Shown here in pieces: positions 1 to 64,000 of a stretch of DNA of 64,000 nt (position 1 is its first letter; the number at the start of each line of letters is the position of its first letter). Source of the DNA: Lama guanicoe (taxonomy: Eukaryota). Below the pieces are notes generated by a model. That model made no database searches. It was not told the origin of the DNA and worked only from the letters and a program-made list of their open reading frames with translations. The DNA lies in NCBI GenBank assembly GCA_013239625.1, contig MU053881.1, forward strand, positions 6,595,957 to 6,659,956. Reading direction: 5' to 3'. The position numbers were made by a program, and so were the translations under genes.

Positions 1-577
1 CTTTGTATATATTCAGGCTGTGCCCTTAGATGAAGCTTCTATGCAGATAAATCCAGACTGGGGTTGACTTACAGGTGCTGGCTCAGTACATTTTGGCCTT
101 CTGTTTCACAGAGCACTTTTCACACTGTTTAGCTACTATGAAATTTGTGTTCTATCATTCCCATTGTATAGAGGAGAAAACTGAGGTTTGGAGAGGAAAG
201 AGAAAATATTATTCCCGTTTTTATTAGGAGAAACAGAATCAGAGATTTTATGAGATGTTCCAGAGGTCGCAAGGGCAGTAAGCAGAGAGCAAAGACTCAT
301 CTCATCATCTGATTGACAGATACTTCCTGGCATAAGGGACCATCCTGTGTCGCTCTCCTGGACCCCTCTTAGGTCTTTGTGGTTATTTCTCTGTCTTAGC
401 AAGTAAGAGGCCACATTCCTCTACCCAGGCTTCCCACACTTTCTGCACTTGGGAATTTGCAGAGCCCCATCTGTGACAGGAGGGGAGACACCAAGTAGCT
501 TCCGGGGTCCCCCTCCACATCCTCCCCTGCCTCAAGCTCTCTGCCATTCATTTAGCATTTCCAATTTTGTTTCCCTT

Positions 578-620
578 TTCTGAGCATGAGAGCAGCCTTC
601 TGAGCATGAGAGCAGCCTTC
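578..620. repeat. Perfect 20-bp tandem duplication
   Basis: (TGAGCATGAGAGCAGCCTTC)2 at 581-620, preceded by TTC. Confidence 0.95.
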
Positions 621-814
621 ACTCTGGGTGGCCAGCTGTGGGAGTCACGGAGCATATGAGTCATGGAGAGGTGCTTTTAACCTGCCCTCTAACTTCACAG
701 ACACGGCTCCTGCGGCCCGAGAGGAAATGGCTCATCCAAGGTCACACACTGGGCTTCTGGCAGAGCAGGATTAAACTCAGGTCAGTCCTGGCAATTCACT
801 ATTCTCTTCACAGC

Positions 815-1025
815 ACTATTCACTCGTTCAGCAAATGATTACTGAGTGCCTCCCAGCTGCCAGCCACTCTTCTCAGCACTGGGAATAAAGCTGTGGACAA
901 AACGTGGTGAAAGAGCAGTGAACACAGGTAGTGATGGGCACTGTGAATGAAAACAAAGCAGCGTTACAGGACTAGAGACAAACGGGTCATCAGAAGCACT
1001 GTTTTATACAGGCTGGTCAGGAAAG
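815..1025 (-). mobile_element. L2 3' fragment
   Basis: attcactcgttcagcaaatgatttactgagtgcctcccagctgccagccactct... Confidence 0.6.
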
Positions 1026-2073
1026 TCGGCAGCATCAGCAAGTGTGGAATGATGGTGAGCTTGCCAGTAAAAATACTCAGACCTGAATCCCAGCTCTGCA
1101 GTTGAACAGCTGATGAGCTGAGCAAGTTACTTCCATCCTTCAAGCCTCACTATTAAAATGGGCACAGAAGCACCCATCTCTGAGTCTCTTAGGGTCCCAG
1201 GAACCACTGCATAGAAAGCGCCTGGCTTGCAGAAGACACTCAGTAAAGTCCCCTCCTCACTTGGTCGGGGGTGGGGTTCAGCCTCCTAATGGATGTCTTT
1301 GCTTGGCTACAAGTGGGGTGCCACCTACAGAGAGCCCATATAACACTCCATTGGCCAGGGTGGCCACCTGGAAGACTTCTGTAGTTTAAGAATATGAACG
1401 ACCCAGGACTAATTAGCTGAGTTAGTTGGTCAATGCACTTGTGTGTCATGGGGCTCCGAAGCTATTTAATCTGAGAAGTGGGTGGCAACTGCTAAGCTTG
1501 GAGTGATGCTTTGATGGAATTTTCCAGATCAGAGCCCTGGCTTGAAATTCCCAGCCCTTCTGAGAGAAACAGTATCTCTCATCATGAGGCACAAGTCTCA
1601 GAGTGGCTGACTGTAAGCCTTAGGTTGGATCGTAGGAGTCTTTGAAAATGACATGTCAAAAACAAGAAACCCAAACAGCTTCCACTCATGCCTTCTCTGT
1701 GAAGCCTTCTCAGACCTCCCAGCCTGCGTCTCAAGTCCCGAAATGTTCTGTCTATAAGGGTCACTTCTATGGGATTAGGGGGTGGGGACACTGGGGGAGG
1801 AGGCACACTTTCCTTTTCACCTTATAAATCGCCTTTGTTACTGTGTGAAATATTTTTTACACTGTATACATGGATTGCTTTTATAACTTTAATGTTTTGG
1901 TTAAGAACACTACATTCTGAGTACGATAATGGAGAGCAGATGCCTTTTGTTTCATTGTGAAGCTGGTCCTGGTTAAGTCTGGTCTAGTGCGACTGGTAGT
2001 TGGTTAGTTATTTGTGTTCATTGTGGTGTTGCTTTTGTGGAATCAAACTTTTTTTTCAAACAAAACATGATAT

Positions 2074-2225
2074 TGTGGTGATCATGAGTGCTCGTCTCGA
2101 ACTATTTCTGGTTCTCCTTCCAGGCACACATTTGGATGCTCTTTTGGATCCTTTGATGTTAGGTGTGATCACGTGACTGGCATTGGCCAATCAAATGGGA
2201 ACAGGAGTGATTGTGTCCCGGGGTG
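2074..2225 (+). mobile_element. Old MaLR (MLT1) LTR fragment
   Basis: ttaggtgtgatcacgtgactggcattggccaatcaaatgggaacaggagtga. Confidence 0.5.
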
Positions 2226-3339
2226 GAGGTAATATTAGGTGCAAAATTTCCAAATTACAATTGAACAAAGTGCTACGGGGGAAAGGTATGGGATGCCGTG
2301 GGGACTGAAACAGTTAAGACCCAGCCATAAATGCAGGGCTTCTCTGTGGCGGTCCAGAAGGACGAGAATGGATGACCAGGTGACACGAGTGAGGACAGAG
2401 GGAAGGAACAGCCTCTCCAAGGACTCTGCAGTGGGATAAGGGGGGCCTGCCCTGGGAAGTGAGAGAAAGTGCCCTGGCGTGTCTGAAGACTGGGATGAGG
2501 TGAATAAGGGACTGAAGAGTGCAAGGCGAGCATAGACCATATTGTGCTGGGACTTGGGGTCCATGTCACAGTTTAAGGAATGGCAAATAGCAAAGCAAGT
2601 ACAGGACAGAGGGTTTTATTTTTGTGAGGAACCAGTGGAGAGTTATGAATTACAATATTAACCACCCAATGAGGGCTGATGTTAATCATAAGAGAAGTGA
2701 GACATCCTCAGCCCCTCCCTACTTGCTGGGACTTCGTGCAGAATGGCTTTGCAGCGCAGTTCTCTGATGGCTTTGCATCCTTCCTCTCCTGTCTGGCTTA
2801 TTGCAATAGAGAGCCTCTGTTAATCAAACCGGCCTGAGACCTTAGACTTGGTCCCAGCTGTCTGCAAGTGAGGCAAAGGGAGGAAACTCGGCTTCTCTCT
2901 ACCCGTTAATAAAACCTACAATTTGAGATACTTGAAGTTTCAGCTGGAATGCCAAGGGGCCTGGTAATTCCTATTTAGAATGCCAAAGGCTGACTCAGGC
3001 TTGGCTAGAGACCTGACTCCATGGCATGGAGAACACTATAAAGTTGGAGAAAATCTCCTAGGACTGTAAGACTTTTGCTAGCTCATCAGTAACTTCCTTC
3101 TTTATTCTTGTTTTAGTTAGCCCATGACCCTGCAGGGGGGAACAGGTCCTGGTAGTTGTAATTAAAAGGGAGAGATTTGATATGCAAAGCAGCCATGATG
3201 ATCATTGAAGCAAAGTCTAGGAAGGGAGGAAGCCATGGGCCCAGGATTAAGGATGTGGGTAACCCTGTATGCATTTCAGATTATTTCTCAGAAATATTGC
3301 TAGATGTCGAAAAACGCAGGTTTTGTAAAACAGGTAATT

Positions 3340-3394
<55 letters not shown>
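3340..3394. repeat. (TCTA)n tetranucleotide microsatellite, about 13 units
   Basis: Direct reading. Confidence 0.97.
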
Positions 3395-4936
3395 CTAGGA
3401 TAGCATACATATACACTTTAGCAGTGGTTATCTGTGCAGGTTGGGGTTTGGACAACTGTTATTATACTATATTTTCTAAACTTTCTGCAATGAGTAAGTA
3501 CAAATTTCTAATAAGAAGAAATCCATAAAGGATGTTTTAAAGTTGACTTAAAGAACAAACGTGGTGAAGCTGAGAAGCCCTGGTCCTGGGGCTGGGTGGA
3601 GCCCAGAGATCAGTGCTGACACAGTACCCCTTCTTTGCGGAGGGGCCTGGGAAGTCAGGCGGTTGAGGATGGAGTGCCCCTGGCTTGGAGATCTTCACGT
3701 AGCCTTGGCAACACGTTACATTTATCAATCTCAGCTTCAGCATAGGGAAATGGTGGGAACAATCTCTACCTTTTAGGGCTCTTGTGAGATTTCAGTGAGT
3801 TAATGAATGAGGGTGCAACTGGCGGGGAGGACAGGCTCAGTGGGTGCTGAACAGTTCCTGGTAACTCTTCCCTGACCCGTGAAGAAAAAAGACACAGCTG
3901 GCTAGAGGCAGTGGTTTGGACAGGATGCCCTCTGGTCTGGAGGAGGCATTTTGCAGACATCAGGGGATGGGAGTGAGGAGCTAGGAGGTGTTCCATTTAT
4001 CAGGACAGTAGCTGACATTTCAGAGGTATTTCCTAGGTACCAGCTCACCATCTAGTGCTTCACGTACCTTGTCTCACGTAACCCTCCCCAAACCCCGTGA
4101 ACTCCACACTGCCACCCTTTTAAAGACAGAGCACCTGAGACTCAGGGATTTAAGGTAATCTTCCCAAGGCCGCACGGTTAGTAAATGACAGACTTGAGAC
4201 TCAAATCCAGGCCTGCTGGGTGCCGAGACCCATGTTAACTGCTGTGTTGTATCTCCTGGCTTTTATAACCACCTAGGACTGGGTGAAAATTCCAGCTTTG
4301 CCACTTGGATATGACCTAACCCATGTCTCATGGGGGCCAGATGTGACAGACCTGTGCCAGGCACACAGCAGTGCTTGCCATGCGGTGGCTCCCTTGCTCC
4401 CACATCTGGGTCCCCAGGAGGACATCCCCACAGCTTTCTGGTCTTCTGAGGAAGTTTCTCAAAGCTACGCTGCTGAAAAAGCAATTTTTGCTGTAGCTGT
4501 GTGGATAGATTTTTAATATTTAATTAGGAAGACCTTCTTCTTGGAGAGAGGGCAGGACTTGTTATTAAATCCCTGCTGCTTGGTCTCCCTCACTTGCCCG
4601 TGGGATTATTCATTCATTTCCAGTCACACAATTTAATATTGCAACAGCTAATGGGGAGATGTTGATAATTTGTAAAACTGGTTGGTCCCGAGGCCACTGG
4701 AGAAGCTCCATGCCTGGGCCTGATGTGGGGGCTCAAGCAGACTCTCCGGAGAGAGGGTCCCCGGGAGCTTCCTGTTCATTATCCGCAAACATTTGTGAGT
4801 GCCTTCTGAGATGCCATGTTGGGAGCCATGGGGATGGGAAAGATGCTCACTGCACAGCTGCATCCTCAAGGAGCCAGGACGCTAGGATACCTGAATGCAT
4901 TAAAGGGCTTTTGTGGTAGAATTTGTACCTGAGATT

Positions 4937-5487
4937 TGTCAGGTACGTTAAGACACACAGACATGAAAATGACTGTCATGAAGGAAGAAATTTATACTCA
5001 GAGATCCCGAGAAACAGGAGGCATGGCATACCAATGCAGGGCCACAGAGGGAGGCACCAGGGTCAGTCAGGAGGCAGAGATGGATGAGGAGGGAGAGTGG
5101 TTCAGAGCCTTTACTGGGGTTTTTCTGGGAAGGAATGGGCAGGGCGGGATAAGTATGCTGAGTAAACTTAGGATCGGAAAGTGTGAATAACTGTGGCAGC
5201 CGCTGGGCTGCAGCGGTGGTCCCTAGCTGTCTGGTACCTGGCCCCGAGGTGATTTAGGGCAGAGGGAAGACTGGCTTGGTGTGTGAGAGTTAGATAAAGG
5301 AGATGGTTGGGGTCTGGGCTCTGGATTGGGTGGCCTGCATACAAAGGCCCACCTCCAGGGTAGTCATTTGCTATCTCTAGGAATTAGCTAGTTCCGGGGG
5401 TTGGAGTGGGGGGTGGTTAGTCTGTCCAGGATGAAGGCTCGAAATGCCAGAGCATCAAGAATGCAGAAAATATGAAAATATAGTTAG
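4937..5487 (-). mobile_element. ERVL-type LTR, MER74-like
   Basis: Reverse complement reads ...ttttctgcattcttgatgctctggcat...ctagctaattcctagagatagcaaatgact..., resembling the remembered MER74 consensus. Confidence 0.65.
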
Positions 5488-5691
5488 TGGAGTTTGATTT
5501 TTGCAGTTAGATAGACGTGGGTTAAAATGCCTACTTTGACATTTCCTGGCTGGGGCACTGGGCATGAACCTCCCTGGGACTCAATTCTACGTCTCAGTGT
5601 TTCCCCCAAGGACCACTGCAAAGCTTTCAGCCTTCAGCCTGTAGGCTCAGCCCTACCAATGGAATCTCTCCATGAAAAGGGCAACACAGGG

Positions 5692-6150
5692 GTAGGGGAG
5701 TGGGAGTTATGAACTATTGAGTGTAAGACAGACTACAAGGATGTATTGTACAACACAGGGAATACAGCCAATATGTTGTAAGAACTGTAAATGGAGTATA
5801 ACCTTTAAAAATTGTATGAAAGAAATAGTTGCCCCAAACCAGAAACTCACCCAAGTATCCATCAACAGTAAAACAAACAACAAATTGTTAGCGTAGTCAC
5901 ACAATGAAATGCTATACAGTGATGTGAATAAGTTGACTATAGCAGCACCCAGCAATATGGATGAATACAGAGCCCCAAACCAAATAAGATTAATCTATTC
6001 TGTTAGAAGTCAGGATAGTGGTTATCCCCGGGGAGTGGTGACTGGAGTGGAGGGAAAAGGGGGCTTCTGGGATGCTGTAATGGTCTTTCCCATGCAGAAA
6101 AAATCTGCACGTGAGTTACATGGGTTCTGGTGCATATTTCGGTAAAAGGT
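5692..6150 (+). mobile_element. L1 3'-end fragments (a younger piece followed by an older L1M piece)
   Basis: gtattgtacaacacagggaatacagccaata... then ccccaaaccagaaac...ccatcaacag...gaagtcaggatagtggtta. Confidence 0.7.
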
Positions 6151-9100
6151 TTTTTTTTTTTTTTTGGTTTGCTTTTTAAGTAGATGCAGAGGAAAGACCA
6201 GCTAAGAGAGTGTTGCAACTGGATGAGAGACAATATTAACTTTGAGGGAGACCCACGAGAAGTAGATAGATGTTGAATCTCTCTGGCAGAGAGAATCCAC
6301 CGGACTTGCTGATGTAGTGGACAGGGCTGTGAGGGAAAAGGATGCGGAGGTGACAAGGAAGATTCTCCAGGCTGGAGCAGTTGTGTGAGTGGTGGCACTG
6401 TGTTGTGCAGTGGGGAAGGCTGGGAGAGAGCTGCCACATTTCTTTCTGTACCCGTGACCCCAGCAAGGGGCTGTTGCAGAGGTTGGATGTGGTTAATGCC
6501 GACTTATCTTTGGCCATTATAAGTCAATAACCTAATGATTAGTGCTGGGAGAACAGCGAGTTACCACCCTGTGTTCTACACATTTCATCTTCTTAGGATC
6601 GTTCAGAGCTATTTGCTCTCCAAATTCAACAGCTTTCTGTGGAAGGGTTCATGGATGTTTGTCAAATGGACAGAAGATGCCTATTCTCCTTACAGTTACA
6701 GTGCCAGCTTATGTGCATAGGCACATATATGTAACAGTTCCATATGTTCCTCATGATTCTAGATGTTGAGAAAAGGACATTTAAAGGAGCTTCTCAGTGC
6801 AAGTTGCTATGTTCAGTACATTTCATACCTTGCATCATATATTCCTTAAATGACCTCATGAGGATTACTTTATAAATAACTCATTTTCTGGGTCATTAGG
6901 GCTTGGTTATTAGTCATCAAGTGACAGAGTTAGAATTTGAATTATGTTTATTTTTGATGTTGCCACGTTGCTTCTGTCTGATCAGAGATGAGGGTCTGGG
7001 GATCATGAGGACATCTCCCCATCAGCTTCCATGATGACAGGAGGGAGCCCTGATGCTCAGAAAGTGCTTGGAGATCTCCAGATAAGAGCAGTTCTCAGGT
7101 TCTGTTGTGCCCTTCTTAAGAAAACATTTACTCATGATGTCTCTTTATAGAACAATAAAAATGAACCATCTGTGATTCATTGGGGAACATATCTCAGGCT
7201 TATTAAAAATATATGAATTTTTACTTTAAGACGGGATGGCCGTGTTATTCAAAATTGTAAGCCAAAATGTATTATATATTATTAATTTATTTTTAATAGA
7301 CATCTTTCTTATAGATTAGCTTTCTAATTATTTCTGAAAAAGTGGGCAGCAGCAAGGCGAGGTTTCCAATTAAAATTGTCCTGAAGATAAATTGAGGTCT
7401 CTGGCTGAGAGCACTTCAGCCTTTTCCCCATCTGGGAGCAGGAGCATCTGTCATCCTGGAGGGGCAGGGCTGGGATTCTCATTTGTGCTCGATCTGCCCC
7501 CAAGAGTTTGAGGTTCTCCTCGGAGCGGGCTGGGGTGCTTCCAGCCGTGATTCCTGCAAAGGCACCATCCAAGAGTCACGTGGGTGAAGGCGAGCCATCA
7601 GGACAGACTGCCTCCTGCCTGCCTCTTGCTGCCTCTCTCCTTCCAGCCACCTGCCCTTTCTAAGGCCCCCACGCTTTCTGCTTCCTAACCTCTCCCCCAA
7701 GCAAAAACCGCAGCGTGCCTGCGGCAGCTGTTATGACAGCTCATGTAATGTGGTGACAGGAGAATGTATGGGTCTTTCAAACGCTTCATGTAATGATAAA
7801 AATAGATAGTTGATTGAAGCTCATTCATGTCGATTCAAATCAGGTTGTGTTGACTGAGGCTTCTGAGGTCAGATGCTTGCATCTGTAAAGCTGGGTAAGT
7901 GGAAAGCATTGGATGCTGGCCCCCAGGGGGTGTGACTTGAATTCCACACCGGTCACACACTAGTTATGTTGCTTCTCCAATTAGGTCACCTGCCCGAAGG
8001 CATTTCCTTGTATGTCAAGGACACTCATTTCTTCTCAAGTGTTAGGTGGGTCCCCAGGACCTGGCGCACTGTAGGTGAGCAGCAGGTGTGGCTCGTTTCC
8101 TTTCCTCTCCCGCCTATTCCTGTGTGAAGAGCTGGCGTGGTGAACTGAGCTCCAGGTCTAACCTGCCTGGGAGTCAATCTGGCACCATCGTTAAGGGACA
8201 ACACATGGCAGGGCTGGCTTGACCCCTCGGGGGCCAGCACAGGGCAAAGGACACTGAATCACAACCCTCCACCCGGGTTCAGTGTTCCCTGCTGGGCTGG
8301 GCATTTCCAGTCCCTGGGTTTCGATTCCTTCTGCAGTAGAAAAAGGAGGGAGGGCAACCAGGGTGCTGCGTTTCTACTTTTCTGGCCTTAGGCAGTTCTC
8401 TCTATATTTTTAGTTTATTAATCAATTATGAATCTAGTCTCTAGAAACTTCTCTAAAGTCACCTTAAACCTATGCTATGTTCAATTCATATTAATTTCCT
8501 CTTAAGACACCAAGTTTCATTAAGTTGATTTTGGCTAAGTCAAATTTCTTTCAACCCATCCTAGTTTACCTCTTTTAATCTAATTTTAGTATGTTTAGGA
8601 TTGGCTCAGCCTTTTTATTTATTTTTTAACATATAAGCATGTCTGTGCTCTCCATATTCAGATTTTAAGGAAGAGAAGATTTATATAAAAGGAGTTTAAT
8701 GAATTCTTACTATGTAATGACATGGTAAGTGCTTTCACATTTGTTAATCTTTTATCTTCCCAGCAATCATGGAAGGTGATACTGGTATTCCCAGTTTGCC
8801 ATTGATTAAGCTAAGGCTCAGAAAACTTAAGTGACTCTCCCAGGGTCCCACAGAGAGTAAGCACTTGCACTGGGATCTGGAGCTGGCTCGCTCTGTGATG
8901 TAATGTTGCTTACACAATGTTGCAACAGAATTTTGCAATGTTGTAATGTTGTGCCCAGCTTCCTTCTGCCTTCCTTTTCCTCTTTACACATTGGAGAGAT
9001 GGAAATTATTACTCCTGGACTTGCTCAGCATTGATTCTTTGCTTCTCCAGGCGTGGAGGATTTTTTTTTTAAAGCCTCATGTCTTGTCTGAAAAAGCTTG

Positions 9101-9625
9101 GATTGGAGACTCTAAAGCAGGGGTCCTCCAGAGCTCCCATCTAGCAGCCTGCTTCTTTTCTGTTGCACTTGGCCTCTGTGGAATCTTAGGATAAAGCCGT
9201 GAGTGCTGCAGCTTAATGCAGACCTGACTGAATAATAGCCCATACATTTAATACCATGCATGTTTAATTGCATCTGGCCAATGAGTGCGTTTCATGTTTG
9301 GGGATCTTTACTTAGGTGGTTCTTGGGGAAAACTGAGGGCATGTATATCAAGCAATTTTTGAATTATGTCTCTATTAGCATCTGCGAATGTCTCCCCAGG
9401 GAAGCCAGGAAAGCTCTATTAGCCGAGCAGTTTAAAACAGGATTGGAGGAAGCAGAGGGGGAGCATCCCATAGGGAACAATAATTACAAGCAGCACTTCC
9501 ATGTAAACAGGTCTTAATGTGCTTTCTATATTGAATTCCTGAGAGTGAGACTCTGGGGTGGTATCTCAGCGCCTCCTCCAGGGCCGCACCCTAAACTGCT
9601 GGGAACTGAGGCAGAAGACTCAGCA

Positions 9626-9650
9626 CCCCCCCCCCCCCCCCCCCCCCCCC
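9626..9650. repeat. C25 homopolymer
   Basis: Direct reading. Confidence 0.95.
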
Positions 9651-11488
9651 GGCCCCCTGGGCACCAGAAGCCTCTCAGACCATGGCAATGCTGAGCTGTA
9701 GGCAACATGACAATGGCATTGTTATGTGACCTTGAGGAAGTCACCTTGGGCAAGTCACTTCCTCTGTTTGGGCCCTTGTAGAATATTTATAAAGTGTTAA
9801 CACTAAGCCAAATGCCTTCATACAATTTATTTCAATTAATTCTCCCAATATCCTGCAAAATGGGCTATATTACCCCATTTTACAGATTAGGAGTTAAGTA
9901 CCTTGCCCAAAGTTGTTAGCAAATGACAGAGCTGGGATTTAAATTATGGCCTCTGACTCCAACTTGAGGGTTATTTCCATGACATCAGATCATTTCTATG
10001 TTCTTTAGGGTGTTCTCAGGCTAAATAGTCTATAAAATATACCTTTTTTTTGTACCAGAAACTTGGTGATCTTACCCTGGCTTTTCCAACACTCTGTCAA
10101 CTTATTTATACTCTAGCAGCCACGGGAAAAGATATATCGCTCATTGGTTCTGTGTTTTATTTATGGCTGCTGCTGGTTCCAGTATTCTAGGGGTTATGGC
10201 TCAGGCCTGCTGTACCCATAAAGCATCCTAACTGATGGTGGGTTGTCATAGTGATAGTGCCATAGAGAAACGCTGGGGTCCTGGCTGGATCACATCCCGT
10301 CTGTCTACCTTGAAAGCACGTTCATGGGTCTTCTTACATAAAGTAGAATCATGAGATCGTTGCAACTTCAAGGTTGAATAGACCTTAGTTATCATCCAGT
10401 GGTTTTCAAATTCACGTAAAGGCAAGGAATTCTTTAATCAAGGGAAATTTTTTCGGCAGCTAAGTATGTAAAATAGATGAAAGCAATCAGATGCTGGGGT
10501 TAAAGTGAGAGATAAGAAGAATGTTGTTTTTCTTCTTCAAATCCCATATGGTGGTCCTTCAAAAGATTTTGCAATTCACCATTCGGAAATCAGTGATCTA
10601 ATTCAACCTGTTTGTTTTGAAGTTGGCTAGGGTGAGCCCAGTGAGGGACACTGATGTGCATGAGGGACGGGGCTGAGGCTGGAGTCCAAGTCTACTGTCA
10701 TGCCACCTGGGGCTCTTTTCTCAATCATGTAGAGATGGCAATGAGAATGCCCCAGGATGGGGCTGGAAGGATTCTGGGACCTTTGCTATAAATAGGGAAG
10801 GTCACTAATTTGTGCATTAATCCATTCATTCATCAGCTTTTACTGAGAATCTATTTGTCAAGTAGTAGAACTTGCTCTATTCTTGGAATATTCTCTGAAA
10901 TATCAGGGGCTTACCCCAGGGCAGGCCAGAGTGGGAATAGCAAGCTTCTGTCCATATTTAGGATGTATATTAGGAAGGGAGTAGAGAGGTTTGGAGAAGG
11001 AGCCAGGTTTGTGGAAGGCCCACAGGAGAAGAGCGAGAAGTAATTCTGTGTATGGTATGGGATGGATGTGCAGTCTTTCCTGGAGAAGTCAGAAGCCTTT
11101 GTCTTGGGCCGCCAAATGCATTCAAGGTGTGAGAGGAAGCTTTGGAGATAAATCCCTGGGTCCATCATTCATTCAGCACTTCCTGAGCATCTGCTATGTG
11201 TTGGGCACTGTGCTGGGCAGAAGGGATGTATGGTGAGCAGGGCGGACATAACCACTGCCTTCATGAGTTAGCTCTTTCCAAGTCTCCCTTTTGTGGGATA
11301 AAGAGATCTGCTCACTCATTTAACAAGTGTTTGTTCTTAGTGCCACAACTGACTATCTTCTTCACGTTGGTTCCCTCAGGAGGTATAGCTTAGAGTGACT
11401 CCTGAGGGCACAGGTCACCCCAACCATCTTCTCGCTAGTTTTTAAAATAAGCAAATGTGAAAGCAGCTAACAGTCTAAAACCAATATA

Positions 11489-11810
11489 CCGTTGTCCCTC
11501 AGTGTCCACAGGGAGATTGGTTCCAGGCCACTCCTCCTCCAGCAGATACCCAAATCCACAGATGGTCAAGTCCCTTGTATAGTAGATGGAACAGTATTTG
11601 CATGTAACCTATGCACCTTCTCCTGTATACTTTAAATCGTCTCTAGATTGCTTATAATACCAAATACAATGTAAGTGCTATGCAAATAGTTGCTCAAGTG
11701 TGGCAGATTCAGCTTTTGCTTTGGGGAATTTTCTAGAATTTTTTTCAAATATTTTCTGTCTGCAATTGATTTCTGCACATGTGGAACCCCCAGATATGGA
11801 GGGCCATCTG
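11489..11810 (+). mobile_element. MER2 (TcMar-Tigger non-autonomous DNA transposon)
   Basis: c(a/c)gttgtccctc...ggattggttccagg...aaatccacagatg...tatactttaaat...ctctagatt...gagggccatctg, with degenerate terminal inverted repeats and flanking TA dinucleotides. Confidence 0.85.
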
Positions 11811-13955
11811 TACTATGTTAGTATCACAATTAAAACAAAAAAAAGAGTTTACTCGAGTTCTTCACACACAAATTTCACTGACAAAATGATTGCCTAAGCA
11901 GGGAACCATTTTTCAAAAGTGGTTCAAAATCAGTCTGGGTGCAGAAGGAATGGGAACATAGGCTAGATAAATTTTGATGGAAATGGATTAAAAGCAGGGA
12001 GGTCAGAGAGACAATGAATGGAGAGATCAACCCAGCTGGGTGTCACATAGAAAGGTCTGAGTAGCAGGAGAGAGCTCTGGGGCCTGGGGCCAGCCAGAGA
12101 GAAGACCAGGGGCACAGAGAGGGAAGGTGAAGGTAGAGAGGAGGAATCTATGGGCAAATTTGACTTTTTAACCTTTGAATGTCGCCTTGAGGGAAGTAAA
12201 GGAACACTACTGCAGTGCTTACTTACTTCCAGGGCATTGGATCAATGAAGCACTGTGTTGAATACACTAAACAAGTGACTGTGTTGGTGACACTGAACTC
12301 TTTATTTTGGAAAACCTCAAATACCCAGCCTGAGAGATGCCTAACAGGGTAACTGGATAGACTGTTTTTTTGTTTTGTTCTGTTTTGTTTTTTTACAGCC
12401 AGGTTTGTGGACACTGGAGACAAAGGCTGGGTTCCTCCCTGGGGCTGGTTTTGCCTGGGGACAATGGTGTTCTGGCCACAGCGCAAGTGCAGGACAGTTC
12501 GCTGTGACTTTCCTTTGCAATGTAGAATCTCTAGAGATTGAAGCACGAAGAGCAGTTGGTAAACTGCTAATTAGCTAAGCTGACTCCTCAAGGCTTGTGA
12601 TTACAGGATGTTAAGTTACTGGACATCCAAGTGAACCACAGAGAATCAAGTGATCACCTCGAAACTTAAATCTCCTTCCGGTCACTGCCCCCTCCCCTCC
12701 CTCCCTTTCTCGCTCCCTCTCACCTCCTCATCTTTCCTTCCTGCCACTGCTGACCATGTCTCTCTCCCCTCCCCTCTTCTCTTCTACCTCTCATCTTCCT
12801 ATCTTGCTTCTCCTCTTCTTCTTTCTTTGTAGTTGAAAATATTATGGATTTTTTAAGTAGGTTAATTTTATTCCTTAAATGGAATTTATATTCCCTTTTC
12901 TTATTATAAAAATCAGGATGGTGGTCCTTCTGTGTCAGTACCCAGGAATCTGCATCATTATCTTTAGCTTCTGAGCACTGGTGTCACACCAGTGCCATAG
13001 GGATATGAGTGGCATTGTATCTGTATTGGAAGGGATTGTCTTCAAAAGGGATAATTCGTGTATTTATTACTTGTGTAATTACTATGTATATTAATAGGAA
13101 AACACGTTTTTACAAGTCAAGTGGGTTGAACATTTTATGTTTCTCTTGCTTTGAAGAACCTCAAAGCCAGTCACATGCAGTTGCTTTGATTTGTATGTGG
13201 ACTTGCTCAGAATCTATGATCTTGGATGGAAAAAGAAATTTTTAGAAGTTTATCATGCTGGCTATGGCAGTTTGCAAAATACTAGAAATTCTATACCAGC
13301 AAATCTTGTGTGTCTTTGCACTGGGTTTGGGGAGATTTTTCTCAGCTGCAGAATGGGTGTGGGGAGAAGGTGGGCAGGTGGCAGAGTGGGACCTGCAGTC
13401 GGTGTCGTTTTGTTGGTCAGGCTGGGGGTCTTCAGGCTGTGGCTGAATTAGAGAGTGGCTGCTTAAGCCTGGGAACCTCTAGATAGCCATCGGAGATCTA
13501 AATACTGGGAAGGCTGCTGACCACAGAATGCATTCTCCTGATTAGGGGGGAGGAGGTCCTAGCTGTCCTTTTGCTGGTCATACAAGTAGACAAGTTTTAG
13601 AGAAAGAACTGGGCGCTGACCCAGAGCAGGAGACGGGGTTGTCCTCATGGGGAATGAGAGGCCTGAGGAAACCCCTCTCCTTGACCTTGAAAGAGGTATT
13701 TCTGGGAACATCATATAACCCTTGAAAATGTAAAAATGATAGTATAATAACAGACTTGGTAGGTAGAAAGATGGGAGAAGTAGAGGAAGTAAAAATGCCC
13801 TTGTCTTCTAATATTTCAGAGAAGGTGGGCAATAGATACTCCTTGAAGCCAGCATTTAAGTAATCAAGGATTAAGCGTGCCATTTAAAGTATAACTAAAT
13901 CTACATTGGAAGTGAGAACAGCTAACCAAACCTGGAGACAGAAAGAGGGGAAAGA

Positions 13956-14110
13956 AACAACAAGGATGTATCACATAGCACAGGGAATTAAGCCATTATC
14001 TTGTAATAACATTTAATAGAGTATAATCTGTAAAAATACCGAATCACTATGCTGGACACCTGAAACTAATATAATACTGTAAATCAACTATACTTCAATA
14101 AAAAAAAAAG
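13956..14110 (+). mobile_element. Short L1 3' end
   Basis: atagcacagggaat...gaatcactatgctggacacctgaaactaatataatactgtaaatcaactatacttcaataaaaaaaaaa. Confidence 0.85.
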
Positions 14111-14264
14111 AAAGAGGAAAAAGAGAGAAGAGAGGTATGAGGTTAAGACTGCAGAAGAGTAATCGACTTCAGCTTTTTTGGTCTATTCAGTGGTAGGAGG
14201 ATATATGAACCCTGGAGAGGTGCACGCGCGCGCACACACACGCATACAGACTTATCAACAAGAC

Positions 14265-14602
14265 TGTGCTCCTTTTAAAGGCTGTAGGGGAGAATCCATT
14301 CCTTGCCCCTTCCAGCTGCTGGCGGCTTTCAGCACTCCCTGACTTGTAGCCACATCACTTCAATCCCTGCCTCCATCTTCACATCGCCTTCTCCTCTTCT
14401 GTCTGTGTCTAATCTCCGTCTGCCTCTCTTTTGTGATACTTAGGATGGCATACAGGACCCAGCCAGAGGATTCAGGACAATCGTCTCAAGACCCTTAACT
14501 TAATTGTACCTGAAAAGGACCTTTTTCCTTGTAGGGTGGCATTTATAGTTTCCAGGGATTAGAACCTGATATCCTTGGGTGCCTATAATTCAGTCCACCA
14601 CA
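14265..14602 (-). mobile_element. MaLR LTR fragment, MLT1C/D-like
   Basis: ggggagaatccattccttgccccttccagct...atcttcacatcgccttctcctctt...attcagtccaccaca. Confidence 0.75.
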
Positions 14603-16013
14603 CCCTAAATTTATTAGTTTATCAGTACTTTACCAAAAGGAATAGTACAAATATTTGATGAGTAGAAATGGTGACATTCCCAATGTCCAGGCACAGTGTA
14701 AGTGCAAGTTTCACTGGATTTGGACAATGAAAAATGCTCTGGAGTGGCTCTAAGAAGGCTTGAATTGAGTCCTGAAATCGTTACTTCTGAGCCATGTGGC
14801 CTTGAAGTCAAAGCTACAGAGCCTCAGTTTAAAAAAAAAAAAGACAAAATTATAAAATTAGTTCAATAATAACAATATAGCATCTTAATATCTTGCAGGA
14901 TTTCTCTGTTGTCCAAGATAAACACTATATGGACAGTGGTTTCTTAAGCTATAAAGTACCAAACAGTTCTTGAGTCCATAAGAAACAATTAAAGCTGGAT
15001 ATGTGTGGGCAGTTGGCTCCATATGAACCGTATTTCAAATTTTTTTCTATTAAGTGGGTCCATCAAATCTCCAGAGTAATACTACATGTTTCATATAATT
15101 TAGAATGCTTAAAAAATGGACTTTCTAAAGACCCCATAAACACCTCGATTCTCATGGTTTCCCCAAGATTTTGCCATGTTATTATTGCTATTATTTTCAT
15201 CTGTGGTTCTTGTGTAGCCTGTGACATTCCTGGTTTCATGAACAAGCTATGGTCAAAGACAGCAAAAAAATAAAAACAAAAATAAAAACAAAACACCCCA
15301 AAACAAAAAACCTATGTTTAGACAGATATAAGATATGGCAGCAAGAGAACCTACTTTGAGAAACACTGATGTGGGCCTCACTGTTTCATCAGTGCTTTGA
15401 GCTGGAATAGTCAATTGCTTCTAATAGTCTAATGGCAGAGCCAGTAGACATGATGCTTTGGGAAAAGAGGGCTCTTACCTGGTGAGGGTGAAGTTGCATA
15501 AGGCTGGCCCAGCAAGCAGTGAGAAGAGAGACAGAGAATTAACTGGCATTGGTCTCTGAACCTTCTGGGGGGGCATTACTTGTCTGTCACCACCCCCCAA
15601 CATTCCTGCCTTGATCTTCTTTCTGCAGCCCCTGTTGTCCTCACTTTGGTGGAAGTGACCATGAGCTTGATTGCCTAGCTGGCCCTGGTAGTGAAGGCTG
15701 GGCATGCATGGTGACATTGCATATAGGGGAACAGTCATCCCAGTGTTCCTAGTCTGGAAGTTTCACTGGCAACTTCCAAATCCAAAGAGAAGGCTTATAC
15801 TGCCCAATAGGCCTGATGGACTTTAAACCAAATACATAAAGCATGGGTTTTGTCTTTTTTCCCTGATGAGTAGCATATTCCTTTGATTGGCATGACCTAG
15901 AGCTGAGAAGAATTAAACATTTATGAAGTACCTGCTATGAGATATAATAAGCTTGGTACTTCCCCATGTGCCACTTCATTTAATCCTTACAAAATATGCA
16001 GCATTACTCCTAC

Positions 16014-16449
16014 TGTTTTGGGTTGAATTGTGTCATCCAAAAAGCTATGTTGACATTGTAATCCCTGGTTCCTGCAAATGTGACTTCATTTGGAAATAGA
16101 GTCTTTGCAGATGCAGTCAAGTTAAGATGAGGTCATTAAGGTGGGTTCTAATACAATATGACTGGTGTTCTTACAAGAAGAGGAAAATACCATGTGAAAA
16201 CAGAGACATAGGGAGAAGTTGGAGACAGAGACTGGAGTGATGTTGCCACAAACCAAGGAAGACCTGGGTCTACCAGAAACTGGAAGAGGCAAACAAGGAT
16301 TCTCTCCCAGAGGCCTGGGGAGGAAGCATGGCCCTGCCAACACCTTGCTTTTGGACTTCTAACCTCCAAAACTTTGAGAGAATATATTGCTGTTGTTTTG
16401 AACCTCCCAATTGGAAGTAATTTGTTACAGCAGCCTTAGGAAATTAATA
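16014..16449 (+). mobile_element. MaLR LTR, MLT1C-like, inserted within a MIR
   Basis: tgttttgggttgaattgtgtc...tttggaaatagagtctttgcagatg...gccctgccaacacctt...tttgttacagcagcc. MIR halves lie on both sides. Confidence 0.85.
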
Positions 16450-16701
16450 ATCAGTCTCATTTTTCTATTTTCACAAATGAGGAAAGTGAAACCTAGAGAA
16501 GAAGAGAGACTTGCCCAAGGTCACACAACTGATGATTGGAGTATCCAGGATTGGAATCCTGCTCTTTTGACTCTGGGCCCAATATCTATACTATTTCAGA
16601 GTTGCTACTGAAAAATAAAATAGGAACAAGACCAAAGGCCTAAGAAATACTGATGGGTTCTTTAGAGATGGTCCACTGCTCTCTTTAAATTGACTTCATA
16701 A

Positions 16702-16748
16702 AGACGGCTGGCCGGTTAGCGCAGTTGGTTAGAGCGTGGTGCTGATAA
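16702..16748 (+). pseudogene. Tailless 5'-half tRNA-Ile retropseudogene
   Basis: GGCCGGTTAGCGCAGTTGGTTAGAGCGTGGTGCTGATAA (16710-16748) is the tRNA-Ile 5' half up to the anticodon loop. Flanked by the perfect direct repeat TAAATTGACTTCATAA (16686-16701, 16746-16761) at a TTT/AAA L1-endonuclease-like site. No poly(A). Confidence 0.9.
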
Positions 16749-18343
16749 ATTGACTTCATAATATTGGTCCGAGTGTATTTAGTAGGAGATCATTTTTTTC
16801 CCCTTAATACTAAGTGGATGAACAGAGTTTCCCATATCACATACACATTAAAAGTGGTGTTTTGGACCACATGGTGATGGTGCTAGCATAGGAGCCTATG
16901 TGTAGTATAGACCTAATAGCAGACCAAAGATTCCATCTGGAGCTGGCTTACTTGTTGAGCTACTAGGTGTCCAGGACAGAGAAGGAAATTTTAGAGACAA
17001 ATACCTGCTCATTGCTATTGCTGTATCTTTGGAAATTTTATGTAACTTCTCTAAAACTGTCTTCTTCCTTGTATAAAAGGAACAATAATATCTACTTTTC
17101 AGGGTTATTAAATTTTTTCCCTTAGAGTGTTATTTTGAGGGTTACATTAGCTCATGTATATAAATGCACCTGACATTATTCCTGGGACATTGTAGATGCT
17201 GAACAAATGTTAATCCCTCCCTTTACCTGGGTTCCTGGAGGCAGTATTAAACATATGTTCTCGGTATTTCGACTTAATCCCCTCATTACTATAACATTAG
17301 GTGAATGACTGATATCTTCTGTGGTAATAAAGTCAAAAGCTGCACTTGAGAAGTTAAAGCAGGGGAAGGAAGATGGTTACCTTTGAATATGGAAAGGAAG
17401 AATATTTCTACTGTAACATTAACCTTATAAGGAAGTAAGAAACTCTTGCATTAATTTGTAATCTTGGTGGGATGTCTATTCTGAAGCTCTGAACAGGGAT
17501 GAAACACATTCTCTGGGGATCTGGTGGAGAACAGAGACTTTACTCAATTGTTACGACTGGCAAGCTGAATTTGGAGTTTTAGAAGAGCACATATAAGGGG
17601 CTGAGTAGCTAGGAAGAATCTCTATGTGCATACAGAACTATTCTTCCCAATTGTTATATTTCAGGTGGATTTTAAGAAAGAAAGTTTTATGAATGTGTTT
17701 CAGCTTTCAAAATCTCAGGGAAACATGATCATAGACTTGCAGAATCATAGATTCACTAAATTTTCGCTAAAGCTTAAAAAGCTCTTACATAGGGCTCACA
17801 TATACAACAGATAAAGTGGAGCTGGTTTTATAGAAGCAAGAAACAAGGGCTTATAGTCTGCTTTGCCACCCTCGCCTGTGCCTTCCCCCCCAAAAAAACC
17901 CAAAGCAAAGATATCTTTGGGTTACTCTAGAATTTCACAAAGCAGAGATTGAAATTCATCAATATTCTCATAGAAAACTGAGATTCAGATAAAACAATGA
18001 TTTGACCAAGGTTAAACAGAGACAGATTATTGAAAGAACCCAGGTCTCTTAACTCTTGGTGCAGAACTCATCCAACTACATCATTCTGTCCTTCAGTCTC
18101 TGGTCTACCTCAGCTTCAATTGGTTCTTTAGCTAGTCCTTTGTATTTCATTATTATGTGAAACCTCTCAGAAGAGGAATTCTGTCTACATTCTGCAGTTA
18201 TGGAAGAATATACATCGAATATGCATTGTATATACATTGACTATACCTTGTTGGAGGCTGGTCTTATTTAATGCATTGCTCATCAAAATTGGAATCTCTC
18301 CAGGAACCTAATGTTGTAGGAATTATAGAAAAGCTATGTTCTA

Positions 18344-18771
18344 ACCGACAACATAACGCCATTTGCAGCAACATGGATGCTCCTGGAGAATGTCATTCTA
18401 AGTGAAGTAAGCCAGAAAGAGAAAGAAAAATGCCATATGAGATTGCTCATATGTGGAATCTAAAAAAACCCCAAACAAACAAAGCATAAATACAAAACAG
18501 AAATAGACTCACAGACATAGAATATAAACTTGTGGTTGCCAAGGGGGCAGGGGGTGGGAAGAGATAGCCTGGGATTTCAAAATTGTAGAATAGATAAACA
18601 AGATTATACTGTATAGCACAGGGAAATACATACAAGATCTTATGGTAGCTCACAGAGAAAAAAATGTGACAATGAATATATACATGTTCATGTAAAACTG
18701 AAAAATTGTGCTCTACACTGGAATTTGACACAACATTGTAAAATGATTATAAATCAATTTTAAAAAGTTAA
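18344..18771 (+). mobile_element. 5'-truncated young L1 3' end
   Basis: gccatttgcagcaacatggatg...attctaagtgaagtaagccagaaagagaaag...tgtatagcacagggaa..., A-rich tail, 15-bp TSD aaaagctatgttcta / aaaaactacgttcta. Confidence 0.88.
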
Positions 18772-19288
18772 AAAAACTACGTTCTATTTGGAACACAATC
18801 TCATGGAGAGAAAGAAAATAGTCTTCGTTTCTTGAGGTCCTTTAACCTTGGGCACCAAACCACTAACTTCGTAGTAATAAACAGTGTGGTTAACCCAAAT
18901 TTTTAACTGCAGTCTTACTAAGGAATGGAGCTACACTCATGGCTGATGATGAGGCTTTAGAGTAAGGGTTCTTATGAGGGTTGAGGGTTAAGGATTGGGG
19001 AAAGGAACTGACATTTATTTGTCTTCTAATTGCTAGGCACTGTGATTAGCCTTTTATAAAGTCTTTTACCACCATAATCTTCCCAACTACTTAAAATTAA
19101 TCAACACAATGACTTTTAAAAGTCATTGGCTTCTACCAACAATAGTTATCAGACAACTTGAGGGAGGATTTTCTCGTATTCTGCTAGTTTCACATAGCTA
19201 GTAATCTACCAAGACTCAAATGCATATAGGAGGGGAAGAGAAGATCCTAATCGCCGCCTGCTCCCCCACCACTCTCCAGGCGCCACGT

Positions 19289-19309
19289 TTCAGCACCACG
19301 GACAGCGCA
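19289..19309 (+). promoter_or_regulatory. REST/NRSF binding site (RE1/NRSE)
   Basis: TTCAGCACCACGGACAGCGCA matches the canonical RE1 TTCAGCACCACGGACAGCGCC at 20/21 positions. Confidence 0.92.
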
Positions 19310-19470
19310 TCACTCCGGCGTTTTGAAGAAGGCGGGGATCAATACAGCTCTGATTCAGCCCGGCTTTTTCAAATCTCTCGGGTCTCCGCTACTTTCCATG
19401 CATTTTCTAAACTACTCTCACAACAATCTAAGCTGAAAAACACATTCATGTAAACCGAGGGTTCGCTTAC

Positions 19471-19579
19471 CGTCTGACAAGTCAATCAGCCCGAGGTAGT
19501 GCAAAAGTTTCAGAGAGGAGCACACGACCACCACTATTCCCAGGGTTTGAAGCCCCTCGGACTCGCCCTCCGCCCACAT
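19471..19579 (-). CDS. KCNIP1: Alternative first coding exon of a Kv channel-interacting protein (KChIP) gene: N-terminal transmembrane KIS-domain-like segment, 36 codons + 1 nt (partial CDS)
   Basis: Translates to MWAEGESEGLQTLGIVVVVCSSLKLLHYLGLIDLSD. Ungapped match of EGL-x13(hydrophobic)-KLL-x3-GLI[DE] to the remembered KChIP4a N-terminus EGLEMIAVLIVIVLFVKLLEQFGLIE. ATG has a purine at -3 (aggATG). Exon ends GACG|gtaagc (plus strand cttac 19466-19470), phase 1, compatible with the KChIP core exon starting at Asp (DKIED in KChIP1). Paralog assignment is inference, because the sequence differs from 2x/3x/4a. Confidence 0.82.
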
Positions 19580-19760
19580 CCTCACGGAACACTGGCGCAC
19601 CAGCAAGACGCCAAGCGGGCATTTAAAGCTCGAAAACCAGGCTTCCGAGCCTCCCTTCCCGCTGTTCTAAGTGCACTGTTTATTTCCACTCTTCCTCACA
19701 GTCTCTCCCTCCCTCCCTCCCTTGCACTCCTCCCTACTCCCTCCACCTTTCTCCTCCTCC
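19580..19760 (-). promoter_or_regulatory. Putative promoter/5'UTR of the transmembrane KChIP exon
   Basis: TATA-like TTTAAAT on the minus strand at 19621-19627, about 42 nt upstream of the ATG. Local CpG enrichment 19250-19660 in otherwise CpG-poor DNA. Purine-rich tract (minus strand) at 19700-19760. Confidence 0.55.
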
Positions 19761-20559
19761 TAGCTGGCAACCTCTACATTGTTTCATAGTAGTTTTTGCT
19801 TTTATTTCCTATTCTCCCAAGGCAGTTCCCCCCAAACGTTTAACCAACCCCTAAGCATCTGCTACCCGAGGGTAACCACAATTGGCAACGTCTGACAGTA
19901 TATGCCCTCTGCAACTCAGAGGGAATGCATGTGAGCGTAGACATAAAGGAAAACACCTAACAGCTTTTGATCTGAGATAGACTTAGAGATGAAGGCTATT
20001 TTTCAAAAGGACAACAATTTGTATTACTTCAGTTAAAAAAAAAACAGTCAAGCTTATTCTGGAATACAGACATCACAAAGTATCCTTGGAAACTGAATCA
20101 TCAAGAAAGTAATTGTGAACTGGGCCATGTCCACCGTTAAATTTTGTTTGGGCAGGTTTTATATCAGTATTAAAAATTGTTAAGAGGATAGTCAAGCTGA
20201 CTAAATGATCACTGGGCAGCACTGAATGAGCAAATTTTCTGGAAATAAAGCAAAAAACAGTGAAGCAAATATGATATTGGTGTATCCTAAACTTTGGGAC
20301 TCTGTGGGGAATTTACAATTTTCCTACACTGGATTGTCAGCAGTGAGCCTGGTGGGGAAGGGTATCATGTGATGAAGAGAGAAGACTGGAGATTAATGTC
20401 ACAGAGACCTGTCCTTGGGAAAGTTCCTTGGTCTCCATGAGGCCCAGTTTCCTTTTATTTGAATAAACCTACCTCAACTAAGAGAACCCATACCAAGTGT
20501 GAGAACAGAGTGTGTACTTAACAAATGCCGGTCTCAAATTTTGAGACTACCCCATGTTG

Positions 20560-21330
20560 GCAACAATTGCGGGAAAGACACTCTCATGAACTTTGGGTAA
20601 GAATGTAAATTCATATAACCTCTTGGGAGGAAAAAAAGTCTATGAGAAGTAAATAGTGTATATATCCTTGGATCCTGAAATTTCATGTGTAGGGATGCCT
20701 ACGTGTGTGTAAGTATATTTATGTATAGAGGTTACACTGCATGTGTACACATTTATGTGTACAATGTACATCGAATCATTTTTTAGCAGCAAAAGACTAA
20801 AAATACTTATATGCTCATCATTGAGGAAACTGGTTAAATATATCACAGTGCATAATAAAAGGAATACTATATAGCCATTATAGGAATGGGATATAAGAAT
20901 ATTATACAGCCATTAAAATTATGCATCTTATAAATTTAATTATAAATTAAAATTTATTATCTTTTTTGGGGAAGAATACTGGAAATACATAATTAAACAA
21001 AGAAAAGTTGTTTAGTACATTGAAGTCATGAGGATGGAGCCCTCATGATTGGATTAGTGTCCTTATAGGAAGAAGAGACTAGAGCTCTCTCTCTCTTTTC
21101 CCACCATGTAAGGATACAGCAAGAAGGCAACCACTTACAAGCCAGGAAGAGGGCCCTCACCAGAACCCAACCATGCTAGTGCCCTGATTTCAACACATAC
21201 ACAAGTTGGCATATACATAATATATTTCCAGAAGGATAATCGAGAATTGAGAATTTTAGTTGCTTCTGGAGGGTCTAGGGCCAGAGGGAGGTCGACTATT
21301 GAAATTTTCTCCCGTGAGTGTAACTGATTT
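20560..21330 (+). mobile_element. Old L1M (L1MC/ME-like) fragment, interrupted at 21021-21193
   Basis: tgtaaattcatataacc...aaactggttaaata...ggaatactatatagccatta..., resuming after the MLT insert with atatttccagaagga...gttgcttctgg. Confidence 0.55.
21021..21193 (+). repeat. Internal MLT1A fragment; inverted copy of 23407-23574
   Basis: 21045-21193 versus the reverse complement of 23407-23555: 141/149 identical and ungapped (hand alignment). Confidence 0.9.
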
Positions 21331-23310
21331 TAAACAACAACAATAACTAAATGTGAATGCTGATCCCTCTTCTCTTTCCTTCTTTGTGAAATATTCTGCA
21401 TATCTCAGTGAGACTCAGGAAACTCTTGTCTTCTCTGCTCTGTTCCTTCCCCAACTGGCTCTGTGTTCAATCTCCAATTTCATTGGTCCCTGGGCAGTGC
21501 CTGGAGTCAGCCTATTCCAGCTTGTGAAAGCTGATGATTAAATTTTCAGGAAGCCAGCGAGACAGTTGTTAAACTTTTGGTGGCCTGAAATCAGCCACAG
21601 CAGGAGTATATACACCATGGAAATTGGCAAACCCTGTAAATGAGTGCTTCCTCCCCCTCCTCACCATCACAGGTTTACCAGGACACCACTCTGCCATTCC
21701 AGATCCCACCTGCCCAGAAGGAAGCCTGACAAATTCACTTGCCAAGAGATTTTTCTGCCTACTGTGTTTCCTCTCCTCTGGAGTCCTAGCAAGTGTGATA
21801 TTAACCTAATGAGCTTAATGGTATTTTAGGCATTAGCACAGCCAGACATGAGGAACTAAATTAGAAGCAGAGATATTTCCAAGTTTCTGGTAAGTCAGTA
21901 TTTTGTTCTCTTGCCTTCTCTAGCCTGGACCTCTCTGGGTTTCTGCCTACTCCCTCCTCTCCAACAATGCTCTACCTTGTAAGACCAGTGCTGTCCCTGA
22001 CTTTCTTCTGCCTCTGCATTCTCCCCCTTTGCAAGATTATGTGTGCTCACTGCTCTCGATGTTAGCTCTGGGCAGATGGCTCTGGTCTCAGCCACATTTC
22101 TGTCCTGCATTTTCACCTGTTATCTTATTTCACTTTGCACACAGCATTCCCAGTATGGTTCCACCAACATGTACTACTGAGCATCTATTAGATACAGGGC
22201 CAGATGCCAGAAACTAGACTTAATCCTTTGCCACTTTATGGAATTTCTGGGAATAAATGATATGAAAAGGAGGAGTGGTGGTTCCCACTTCTGGCCTTGC
22301 TGTCGCCATGCAAAGACTTACATTCTTTCAAGACTTCTGGCTTCAAAGGCAAGTCCCTTCCTGATTGTCTCCTAACCCTGGACTTTAAGAACATATGCCT
22401 CTCAGGTGAGTTACTTCAATGGCAATAAGATAGACTTGGCTACTAATTTCTAGAAATTATGGGGTGCTTTACACAGGCCATCTCCCTGGATTCTCGCAAT
22501 ATATCTTTGGGGATGTTTCTACTTTCCCAAGAAGATCAGAGGGAAATTCAGGTCTCACAGGTAGTGGATATCTGAGTATTAAACCTAGGTCTACCTGCCT
22601 CTAGAGTCTACAGTCCCTCACAGTTCAGCTAATAAGTGGAGATCTCAGGTTTGGTATTTGTGAGAGGTCCATGAATTGTTTATTAGAGAACTTGCCTTTT
22701 TCCTATGTCACGTTTCCATCCAGCATCAAGCGGTGTTTGCACAAACCTTCCCTCTACATGTGACCTCCTTTTACATTTTTATTGAAGTTCCATTTTTCAC
22801 TTGATGAGAATTTTTGCCCTAACTGAAGCACTTGTGGAATCCATTTCACAAATTGCTTTTCCTTATTTCCATATAGATTGTAAGGTGAGTATGTTTGCAT
22901 TGTAGACATGAGCCTGCATAGAATTGGATTCTTTTCTCACTGTGTCTCAAATTACTTTTTGGCCAAGCATCTTCGCTTTGTTGGACCTCTTCAATTCTTT
23001 ATCAGTTCTAGTAGGCATTCCCCACATCCCCCAAGGCTGTTTGCTATAAAGAAACAAAGGATTGGTCATTCATGAGATGTTCCGTCTGGGTGAGGACAGT
23101 GGAAGTGGGAGTGGGGGTGCTGGAGGGGTAGGGGTGGTGAACTGACCTTCTGTACCAGATACTGGACTTTTGTTCTGACCCAGACATCACAAAACATGAA
23201 ATTCCAGTTTAGAATTGTCACAGTCTGACAAATGAATACTGGCCATGGTCTTCAAAGTCCCTTAGGACTTTTGGGAACCAAGATGGTCACACTCCCTAAT
23301 GTCTATCTAG

Positions 23311-23682
23311 TGTCTTAGTCAGCCCAGGATACTGTAACAGAATTCCACAAACTGAGTGGCTTAAACAACAGATATTTATTTTTCACAATTCTGGAGGCTG
23401 GGGACTTTGAAATCAGGGCACCAGCATGGTTGGGTTCTGGTGAGAGCCCTCTTTTTGGCTTGTAAATGGTTGCCTTCTTGCTGTATCCTTACATGGTGGG
23501 AAGAGAGAGCGAGAGCTCTAGTCTCTTCTTCCTATTAGGACACTAATCCAATCATTTAGATGCTCATGACTTCATCTAAACCTAATGACCTCAAAAAGGC
23601 CCCACCCCCAAGTTTCATCACATTTGGAATTGGGACTTCAGCATAAGAATTTTGGAGGGACACAAACATTCAGTCCATAGCA
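23311..23682 (-). mobile_element. MaLR LTR, MLT1A/A0-like, full length
   Basis: tgtcttagtc...ggcttaaacaacaga...gacacaaacattcagtccatagca with TG...CA ends and a 5-bp TSD tctag/cctag (1 mismatch). Confidence 0.88.
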
Positions 23683-23749
23683 CCTAGTTTTCTCCAAACA
23701 ATTGCAGGTGCACAGGATCTCTGGGTTTTAATTTTATCTCTGCCACCTG

Positions 23750-24095
23750 CGTGACCTGGGACAAGTCATTTGAACATTTGGAGCCAGTTTCCTCACCTGT
23801 AAAATGGGGATAATATTGGCACCTGTATCATAAAATTGTTGTAATAATGAAGTGTGATAATGCCACAAACTGCTTAGCACAATCCCAGACATGCAGTGAA
23901 CGGCAGTGTAGCTCAGAGGGTCACAGCAGGCCTCCAGGGTCAGACTCTCGCACTGACTCTTAACTCTGCCTCCTACTTAGCTCTGTGACTACTGGCGAGT
24001 TACTTAACCTCTCGGTGCCTGAGTTTTCTCACTTGTAAAACAGATATAATCATGGCACCTACTTCATACAGTTGTTGCAAAGACCGAAATGAATT
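23750..24095 (+). mobile_element. Two adjacent MIR SINE fragments
   Basis: gtgacctgggacaagtcattt...cagtttcctcacctgtaaaatggggataata, then tgtgactactggcgagttacttaacctctcggtgcctgagttttctcacttgtaaaa. Confidence 0.75.
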
Positions 24096-26554
24096 AGTTA
24101 TTATTCATAGAAAGAGCTATTTTCGTATTGTTATCCTAGTTTTTATCCATATGCTCCAGGAGATCGTAATCAGCTGGGTTCCTTGGAGAAGCCATAGACT
24201 TGAGTCTGTACACAAAGTGTGAAGGTTTGCATCTGGGGAGAGAAAGGAATACAATTTCAGGTTTGGGGACTGGTCTTTCTTTGGAAACTTCTGAGTGCTT
24301 GAACTTCTAGCCACAAGTCTTCCTTCCAGACAAACGTTTTCAGCCGAGTCTGATTTGCCACTGCTTAAACTTCATTTAAGTTTCTGCTCCCCAGCAATCG
24401 GAAAATGAAATTCTCTTTTAGCTAGCTACTTCTGCTGCTCTCAGCTTGCTTTTTGCTGTGTAACCTGAAGTAAACAGAGGTGTCCTGTGGTGCAGTGTCC
24501 CCCAGGATCGAAGCAGTTCTCTTAGTTAACTGAAAACACAGGTGCAATGCTGCGTTCGCGTTCACTCGACTCCACAGGGCTGGATGCTGGCATGTGGGTT
24601 TCCGCGTGGTTCCCCCGGTAATGTACTGTCTACATCTCATCTGGATAAACTAATTTGGTAGGAGCCTCATCTTCCGGAATGTTCCGCGGCAGTTGGTATA
24701 AAAATAATGCCAATAATTGCACCTAGAGTTTTCTTTTCCTTGAAAGGTGGACAAGAAATGAAAGAATCCCTCAGTGCACCATCTCAGAGCTCTCGATTCT
24801 ACCAGAAAGCAAACTGTTTTAACTGCAAGATGGTTGTGGTTCAGAGAGAAAATCATTACTATGCCCATCACTGGTCAAAATGGGAAAATTACTCCCGTGT
24901 TCTTTATCCTAGCCCATGATGATGATAATCATACAATAACAAAGGAATGATTTATGCCTCCCTCCCTCCCTCCCTTTTTTTCCCTTTCTCTCTCTCTCTC
25001 CTTTCTCAGATATTTACTGGGCCTGTGTTAGATGCTGTGCTCAGATGAAAAGGAAAAGCCTTTTGCATTAGGCAGTTCACAATGTCTAAAAAGTCCTCTA
25101 GGATTTCTAATTTGCAAAATTCTGTTTCACCTTTTAAATGACTTCTTCGCATATTGAGGTTTCTCAACAAATATTTGTTACAAAATACCGTGCCACTCTT
25201 TGTAATCAACTTTTAAATTAGAGTGCAGCATTATTTTCATTTTACAGAGAAGAAAACACGGGTAACTGTTGTCGGTGGACATTTATTTGTAAATAAAGCC
25301 AGTGAGAAATGGCATTTAAATATCCACCAACACGTTTTAAATTGACCTCTTTTGCTTTTTCAAGAGAGATGCAGGCTCTGTCGGAATTCCCCACATTCTT
25401 TCCCTCCTTCTCTCCTTCCTTCCCTTCTCACCTTCACTGCTTTCTTCCTTCCTGCCTTCCTACCTTCCTCTCTCCAATATCATGTTCCCTCGGCACCAAG
25501 GGTACAACATGACTGAGATCAATCTCAACCACCAAGGAGTCTCCAGTCCAGTCTCCGCGCTGACACAGGGAACCACAGATGGGCACCAGTTCCAGCCAGC
25601 CTCGTCCCAAACCGAATGCATTTGACATGGCCTTCCTGGCACACAGAGCTTGACTTGCACTGCCTTCCACCCATTCCCTCGTCTATCTGTTTCCTCACAC
25701 GGACTGCTCCCCCTCTTCTCTGCCTGGCTAAAGCCAACCCACTCATCTTTCAGGGCTGAGCTGAACTCTTGTACTCTTCTGTCTCTGAATGCAGAGCACG
25801 TATTGGTCATTCATGTGCTTTGGGGGGAAATTTCTTGCTTTAATGTCTTGCCTTGCTAATTAACTCTCAGTTACAATTTTCAGAGTTATTACTGAAGGAA
25901 GGCAGCGTGGCATAGACATGAGGACGGGGGTTTGAAGGCAGGCTTGGGTCCATTCATGTCTCTGACACTCACTAGCTAGATGACTTTCAAAGGACTTGAC
26001 CTTGCAGAGGCTTTGTTTTCTCACCTGTGAAATGAAGACAGTGGTGCTTCCTGAGTCTCAGGACAGCTCTGTTGGCCAGGAATACAAGGATTTTCCATAC
26101 ACTCTGGCAGGAGCATCCACCTTCGCTCCAGGAGCGTCCCCTCCTACCTGCTAAGGGATATACCTGTCCAGGACCTGACATGGGACGGTCCATGGACTGG
26201 GCTTGCAAAACTGTAGGGAGGGATGTTTATGTGTTTACCTACATAGTAGAACCCCAAATCCATTTTTTATGGGATCATAGAATATTAGGAGGGAAGTGTA
26301 AACCTGAGGAAGCATCCTCAGGAATTCTCCAGTGACTACAGATTCTCAGCCCTGTAACACCTGGGAGATGACACATTCCTACTGCGGACAGTGGTCAAGG
26401 AAGCAACTCTTGCTTGATGATATGGGGAGTGAACTGGAGAGAGGGTTTCAGAATCTTCAAGAGGCAGCTGGGTGTGATTAGGAAAAGTTCCCCAAGTGAT
26501 TTATCTGTGTGTTTTTCCCTCATTAGAACCAGTGCCCTCTAACTCCTTTAAAAT

Positions 26555-27365
26555 GTATTATAAAATATTTCAGACATAGAAAGAGGAATAAAAAAATAAT
26601 CTGATGAATACTCATATACTCATCTTAGGAAGTAAAGTTATACCGCTAGAGTTAAGCCCATGTACCCTGCTTTGATCATAACCCCTTTTCCCCCCAAAGT
26701 AATCATATCCTGAATTTGGTGATTTTCATTTCCATGCATTTCTTTTTAGTTTACTGCATACATATATAAATGTATATTTTTTAAATAGTATATAGCATCA
26801 CTTCACATGGTACTAAACATTACATAGAATCGTATAACATGCAGACTTCTGCAATTTGCTTTTATTTTTTCGCTCAAACCTATGTTCAGGAACTTAATCC
26901 ACGTTGACAAATGAAACTGCAGTTCATTCATTTTCACTGTTTCATTATATTCCATTCCGTGGCTATGTCATGATAAATACACCCTTCAACCGTGAGTAGG
27001 CACTTTTCTGCTATTGCAAACCTCGTGGCTCTGATCATTATTGAGCACGCTTCTGATGCATATTTGCAAGAGTTCCTTTTGGGTAGTGGTTCCCAGGGGA
27101 CACTTCTCAATGTCTGGAGACGTTTTTGGTTCTCGCAACTGAGGATGCTACTGGAATCCAGGGATGCTGCTAAATATCCTCCAAGGCTCAGAACATCCCT
27201 CCCAACAAAGAACTCTGTCCCAAAATATCAAGAATGTGGAGGTGGAGAAAGCCTGCTTTAGAGGAGGATTAGAACCGCTATGTCACAGGATGTGTGCATC
27301 TTCCACTTAAATATTGCTAAATTATTTTCCAAAGCGGTTGTATTAATTTATACCCAAACCAGAGA
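26555..27365 (-). mobile_element. Old L1M fragment containing a MER20 insertion
   Basis: ttctgcaatttgcttt...cagttcattcattttcactg...tattccatt...ttttccaaagcggttgtattaatttatac. Confidence 0.6.
27084..27256 (+). mobile_element. MER20 (hAT-Charlie)
   Basis: caggggacac...aatgtctggagacgtttttggtt...ccagggatgctgctaaatatcct...caacaaagaa...gagaaagcctg. Confidence 0.8.
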
Positions 27366-27634
27366 CATGTGTAAGAACTACCACTCACCCCCATTTTATA
27401 GATTAAAAACCTGAGGCCTGGGAGGGGTGTGGAGTGACTTGGACAAAGGTATGGAATTATAAGGACATTAATAAAACTTTGACAAAGACATGATGCTATG
27501 TTTCCTCAGAGAGGACATATTAAAGGAAGATAAACCTAGTCCTTCAATGCAAGAGACATAAAGTGTCTATTATATATCAGGAACTAATCTTTACACTCAT
27601 TTCCTTTAATCTTGCAAAACTGTAACAAGTTACT

Positions 27635-27975
27635 ATAGCACAGCACACTTAACAGCACTGGCTTTGAAGTCAGATAGACCTGGAGTTGGGTCCCTGAACA
27701 GTTACTAAGCCCTGTGCCTTGAGAAAGTTAACTTGACTGCTCTAAGCTTCAGTTTCCTTACCTGTAAAATGGGGATCTCAATAGTACCTACGTCATACTG
27801 TTGTTAAGACGGAAACAATGTAACAGGTCATCCATAAATATTAGCTATCATCGGCATCATCGTTATCATTTAATAGATGATCAGGAATAGAGCCTCTGAG
27901 TTAAAGTAAGTTGCAAAAGGTCAGAGCTGGTAGGTGGTGAACTAGAATTTGAACTCAGGTCTGTCTAACTCTACA
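27635..27975. mobile_element. MIR SINE fragments in opposite orientations
   Basis: ctggctttgaagtcagatagacctgg...ttcagtttccttacctgtaaaatgggga, then aggtcagagctggtaggtgg...gaatttgaactcaggtctgtct. Confidence 0.7.
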
Positions 27976-29451
27976 GTCTGTCTCATTTTAACTGTGTCAT
28001 GATGGCTCCCTAAGAGGGGAGAACTCCTAGCACCCCCCCAACTATATTGAACTTTTTGGGGGTGGAAGGTGGGTGCAGCCCATATGATTGACTAGAAGTC
28101 AGACTTTGTCAAATACTTTTAAATAACAAATTTAAATGGTTTCATGAATATTTAGTAACTCAACTAAGTAAAACAAATGCTGCTAAGACATCAGCCCCCT
28201 GGGGCCCTGCTGTAATAGATAGACAAGGATGATCTGTAATTAGAATATGGACCGCATGCAAATGGTGGGTCTACAGAGCAGGAAAACAATTCACTCTCTT
28301 ACAGATTATGAGTATCTCCCTTACCCTATTATTGCTATTAACCAGCCCATCCCTGAAGACAAACCAACTGAAACCTATCACCTCTGCAAAGGACCACAAA
28401 TTTCAAATTAGTGGTGTCAGAATGAACAATGCTTGCCTTCCCACACCCTATTTGCAAATCATGTCCTCCAATTTCCCGCCCCCCACCCCCTTTCCTCCTG
28501 GGAAGACATTTGTCTTCAGAGGCTGGCAATGAGGCATTTGCCATTACATACATTATGACATATTTTACATATGCTCCAAGAAGCCGGAGCTAAATTACAC
28601 TGGTGAGTTATTAAAAACAGCTCTCAATGCTATTATTATTTATTGCATTTCCAACTCTCTGCAGCAGCTGATTACACTGCTTAATCTTGTGGGGTTTTTT
28701 TTTAAATTCCCCACCCTGAAATTAATTCTCCCTGCAATGAATAAGCAAGGTCAGCTATATCAAACACCCTTTGGAAAAGAAAGTTTGCATTCTGGAAAGC
28801 AGTTTGATTGACAGCCCTGGGATTGGGCCTCTGTTTCCTCAGAAGAGGAAATTTCTCATGAAATATGAACATCTCTTCTCCAAAGTGTTTCCAGAGGGAG
28901 TTCTCCAAATCACAGGTCTCAGTCCCTTCCATGCAGTGTCCTCTGCCATCTTTGGCTGTCATTGAAAGTCCTTGGTGATCTGGCCCCTCCCTGCCTTCCA
29001 GCCCTGCCTTTCCATCCAGGGCACAGTCATCACAGGGACTTGTGTTTCCTCCAGTGCCAGGCTCTGCTTTCTCGGCTTTCCTACCTGCTTGTTCTGTCAC
29101 CTGAAATTCTGCCTCCACCCTTGTTTCTTTTCCCGACACCTTTTCTTTTCAGACTTAGCTTAGGAAATACCTCTTTTGGGAAGCCTCCCCAGTGGGAAAC
29201 GGAAGCGTTTCTCACCTGTTTCCACGAAACCCTGCATTGACGTCTGTTGTAGCACTTGGGACACCGTATTGTCATTGTGTATTTATGTATCTGTTTCTTG
29301 TCACACAGTGGGCTGCTTGAGAGCAAGGGTAGATCTTAGTTTAAGCTCCCATCATAAAGCCTTGCCCAAGTGCTTCAGAAATAAGAAATCTCAAAATGGA
29401 AGCAGGGTAATGGAGTGGAAAGAGCCAAAACTCTTGAATTAAGCATTTATC

Positions 29452-30010
29452 CAATCAATCATTCATTCATTAATAAATATTTATTGACTGTCTGTTATGA
29501 GTCAGTCACTGCTAAGCACTAGAAATACAATGATTGGAAATCAATGGTTATAGTCCTAATGGCCTAATGAAGGACAGGTACATGACTCAAATAATAGTGC
29601 AAACATACTCAGAAGCTGCGATAGTGCTATAAAGGAAAAATGCTCCAGGCTAGAACAACATAAACATAGGACCCAACCCAGGCTGGAGTTGGTGTAGGGA
29701 GTTTCATCAAGGATGCCTTCCTTGAGGAAGTGATGATTGAGCTAAGAGCTAAAGGATCATTAGGCATTCACTAGATGACAGGTAGGGCAAGAACATTTAA
29801 GGAAACAGGGACAGCACGTGCAAAGGTCCTGGGGTGAGTGGGAGCCTGAGTGTTGAAGAGGTGTTTGGGAACTGACTGAAAGCCAGTGGGAATGGGCAGG
29901 GGTGGAGGGTGTGGTGACAGAAAGGGCTGGGAGGCACTCCAGGGTCAGGCCATGCAGTCTTGTAGACTGTGGATTTGTTTATCCTGGGCACAGTGGGTTT
30001 TAAGCCAAGG
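29452..30010 (-). mobile_element. L2 fragment
   Basis: attcattcattaataaatatttattgac...ttccttgaggaagtgatgattgagctaag...cagcacgtgcaaaggtcctgggg. Confidence 0.7.
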
Positions 30011-30023
30011 AACAACATCATGA

Positions 30024-30047
30024 GTGTGTGTGTGTGTGTGTGTGTGT
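30024..30047. repeat. (GT)12 microsatellite
   Basis: Direct reading. Confidence 0.95.
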
Positions 30048-32884
30048 ATTGTATTTTATAATGTTTGCAGTGTAGAGAACATAATAGAAGATAACAAAGT
30101 ACACAGAGACTGTGGGGTATGTACCTGCAGACTGCCTCAGATAACACAATGGTGGCAAGGCAGAGAACCACATGGAGATGGGAAGTCTTCCAGAGGTCCT
30201 CACAGAGATAGCTTGACCAGCTGTCAGGGTCCTAGGCCTGCTGCAAGATGTCTCCCTTCCAGAGCAGAAGAACATACTGGCGAAGGGGCTAGCTGGTTTA
30301 GGGGCCACAGTTTTAGAGCTCAGCTCCCAGGGGCTGTCATACTTGAGCTGAAGCTGGCTCTGTAATTTATCTTTATGCCTCTAGGATAAAGAGGTCAGAG
30401 AACTAGAGTTTACCTCTTGGTTATAAGTTCTGCCTCTAAGAACTTAGAAGTTCTTGGAAGGGTTAGTGTCTCTCAGCTGTTGAAAAGGAGATGAAATCTG
30501 GCCCAGGCACTGTCACAGAATTTTGCTCTTTCAGTTCTTTGGCTGCTGAATTGGAGCCCCAGGCAAACCCTGCTTTCCTCTCTCCCGATTTAATTGGCCC
30601 ATTATTTTAAACTTTTGTAGATAAGGGAATAAAAAAGTCAGTGGAATATTATATTCATCACATTCAAATTAATACACTTCATTACCATAAAGACAAGGAG
30701 TGTGGTCGCAATATTTTCTCAAAACTTTTAATTGAACAGAACATGGGAGGGGGGGAAGCGAAAACGGAAACCACCAAGCTCAGATGTTGTTTTTCACTTT
30801 CTCAGAACGTGTGCTGTTTGTGATCCACTCATCTCATTAGCGTTAACTATGAACTAAAATAAAATGGCATTTAACACTGTGCTGAGACTTTAATTAAAGC
30901 CAAACCTTCGTACCCAGGCACTCTCTGAAGTCCAAGGTAGTTATTCTAAAAGGGTATAAACTTCTGCCGGGCCATCGGTGTACCTATACCCTCTCCATCC
31001 CCTGCTGTGTGAAGGCTGCTACTTCTGGAAAACATCCACCCATCCAGCTCTTCAACAAATAAACTTTTACTTTAACGTTTAAACTTTAAGGCAATTTCAG
31101 GGGAAGAAGACAAATATCTGTTAAGTACCACTAATATTTATCCCTTTAAATGCATTATCTGAAGCCTAATATCACACCAGTAATACAGTGAACATTCAAG
31201 TAAGTGTAGTTAGTAGTCCTGTATACATTATCTCATTTAATCATCAAAACAGCCCCACAAGACGGGGACAGATTATTATTATATCTATTTTACAGGAAGT
31301 AAAAGTGAGTTCCAGAGAGATTAGGCAACTTGCCCAAAGTCATATTCATTCCAGGTCTTCCTGCTTACAATGCTGAGCTATACAGGGTATTCTGGACTCT
31401 CTACATTTGTTCATTCATTCATTCATTCGACAAACACTGATCACCCACTTTGCACCAGGATCTATGCTAGAGGCTGGAGAGAGCTCAGTCCCATTGCTCA
31501 CAGGGTCAGTGAGGTAGGCAGACAATTGGATGGAGATGACAGGTCAGTGTGATGGGTGCTGAGAAAGAGAAGCAGAAGCTGGGAGAGCTGACACAGGGGC
31601 ACCAAGTCCAGGCTGGGAATCCAGGAAGGGATCTCCGAGGAGGTAAGACGAGTGGAAAAGTTTCATCCAGGTTTCCTACAGAAGGACCCAGTCAGAAGGG
31701 TGGCCTCATAGCTCTTCTTCCAGGGATTCCGGCAACCCCAAGCCCAGCTGCCCAGCAGCAAATATGGCATGGTGCTCAACCAGCCAGACTTCAAGTGGGC
31801 CTCCATTAAATACCCGGAAACTATTCCCACATAGCATGCCGACGACTGACCACAGTCATCTGGGCTGCCTGGCAACAGACTCTGGGGATAACGTTGAAAC
31901 ATCAGTGCCTGGCATAGACTAGGCACTAGTATGTGTTTGTATTCCCGCCACCCCACCCATCATGATTCCCCAGCTCTGGTTCCTGGGTTCTGATACCTTA
32001 ACTGGGATCCTCCCCTGCATCCCACAGTCTCTTTATTTGAAGGAAAAATCAACACAGGAGAGTAATCACTGATACGGTCCAGGATTCAGGGATTTCTAGG
32101 ACTGACTCATTGCTTAACGACAAGGGAGGAGGCGGTGGCCCAGACCAGGGCAAGCCACCTGCCCGATGTCAAACAACAGAACCAGAACCTGGACCCAGGA
32201 TTCTTGACTTCAGTTTGGTGGTGTTTCCCTTTTCCTAACCCAGCCCAGTGGGGAACCTTTTAGGAGATTCTCTTACACCAGGGGGGAGGTCAGGATGCTA
32301 CAGAAAGTGATTCTTGCCCATAAGTTAGCTTCCTGTTTGCCCAACTTCGCCTTACCCCCACTCCTCCTCTCCCCAGGGGCCGTGCTGCATTGGGACTCTG
32401 TCTGTGACTTGCCTGATCAGCTCAGTACTTGGCCCCTCAGAGGTTTCTCTTCTTAAGCTTCATCTTTGGGGAAAAGGGAAGCAATCAAGGAAAGGCATAT
32501 ACTGCTTTGGGCATCCCCACATCTATTCCCTGTGATTATGTTTTTAGGGGTGAAGCCTGTGACTCAAAGTGGCCAGCTGGATCCTAGGGCCCTCTCAGTC
32601 ACAGTGATTAGTTCAGGGAAGGGCATAGAGCTCGATCACAACCAGCAAGATGCTATGAACCTTTGGTGTTTGGTTACACAAGACAATAAATTCCCTTTAA
32701 CTTAAGCAATTTTAGGATAGTTTTTCTGTTAACTTGCAACCTAGAGAGTTCTGAATGATGAAATAATAAAAATAGTAACTAATGTGAACCGAGTGCTTAT
32801 CTGTGCCAGGTACTGTTTTGAGTTCTTACTTTTGTGAACTTAACCTAGTACTCATAGCAATCTTACAAATATGTAATGTTACTG

Positions 32885-33118
32885 TTTTTTGTATATATCC
32901 ATTTATTGAAGTGTAGTCAGTTTACCATGTTGTGTCAATTTCTGGTGTACAGCATAAAGTTTCAGTCATACATGAGCATACATCTATTCGTTTTCATATT
33001 CTTTTTCACCATAAGTTACCACAAGATATTGAATATAGTTCCCTGTGCTATACAGTATGAACTTGTTGTTTATATATTTTATACATATGAGCATCTGAAA
33101 ATCTCAAACTCCCAATTT
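32885..33118 (-). mobile_element. Young L1 3' end inserted in a MIR
   Basis: tttattgaagtgtagtcagtttac...ttctggtgtacagcat...gatattgaatatagttccctgtgctatacag. Confidence 0.85.
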
Positions 33119-34019
33119 ATGTTGTTGTTCTTAATTAGACCTGGTGAGGTTAAACAACTTACTGGATAAAGGAGACCCGGCAGGTAGGTGATGGATCTGG
33201 GATTTGAATCTGGGCAGCCCAGCTCTAAAGCCCGCATTCTTGACAACAATGCAATACTGCCCTTAGGAGTATATTCTTTTCAGTTAAACCCCAAGGGCCC
33301 TCTTTCCCATTTGCTGGTCTTGTAGAGAGACAGTTCCTCACCCGTCTGCCCAAATTCTTGGGAAGACCCAGGTCAATTTCATGATGTCTCCGTGTAGAAG
33401 GCATTTACTTGTGCAGATACAACCCTCCAGGAGGCCTGCCCACCGTGCTATGCCTGCTCTTCTATTATTAGAGGGTGTGTCTTCTGGATTATTAATAATA
33501 ATTGTAATTTAAATAATAATAGCTTTTACATGTTGAATACCTGCTATGTCCCAGGACTTCTTTAGAGCACTTTGTACACATTATCTCATTTAATCCTTAG
33601 AAAAGAGGAAAGTGAGGTCAACTGCAGTGCCCAAGGTCACTGAACTAGGAAGTATGCTTGTCCTCAGAGCCTGCTAGAGGACACACCCTGACTCCTGGGC
33701 CTCTTGGCCCTCTGGCCAGCCAGAGGGAGAAGTGGGCAGAGGACAAGTGAACGGGCAACCCAAGAAAGGCCAAAATGACTCACCTGCTCCAACCACAGCT
33801 GTGGGGCAGGGAGGCAAACCAGTTCCCCACTCCCTGGGGGTGTCCTTTGGTCTGATGGAGAAGATCCAGAGTGAAAATACAGAAAGGACTTCTCAAGGGC
33901 CAGCAACTAGCAAAAGAGACCAGGGAGAAATACCCTAGAAAATGAGCTGTGGCTTTCCCTGCTCTTGGGTTATTAGGGGTACTTACTGTCATCCCTGTTC
34001 TCTCATAGAGTTGCTAAAT

Positions 34020-35100
34020 TATCCAGAACCAGCATGACTTACTTTTATACTCATAAAGAAAATGAAACAAAATAACAACTCATTATGAAAATTAAGATAG
34101 GATTCTCCAATAAAAAGGAGTCCAGGTTCCTTGGAGAAATGGCTGATTCCAGGGCTGGGGCAGGAAACACACAAAATGAGCCTAGGGCACCTCGTATTGC
34201 CAGAAAGTAAGGAAGTGCTCAAAAAACAAACAAAAAACCGTGCAATGATGGAGGTATGTCAAAGACACACAGGAACCAAATGAAAGAGCTCCCGATGGTG
34301 AAAGGCAGAACAATTTGAGCAACAACAACAACAAAAAGGTAAAATAATACTGGGTTATAGCCCAAAGCATACACAGACATATCCACGAGGCCATACGAAT
34401 AAGAACAAGTCTCTTGTGCAGAGCTCAAAATCATTTGTGCAGGTACTCCACCATCAAGGAAGTGGAGCCTAACTCCCCAGTCCTTAGGTGCAGACTATGC
34501 ATAGGGGCTTCCTTCCAGAGGACGGTTTGGAAGAGGGGAGGGAGAGAAGCTTTACAGAGGAGAAACCTGACAAACACCACCTCTGCCAGGCGACCAAGGT
34601 CAACATCACAGCGGTCAGCCTTGCTGCCTGACCGTATCCTTGACACGATGTGATGTGAATGGCACTTCACCTCTGTGGTCTTCCTCCCCAAACCTACAAC
34701 CTCAGCCTAAGCACGAGGAAAACTCTAGATAAAACCCAACTGCAGGATATTCTACAAAACTGCACGTAACTCCTCAAAACTGGCAAGGTCGGGGAAAGTC
34801 CAAGGAACTGTCCCAGCCAAGAGGAGTCCGAGGAGACATGGCAACTAAGCGTAATGTGGTAGCCTGGGTGGGAGTCCTGGAACAGAAAAAGGGCATTAAG
34901 TAAAAACTAAGGAAATCTGAATTAAGTATGGATTTCAGTTAATAATAATGTAGCAATATCGGTTCATTAATTGTGACAGTGCGAAGGTGAGATGTTAATA
35001 CTAGGGGAAGCTGGGTGTGGAGCATATGGGAACGCTCTGATTTTTGCAATTTTTCTCTAAATCTAAAACTATTCTAAAATGAAGAGTTTATTTTAAAAAA
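34020..35100 (+). mobile_element. L1MD-like 3' region
   Basis: atgagcctagggcacctcgtattgccagaaagtaaggaagtgctcaaaaaac...ggaacagaaaaagggcattaag...tctaaatctaaaactattctaaaa. Confidence 0.75.
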
Positions 35101-38100
35101 TTAGGGGGAGGGAGTGGCAGCGGCAGAGGATGTATGTTACAGAGACTCCGAATGATCGCACTGCCCCAGCTGCAACTCGGCTGGAAGGAGAAACTGCTTA
35201 ACTCCCGGGGACTTTTACTTTGCCTTTTTTTCCCTTTCCTTGGAAAAATCTAGATGTCTGTAAATAAGTCTGTTTGCGGGACTGGAAGGGAACAGGGTTA
35301 TTGTCTCTAACTGGCCTTCCCCAAGTCCCACAGAGCTCTCCTGGCAGTTAAATTCATTAACTTGGTATTTTCTAATGATTAACACTGATCAATAATCTGC
35401 TGGGTCTGGTCCTTAAATCAATTGCCCCATTAATGAGAATGAAAGCACCATTTTATTATCAAGCCCTGGACCTTCTGCGGAAAAGGCTTCTGGGGTTTTG
35501 GGCCTCCACTCCCTCTGCTGCATATCAGGTTAATTAAAACTCCTACCCAGGTCCCCAAGCACCATGCTTGTGACTTGCAACAAAATTAGCTGGAGGGAAA
35601 GACTTCTAGAAAAATGAATTAGATATTTTCACTCAGCGGGACACTCCGTTAGTGAGTCAACTAAATTTTACTGAGAACCTACTAAGTGCTCTGGTCTCTG
35701 CTCAAATGCCCCCTCTTTAGACGGACTCCCTCCTTACCACTTTATCTAAAACGTCACTGCCGACATGTTCTCTGGCCATGTAGAGCACTGATCACTACTT
35801 GATATTATATTTAATATGTTTGTCCACTGTTGTTTCTTGTTTCGTTCCCCCACTAAACTGAAAGCCCCGTGAGAGATTAATTCTAAAGGTGATGGAGGGT
35901 GATGAAAAGAAGTTGCATGGTGGGACTTGTGTTTTGGGAAGATGACTGGGTGTGGACAGGATTGGAGGAAGGTATAGACAGAGTCAGAGGAGGGTACAGA
36001 CAAGATTGGAGGAGAGGGCAAGAGTGAATGCACAAGGCCTGTGGGGGGCAGTTCAGAGATCTGGTGAGACTGCCTGGTGTTGCTGGGAGAGAGAGGAAGG
36101 TTATTGAGGATTCTAGGAGCTAGAGGAGACAGGACTTGTGACATGACTGGGTAAGCGTGGAGAAGACTGAGATTTCAAGGATGACTCTCAGGTGTCTGGC
36201 TTGGGTACCAGTCTACTGAGGCTGGGACACCAGGGAAGGACACATGGAAGAGATGAGCTGAGATCAGATGTTGTCATATTTCCTAGTAAAGGGGTATTTG
36301 ATGTGGAATCCGGAAAATTCTCTTTCTGTTCTTCTAACCCTTGTGAGAAGTGCTCCCAACTCCTTATCTTCTATAGGAGAAACCCTAGAGACTGGGGCTG
36401 AAATCCCCAGTAGCTGGCCCGTGTATGTGCTGGGTGGGGAGAGAGGGCTGGTGGGAGTGAGGGGTGGGTGGGGTGGGAGATAAGGCTCAAGCTGCCTCTC
36501 TCCTGGCTCCTGCTGAAATGTGGTATGTGCACAACTTCATCTGGACCCCTCGGGTCGGCGTGGTGGGATGAGCAAGTGGGTAGGAGTGCCATACGTGCTT
36601 TTCTGTTGAATTGCAAAGGGACGAGGAGGCTGTAGTATAGGGTGGGAGCGCCATAACCCATGTGCCTTTTTAGCCTCAGCCCCTTCTTACCCCAGAGCTC
36701 AGGGTCCTCTGCTGGGTCAGGGAATGCAGCTGCTGAAGGCTCCAGGTGGAGGCGCAGGGCCCACACCCAACCACACTGCTGACAGTCTCAAGACTTCCCT
36801 ACTCCTGCTTTACCCAGAGAAACCATGGATGTGACCATGATGCACTAATTCCCAGAATGTTGGAGTTAGCAGGATCTTAAATGCCATCTAGCATCAACCC
36901 CTTATTTATAGGCCAGGAGGAGGCGGACAGGCCTTGGACAAGGTCAGACAGGAGAGTTGTGATGGATGTGACGTTCCAAGTCATGTATGTCACTGTACAC
37001 ACATGGACAAATACTCTTTTCTCCCCACATCCACAGACACACACTCTCAGGGAGACACACACACGCACACAGACCCACCCATGGGCTCCCTCTGTGTACC
37101 TCACACCATGGACAACCCCCAGAGGTGTACCTCCAGCCTTGTGTGACCCCTCCTCTGAGCTCCAGGCTCATATCATCAGCTGTCTGCTCAGTATCTGCAC
37201 CTAGATGGCTAATCGGGAGATGGAACGTAACAGGTCCAAAGCCAAAACATTGACATCTGTCTTATCAAACCTGCCCCTAAAGTAAATCTTCCAGGAGATG
37301 GCAGTTGCATCATGCCGAAAACCTAGATGTCACCCGAGAGTCTTTTCTCTCCTTCGCCCTTCCAGTCTCCATGCAAGTGCTCAAGGGGACCTGTTGGCTC
37401 CATCTCTAAAATACGTCACAAATCCCTATTGGTTAATTCCAGTCAGTTCTCTAGCGAAGTGTGCTTCCTCTGTGAACAGTTAGCCTGTGCTGGTTCCATG
37501 TCCAGGACACGCTGTAAAGAAGGAGCAGGGGGCAGCCAAGGGCAGGGGTCCCTGAACTCTGCTGGGTGTGGTGGGCATAGCTGGGGCCCCACTCTGGTGG
37601 GGCTCTGGGGACCACGTGAGGAGGAGGCAGGAGAGAGCCTGTCCCACCCTCACCTCTCAGATTCTCTGGTCTAGAGGCAGGCACCAAGCGCAGGGCTGAA
37701 ATCCACATATGGAACAAGAAAGCTGGGGCAGAGGCGAGAGCTCTGGGCCGGAGTCCTGATCTCTCAGGCTGGGTCTTTAGCTGCCACCCGGCTAGTTGGG
37801 GAGGAACATAAAGGCCAGTCTCCGTGAACTGGCATTATGCTCTCAACCCCAGTTGGCCCCGCCCTGTGATTTACTTTAAGCAGACAAATGACTGCTTTGT
37901 CTAACAATCATTCCCCTTTAAATATGAAGGGGGAAATGTTCCCTGTTTTCTTTGGTGTGGCTTTTATTATATCTCGAGGGCAAAGACTTCCAATTTAAAA
38001 ATGGAAATCAATGAGAAACATGATTGAATTTCGGAAACTCGGTTTTACAGCCAACACTTTTGGATTATGTCAGAAGTTCTGAAGGTTATACATAGATTTG

Positions 38101-40239
38101 TCATTCATACAAACATTTTGGAGTTTTGAAAAGTGACTGGGTCTCATTTTGTCATGAAACTGATTTAGAATGCCCCGTCACTTCAAGTCTGTAATGTTCT
38201 AATGCTCTTTGGGACTAGGGACATCTTGAGATAAGCTTATCTCTTTGTACCTTTCTCCACGCTCCTCCCCCCATCAGTGGGACAGGGTAAGGAGTAACTG
38301 TGCTAGTGCGCATCAAGAAATAGGCCAGAGTGGGCAGTAAACAGTACGTCTTACCATCATTCTAATCTTGGGATCCCAAAGGGGCCAAGAAAAAAAAAAT
38401 CCAGGGGGTTATATGAACAGTAAAGTCGTGATGAAATGGAAATAATTCCAATAGTAAAAGCTCGTCTCTCAAGGTTAAAGTTCTGAAAGATTAAAACAAG
38501 GAACAAAAAGGCAAGGAATCTGGTTTTAAAAAAAAAACAGAACATTCCCTGAGCTGTGCATTTTAGGTTTTCATTCCACTCCACATACTTGTGAACATGC
38601 AAGATATTTTTGAACATGCAAGACTCTGGGGAAGCCTTCAGGAAAGAATTATTTAAAGAAACAAGGAGAAAGGAAGAAGGGACTTCTCCAAAAAGTGTCA
38701 ATAATTCTTCTTCTTCTGGGTGGTAGGAATTCAAGGGACTTGCTTTTTCTTTTCTCTAGTCCTGTGTATTCTCCAAGTTCTCCTGAATGAACACAGGTTA
38801 CATTCATAATAAACCCCAGGTTCCACGTTCTCCCTTGTGTCTCCCCTGTACCCTCCCACACCTCTGCCATGAATCTCTTTGAAATACCCTAATTTGGGTG
38901 CCCATCTGTTTCTTGTTGGGATCCTGAGATACACTTGCCCTACATGGAAGGTAATTGTCAGCATGAAAAGAGCAAAGCAAAACAGTGTCATGAAATTCTG
39001 GTCAGAGGTGGCTGCTTGCCAAAGGCTTCTAAAGCCCCGCCTGCCTTCTTTTGGTTATGAAACAGGAAAGCGGATGGGGGAATACTAGCTTGTATTTGAG
39101 AAGTGTTAAAGGCATGCCGGCAAGTAACACAATTTGTCCTTGAAGGACGCAGAACGGAAAGAGAACGCAGCCCGTGCGTCTCCACATTTTCGACGCTGGG
39201 CCCGGGCATCACCTAAGCAGTCTCGTGCACCACAGACCCCGTGTTTTGGGAAACATCGGGGGAGAGGGCTGCTCATGTTCTGTCCGCTGTGAGACCATCA
39301 GACTTTGTAGGCTCCCAGGGCCCAGGCAAGAACCTAAGAAGTGTTCTGTGTTCAGACACCGTGGAAGACACCGTTGGGTTAGAAATTTGGGACTACTGTA
39401 GCTTTTGGTGTGACCCTTCTCAATGCAAATCCGATCAAGTTGCTTGGCTCCATTCATTTCTCCCTATTCACTCACTCACTCACTCACCAAATAGTTCCCA
39501 TGCTCTTGCCACAGCCTGGCGCTGCGCTAGATCCCGTGGCCTCAGTGGAGTACGAGACAGGCCCTATGTTGGCTCGCCACCACCAGCAGTTAGAGAAGGT
39601 CTATATACAGGTAGGAGGTCCCCCACGTTCTGCCCCTTCCCTTCTGCTCCTAAAACTCATCTCCTGCCATTTCTACAAAAAGTGATCACAGGTGTGACAC
39701 CCCATACCCTTTTGGCTGCTGCAGAATCCCTCATGTCAGTTTTTTTGTTTTTGTTTTTGTCTCTATGCCTTTGCTTATATGACCTCTCTGTCTGCAATGT
39801 CATTCCTTTAGGCCCAGCTTTGGTGTTCCTTCTTCCATCAACGAGCCTCCTTAGCAACTCTTCAGTGGCCCCCGTGAGGGCTCCTGTTCCTGTGGTTATT
39901 ACATCCAAGGCCTCGTCTGTTTCCTTCCTGGGGTATGAATCCCAGGGAAGGAGGTGTGCAGGCAAAGCCTAGATATCATTCACTTCTAAATATGCCTGGG
40001 GTCTAGCAGTGAGTATGGCACCCACTTGGCGTGCAGTAAAGGTTTATTGAATGACTGAGTGACTGAGAGGAGATCCAGGGCTGCTGCCCAGCCTGGAGGT
40101 AAAGCCACCTCATTTCTACCAGTCTGCAGGTGTGCACATGCACTCTGGGAGCACCTGGTTTTGCACTAGTGCTGAAGCCTCTCTCACTGATCTTAACTCT
40201 CTAACTGAAGAGACTCCTTGGAGAGCCTCTGACACTATG

Positions 40240-40510
40240 CCGAGAGGGAACGTGGCTCAGCTGTGCCCAGGCTGCCAGCTGGCCCTGCCAAGGCGTTGGA
40301 CATGAACAACGCCATCTTGGACTGTCTAGTCTAGACCAGACACAGCTGAATGCCATCACGTGACCCCGGTTAAGGCCACACAGAGCAGAAGAATCACCCA
40401 TCTGTGCCCTACCCAAATCCCTGACCCACAGAACAGCAAGACAGTAATATAATGGTTCCTGTTTTCAGTCACTATGTTCGCGGGAGCCAGTTGTGCAGCG
40501 ACAGACACCT
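40240..40510 (+). mobile_element. Old MaLR LTR fragment (MLT1H/I-like)
   Basis: gccatcttggac...gagcagaagaatcaccca...ccaaatccctgacccacagaa...tgttttcagtcactatgtt. Confidence 0.7.
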
Positions 40511-43500
40511 GGGACAGCCTCCCACAGAGGGGAACCGAGGCAGAAGCCAGGTGGCAGGGACCCCAGAAATGCAAGCTACACGGTCAGGCCCCGGATTGTC
40601 AGAAGACAGAAGACAGAAGTTAATTCTAGGATATTTCTCGTACGCCTGCATCTGTGCACGGAGATCCATTCCTGGAAAACCGGGAGGAAGCTTTTCACAA
40701 GCCTGGTTCATAGAACTGCCCCATAATTGAATGAAGCTACTGCCTATTATTAGGACAGGGTTCCCAGGGGCTTGGAGAGGCTAACAGGTTGCGTTCATGC
40801 CCCTCTGAGCTGCGCTCCTCTGGCTGCTTCAGGAAGGCAGGCTGGCCAGAAGCCAGAGCTCTGGGCCTTGCAGTGGGAGGAAGCTGTACGCAAGGTCAAT
40901 GCCAGACTGTTCTGCACCCTCTCCCCACTCCCCTACCCCCCCCGCCAGCCCTTTGGGGCGCCAAGGCCTTTCTAAGCCTGGCCCTTGTTCCAACCGCCCC
41001 CAAGCTTTCTCCCAAATACAGATCTTTTCTAATGTCCTGCCCTGTGGCAGGGCCATCGGTCAACGAGCAAGATGACTGATCGGTCTGAGGGGAGACTCGC
41101 TTCCAGCAGGAGCTCGGTAATTAAACTGTGCTGTAGTTGAGAGGACAAAGTTTACGCAGGAAGAATGTCAGTTCTCAGAGCACAACGAGACTCAGAAGTG
41201 GAGTAGAAATAGGGTTGCGATCCCAGCCACAGAATGTCCCTGTTCTTGTCACAGTGACAGCCGAGTCCCTCCCCTACTTTGACCACCAAGGAGGGGCAAA
41301 AGCAAGGTGGGCCACTGGAAAATGGGGGGAGAAGTCGGCCCTGGAGACCTGTCGGTACTCCAGATGGCCATCAGCGCACCCAGGATCCGTGTGGTTACAG
41401 CAGGCGTGGTGATTGTGCTTGTGGTGACTCTGGACATCTCGGACTCTGGTTTGGGTGAAATGTAAGCAAATGTAAGCAGGTGGAGGTAAAGCTGTTTTTA
41501 TATGAGACAGATGGAGAGACAGAGATGGAGAGAGAGAGGGAGAGAATAGCGAAATGGGAGTGGAGGAGAAGAAATGCAGTCTTGTCATCTAAAGCGATGC
41601 TCCACAGTGAGCGATGGCCTCTCTGGCCTTGGTTTCCCAGTGGCGCCTCTCCTGGAGTGGCTCTCACCGGGCGGAGCGTGGCCTGCACATTGAGGTCAGT
41701 ACCCATCAGATGCACGTAGTTCATAAACCTGGTCCTGATATATGACAACTTCATCTCGTGCACAACTAAAGAGAGAGAAATTTCTCCTGATGTTGGAGAA
41801 AAAAATGACTTTTGTTGGATGTATTTTGAGTTGGTATTTTTTCATGTTATTATATCTGAAAGATGAGTTAGGGAATTTCTGGAGTAATTTTGACTGTGCC
41901 CAATTATCTTTTGGGCTGACTCCAGAGCCACTGAAGTTATTACTTTACAATTTTCTTTATCCAGTTAACTTAACAGCCTTTATCTTTATAAGTGGTAATG
42001 ATGCAAACGTGATCCCTGCTTGTTTTTAAATTGTTCCAGATTTCAGATTAGCGTGCTCCAAATAAAGGATTTTTTTTTTTTTTGGATACACATTATAAAT
42101 GGAGCTCCGAACTAGATCATGTTAACATCATCTTACTGCATTCCAGAAAGCCATAAAGAAAATGCCGCACCATTAACCAGATAATGCTAATGCAAGTCAT
42201 GTACCTAAATGTGAAACTATTGGCTCCAAGAATACTCTGGAAATGAGTTAACATTGCAATTTGCACCAACAAATGGCTAACCTAATTTAACCACAGGTAG
42301 ACTTGAGCTATATCCAGATGCTTGATATACAGGTAAATCATGCATAATATTCGCATAGGAAAGAGTAATGAGCAAATCCAACAGCAGCTGGAACGAACAC
42401 TGTGTTTTAAATATGTTTTACCCTCATTAAATGCATTAATATTCATGAGTAAATGATTATATATATGAATCTCCTATGGTAATGACCCAGATCCAGCCAA
42501 TCCTCCCCCCTTTTAAATGGATACCCAGCATCAAAGTACAGCATGATTTTATGGTGACTGGAGTAGGAAATACAATTTTACAAATTTATTACCTATTTGT
42601 GGACATGACTGGAGGATGAGCTCATTCAGGGTTTCAGGTGCAAGTTACCCTTTGGGGTGTTCCTACTGCACTGAGGCACAGAGCCTGGCTCGTGGCAGAT
42701 GCTTGGCGGAACAGGTGCCCAGGGGAATGAGTGGCACAGACACCCCATGGCAGTAGAACACAGAGAAAGGCAGGTGCCAGCGGCTGCAGGAACCTGGGCA
42801 GCCTTCTTGGAGGCAGTGGGACAGAGCTGAACCCTAGAGAAGGGGAGGGCTCAGGGTGGGTGCAAAACTGTGCGGGGGTCATTTCAGGATGAGAAGAGGG
42901 AAAGACAGAGCGAGGTAATGGTGCAGAAAAGTGAAGCAACATCGGAAAGTGATGAGGATGGTACGGCTTTTGTGGAAGAGGCATTGCTGAGTGAAGGGGT
43001 CACCTGCGGGCTGATCAGACCATCGCCCTTTCTCCTAGGAAATGTCCTCCCCCAATTCCAATGTTTTTAGTGAAAGTTGCAATATTCCTTAATATGAGCT
43101 GGCTCCCTGGCCATCAGCTGTAAGCTTCTGAAAGGAACGGACTGTCCCTTAGTTTTTGTTTCTTTGTTGTTTTTTTTCCCCCTCTTTGGCGGGTTGAGGG
43201 GAGGATGCAGAGTGGTGTCAGGGGAAGTACTCAGGCTTTGCTTTACCCACTCTGAGCTCCAGCTTCTCCATCTGTAAAATGGGAAAGCAGCAGCTATCTT
43301 TCCACGGGGATGTTTTAATGATAAAAAGACAGAAGACACATGTAAAGGTATGAGTACATGCCTGGCATGTCCTAGGCATATAAATAAATCCTTCCCTGCC
43401 CCAGCAGGCACCCGCGAGTCTGACAGCTAATGTCACTCAGACAAGCGCGCAGGAACACCTGCCGCTCTCCCAAGCAGCCCTTTGCCTTCACCCAGTGTCT

Positions 43501-44884
43501 GGCCACCCCAGGCACCCCGGGAAGCCCCTTCCCCCAGCAGCTCTGCCCGTGGCTTTATCTCCTGCACTGTCTCCTCCTCCCCGAGAGCCAGCCCGCTCCC
43601 CCATCGCTCACCCTGACAGCCACAAACGCCTATTTATTTGCGGACTAACTTCCTGGTGGTTTAATATCCCCTTGAATTACTGTACAATCTCTTTCAAGTT
43701 ATATTTGATTATTCTTCACATTTAAAAACATGAACACAATTACCCAACAATGGCACGTGCCGTTACAGTCAGAAATAAAACAGCATTGCAACACTGTCTA
43801 TGCATCGTAGGCAAGGAGTCAGTCCCTGGAAATTATGTCTCCAGCACGGAGCGAGATCTGCCGTGATAGGTACCATATAAATGCATATGAGACAATAAAT
43901 AGTTACAAAGGGAGAGGCTGCTGCATAATTAATCCACCCGCCTCTCCAGGAATGTTCTTTATAAATCTATTTCCCCTGTGTTCATTTCTTTTCTTTCTTT
44001 CTTTTTTTTTTTTACAGAAGCAAATATTTAAAGTAAGGAATAAGTAATGTCCAGGAAGGAGAAATATAAAAAGGAAAAAATCAGTGGGAGGGAGAAAGAA
44101 GATTATAGATGGTGAAGGTTCCAAGATTTCTGTAACATCGACCGGGTGGCACTTGTTAAGAGGATGAATCAGGTGGGACAGGATGGGGGTTGTTTCCGGG
44201 CAAACAGGACTGGTCAGGAATCAGATCTAAGCACTAGGTATTTATGCTGGGTTAATGCTGTGGACTTTTTATTCAGGCCCGAGTCTATGTGTCGTTGGAG
44301 GAGGAAAAGCCCACAGGGACACATTTAGAAAGTTCTCTAACTCTTTCCCACTTCCCTTGACTCCACCGGATTTCCAAGAACCTCAGGAAAAGTACAGGGT
44401 CTTGCACAATCCAGCCCAAATCTGGCTTTGGTTTGCATCTCTCCATTGAGAAGAGCTTACTGCCTGTCAAGGAGACTCGTGTTATCTCTGACAGCCCTGA
44501 CTCTTAGGAAGTTCTTCCTACAAAGTCCTTCTCTCTCTGAGACCCACCTTTCCCTAGCTGAACCCCCAAGAGCCCAAAAGAGCCAAGTCCTCCTGCCCAT
44601 CAGATATGTTACCAGGGATCAAGTCCCGCCCATCCCTTCTCCTGGTTACTGGGCCTAATGTTTCCCAGGTCTGATTTCTTTTGGTTTCAGAAGGTTCCTT
44701 TTAAAATAAGCTCCTTGTACTGGTCACTCATTCCTCAGCAGGAAATATGGTGGTTATTCGTTGTTTATTCCAGACCTACATTCTTCATCAGATCTCTCTT
44801 CTCTCACCCTGTGGCTTGCTTTTTCCTTTTCTTAACATCTTTTGGAGCAGAAGTTACAGATTTGGATGAACTCCAATTTACTAA

Positions 44885-45540
44885 CAGAGCGATGATAAGA
44901 TGTAAAATGGTACAACTACTTTGGAAAGTTCTAAGTTGGCGATTTCTTAAGAAGTTAAGCCTTCACCTACCATATGATCTAATAATTCCACCCCTAGGTA
45001 TTTTCCCAGGGGAACAGAAAGCATACGTCCATATAAGGATTTATACATGAATATCGGAGTAGCTTTATTTTTAATAGCCCCAAATTGGCAATAACCCAAA
45101 TGTCCATCAACAGGTGAATGGATAAACAAACTGTGGTACACCCATACAAGGGAACACTGCCATACTACTTATGAAAGGAAAGAAGTAATTCGGCTATGCA
45201 ATAATACAATAACTGAATCTCAAAATAATCATGTTGCATGAAAGAAGGAGATAAGAAAGAATACATACTGTGATTCCATTTATATAAAATTCTAGAAAAC
45301 GCAAACTAAAGTGACAGAAAGCAGATCAGAGTTTGCCCCCGGTGGAGAACGACAGGATGCGGAGGGATGGAAGGAAGAGATTAAAAGGGGGCACGGGGAA
45401 ATTTGGGGGTGATGGCTACACTCCTGTCTCGACTGTGGTGGTTTCATGGGTGCAGGCACATATCAGAACTGATCAAATGTTACCATTTACATACGTACAT
45501 GTTCTTGTGCTTCAATGACACCTCAATATATCTGTTTTTT
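44885..45540 (+). mobile_element. Old L1M (L1MC/ME-like) 3' region
   Basis: tgtaaaatggtacaactactttggaa...aacccaaatgtccatcaacaggtgaatggataaacaaactgtggtac...attccatttatataaaattctagaaa. Confidence 0.8.
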
Positions 45541-46439
45541 TTTTAAAAGGAATTATGAATCTTTCCATTAAAAGGTAGCCAATTTTTTAACCCTTAGTGA
45601 CACTTCTTAAAATCTCTTCTCTCCTCTCTGATTTTCCTCTTTCTCCCAACTGCTTTGGAGCCTCTGGTTCAGTAAAGCACAGAAAGCTGAATAGGACACT
45701 CATCCTCTGTAACTCTTCTGGCTCTTTCCTTTACTCACCCCAACTCCTCTTTGTATGAAAATCAATTGCGCCCCCCCCCCGGCTTTTTCTCCCAGTGTGC
45801 TTTCTTTCCTTGGTTCCCTTACCTGAATTTTTTATGACAAAGGAAAGAGGCACCTCCCTCCTGCCTCTCCCTATTTTCCGTGTTGTGTAACAAGCCTGGG
45901 TCCCTGCCTGGTTAGGACGGGATTGTACTGGAATGGTGGGGTTGGGTGGTGAACAGGGCAGGGCGCTCACTAACCCAAGAAGGGCCTTTCTGTGAATGAA
46001 AAAATGATGCTCCCTCTAAGTGGATGAATTTGAAAAATGCCTTCCAGCGGGTAGATCCAGACTTGCAAGCACCTGGTTTGGGGAACATATGCATTATTGT
46101 GCGAAGTAAAAGATAGCCTTTTTCTCTGGATAGACACAGCCCTGCACCAGGGCACATGGCTTGGGGAGGAGCTTGTGGCTGGATTTCAGCTCCCACTCAC
46201 TGCCCCGCCGCCATGCCTCCCTCATCAAGACTTTTTGTTCAGTGCGCAAACTAAACAACAGACAATGGCAGTCCTGGAAGAGAAGAAAATTTGACAGCAA
46301 GCAGAGCCAAATATAATTGAAAGGAGGGGAAGGTTGAGAACACCACTTGAAATAAATCTTATCTCCATCCGCATATTTATTTTTATTTCGCGTAAAAAAA
46401 TTTCTTCACTCAACTACCGAGGGACATTTAAGTTGTACT

Positions 46440-47700
46440 AAGTACTTCTGCTGTTGAAAATGATGCTGCAACAAATAGTCTTGCGTATGCCTCTTAAAGG
46501 ACTTGCTCAAGAGTTTCTGTAAGGTAAATATTTAACAGTGGCACTGTTGGGTCATTTTGGGGTCATATTCAACTTTTCTAGGCATTGCCAAACTGTGACA
46601 ACAAGGTGAGCATACTAATTGGCTTTCCCACCAGGAACGTGTTCAGAGTTCCTGTTGCTTCATATTCTCCCTGATTACTTATTAAATTCCTGAATTCTCG
46701 TCAACCTAGTGATTATGAAATTGTGCCTCGCTGTGTTTTAATCTGCATTTTTCTGATTACTAATGAGGTTGAGCCACCCTGCATAGAACTATGAGCCTTT
46801 AAATACTCTCTTCTGTGACATTCCGTTTTATATCTTTTGCCCACTTTTTAATGTTGGAGTGTCTGTTTTTATCACCTTGGTTCTTAGGCCACATTTATAT
46901 ATTTGTGGATCCTAGGCTTCTGTTGGCTGTCTGTGCTGAAGGTGACTTCTCCCATGCCGTGGCTTGTTCTTTAACCCTCTTTAAAGTGCCTTTTGGCGGA
47001 CAGAGCTCTTAATTTTAACGAGTTCAAAATCATTCATCTTTTCCTTTACAGTCTGCACTTTCTGTATCTTGTTAAAGACATTCTTTCCTCACCTGAGGTC
47101 ATCCATATATTTTCCTATATTCTCTTCTGCAAGTTTTACCATTTTTCTTTTTCACGTTTAGGTATTTAATTCAATTCGTCTGGAATTGATTTTTATGTAG
47201 GGTGTGAAGTAGGAGTTCAATTACATTTTTTTTTCCTATCATAGATTACCAATAGTCTCAGCACAGTTATTTAAAAGTCTGCCACTCTTTCCATTTCTCT
47301 GCATGCGATGCATCAAGTATCCACCTCCACGGGAATCTTCCACTGAGCTCTTGTTTCCCGTTGCTCTGTTTGTTTATCTCTGCACAGCCACACTGCCCTC
47401 ATCGCTCAATTTATTTTCAGTGGAGGTACTGGGGATTGAACGCAGGACCTCATGCATGCTAAGCATGTGCTCTACTGCTGAGCTCTACCTTCTTCCCCAC
47501 TGGGAGCAGCTCTTAAAGTTCCCCAGATGTTTGAATTTAGATCAGAATTGCATCAAAATCATAGTGCATTTGGGGGTGGACTTAGTACATCCTTGCCGTG
47601 TGGAGTCTTCCAATCCAAGATCATGGCTTATGCTCTCCATCTAGATAGATAGGTTTTCCCTAATGCTATCGATCAGACTTCATTAATTCTTTCTTCCACA
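46440..47700 (-). mobile_element. Old L1M fragment (degenerate ORF2/3' region)
   Basis: ttttaatctgcatttttctgattactaatgaggttgagc...ctggaattgatttttatgtagggtgtgaagtagg. Confidence 0.75.
47408..47498 (-). mobile_element. Camelid tRNA-Ala-derived SINE (Vic-1 type), inserted in an old L1
   Basis: Reverse complement of the same tRNA-like head (tggaggtactggggattgaac...gcatgctaagcatgtgctctac). Confidence 0.85.
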
Positions 47701-49049
47701 GATGTCTCACACGACTGTTATGAGATTGTCCTTAGACGTCAGTCCCTTTCGTCACATCAGGTGACACGCACAGCTCCCATTCTGGAGGTCGCTGTTCAGC
47801 CTCCCACACCTGGATGCATCACTTCTTAACCCGCTGATCTGAAGTTCCTTTGTCCCTCAGAGCCTCAGTTTCCTCCAGTGAAATGGAGATAACCTCAACT
47901 GCAAGAAGGTCGTGGGTTTAAAGATGAAGTGGAATGATCTGAGCTATGATGCGTTATATAGAATATTGATTGTAACCCCTGCACTTGAATTAGCTTTTCT
48001 CAGATCCTCCCTTGGCCCTCGGCCCTGCTGGCCTTGATGCAGACACAGGCAGACAAAGTTTAGAGCAAAATGAAGGGGGCGGGGCTTGAAGTAAGTTCCC
48101 TACAGACTACTGGCCTGTGGGCTCCGAGCCTTTGCTCTGATGAGGGTACTTGGAAAGCAGGATTGGAGGCGGATGGAGGCCACCTTGCTGCCCCATGTTT
48201 ATTCAGTGAGCTGGGACCTTTTAACGAAAGGGCCCACTGGGAGACGGGCAAGTGGAGGGGTGTGTTCCCTCTGCTCCCACAGGCTTTGGGGGTCTGTGAC
48301 ACTAGTGACAGTGAATATCAAGTTCATGGCACTGTGTGCACACAATTGGTGCTCAATACATGTGGGCCCCTCCCCTTTTTCTTCTAGGTGCCTCCCCCCT
48401 GCCCTTCTTGCGAGCAGCCCCTAGCTCCTGACACCATTCCCTTCTCATGGCAAGAAAGGAGCCATGAGGAGTGGCACAGGCACCACAGGTCAGCTCTGCC
48501 ACCTACTGACCTGCGGTCTGGGGCCATGGCTTCGCTGCCCTGCCCTCACTTTCTCCTGCATGTGACCGAGAGGACTGAAGACACCTGCAGGGAGGCTCGG
48601 CACCCGACAGGAAATTAGTGCTCTCTTCATAGATGCTGGATGCCCTTCTTGGGGTATTTGTGCCCCACAGGGGAGGCGGGGTGAAGACACTGCTGGGGAG
48701 GGCGAGCTGGAGGAGGGACCCTTCAGGCACCGGGGAGGGCTGGGGGCTGTGGGACTCAGTGGCACACTCAGAGAACCTGAGTCATTTACCCCCACGTCAC
48801 AGACAGGAGAGGATCGGGCAGACGGGAGCGAGCCGGGGTGATGGGAGAGGCTTGGAGAGGGTCTGTGCACTGGGTCTTGGCTGTTCCTGCAGGAGGCAAC
48901 ACCTTTGGGTACCTCTCTCTGCCTCTTGCTGCCTTGATGTCATCTAATTCCTCTGAGGGCTTTTCAGCTTAGTCTTAACAGTCACCACACCACCTATCAC
49001 CTTACAATTATTCTTCTTATTTTTTGTTTCTTTCCTTTTTGATTTGATT

Positions 49050-49170
49050 TGATTTTTTTAACTGAGGTGTAGGTGATTTACAGTGTTGCGTTAGTTTCTG
49101 GTACATAGCATAGTGATTCAGTTATATGTATACATACATATTCTTTTTCGTTATAGGTTATTACAAGATA
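49050..49170 (-). mobile_element. Short young L1 3' end
   Basis: ttttttaactgaggtgtaggtgatttacagtgttgcgttagtttctggtacatagcatagtgattcagttata. Confidence 0.8.
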
Positions 49171-52129
49171 CAATTATTTTCAAAGAGACTTTTAAACTGC
49201 TTAAAAACGAGCACACATGCTCACAGGACCTTCGTGGGCATCAGAATAGGAAATGTATGAGGGAGCCACCCAAGCTGTGAGGCACCGGCCCCTGTTATGA
49301 GAGCCTGGGAATTTCAGTACCTGCACCCCTCAACCCGGCTAGATCTGGGGCTCCTGAGCCCTTTCTCCAAAGGCCTCCTTTATGCCAGAAAAGCCTCTGT
49401 CATGGGGAGGGCGGAGTGGTTTATGACCAAAAACATTTCATCAATTTGATTTTAGGAAAACAAAGCAGACTGAAAGGCGGAAACATCCCCAAGAGAATGA
49501 TACGGCTTCTGAGTCTCGGTTGGAACCCAGAGGAACGAGCCTCCCCAGCCCCGGCAGATGTGAGGACCCAGGGTCTGGGACGAGGTGGCGAGGGTGTGGG
49601 GAGACACTCGCCGCTCCCTGAGGAAGGCCCCCGGCTGAGGCTCCGGTGGTATCCTGGGACCCAGACACCTGCCTGGTTGCAGGTTTCACTTACTTATCAG
49701 AGAGGGCAGTCTGGTGCCTGCGTTTCCCACCCCAGACTGACTTTCTTAAAGCTGGAGGTTTGAAGGCATCTCTCTCTCCCTTCATCCCATATCCTCAGTG
49801 GATACAGAGCCCAGGAGCAGCCACCCCAAAGCACCCTGGGAACAATCATCCACAAGTCTTTGGGAAGCACCTCTTTCTAATGCATCCTGGAAACAGTACT
49901 TTGCATACCCCTGGCATGTCCTGTTCCCTTAAAATCCAGAGAAAATGAATTTGCCTAGCACTCGGGAGAAACTGTCCTGAGCTCCCTTCCAGGCAAGAGA
50001 TGGCCCTGTCCAGATGGCCCGGTCCACCACAGGGTCCCCGGGCCTGGAACCATGGAGGAGGTGAAGAGGGCTGGGGGAAGGTGAACCTCCAGCTCCTGGC
50101 GCTGCACACACAGGCAGAGGGTCCTCAGGCTGCCCTCACAGGTGCCTCTTGAACTTTTGATATTTTAGTACCAGAAATCAAATATCACTTTGGAAACCCG
50201 GCCCTTCAGAGACATTGCAATCCAACCTCCCACAGGTGCAGGAACTGGAGTCTAAAACTGGTTCCCCTGGATGGAGCCTTGACATGAGGTGATGGGTGGG
50301 AGAGTGACAGGAGGAGATACAGAGCCAGGGGTGGGTCACATGGCTGGCGGGATGCCGTGAGTTTGGAGACAGCCGAGGCTGCATGCCACCCCTGGGGACA
50401 AAGATCTTCTGGAGCACCCAGGTGGGATTGATGAGGTCCCCCAAAGCTCTCTGCACCCCTCCAAACCATGCCAGTAGGTCTCAGCCATTTGAAGCTGCCA
50501 GATGAAGCTCTTCAGAGCCAGTGTCATAGATCATGGGAGATACCCTCTTGGAGCAGTGCGAGCCACATGCACGGGCCTTAGGGTGCCTTACGGTACCCAG
50601 AAGCCACTGTCCCCTCCAACCAAGAGCGACGCCTCCCCCAACCAAAGCTAGAGGCCCTCAGTGGGACCCTCGGTTCTGCATCCCCTTTCCATACCCAGAG
50701 AAGTCTCCTTTGAGCCAGGAGAAGGCCGCACATTGAAACCACCCTAGCTGAGAATCGAGATGCAATGAATCACTCGTGTCTTACTGTGGCCGCCTTTGCT
50801 CCCAAACTGCCAGTGTGTCATCACACAGCCCTCCCGCTGCTCCAGCCTGACTTACCTGCAAGAGAGAACACGGATGGGGATGATAGACACCTTTCCTTGG
50901 GACCAGCACAGCCCCCGGGCTGGGCCAGTGCAGCCCCTCACGTCAAGGGAGAGTTGGCTCTGGAAAGGCCTCCCCAGCAGGGCAGAACCATCGGGGTAAC
51001 CCACACATTTCTCCTGATGCCTTGACCTTGACCGGGTCAACAGCTTGGGAGAAATGTGAGGAGGTGAGGGCTGGAAAGGGGCTCTTCCCGAGGACCCCAG
51101 GCGATGCGGAGGCCATGCCCATAGACATCCAGGAGCATGAATGCATGTCTGGAGGCAATAAAAGAGATTTGCTTTCTGAGCTGACAGGTGGGGACTGCCT
51201 CTGCTTAAATCCTTTCCTTGGGGAAGGGAACAGCAGGGACCAAGTTACATTCTTTTCGCTTAGCACCTAGGGACTTTGTGGTCCAGTGAATGCTTTATCC
51301 TCTGCACAACTGCAAGCCAAAAGGAATTAGCAACTCCAGGGTGGAGGTTGGAATCTCCTTTAAAGACGATGCTCCCCCTGCCCGTTTCCTGTGCATCCAA
51401 AGGAAGCAGGAGTCCATTCTGTTCGCCCCACGCCAAGCTGCCTTTCACTGTCTCCCTCGCACAATGTTCCCGAGCTTTACAGTTCTCCAGACTCTGCGGC
51501 GTGTGGAAGTCTCAGGCAACGGCAAGTCAGAGCTGAGAGTTTTAAATGTCAAGGCTTCTCTCCAAATACATGTGAACATGCCTAGCACACACTAGGAGAT
51601 TTTAGTAAACACTGTTTCTCCTCCCTCATGTTATGCTCCATTTGTCACTGAGTCTGCATCCTTGGTGTGTGTGTAGAGAAATGGATACACCCCTGTTGTC
51701 AAAAGCCTGAGGTCTCAAACACTGTCACTGCCAATTTTTCTCTTGACGTGACTAATTTTAGCCCAGCTCTGGATATTGACCTGTAGTTTGGGAGAACCAT
51801 CATCCAGGGGTACACAGCCCAAACCATAAGGCAAATGTTCACTCGGAATTCAAGATGGCAGCTTTGGGCTCAAGCTCACTAGATTTAGTTGACTTTTCCA
51901 CACCCTGCTAATGTCTGTATGTTGTGACACTCTAGTGCCCACCACTTCCTGGCCATTGGACCACTGTCCCTGTCTCAGGAGATGGGAAAAATATCTATCT
52001 CAATTCTCATATAAGCCACTCAGGAGTCACCCTTGGCATCTCCCTGGTCCCCATTTCCATACCGAATCCATCACCAAGTTCTGTTGATTCTACTTTCTAG
52101 ATCTCTCTACAATCCACTGTCACTGTCAT

Positions 52130-52352
52130 CTGTGGAACTGATGGCTGGTGCTCAGGCAGCCATCTTGGACCATGAAGCATCCATGAATTGATACTACAGA
52201 ACAGGAGGATAGAAGGAGCCCGAGTTCTTCATGACTCTTTGAAGCTGCCATACCAGCCCCATACCAGCCACCTCCTGCCTTCTTTTGTGCATGAGAGAAA
52301 TAAACTTCATGATCTAATGTAATGTTATTTTGAAATTTGGTCACATAGAGCA
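52130..52352 (+). mobile_element. Old MaLR LTR fragment (MLT1J/K-like)
   Basis: gcagccatcttggaccatga...gaaggagcc...gctgccataccagccc...tgagagaaataaac. Confidence 0.65.
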
Positions 52353-54164
52353 GAACCTCATGCAGCTGAATCACTGAGGCAGAGAGAGGAGATCTGACCT
52401 GTGAACAAGTGTGTATCAGGTGGAACACGCGTGACTCTTGAATTAGAAAGTGCCTGGACAGGGAGATGGGAGGACAGGAGGGTTCTACAGGGGAGAGTGG
52501 GTCGTGGGGACGTGTGGGGGAAGTTATCACAGCCACAGACAGTCGGGCAATTACGGAGCTTGGGTACTACACGTTCGCCTGTATTACCTCAGTCACTCTC
52601 CACAACACACAACCGTATGAGTCTCATTTGTTATTGTTTCCATTATATGAGTGAGAGAAGTCAGTTTAGGAAGGTGAAGTAACTTGCCAAGGTCACACAG
52701 TTAGTGGCAGACACAGGATTCAACCCCAGGAAGCCTGGCCCCAGGGCCTGGCCCTCAGCTGCAGATTCCTGGAGGTGTGTTTGTTTTTCTTAAATATGTA
52801 ACAGGTAAGTGTTTGCTTATTTTTAAAACAAGTTACTGAAGTATAAATAGAACTGACTGTCAGTCTGGAAGAAAACTTAAAGATCATCTAACTAGAAGCT
52901 TTCAGTTTATTTTATCGCTATTATTGTTACCATTATTACAATTATTCATCAGTAGCAGTGATGGTAATAATGGCAGCTGGAGAGCCTTTGGTCAAACAGA
53001 ATCTCTCGTGGAACCTTGTGAAGAAAGGAGGGAGGCGGCCCCAGGTGAGGCAGGGTGTGCGGCCCAGGGAAACCAACCCTGGCCTCCTGTCTGTGTCCTG
53101 CGGAGGGAGCGACCCCACGTGGACCCGCCAACGCTCTTCCTGCGGCAGCCTGGCGCCGAGCCGTCCCCGGGCTGCTGCCGCCCTCTGCTGGTCACAGCTG
53201 GAATCGGAGGACATCTCCTCCCGGCGATGGGACACAGGAAATTCCAACCCGGGCAAGGGTGCTGCTGAGGCTCCCCGAGTACCCACCGCTCCCACAGCCC
53301 TGTCATCGCTGTGTGTGGAGGGGCCACGCGACTGGGTGGGAGCTAAAGGATGAGACTGCTTTATGTGGGGCCTGGTGCCCCCAGGTTAGCTCTGGACGTC
53401 TGGACCGGGTTGCAGAGGAGGAAGGGCCAGGCAGCCTGGAGAGGGCTGGGAGGAGGAGGAGGAGGAAAGTCCTACTGGAATGGCTGGGACCAGCCCACTG
53501 TGGCCTTTCAGTGACAGACCTACACCCTGAATCCAACAATTACTGCTCTTCTTTTCAGAAACTGCCGCTCAGAACAATCACACAACTTCCATCCCATAGC
53601 GGTCAAGACCTTGGACTAGGAGGTCAAACTGGATTCGAGTCGCAGGCACTAGATGTGTGTCCTTAGCGAGTCGCTTCATCTCTCCAGGGCCCACTTTCTC
53701 CTCGGGAACCAGGGACGCTGCGGGCCTTAGAGAGGAGAGGAACGGGCCCCCACGAGCCAGTGCAGGTGGAGGGCTGGCACACGCCTGGCGCGGGGCGAGG
53801 CTGGGAGCCGTGAGGCAGGCGCAGTTACTGTCACCACAGCACACTAGCAAATGCCTGCGGGGATTAGAAGCAGGTCTGGCTTGCTTCCCCTGAAGGGCAG
53901 GGAGGGAGCTGTGAGCCAGGACGCTGGAGCGTGGGCTCAGGTGACAGGTGGTGCTGTCTGAAATGCAGACTGCACACCTGGGCCCTCCAGCAGCCACCTC
54001 AACTCTTGCCTGAAGTCTGGGTGCTGGAGATTTCTGAGCACTTCTCCCTCCCACCCCAGGAGCCACACTTCTTCACTTGGGCACCCGCCACCCACTCTGC
54101 TTTGAGCTGGACAGAGAGACTATAGACAACTCTTTCTCCTGGGGTCCCTGCCCCATTTTGTTCG

Positions 54165-54545
54165 ACATTCGTTTATTCAGCAAATATTTACTGAATGCCT
54201 TTTCTGGGCCCACCTCCATTCTAGGGGCAGGGGGCTCGGCAGTGAACAAAATAGATGATCAACCTGCCCTCATGGAGCTTACACTTAAGCAGGGGTAAAG
54301 GGAGACAGGAAATCAACGTATAAACAAGTAGAATATGTAATGTGATCAAGAATGAAATATCAGGGAGAAACCAGAAAGCACAAGGAAGAGGGAGGAGGGG
54401 AGCTGTCTGAAATGGGTGGTTAGGGAAGGTCTCCCCAAGGGGACACTTAAACATAGGGAGGTGAGAGATTGTGGATGCCTGGGGGAAGGGCGCTCCAGGC
54501 GGAGGGTATATCACGAGCAAAGGCCCTGAGTAGAGGAGGGACATG
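54165..54545 (-). mobile_element. L2 fragment
   Basis: ttattcagcaaatatttactgaatgcct...cagtgaacaaaatag...cctgccctcatggagcttaca...ggttagggaaggtctc. Confidence 0.7.
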
Positions 54546-54618
54546 GTCTCATTTACTTTGTAGAGTATCCCTTTGTCTGCCGGCAAAGAATGGATTAAAA
54601 GAGTGGAAGGCAAGAGGT

Positions 54619-54747
54619 GGGGAGGGTGTAGCTCAGTGGTAGAGCTCATGCTTAGCATGCACGAGGTCCTGGGTTCAGTCCCCAGTACCTCCATTAAAAA
54701 AAAACCAAACAAACCTAATTACCTCCCCCCGAAAAAAACCAAAACAA
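54619..54747 (+). mobile_element. Camelid tRNA-Ala-derived SINE (Vic-1 type)
   Basis: GGGGAGGGTGTAGCTCAGTGGTAGAGCTCATGCTTAGCATGCACGAGGTCCTGGGTTCAGTCCCCAGTACCTCCA with A/B boxes and an A-rich tail. Direct repeat AAAAGAGTGGAA at 54597-54608 and 54748-54759. Confidence 0.88.
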
Positions 54748-56437
54748 AAAAGAGTGGAAAGAGGAGGGAGCGGGAGCTTGCCAGTGAGAAAGCTTTGCCA
54801 GCCATCTGGGGTCTGAGGAGAGGCATGTCTGGGCCAGTGGTTCCTCACTCTAAGAGGGCCAGGGAGGGGCTGCAAAGGACAGAAGAATCCAGGTACCCAA
54901 GCACAGGATATCCTGGAATACATGTGTGTGTCTTTATTCTAATCCGTGGTCGTAAAAATAATGTCAATTTTAAAATGTTGCCAATTCATTGTACGTTTTG
55001 AATGCATCTATGTTTTCTTTCAGCAGCTCCTACCCTTTGTTCTGTCGGTGGTGTGGACGGACTAGGGTTGAGGGCCTACCCAGGAGGTGGACTTTGAATG
55101 CTCACAGCCTAGTTTACAGGCCGGGCTCTGCTGCCACTACTATCCATGTCCTTGGGCAGATCGTTTCACATCGCTGAGCCTCTGTGTACCCGTCTGTGAA
55201 GTGGGGATGACAGGACCTGCCCCAGGGCCGTTGGTACTGTGGGTAGAGCACTCTGCATGCAGGAGGGTTTATAGGAGGTGCTCGCTTTCTGCCCCGCCTC
55301 GTGCCCCCTAATAGCCCGCCTCTGTTCTTGCTTTACCACGGGCTTGCTGTGTGATCGCGGGGGACCTGTCCGTCTCTTTGGTCCCTCATTTCCTCCCATA
55401 TCCAACAGGGATACATGCACGATGGAAAACACCTGTTCAGAGGGCTGGGATCAGGACGCGTGATGTGTCATATGGGTTGAGCCACTGATGAGGTCTCTGC
55501 ATTCAGAAAGCGCTCAGACAGTACTCTCCTTGTGGGTGGATCAGGGCTCCTGGCACAGAGGAGCAGGCCCGGGACAGCCCGGCCAGGTTCCAAGGCCTCG
55601 GGCCTGTCCACACAATCCCCTGTGGTTACCACTCTGACCTTTAGAGCGGCTGGTCCATTTGCCCTCTGTTTTCTGCCTCTGTTGTCCCTGTATATCCTTC
55701 CTGCCTCCACAGGCTGATGGGCAGAACTCCAGGGCCCAGGTCACTCCCTGGTGACCTCATCCTGCATCACACAGTCCTACACCCGTGACTCCACCATTTA
55801 TATCTCCCTCCAGGCTCCCTCCTGAACTCCAGACTCTGACCATCCTGATGGGGGCCACCATCCCCTCCCACTAGGTGCTTGTAGAAACTTCCCAGGTGTC
55901 CCCTGTTTCTGCTTGGGACCCCTCCCCCAGTCTCTGCACAACACAGCCGCCAGGGGGATCCTGTTACAATGCCGTCAGATCTTGTCTCTTTTTCACTGCA
56001 GACCCTCCTCCCTCTCTCCTGCAGAGTAACAGCCACAGCCCTTCCCATGCCCGCACCTCCCTGGCCACCTCACCTCTACCCTCCCCTGGGTTCTCTGACC
56101 CAGGCATGTTCCTGGCCTTGCACTGGCCGTTGATTCTGCCAGAAAAGCTCTCCTCTCAGAGACCCGCTCATCCACCCCAGCCGCCTTCAGGTTACACTCC
56201 ATCAGGCTCTCCTGACCCCTCTGGCTGACATTTCTGTTTGTTCCCTACTTGATTTTTTTTCCTTTGCTCTTACGACGGGATGTCCTACTTACTTCTGTTA
56301 CCTTGTTTGTTGTCTATATCTCCACTAGGGTGTCTGCTCCCCGGGATGTTGCTCCCTGATACCCCTCCACTCTAAGTCGCACCTGGCTCCCTGTACCACT
56401 CAGCGCGGATTTCTGCTCAGGCCTGTCTAGCCCTCTT

Positions 56438-56456
56438 TGGGCACCAGGTGGCGCCC
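56438..56456 (+). promoter_or_regulatory. Candidate CTCF binding site
   Basis: TGGGCACCAGGTGGCGCCC closely matches the CTCF core CCA(C/G)(C/T)AG(A/G)(G/T)GGCGC. Confidence 0.55.
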
Positions 56457-56729
56457 CACACCGCTCCAAGCTCCTGGCTTCCTCGGCCCTTGTAGGAATG
56501 AGAGATGCTGAGAATCTGCCCAGGGGAGGCCTGTGGCCAGATCCCCGCAGCGCCCTCGCCTTGAAAAGAGGATTCCTTCCCTGACCCCACAGTGAGGATG
56601 GCTCCTTTTAGATCTGGGGATTCATCATTTTTCCTCGTGGAAGAGGCTTCTCCTCGAGGCCTCTTCCTGGTTTAGTCTGGTCTCAAGTGCCCCTCGCCCT
56701 CCCCTATGCCAGGGACCCCTGCGGAGGGC

Positions 56730-56930
56730 CTACTGTGTGCTAGGTGCTGTGCTGGGTGCTTTTCCTCAGTTGTCCCACTAAATCCTCGCCATAGCTGTTT
56801 CCATTTGTAGACTTTGTGGATGTGGAAACGGGGGTTCAGAGAGGCCTGGTTGCTTGCCTGAGGTCACACAGCTGATAAGAGCAAAGCTGGAATTCGAACC
56901 CAGGCCCTCTTGACTCAAAGTCAGGGCTCT
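56730..56930 (-). mobile_element. MIR SINE
   Basis: cctactgtgtgctagg...ggaaacgggggttcagagagg...ttgcctgaggtcacacagct...ggaattcgaacccagg. Confidence 0.75.
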
Positions 56931-59368
56931 TCCGGTGTGTCAGATGTCCCCCACTCTCCCCACTGAGCAGAGAATGGCCTGGAGAGAAGGCAAAGCCGGA
57001 GGCGGCTGGTCCATCCTTAGGTAATCACAATTCAGGAACCAAGGACAGGAAATGACACTTGTTTGCACTGCCCGTTCATTTCATTTCATTTCCTTACTGC
57101 CCAAGTCCCTGACAACAAGGATGTGCAGACCGAGCCCAGAGAGGTTCTGGTACTTGCCCAAGGTCACGCAGCAGAGCTGTGTTCTTTCTTCCCACCTCCC
57201 AGCCTCGGGGGCCTGCAAAGAGCTGCCTGGGGTGGGGAGGCAGGGCTCTCCGCAGCCTGTGCCAAAGGAGGCCGCGTGCAGGGACAGCTGAGTAGACGCT
57301 CTTCAGGGCCTTGAAAGGAAGCACCCTGGGCGGGGGTGAAGCCCAGGAGGGGGCCTCTTTGGGTAGAAGGAGATACAGGATTTGAAGAGAGAGTAGCAAT
57401 TACAGAAGAATCGATGATCCAGAGGCTTTGGTGGGTCAGGGTCTGACCTCAGGGTTCTCGCAGGGGTTTCTGAGTCCCTTCCCTGTCCTGGCACCCGGGT
57501 ATTTACTTCCCTCATGCCTGCAAACCTGATGCTCACCTCCTGCTCCCAGATGCAGGTGAGTCTGGGCTGTGACAGGGGCAGGAGGGCAGGCCAGGAAGGA
57601 AGGGCCTTTGCTGTGGGGAGGGCTCAGCGCTGAGTGGGCAGACCGCTGTCTGTCTGTCTGTCCTGGATGCCGAGCTGGGCTGGGAAGGGGAGGCCCGGCT
57701 CTGACACGCTGGGGGTGTCCCCGAGAGGTGGTGGGCGTGCTTGACGTCATGGCGCTGCCCTCACTGAGCTGTGTGTGCAACGCTCCCCCTTCCCTGGTCG
57801 CCAGCTGGTCAGCGGTTACACGAGGATTCCTCCCAGGCCTGTGGCCCCGCGGCCCCCAGGGCTCAGGGTGGGAAAGAGGTCCTCACTAAACACTGACTGA
57901 GCCTGCCTACGCCCCAGGCCCTGCCTTAGTCTCTTCTTCCCACAGGGCTGTGAGCTTCCCGCGGGGAGGGGCTGGGCTGCATCAGCCCTTATCCCCGAAG
58001 TCGGCCTTCATCTCACGATCTCATCACCCTCACTCCTGCTCTTCGCCAGAGGAGCCCCGCCGACCCCTGCCCCCGGCCCCCGGCCCGCTCCGCAGGCCCT
58101 GACTGGCCCAGGGGATGGGCTGGGTGTCCCCGGAGAGTCCGCTCAGCCCCTGCCTGCTCCCCTCCCCAGCACCAGCCCCACCGGGAGGAGGACGGGTCCA
58201 AGCTCTCACCTCGGGCAGGTGGGAGAGGGGACCGTTTCCTTTCACAAAACCTATTGTTTATGGGGAATCTGGCCTGTCTGCTCTCTCTTTTTCAGGTTCA
58301 GGTTTAGGTGTGTTCCACAAATATGTTTGGGGTGCACTTGGTGTCACCTGTGCTGGGGATGAGATGGGACATGGGGGTGGGGAGCTGGGGGTGGCAGCCC
58401 TGAAGGCGGATGCAGTCCTGCAGGGGGAGGGTCCGGCTGTCCAGGGGTGCCAGCCAGGGCGCCAAGGTGGGGTGAGCACTGGCAAAGAGGCCGGCGCTGC
58501 CGGGGTGGGCGGGGGGAGAGGGTAGCAGGACCACCGCATCCCAGTTGCCACCTCTGGGCCAGAGTGGCTTCACGGCTGCAGGGCCTTCCATTGGCCGCAG
58601 GGGCCCTTCCTCACGCCCCCTGCAGGCAGATGGGTCTCTGACTGTCTTGCTGGGGGCCTGGATAGCCAGGCCCCCTCTCAGCATAGGGCCTGTTCCTGGA
58701 CAGTAGCCCCTTGGAGTCCTGGGTTTTGGCCTTACCCTTCTGGTCTGTCTCTTTCCTTCCAGCCCTGACCTAGGACCTTAGCCAAGAGGTATCTGTGTGG
58801 ACAAGTCCCCCACTCCCTGACCCCCAGGGCTCGCCCTGTCCGAATCCCCAGCCTGCCTCCAGCCTGCACCCCACCCCACCCTCAGAGCCCCCGGACCTGT
58901 GCCGGGTCAGGAACGAGGGTCTGAGTCCCAGGGCGGCGGGTTTAAGCGGCCAGGCTAGCGTGCGATCGATGCACGTGTCAGGGGTGAAGGAGGGAACAGA
59001 TGAATCTGAACGGCAAATCCACAGATGAGGGAGGCGGGGGGGGGCAAAGGGATTTGCCTTCCGGAGTCAGCCTGGAGCCTGATGGATGGAAGCACTTTGT
59101 GGGGGCTGGTGGGGAGGGCGAAGCCTGTCGGAAGCCCCGGGCGGGCTCCGGGCCAGAGCTGCCCGCAGTGTCATGGGCTGCAGGCTGGAAGGAGGAGAGA
59201 AGGCCCTGGGCAGATTTTCTGTCTGACCCTCAGTGCCTGGCCAGAGCTCCCCCATGGGGGCCGGGGGCCACACCTGCACTGTGCAGAGACCCCAAATATG
59301 AATCCTGCGAATTAACCTTGAGCTCCCCTCCAAGAGCAGCTCCATTACCAAAAACAAATGCACCACAG

Positions 59369-59370
<2 letters not shown>

Positions 59371-59416
<46 letters not shown>
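59371..59416. repeat. (GT)23 microsatellite
   Basis: Direct reading. Confidence 0.97.
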
Positions 59417-59420
<4 letters not shown>

Positions 59421-60026
59421 ATTCATATATTGATGGGCGTCTTAGCGGGACAACCAGGCTGGAGCAAGATCATTAAATCATGGCTTTAGAGCCCAGATCC
59501 TGGGCATGGAAAACGCCCCATGTCGCTTTCTATGACAGTTATGAAGAAATAAATGCCGCCTTCTTACTACATATGTTAACTGATTTTTTTTTCCCCATCC
59601 AGTGTTCCTGGCATCTTCCTCATAGGGTCTTGTGGCGGGTGTTACAGGCCAGGGAGCAAACAAATTCAAATGTGTGGAGTCAGAGAGACTGAAGCTGAAA
59701 ATTCTAGCTTTCATGCCTATTGTGCAGTTTTGAGGACCTTGACCTTCCGGAACCTCAGTTTCCCCACTTGTAATGATGGGGATAATTATCTGCAGGTGCT
59801 GTTATCAGGACGCGAAGCCCTGACTTGCACAAAGGGAGGCAGGTCCACCGTAGCCCTGGGGAGGGTTTGTCTGACCTCTTGGTGATGCAGGAGGCAGTGC
59901 GCAGGGTGGAGAGGGAGGGTGGGAGGGGGCGGCGGGCCATGGGCTGCCTGGGAAGGCGCTGGGCCCAACAGTTTCCACTTAGGACAAACACCACTGCAGA
60001 GACCCTCTCGGCTGCAGAACGCCATC

Positions 60027-60060
<34 letters not shown>

Positions 60061-60070
60061 CGCGTGTGTG
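60027..60070. repeat. Compound (TG)13(CG)6(TG)3 microsatellite
   Basis: Direct reading. Confidence 0.95.
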
Positions 60071-61204
60071 CTCGTGCACACACATGCACACTCTCGGGGG
60101 CCAGAGGGGAGCAGGTGACCCCAAAGGCAGGAAATCCCCATGTGCTTCACCACAAGTCGGGGTTGGGGGAGAGGAAGGAGGGCCAGGCCGGAATCCTGCT
60201 CCACACCTGGGAGATTGGACCAGGCATGGCTTCCGGGGTGAAGATTTTTTAATTAAAAGCTCTGACATTTACTAGAGAGAGAGGAAACCTGACATCCCCA
60301 TGCTGCTGAGATGCTTCCTTGGGGCCTCAGGGCTCTGGAATCAAGGGAGCCCCACACCCTTCTCCTCTCCAGCCCATCCTTTAAAGCATGAGCGTGTCCC
60401 CGGCCTGGGCCTCGGTGCTGGCGGGGCTGAGAGGGCAGGGGAGGGGGTGGGGGGCAGGCGGGCTTCCGCAAGCCTGGGCCTTTTGGTGCATGACTCAAGG
60501 AGGTATGAACGCCACAGGCTGGTTCAGAGCAGACCCTCCAAGTGCTGTCTTCAAGTCCAAGCAAAGTGCTGCCGGCTTCGGTGGACGCCTGAGGGCCAGG
60601 GACCGCCCCCGGTGCTCGGGCACTGTGTCCACGGGGTCAGCCAGGCTCTTGGGCCATGGCAGGAGGACCTGGAGTTTTGCCATTTTTCTGGGACTTGCAG
60701 TGACCTCAGCCCCTTTCCAGCACATCCTGGCTTCCTGAGAAGCAACAGCCGACTCCTTGGGGGTGGAGGGTGGCAGCCCAGGCTGGTGTGGGTCAGGCAA
60801 ACCTGGCTCTGGGCCCAGTGGGGAGTGCAAGGGGTTTGCTCGTGGGCAGAGGAAATCTGCCTGAAGGCACTCGAGGAGCAGAGCCAGCTCCCAGGTGACT
60901 CAGCGGGGATGTCCCCGGGGCCCCATCCCAGGTGGTGTGTGGATGCAAGACTGGGCCTGGAGGGGCTCAGCCTGGGCCTCGGGGCTGCTGATGCAGAAAA
61001 GCGATTAATGACCAGCCCTGGGAGGCCTGAGAGCCAGGCCTGGAGACACAGATATTCCCTATTATGACATTAATGTTTTTCTCATACAGTTCAGGGCCAT
61101 TAGCAGCTTTGTCACAGGAGCCGCCTTTGAGAGCCGCTGAACACCTGGTGGGCGGGCTGTGCCGGAGCTGGGGTGGTGGTCCTGACCGTCTTCCCCGCAA
61201 AGTC

Positions 61205-61230
61205 CACACACACACACACACACACACACA
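61205..61230. repeat. (CA)13 microsatellite
   Basis: Direct reading. Confidence 0.95.
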
Positions 61231-61504
61231 CCACAAAGGGATGGGGGACAGCCAGGGCCATGGCCCACATCGGCCCCCAGGGAGGACACTGGCCTCCGGT
61301 CCTGCTGCAGCCACCAGGTCACTTTCTCCCCAGAAGGTCACCTGCCTCTCTGTCCCAGGCTCCCAAGCCCGCTGGGCCTAAGACACAGCTCACACCCTCG
61401 CTGCGAGGGAGGCTGGGAAAATGAATATCTCTTCTTCTGGCTTCTCAAGAGGGAGGTGGACCCTGCCCCCCACCAAACTCATTAGATGGGGAGTTTCTCA
61501 AACC

Positions 61505-61600
61505 TGTCCCACTTGGACCCATCACTGGGTTCAAAGCAGCACTGTGCCCGTCCCAGTGACTCTGTAATGCGTCATATTGTTTTCCTGCCTTTCAAATGCT
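61505..61600 (+). repeat. Copy 1 of a ~100-bp dispersed direct duplication (copy 2 at 63018-63121)
   Basis: 88/96 aligned positions identical plus one 8-bp indel (hand alignment). Confidence 0.9.
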
Positions 61601-62287
61601 GAAATAGCCATCCCAAACCCTGCCAAAGATAAATGAGATTACATGCAACTGTGTGACAGCCTCACTGCATCGTGCCCCCAGACAGCTAGGCTGCAGCCCA
61701 AGAGGTCCAGCTTCTGACTCTTGTCCAGGCAGCAGTAGGACAGGAGAGGGGAGAGGGTGCCTTGGGGCTGCAGAGTCAGGGATGCAGCAAAGGACACTTC
61801 CCACCCCTGCCCACCCCTGAGTTAGCGTCCCTGTCCTGGTCCAGCACGGTTAGCTGGACATGGAGTTTCTAGTCAACTTGAAGCAGTCGCCCCAGATCGT
61901 CCCTTTCAGCAGTACCTACTCTTTTTCAGTTGGTTTCCTGGCTTACACGCAGGGAGCGGTGACACTTGCTCAGGGTGGTGTGGGAGGGGTTGGCATGCTC
62001 TCTCCACCCTTATCAGAAAGCCAGCAGGCTCTGATTGCCAGAGCTAAGAGCCTGGAGTCTACCAGTCCTGGGCTTGAATTTCAGCCTCCACCCTAATAGC
62101 TGGGGAGGCTTGGACAAGTGGCTGAGCCTGTTTCCCTGTGTGTTGAATGCAAGTACTCAGACCTGATGGCAGGGTTACTCTAAGACTTAAAGGAAGTAAT
62201 GATTCCAACATGCTTAGCATAGCGCCTGGCACACATACAGTCTGATCTCCACAACAGCTATGAGTGGTCATATCCTCCTCTGCCCAT

Positions 62288-62813
62288 GATGTGGGAAGCC
62301 CCATGTAAAAGACGGCAGGACCCTTAGGCAGGGCCATTACTCTCCTTCTAGCACCATTCAGTTAGTTCCCTGGCCCAGTGGCATTATCTCGCTTTTTAAC
62401 TCTGAAACCGCCTACTTCTAGGAAAGTGGAACTTACCCCTAAGAGTCTATTGGTTCCTTGAGCTAACTCCTGATTGGTCCATTTGTAGTGCCTCATTTGC
62501 ATGGAGCTCACTCCTGATTGGTCCCTTTCTATCACTCCTGATTGGTCTATTCCTACAAAGCTTGTTCCTAATTAGTCACCTTTGTTATACCTTATTTGCA
62601 TATGATGTTGCAAAGTATAGACTGGCAGCCTATAAAAACCTGTGTAAACCTACAGACGGGGTCCAGAGCTTGGAGTGTTAACTCCTCTGGGCCCGCCAGC
62701 GTAATAAACCTGAGTTCTCCAACTCTCGGAGTGCTGCTTGGTCTCTTGCCAGGATCCAGGTTGCTGACACAACTGAGCTGTAACACCGAGCTATAACACA
62801 CTTTGCTGCAACA
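62288..62813 (+). mobile_element. Solo LTR of an endogenous retrovirus (probably lineage-specific, ERV1-like)
   Basis: Repeated CTGATTGGTC CCAAT boxes, octamers at 62495 and 62594, TATAAAA at 62631, AATAAA at 62703, and a 3' end ...GCTGCAACA. The 5' boundary is uncertain and no TSD was identified. Confidence 0.75.
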
Positions 62814-63017
62814 CTTAGACCTTCCAGTGACCTCCAAACTCCTAACCACTGCCTGCAAGGCCCGCAGGGCCGGGGTCAGCCTCCTCCTTGGCCTCATTCC
62901 CCACCACTCACTCCATCCCTCACTATACCTCGGGCCTGCTATGTCCAGCGATGTTGCTGCCGCCTTGGGGCTTTGCCCGAGCTCCTCCCAAGGTCTGTGA
63001 CACTCGTGTCCCATTTG

Positions 63018-63121
63018 TGTCCCATTTGGACCCAAGACTGGGTCCAAAGCAACACTGCTGCTCAGTGCCCGTCCCAGTGACTCTGTAACGCGTTGTATTG
63101 TTTTCCTGCCTTTCAAATGCT
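63018..63121 (+). repeat. Copy 2 of the ~100-bp dispersed direct duplication
   Basis: tgtcccatttggacccaagactgggtccaaagc...gtgcccgtcccagtgactctgtaa...ttgttttcctgcctttcaaatgct. Confidence 0.9.
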
Positions 63122-64000
63122 CTGCACGCTGTGTAATCACTGCAACGGAAGGTGGAGGGACACATCCTGCTGCCCAGGATTTTAGCTGAAGCTTAAAATC
63201 TGTGGACAATGGCTGGGAAATTACCCTCAATAAAGAAATAGGACAAATACATGAACAGAGTTACTGGATGCATGTTAGACTTGCTGAGAGAAAGTGGGGT
63301 TGGTTTTGTGATGCCCACCCCATCCCAGTGTACAGGAGAGGCTAGATGTTTCTAAGGAGACGGAGGAAGGAAATTTGTAGGCGGAAAGAGCACTTTGGAT
63401 TTTTCTCTTTCCCTTCCATGCAGGGGGGCTCCCCTGGGTCACATCCCAGTGATGGGGAGCCAGGAGAACCCCTCCCAGACCTGAGGTGCCCATGTGAAGG
63501 GGACCCATGCCACAGCCAAGGGTCCTGAACTGCAGACACATAGTGTCTTGACAACAGAGCCCCTGAGAGAGAGAGACCGGGGTGGAGCGGGGGATAGGCT
63601 TCCTGTGTCCCTGGGGACTGGGGGGTGTATGTGAGCATAGAGACTGGAGGTTGCATCCCCTGGAGGGTTCAGGAGGCTGGGTCTGTGCTGAAGCAGTCTC
63701 AGGTGGCTGATTACAGAGAGAGGGCAGCTGAGCACTGCCATTTGGTAAGGCGAGGGTTTGCACGTTTCCTGCAGCCAGGGGCGCTGAGGAAGGTAAGCAG
63801 ACTTGAAGCATTTGCTTGAGATCCCCTCCCCTCCCTGCCAAGACGGCTGCTGCCGGCAGAACCCAGGCAGAGAGAGGCTATGAATGACTGAGGGGTGAAG
63901 AGGACCCAGGAGCGGGAGACATGGGGATGTTTACAGAAGCTCAGCTGGCAAGGGGCAACAGATGGACAGGCAGCCCTCCACCAAGGAGCCCCACAAAAGG

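Follow-up and report, generated by a model that had tools for sequence, protein, structure and literature searches.

An alternative KChIP4e-like first exon of KCNIP1 and its candidate REST-binding site in Lama guanicoe

KChIP N-termini decide both the arrival of Kv4 channels at the cell surface and their gating. In the available text of PMC3973911 and PMC7269670, the transmembrane KChIPs are given as 2x, 3x, 4a and 4e only, without a KChIP1 form; that of PMC10377897 describes the modification of KChIP1 as myristoylation and mentions two unnamed human isoforms. KChIP4e is described as carrying an LLH triplet and, over residues 10-32, a hydrophobic segment. It is reported to raise Kv4.2 surface expression and speed recovery while leaving inactivation unslowed, and a GFP fusion of its N-terminus was not recovered in the membrane fraction (the portions available of PMC3973911). 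Elsewhere, KChIP4e has been tied by correlation to slower currents in interneurons, with its kinetic effect on Kv4.3 called not known (PMC7269670, available text).

RE1 elements often lie next to promoters of neuronal genes, and public tables already contain a REST peak in KCNIP1. When bound in non-neuronal cells, REST recruits co-repressors. The BDNF exon II promoter is reportedly a case in which REST controls a single promoter of a multi-promoter gene. A second precedent is Grk6-207, for which the accessible part of PMC12632871 reports exon exclusion through Ezh2, direct REST occupancy being not yet shown there; this paper, PMC7012447 and PMC10605157, each in part, are drawn on solely for nomenclature and precedent.

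Here we describe a stretch of 64,000 nucleotides of Lama guanicoe DNA (the window) in which an RE1 adjoins an alternative first exon of KCNIP1. What is new is the tie between this site and an exon that is missing from RefSeq-based peak tables, together with the KChIP4e-like N-terminus that the exon would give to KChIP1.

An alternative hydrophobic first exon in KCNIP1

The exon lies on the minus strand, with its ATG at 19579, its last base at 19471, 36 codons and a phase 1 donor, ACG/GTAAGC (Table 1). Its peptide is identical to residues 1-36 of chimpanzee KChIP1 isoform X2 (P0013, 232 aa), in which it is spliced onto the KChIP1 EF-hand core. The same N-terminus heads KCNIP1 models, mostly predicted ones (XP_ or annotation-pipeline), from dog, horse, deer, whale, rodents, lizards, birds, a turtle and amphibians. 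P0046 includes two accessions that are presumably human. Judged from these models, the KChIP1 isoform headed by the 36-codon exon is conserved across tetrapods and already annotated in databases. An initial annotation of this DNA had assigned the exon to a transmembrane isoform with an internal promoter. The splicing of its homologs into the KChIP1 core supports its role as an alternative first exon within a KChIP gene. In a tblastn search of the window, neither the 19 kb downstream nor the 44 kb upstream held a further KCNIP1 coding exon, as would be expected if the gene is large and this first exon internal to it. A search of largely open-access literature, which did not extend to the primary papers on splice forms, returned no paper on a hydrophobic KChIP1 form by title or abstract opening.

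Table 1. Features at the KCNIP1 alternative first exon (window coordinates)
Feature	Position	Strand	Details
Small CpG-rich patch with leader, exon and RE1	19250..19660	.	GC 54.7%, CpG observed/expected 0.90, window maximum
Canonical RE1/NRSE	19289..19309	+	Antisense to gene; intron positions +162 to +182; 20/21 match
Splice donor ACG/GTAAGC, phase 1	19465..19473	-	From sequence; spliced homologs enter the KChIP1 core here
Coding part, alternative first exon of KCNIP1	19471..19579	-	36 codons + 1 nt; hydrophobic N-terminus, KChIP4e class; from translation
Upstream ATG, out of frame, overlaps TTTAAA	19482..19622	-	46-codon frame ending within the exon, if transcribed
TTTAAA, TATA-like	19622..19627	-	43 nt before the ATG; 53 copies on that strand
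Upstream element, putative promoter or leader element	19667..19676	-	Inferred from matching residues in N-terminal read-throughs

We also considered a cassette exon. This reading was rejected because the pyrimidine tract at the closest AG upstream (19594-19593) is weak, the sequence beyond it is purine-rich, and most spliced homologs start at the exon methionine or a few residues before it. In a number of other species (P0011, P0018, P0007), the counterpart of the out-of-frame upstream ATG lies in frame, and this difference between species suggests that the ATG is either untranscribed or unused.

Among the hydrophobic KChIP first exons returned by our searches, two classes can be told apart, and the window exon sides with one of them. 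It is identical at 25 of 36 positions to P0119, a KChIP4-type exon, and at 24 of 36 to P0149, which has a KChIP4 core and is named KChIP4-like. As a class, these KChIP4e-like exons (P0119, P0149 and P0041; 24-25/36) sit on KChIP4 cores and on fish KChIP2 cores. The a-type exons, comprising KChIP4a of PDB 3dd4 and KCNIP1 proteins P0047, P0065 and P0066, share just 7-9 of 36 residues with the window exon. Consistent with the published description of KChIP4e, the window exon contains the LLH triplet and a hydrophobic segment at roughly residues 10-32. By these comparisons the exon is a paralog of the KChIP4e-type exon and not of the KChIP4a/2x/3x type, the label 'KChIP4e' for P0119 following the description in the available text of PMC3973911.

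In a tree of 17 cores, both hydrophobic exon classes fell on KCNIP1-type and fish KCNIP2-type cores (the row for P0125 was under half filled). In one marsupial and two lizards (P0047, P0065, P0066), KCNIP1 has a separate KChIP4a-like first exon, and fish KCNIP2 has both classes; tblastn found no a-type exon in the window. Two hydrophobic exons may have been present in the ancestral KChIP gene and kept differently by each paralog.

The exon-encoded segment is only moderately hydrophobic, with a Kyte-Doolittle value of 1.92 over 19 residues (comparators, 1.99-2.45), compared to 2.17-2.45 in the KChIP4-type and a-type segments tested. When given an alignment, AlphaFold predicted a helix at residues 8-28, with pLDDT below 50 for residues 1-50; without one, the mean pLDDT was 42.7. 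A PDB search with the 36-residue exon alone returned no match. On these predictions, the term 'transmembrane' is plausible for the segment. The alignment to KChIP4a (PDB 3dd4) is ungapped over the helix. The ER-retention hexamer of KChIP4a, LIVIVL, faces VVVVCS in the exon, which has four aliphatic residues of six and falls short of the motif. The KChIP4a gating motif VKL faces LKL, so that the lysine and the critical leucine are kept; the available text of PMC3973911 places the LLH of 4e there instead. K24 is invariant in both hydrophobic exon classes.

The surroundings of the exon are CpG-rich. With 26 CpGs and an observed/expected ratio of 0.90, as against 0.27 for the whole window, 19250-19660 ranks first for CpG richness among the 411-bp stretches of the window, in agreement with the small CpG-rich patch holding both RE1 and exon that had been proposed. 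Lenient criteria for a CpG island ask for at least 200 bp, GC above 50% and a ratio above 0.6, and a stricter criterion asks for 500 bp; at 411 bp, 54.7% and 0.90, the patch is an island by the lenient definition and lies below the 500-bp one. Elsewhere in the window are a second, weaker CpG-rich patch (39050-39460, ratio 0.65) and a GC-rich block (53000-64000, 49-65% GC), neither with a KCNIP1 coding match. The TATA-like box named in the initial annotation is present as TTTAAA at 19627-19622, but it is not above chance, because of the number of copies on its strand and because no TATA(A/T)A occurs within 19560-19900. Squamate gene models P0029, P0033 and P0058 read through its position. As evidence for a promoter, in which a TATA box would lie 25-30 nt before the start site, we give the box no weight. 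Farther upstream, 19667-19676 appears conserved to birds and lizards, judging from read-throughs P0008, P0009, P0010, P0029 and P0033.

Several repeat-like features were also observed. Two tRNA-like Rfam matches of about 45 bits, at 47421-47492 (-) and 54622-54693 (+), are probably the heads of tRNA-derived SINEs, and 18330-18780 (+; approximate limits), about 500 bp beyond the RE1, to our eye resembles a LINE-1 3' end.

An RE1 downstream of the exon and its conservation

The plus strand carries a canonical RE1/NRSE at 19289-19309 that differs from the 21-mer consensus only at the last base. This is the sole match with at most three mismatches in the 64 kb, and none of 100 shuffles (0/100) gave such a match. 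The second-best RE1-like site in the window has seven mismatches. The RE1 has its two half-sites at the canonical 2-nt spacing, and no other site in the window has both. From the last exon base to the start of the RE1 is 162 nt. Both parts of the earlier description, a 20/21 RE1 and a position about 160 bp past the exon donor, were confirmed.

For conservation, we used database proteins that read from the exon into the intron (genomic read-throughs), keeping those of at least 50 residues; shorter ones end before the site. Peptide words derived from the RE1 occurred in 13 of 19 KCNIP1-type read-throughs, 47-57 residues after the donor (54 in the window), as against 0/19 paralog-type read-throughs and 27 of 5700 shuffles. 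Grouped at 90% identity, the 13 positives form seven clusters, one of which holds six of them, and as protein-level evidence they are blind to synonymous changes. Among the six misses, P0079 and P0080 stop just short of the site and P0036 scores 0.73 at offset 50; arctic fox P0021 and murid-type P0026 have a degenerate word at the right place, and squamate-type P0010 has none in 83 residues while retaining the exon. Pinniped-type P0006 and P0082 pass, yet they imply a change in the left half-site.

At this level of evidence, the RE1 is positionally conserved in several mammalian lineages, and the presence of a near-perfect 21-bp site in these implies selection. In the arctic fox, murid-type and pinniped-type proteins (P0021; P0026; P0006 and P0082), the RE1 looks eroded while the exon is intact, which offers a possible natural test of its role. 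Dog-type N-termini are more diverged. We also asked whether exon and RE1 form an ancestral unit common to the paralogs; this is unsupported, with no RE1 word within the lengths of the 19 paralog read-throughs.

Published occupancy data place a strong REST peak in the same gene. The human peak table of PMC4055426 (Table S2) has 51 KCNIP1 rows in nine distinct regions. One of these peaks, hg19 chr5:170,108,093-645, is listed in each of 15 types of non-neuronal cell and not in neurons, and this RefSeq-based table files it as plain 'intron'. In PMC4499139 (Table S2), the same peak outscores the seven other KCNIP1 peaks of H1 cells (4135, the next being 1027) and is the sole one conserved with mouse, where Kcnip1 has two REST peaks. 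KCNIP2 has a strong human-mouse conserved REST peak too (score 3211 in H1 cells; PMC4499139, Table S2), which in rat lies some 2.1 kb inside intron 1 (tables of PMC5103073). As stated in the available text of PMC4055426, REST occupied 234 of the 235 canonical RE1s of high confidence, and fewer than 10% of REST peaks in neurons carry an RE1. For the latter reason, the absent neuronal peak at the KCNIP1 site says little. We infer, by correspondence and not by alignment, that the window RE1 is the human-mouse conserved KCNIP1 peak, because rodent-type loci keep an intact RE1 behind the exon, because almost every canonical site is bound, and because the Ensembl coordinate of the exon agrees with that peak in human KCNIP1.

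Candidate roles for REST at the locus

The reading that we favor, with modest confidence, is that REST at the window RE1 shuts the small CpG promoter next to it in all cells but neurons and neuroendocrine cells and thereby gates a KChIP4e-like form of KChIP1. On this view, KCNIP1 would have an internal promoter with its own first exon, and a REST site of high affinity would lie some 160 nt inside the following intron. In non-neuronal cells, REST bound at the RE1 would bring co-repressors to the small CpG promoter and hold it off, and in neurons and neuroendocrine cells, with low REST, the promoter could fire. The product would be a 232-residue KChIP1 in which a hydrophobic KChIP4e-like N-terminus replaces the myristoylated one. 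Such an effect would be a permissive on/off gate between cell types, not a tunable kinetic switch. The exon promoter is most likely the main target of the RE1 because it lies a few hundred bases away, compared to more than 44 kb for the other known first exons. The 232-residue isoform would most likely affect where KChIP1 is located and how Kv4 channels are trafficked, more than how fast they inactivate.

Expression data bear on this reading at the level of genes. In tables that are gene-level and may list significant genes only, we found no KCNIP rows among the REST-loss supplements of PMC11015551 (11 files), PMC8851790 (10 files) and PMC11071216 (12 of 15 files), and Kcnip1 is absent from the REST-knockdown expression tables for rat neural stem cells (PMC5103073, 12 of 13 files). 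The ChIP table of the latter study has one Kcnip1 row, which refers to a different site, within a MER5B element; the table assigns peaks by nearest start site, and the conserved site could sit under a neighbouring gene. In the available text of PMC6965066, Kcnip2, not Kcnip1, is named among the genes whose expression rises when REST is inhibited. Heart, gut and pancreas are reported to express KChIP1 (PMC10377897, Table 1), and therefore some promoter must escape REST. Our literature search found no paper linking REST to a KCNIP1 promoter, and its three main-text matches to the human coordinate look unrelated.

Other explanations accommodate part of this evidence. The nine REST-bound regions in human KCNIP1 would suit a locus-wide silencer, in which the RE1 damps all KCNIP1 promoters together with other sites, lies beside the exon only through conserved open chromatin, and switches no isoform. 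Reports that intronic RE1s repress their promoters in reporters from 8-14 kb downstream (PMC9564192, available text) and that genes with several REST peaks are expressed lower (PMC4055426, available text) point the same way. Against a silencer of this sort, the site is of the only kind conserved between human and mouse, and its distance from the donor is held at 47-57 codon lengths in mammals; we regard it as possible but rather unlikely. We think it distinctly improbable that the RE1 is bound and does little, with the promoter kept off outside neurons by missing activators or methylation and REST acting as a redundant lock. KCNIP1 de-repression was not found in the four REST-loss data sets (gene-level, partly searched), and some carnivore and murid records show apparent RE1 erosion with the exon kept, as this explanation would have it; the form of those tables blunts the former point, and the selection implied by the near-perfect site in several mammalian lineages speaks against a redundant role.

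The initial annotation had further proposed that REST shifts the isoform ratio and with it A-type current kinetics. REST levels would then tune, within neurons, the ratio of a KChIP4a-like, inactivation-suppressing isoform, a possibility that overlaps with the on/off gate. The LKL opposite VKL in the alignment to KChIP4a, the invariant K24 and the correlation of KChIP4e with slower interneuron currents (PMC7269670) are compatible with this. The kinetic prediction is nonetheless weak because the exon belongs to the KChIP4e class and KChIP4e is reported not to slow Kv4.2 inactivation (PMC3973911, available text). The mismatch to the ER-retention hexamer, the lower hydrophobicity of the segment (1.92 vs 2.17-2.45) and the lack of a REST peak called at the site in neurons (PMC4055426, Table S2) also count against it, and we give it a slim chance. 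The initial reading is partly supported, by the RE1 and its conserved position in mammals, by the alternative first exon and by the strong conserved REST peak in a KCNIP1 intron, and its link to kinetics is weakened.

Returning to the gate between cell types, we tentatively extend it to a broader proposal that we consider fairly doubtful. KCNIP1 may encode an uncharacterised fifth hydrophobic-tailed KChIP, a tetrapod-wide paralog of KChIP4e with its own small promoter, at which mammals gained the sole conserved REST site, so that REST would choose between myristoylated and membrane-anchored KChIP1. If this is true and interneurons or endocrine cells make much of the form, a native subunit is missing from the physiology and structures of Kv4-KChIP1 that are based on KChIP1a/1b. 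Rises of REST in seizures or ischaemia would then selectively change the hydrophobic KChIP1 form. More generally, a deeply conserved form of KChIP1 with a candidate silencer of its own could matter for interneuron firing and epilepsy.

Comparison with known systems

The closest relative of the window exon is KChIP4e, encoded by KCNIP4 exon 1e. The two have in common 24-25 of 36 residues, the LLH triplet and the hydrophobic segment at about residues 10-32; the window exon differs in joining a KChIP1 core and in being less hydrophobic (1.92 vs 2.36-2.45). Unlike the KCNIP1 exon, the paralogous exons have no RE1 word behind them in their read-throughs (0/19). The KISD-type transmembrane KChIPs (KChIP4a, 2x and 3x) are distant homologs that likewise have a first exon spliced to an EF-hand core and a hydrophobic helical segment of about 20 residues. 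They differ from the window exon in identity (7-9/36) and in the ER-retention hexamer, which the window exon has partly lost.

On the side of REST, the locus resembles canonical targets such as intronic Fam57b and Syt7 (PMC9564192, available text) and the KCNIP2 peak (PMC4499139, Table S2) in its intronic 21-bp motif, and KCNIP1 is a neuronal ion-channel gene. In type, the window RE1 corresponds to sites that REST occupies in all non-neuronal cells. The KCNIP1 peak is filed as plain intron, and the window RE1 adjoins an alternative first exon. What the BDNF exon II promoter and Grk6-207 have in common with our proposal is that REST is tied to the choice of one transcript form.

Follow-up and report, generated by a model that had tools for sequence, protein, structure and literature searches.

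KChIP N-terminal variants set the size and the inactivation speed of a neuron's A-type potassium current. The hydrophobic-start (transmembrane) members named in the excerpted text of the reviews are KChIP2x, KChIP3x, KChIP4a and KChIP4e. As set out in excerpts of the 2014 paper by Jerng and Pfaffinger (PMC3973911), KChIP2x, 3x and 4a hold Kv4 channels in the ER and slow their inactivation, and residues 12-17 of KChIP4a, LIVIVL, form a six-residue aliphatic ER-retention motif, which an excerpt of a 2023 review describes as well. In vitro, the N-terminal helix of KChIP4a competes with the Kv4 N-terminus, and in the free crystal structure 3DD4 that helix sits in the groove of the core (PMC6104694, in excerpt). 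KChIP4e (Jerng and Pfaffinger 2008, as summarised in the excerpts of PMC3973911) is there called 'considerably different': it is perinuclear, raises Kv4.2 surface expression, speeds recovery and does not slow inactivation, and a fusion of its N-terminus to eGFP is not found in the membrane fraction. In the relevant passages of a 2020 eLife paper on CCK interneurons, KChIP4e is assumed to do what the remaining transmembrane KChIPs do, and its kinetic effects are called not known. The literature disagrees on the behaviour of KChIP4e, and the function of the e-type class is itself unsettled.

For KCNIP1, the excerpts of PMC3973911 give only the isoforms KChIP1a, KChIP1b and KChIP1c. The 2023 review, in its corresponding passage, counts five human KCNIP1 variants, 'another two unnamed isoforms' among them, and the forms studied in the excerpted part of a January 2026 paper are 1a and 1b only. 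Literature searches by isoform name and by peptide turned up no paper that names or tests a hydrophobic-start KChIP1, and a broader one on KCNIP1 and alternative promoters had nothing relevant among its 15 listed papers; primary KChIP papers may mention such an exon. The locus described here indicates that KChIP1 also has a hydrophobic-start form, of the barely studied KChIP4e class and unnamed in the channel literature, which is a caution for work that handles KChIP1 as a single classical subunit.

The window analysed is a 64,000-nucleotide stretch of the Lama guanicoe genome (C1866:6595957-6659956). We refer to its segment 19471..19579, on the minus strand, as the KCNIP1 e-type exon. The exon and its immediate surroundings comprise the following features.

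19471..19579 (C1866:6615535-6615427), minus strand: coding part of the KCNIP1 e-type first exon, from sequence, translation and tblastn
19465..19470, minus strand: splice donor GTAAGC, with the exon end ...GACG directly before it
1..19464, minus strand: first 19.5 kb of the intron to KCNIP1 exon 2, based on the core-exon coordinates (same contig, same strand)
19482..19622, minus strand: out-of-frame upstream ATG (19622-19620) with a 46-codon frame overlapping the exon, from the ORF list and sequence
19622..19627, minus strand: TTTAAA, a TATA-like hexamer about 45 bases 5' of the exon ATG

The exon ATG occupies 19579-19577 on the minus strand and opens a run of 36 sense codons down to 19472; since a single base (19471) lies beyond them, the exon ends in phase 1. 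The initial annotation had described a 36-codon ATG-initiated segment with a hydrophobic core, ending at a phase-1 GTAAGC donor and contained in the mechanical open reading frame 19418..19606 (minus strand), and its coordinates, frame, phase and donor are all correct.

The exon had also been ascribed to KCNIP1, and the genomic context bears this out. When the complete assembly is searched in six frames with a chimpanzee KChIP1 model (isoform X2, XP_054540741.2, 232 aa; P0012), residues 1-38 match the window exon at 97% (E 4.1e-14), and tblastn of the same residues against a locus database returns 19579-19466 with 37/38 identical residues (E 1.7e-34). Judged as a sequence match, the similarity to an annotated KChIP1 start is far beyond chance. 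This contig also carries the KChIP1 core exons, likewise on the minus strand, from 6582071 down to 6576544, with 69-95% identity to P0012. KCNIP1 exon 2 begins at C1866:6582061 and reads ...TTCCAG/AT AAG ATT GAA GAT GAG (slash at the splice site); the final G of the e-type exon (19471) and the AT of exon 2 restore the Asp codon GAT, and the product reads DKIEDEL. The intervening intron is 33,365 bases long and exon 2 lies outside the window, 13.9 kb past its low end. The canonical MGAVMG exon (C1866:6770704-6770644) is a separate exon 155 kb upstream of the e-type exon, in agreement with the earlier proposal of a KChIP1 form that has a hydrophobic helix and lacks the myristoylated MGAVMG start; it ends with an identical G/GTAAGC, in the same phase. 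The first intron of the canonical (myristoylated) KCNIP1 transcript is therefore where the exon must be placed: this intron is 188.6 kb long and contains the whole window, which makes 19471..19579 an internal alternative first coding exon of KCNIP1, an assignment that we consider strongly supported.

The window has 58 stop-to-stop frames with 110 aa or more, and by eye not one looked like coding sequence of another gene. A tblastn fragment between the e-type exon and exon 2 ('WSYLS', L014) was considered as the KChIP1b aromatic exon and rejected, as it has no exon-like context. Elsewhere in the window, 47421-47492 (minus strand) and 54622-54693 (plus strand) match Rfam tRNA models at 45.8 and 44.8 bits; near-identical peptides arise from the flanking frames, and both are thus most likely tRNA-derived SINE copies, not tRNA genes. 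The segment 56001-62000 is G+C-rich (0.59-0.60) and carries several (CA)n/(GT)n microsatellites; it holds no 500-base window at CpG-island thresholds and, by eye, no coding-looking frame.

The upstream ATG at 19622-19620 lies 43 bases 5' of the exon ATG in a weak context (T at -3, C at +4), and its A is the last A of TTTAAA. It could dampen translation if the transcript start lies 5' of it; if transcription starts 3' of TTTAAA, this ATG would be left out of the mRNA. From its sequence and position, we infer only that TTTAAA is a candidate core promoter element. The same upstream-ATG context, seen as MPAW/MPAR/MPAG or as F-K-C-P read-through, is present in ORFs of other mammals (P0007, P0010, P0003/P0004, P0060 and P0070). 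There is no CpG island at the e-type exon. RNA-labelled sequencing runs contain 0.13-0.23 of the sampled words of window 19100-19900, shares that on their own are no evidence of expression. A 784-base contig of the same assembly (C49958; L011) duplicates window 19239-20022 at 782/784 identical bases and probably represents either the second allele or a duplication in the assembly. One of its two differences is intronic (19455); the other, at 19478, is exonic and replaces Leu-34 by Phe, as found at this position in the shark KChIP1 and the KChIP4e-type exons.

The exon had been called hidden, which does not hold, as the annotated KChIP1 models of many vertebrates begin with it. A search of longer proteins with the window's 62-residue ORF gave 32 proteins at E<=10 among 53 candidates: 15 are named KChIP1/KCNIP1, 1 is a newt KChIP4, 5 are labelled 'hypothetical' or EF-hand, and 11 are unnamed ORFs from sequencing-run assemblies. 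The 15 KChIP1/KCNIP1 entries come from chimpanzee, desman, bat, geckos, lizards, snakes, tortoise, pigeon, manakin, caecilian, frog and bamboo shark. The exon peptide is residues 1-36 of the chimpanzee model P0012 and equally of P0035, whose UniRef name spans 15 Simiiformes taxa; the 90% cluster of these two proteins has 57 members. The identity to primate proteins does not reflect primate DNA, since an Alu motif matches nowhere in the 64-kb window. In 24 models the e-type start runs directly into DK[IV]EDELE (NKVEDELE in the shark model, P0031), and in 3 further models it is followed by the KChIP1b aromatic exon and then by the KChIP1 core. Models that carry the e-type exon together with the short aromatic KChIP1b exon are from field mouse, gecko and garter snake (P0044, P0047 and P0020), and the two N-terminal modules may combine.

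A search among shorter proteins yielded 90 at E<=1 among 97 candidates, of which 17 were examined. Ten of the 17 are run-derived ORFs (Logan or ENA) that contain the exon and read through its donor, and two are fish gene models (Albula and Clarias, the latter named KChIP4) with spliced e-type forms. The other five lack the exon; three of these are rodent KChIP1 fragments with the MGAVMG start and two have other starts. Over both protein searches, 0 of the 20 run-derived ORFs examined that have the exon (10 per search) is a spliced form, and the splicing of the exon consequently rests on the database gene models. In public vertebrate gene models the KCNIP1 e-type exon is already annotated; it is a known type of element, and its isoform is functionally unstudied in the literature found.

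The unspliced state of all 20 run-derived ORFs, the lack of a CpG-island promoter and the presence of an out-of-frame upstream ATG could all be accommodated if the exon were an unused relic or an artefact of automatic annotation. We regard this as highly improbable, given how the exon has been conserved. Among 52 proteins compared, 42 have the e-type block, and 40 of these are KChIP1-type rows (39 tetrapod, 1 shark). The 40 rows reduce to 11 distinct 29-residue blocks (counted from EGL), in which 18/29 columns are invariant. The start Met precedes EGL by 7 residues in 39/39 tetrapod KChIP1 rows and by 8 in the shark row. In 21/21 unspliced ORFs of other organisms, G-K follows right after the exon end and the sequences then diverge, which is the pattern predicted for a conserved G/GTAAG donor followed by a free intron. 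The conservation of ATG and donor, which had been proposed as a check on the exon, is thus present: from shark to mammals the ATG, the reading frame and the donor have been maintained, and the flanks diverge while the exon does not. When the e-type exon of KCNIP1 is aligned over 32 codons with that of KCNIP4 from this same genome, the two differ at 25 third, 6 first and 1 second positions, with pS at 0.83 (saturated) and pN at 0.16; so few amino-acid changes against saturated synonymous sites imply purifying selection on the peptide in both genes since their split, which argues further against a relic. As far as the sequence comparison goes, the e-type KChIP1 start has been kept under strong constraint from shark to mammal.

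We then compared exon types by counting identities to the KCNIP1 e-type exon over the 29-residue block starting at EGL, with these results.

KCNIP4 e-type exon of the same genome (L028, C55224:25732988-25733101): 22/29 identical
Newt KChIP4 e-type start (P0033): 24/29 identical
KChIP4a exon of the same genome (L027): 10/29 identical
KChIP2x-like exon of the same genome (L029): 9/29 identical
KCNIP1 a-type starts (P0036 and P0049): 9/29 identical

Among themselves, the a-type exons are identical at 16-24/29 positions, and tblastn to L028 gives E 8e-20. On these alignments the window exon is what corresponds in KCNIP1 to the first exon of KChIP4e, not to the KChIP4a/2x KIS exon.

The initial annotation had taken the exon for the one corresponding to the KIS exon of KChIP4a, 2x and 3x, and such a KCNIP1 copy would make a membrane-spanning protein that holds Kv4 in the ER and suppresses fast inactivation. 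Several of the sequence features on which that proposal drew are real. The EGL-x13-KLL-x3-GLI spacing is present both in the window exon and in the solved KChIP4a chain 3dd4_A (taken from a HMMER alignment of the newt KChIP4 model to that chain), where C-S-S does align with V-L-F of KChIP4a, and the phase-1 end is common to the two exons. Under a gap-free, EGL-anchored alignment, the VKL gating motif of KChIP4a becomes LKL here, its Lys and Leu being kept, and some KIS-like gating effect is possible; the excerpts of PMC3973911 align KChIP4e otherwise, with LLH at the VKL site (critical Leu-21). The assumption in the passages of the eLife 2020 paper that e-type N-termini act like those of other transmembrane KChIPs also favours this explanation. 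Against it stand the block identities (9-10/29 to a-type exons versus 22-24/29 to the e-type), and the KChIP4a hexad LIVIVL, which aligns with VVVVCS in the KCNIP1 e-type exon, Cys-Ser interrupting the aliphatic run. KChIP4e itself is reported, in the excerpts of PMC3973911, to raise surface expression and not to slow inactivation, and the KIS behaviour predicted for the window exon therefore does not carry over.

A second argument comes from a distinct a-type exon in KCNIP1. In the protein cluster of the chimpanzee model P0012, sugar glider KCNIP1 isoform X1 (P0036) has a KChIP1 core behind a KChIP4a-like MNLEGLEM... start. A region search with the MNLEGLEM-type start gave 5 proteins at E<=10 among 7 candidates, namely KChIP1 models of a second marsupial and two birds and genomic ORFs of cobra and antbird; P0036 and P0048-P0052 together form our a-type KCNIP1 set. 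Because KCNIP1 models of marsupials, birds and a snake contain an a-type exon of their own, the window exon is not the KIS-type exon of KCNIP1, and we find it quite unlikely that the KIS explanation is correct. To the extent of their excerpted text, the KChIP reviews do not list an a-type start for KChIP1.

In the genome of the window, the a-type start finds the a-type exons of KCNIP4 (72% identity) and of a compact KCNIP2-like gene (69%). On C1866 the genome search gave no match to an a-type exon, and tblastn over 6,582,000-6,778,699 gave only chance fragments (best E 0.11). The a-type KCNIP1 exon seems to be absent here, in a single genome where a badly decayed copy is possible, which suggests that it was lost in at least this placental. 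On C55224, KCNIP4 has its a-type exon at 25466720-25466815, its e-type exon 266 kb further on and exon 2 (25847800) another 115 kb beyond. The e-type exon has the same relative place in KCNIP4 as in KCNIP1.

The peptide of the exon consists of a short acidic tip and a hydrophobic stretch, long enough to span a membrane, with a best 19-residue Kyte-Doolittle mean of 1.92. Its Eisenberg hydrophobic moment is 0.12 at a mean hydrophobicity of 0.50, and the low moment indicates that the helix is not amphipathic. Over a 12-residue core, the Kyte-Doolittle value is 2.48 in the KCNIP1 e-type exon versus 3.39-3.73 in the a-type exons, which fits an anchor weaker than theirs. In an AlphaFold2 model of P0012 (19-row alignment; mean pLDDT 60.5), residues 4-28 form a predicted helix with pLDDT 44-69, too weak for placing the helix. 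A phmmer search of the PDB with the 36-residue peptide found nothing at E<=10, and Pfam has no family for it.

These properties leave room for a helix that does not cross the membrane and acts instead as an autoinhibitory lid in the groove of the KChIP core, competing with the Kv4 N-terminus, or associates with membranes peripherally. The weakly hydrophobic core relative to the a-type exons is compatible with this arrangement, as are the absence of the KChIP4e N-terminus-eGFP fusion from the membrane fraction (PMC3973911, in excerpt) and the position of the helix of free KChIP4a in the groove in 3DD4 (PMC6104694, in excerpt). However, the combination of moment and mean hydrophobicity is that of an ordinary hydrophobic helix rather than of one lying at a surface, and KChIP4e is reported to be perinuclear, as the transmembrane forms are (PMC3973911, in excerpt). 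On balance we judge a non-spanning helix unlikely, if a more serious contender than a KIS exon.

The explanation that we prefer, and consider probable as a whole with its action inferred, is a KChIP4e-type alternative first exon of KCNIP1 whose helix acts as a tether and whose product behaves like KChIP4e. The e-type exon would presumably be driven by its own internal promoter and joined through its phase-1 end to exon 2, which it shares with the canonical KCNIP1 transcript. The predicted product, a KChIP1 of 232 residues, would have the MGAVMG start exchanged for 36 residues that comprise an acidic tip and a single hydrophobic helix (approximately residues 10-32). The helix would tether KChIP1 to internal (ER/perinuclear) membranes with the acidic tip lumenal, or at least associate it with membranes, and would thereby affect the place and manner in which KChIP1 engages Kv4 channels. 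The behaviour to be expected is KChIP4e-like and not KChIP4a-like: fast inactivation would not be suppressed, nor surface expression blocked.

The e-type exons of KCNIP1 and KCNIP4 would descend from one exon that predates the vertebrate KCNIP gene duplication. This ancestral e-type exon would have been distantly related to the KIS exon of KChIP4a/2x, having only the EGL/K-L/GL scaffold and the splice phase in common with it. A still wider proposal, which we offer tentatively and hold to be possible short of probable, is that a helix-anchored e-type KChIP1 exists in every jawed vertebrate, made from an internal promoter, expressed in a cell-type pattern of its own and acting in its own way on Kv4 channels or in non-channel KChIP roles. 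The ancestral KCNIP would then have had both a- and e-type exons; KCNIP4 would have kept both, and KCNIP1 would have kept both in marsupials and sauropsids and lost the a-type in at least this placental. If this is true, core-directed antibodies or gene-level RNA counts for 'KChIP1' pool functionally different proteins, and KChIP1 is not purely a 'classical' myristoylated KChIP.

Among the described systems, KChIP4e is the closest. The two exons have in common the phase-1 G/GTAA donor, a mid-helix Cys and K-L-L-H, and in both genes the e-type exon is the nearest to exon 2 of the alternative first exons found (33 kb away in KCNIP1, 115 kb in KCNIP4). They differ in the gene, which is KCNIP1 here and not KCNIP4, in the N-terminal tip, which is three residues longer in the KCNIP1 exon (in the aligned W...ES stretch), and in the segment itself, which is slightly less hydrophobic in KCNIP1 (Kyte-Doolittle 1.92 versus 2.36). 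With the KIS (KID) domain of KChIP4a, 2x and 3x, the exon has in common a hydrophobic N-terminal helix, its position as an alternative first exon, the EGL-x13-K-x-L-x3-GL scaffold and the phase-1 end. Compared with the canonical, N-myristoylated KChIP1a and KChIP1b (MGAVMG), the predicted protein has a hydrophobic helix in place of the lipid anchor and is common to them from exon 2 onward. From the annotated 232-aa KChIP1 models, which begin with the same 36 residues and continue into the ordinary KChIP1 core, the window exon does not differ in protein sequence; what the window adds is the genomic anatomy of this exon in another mammal.
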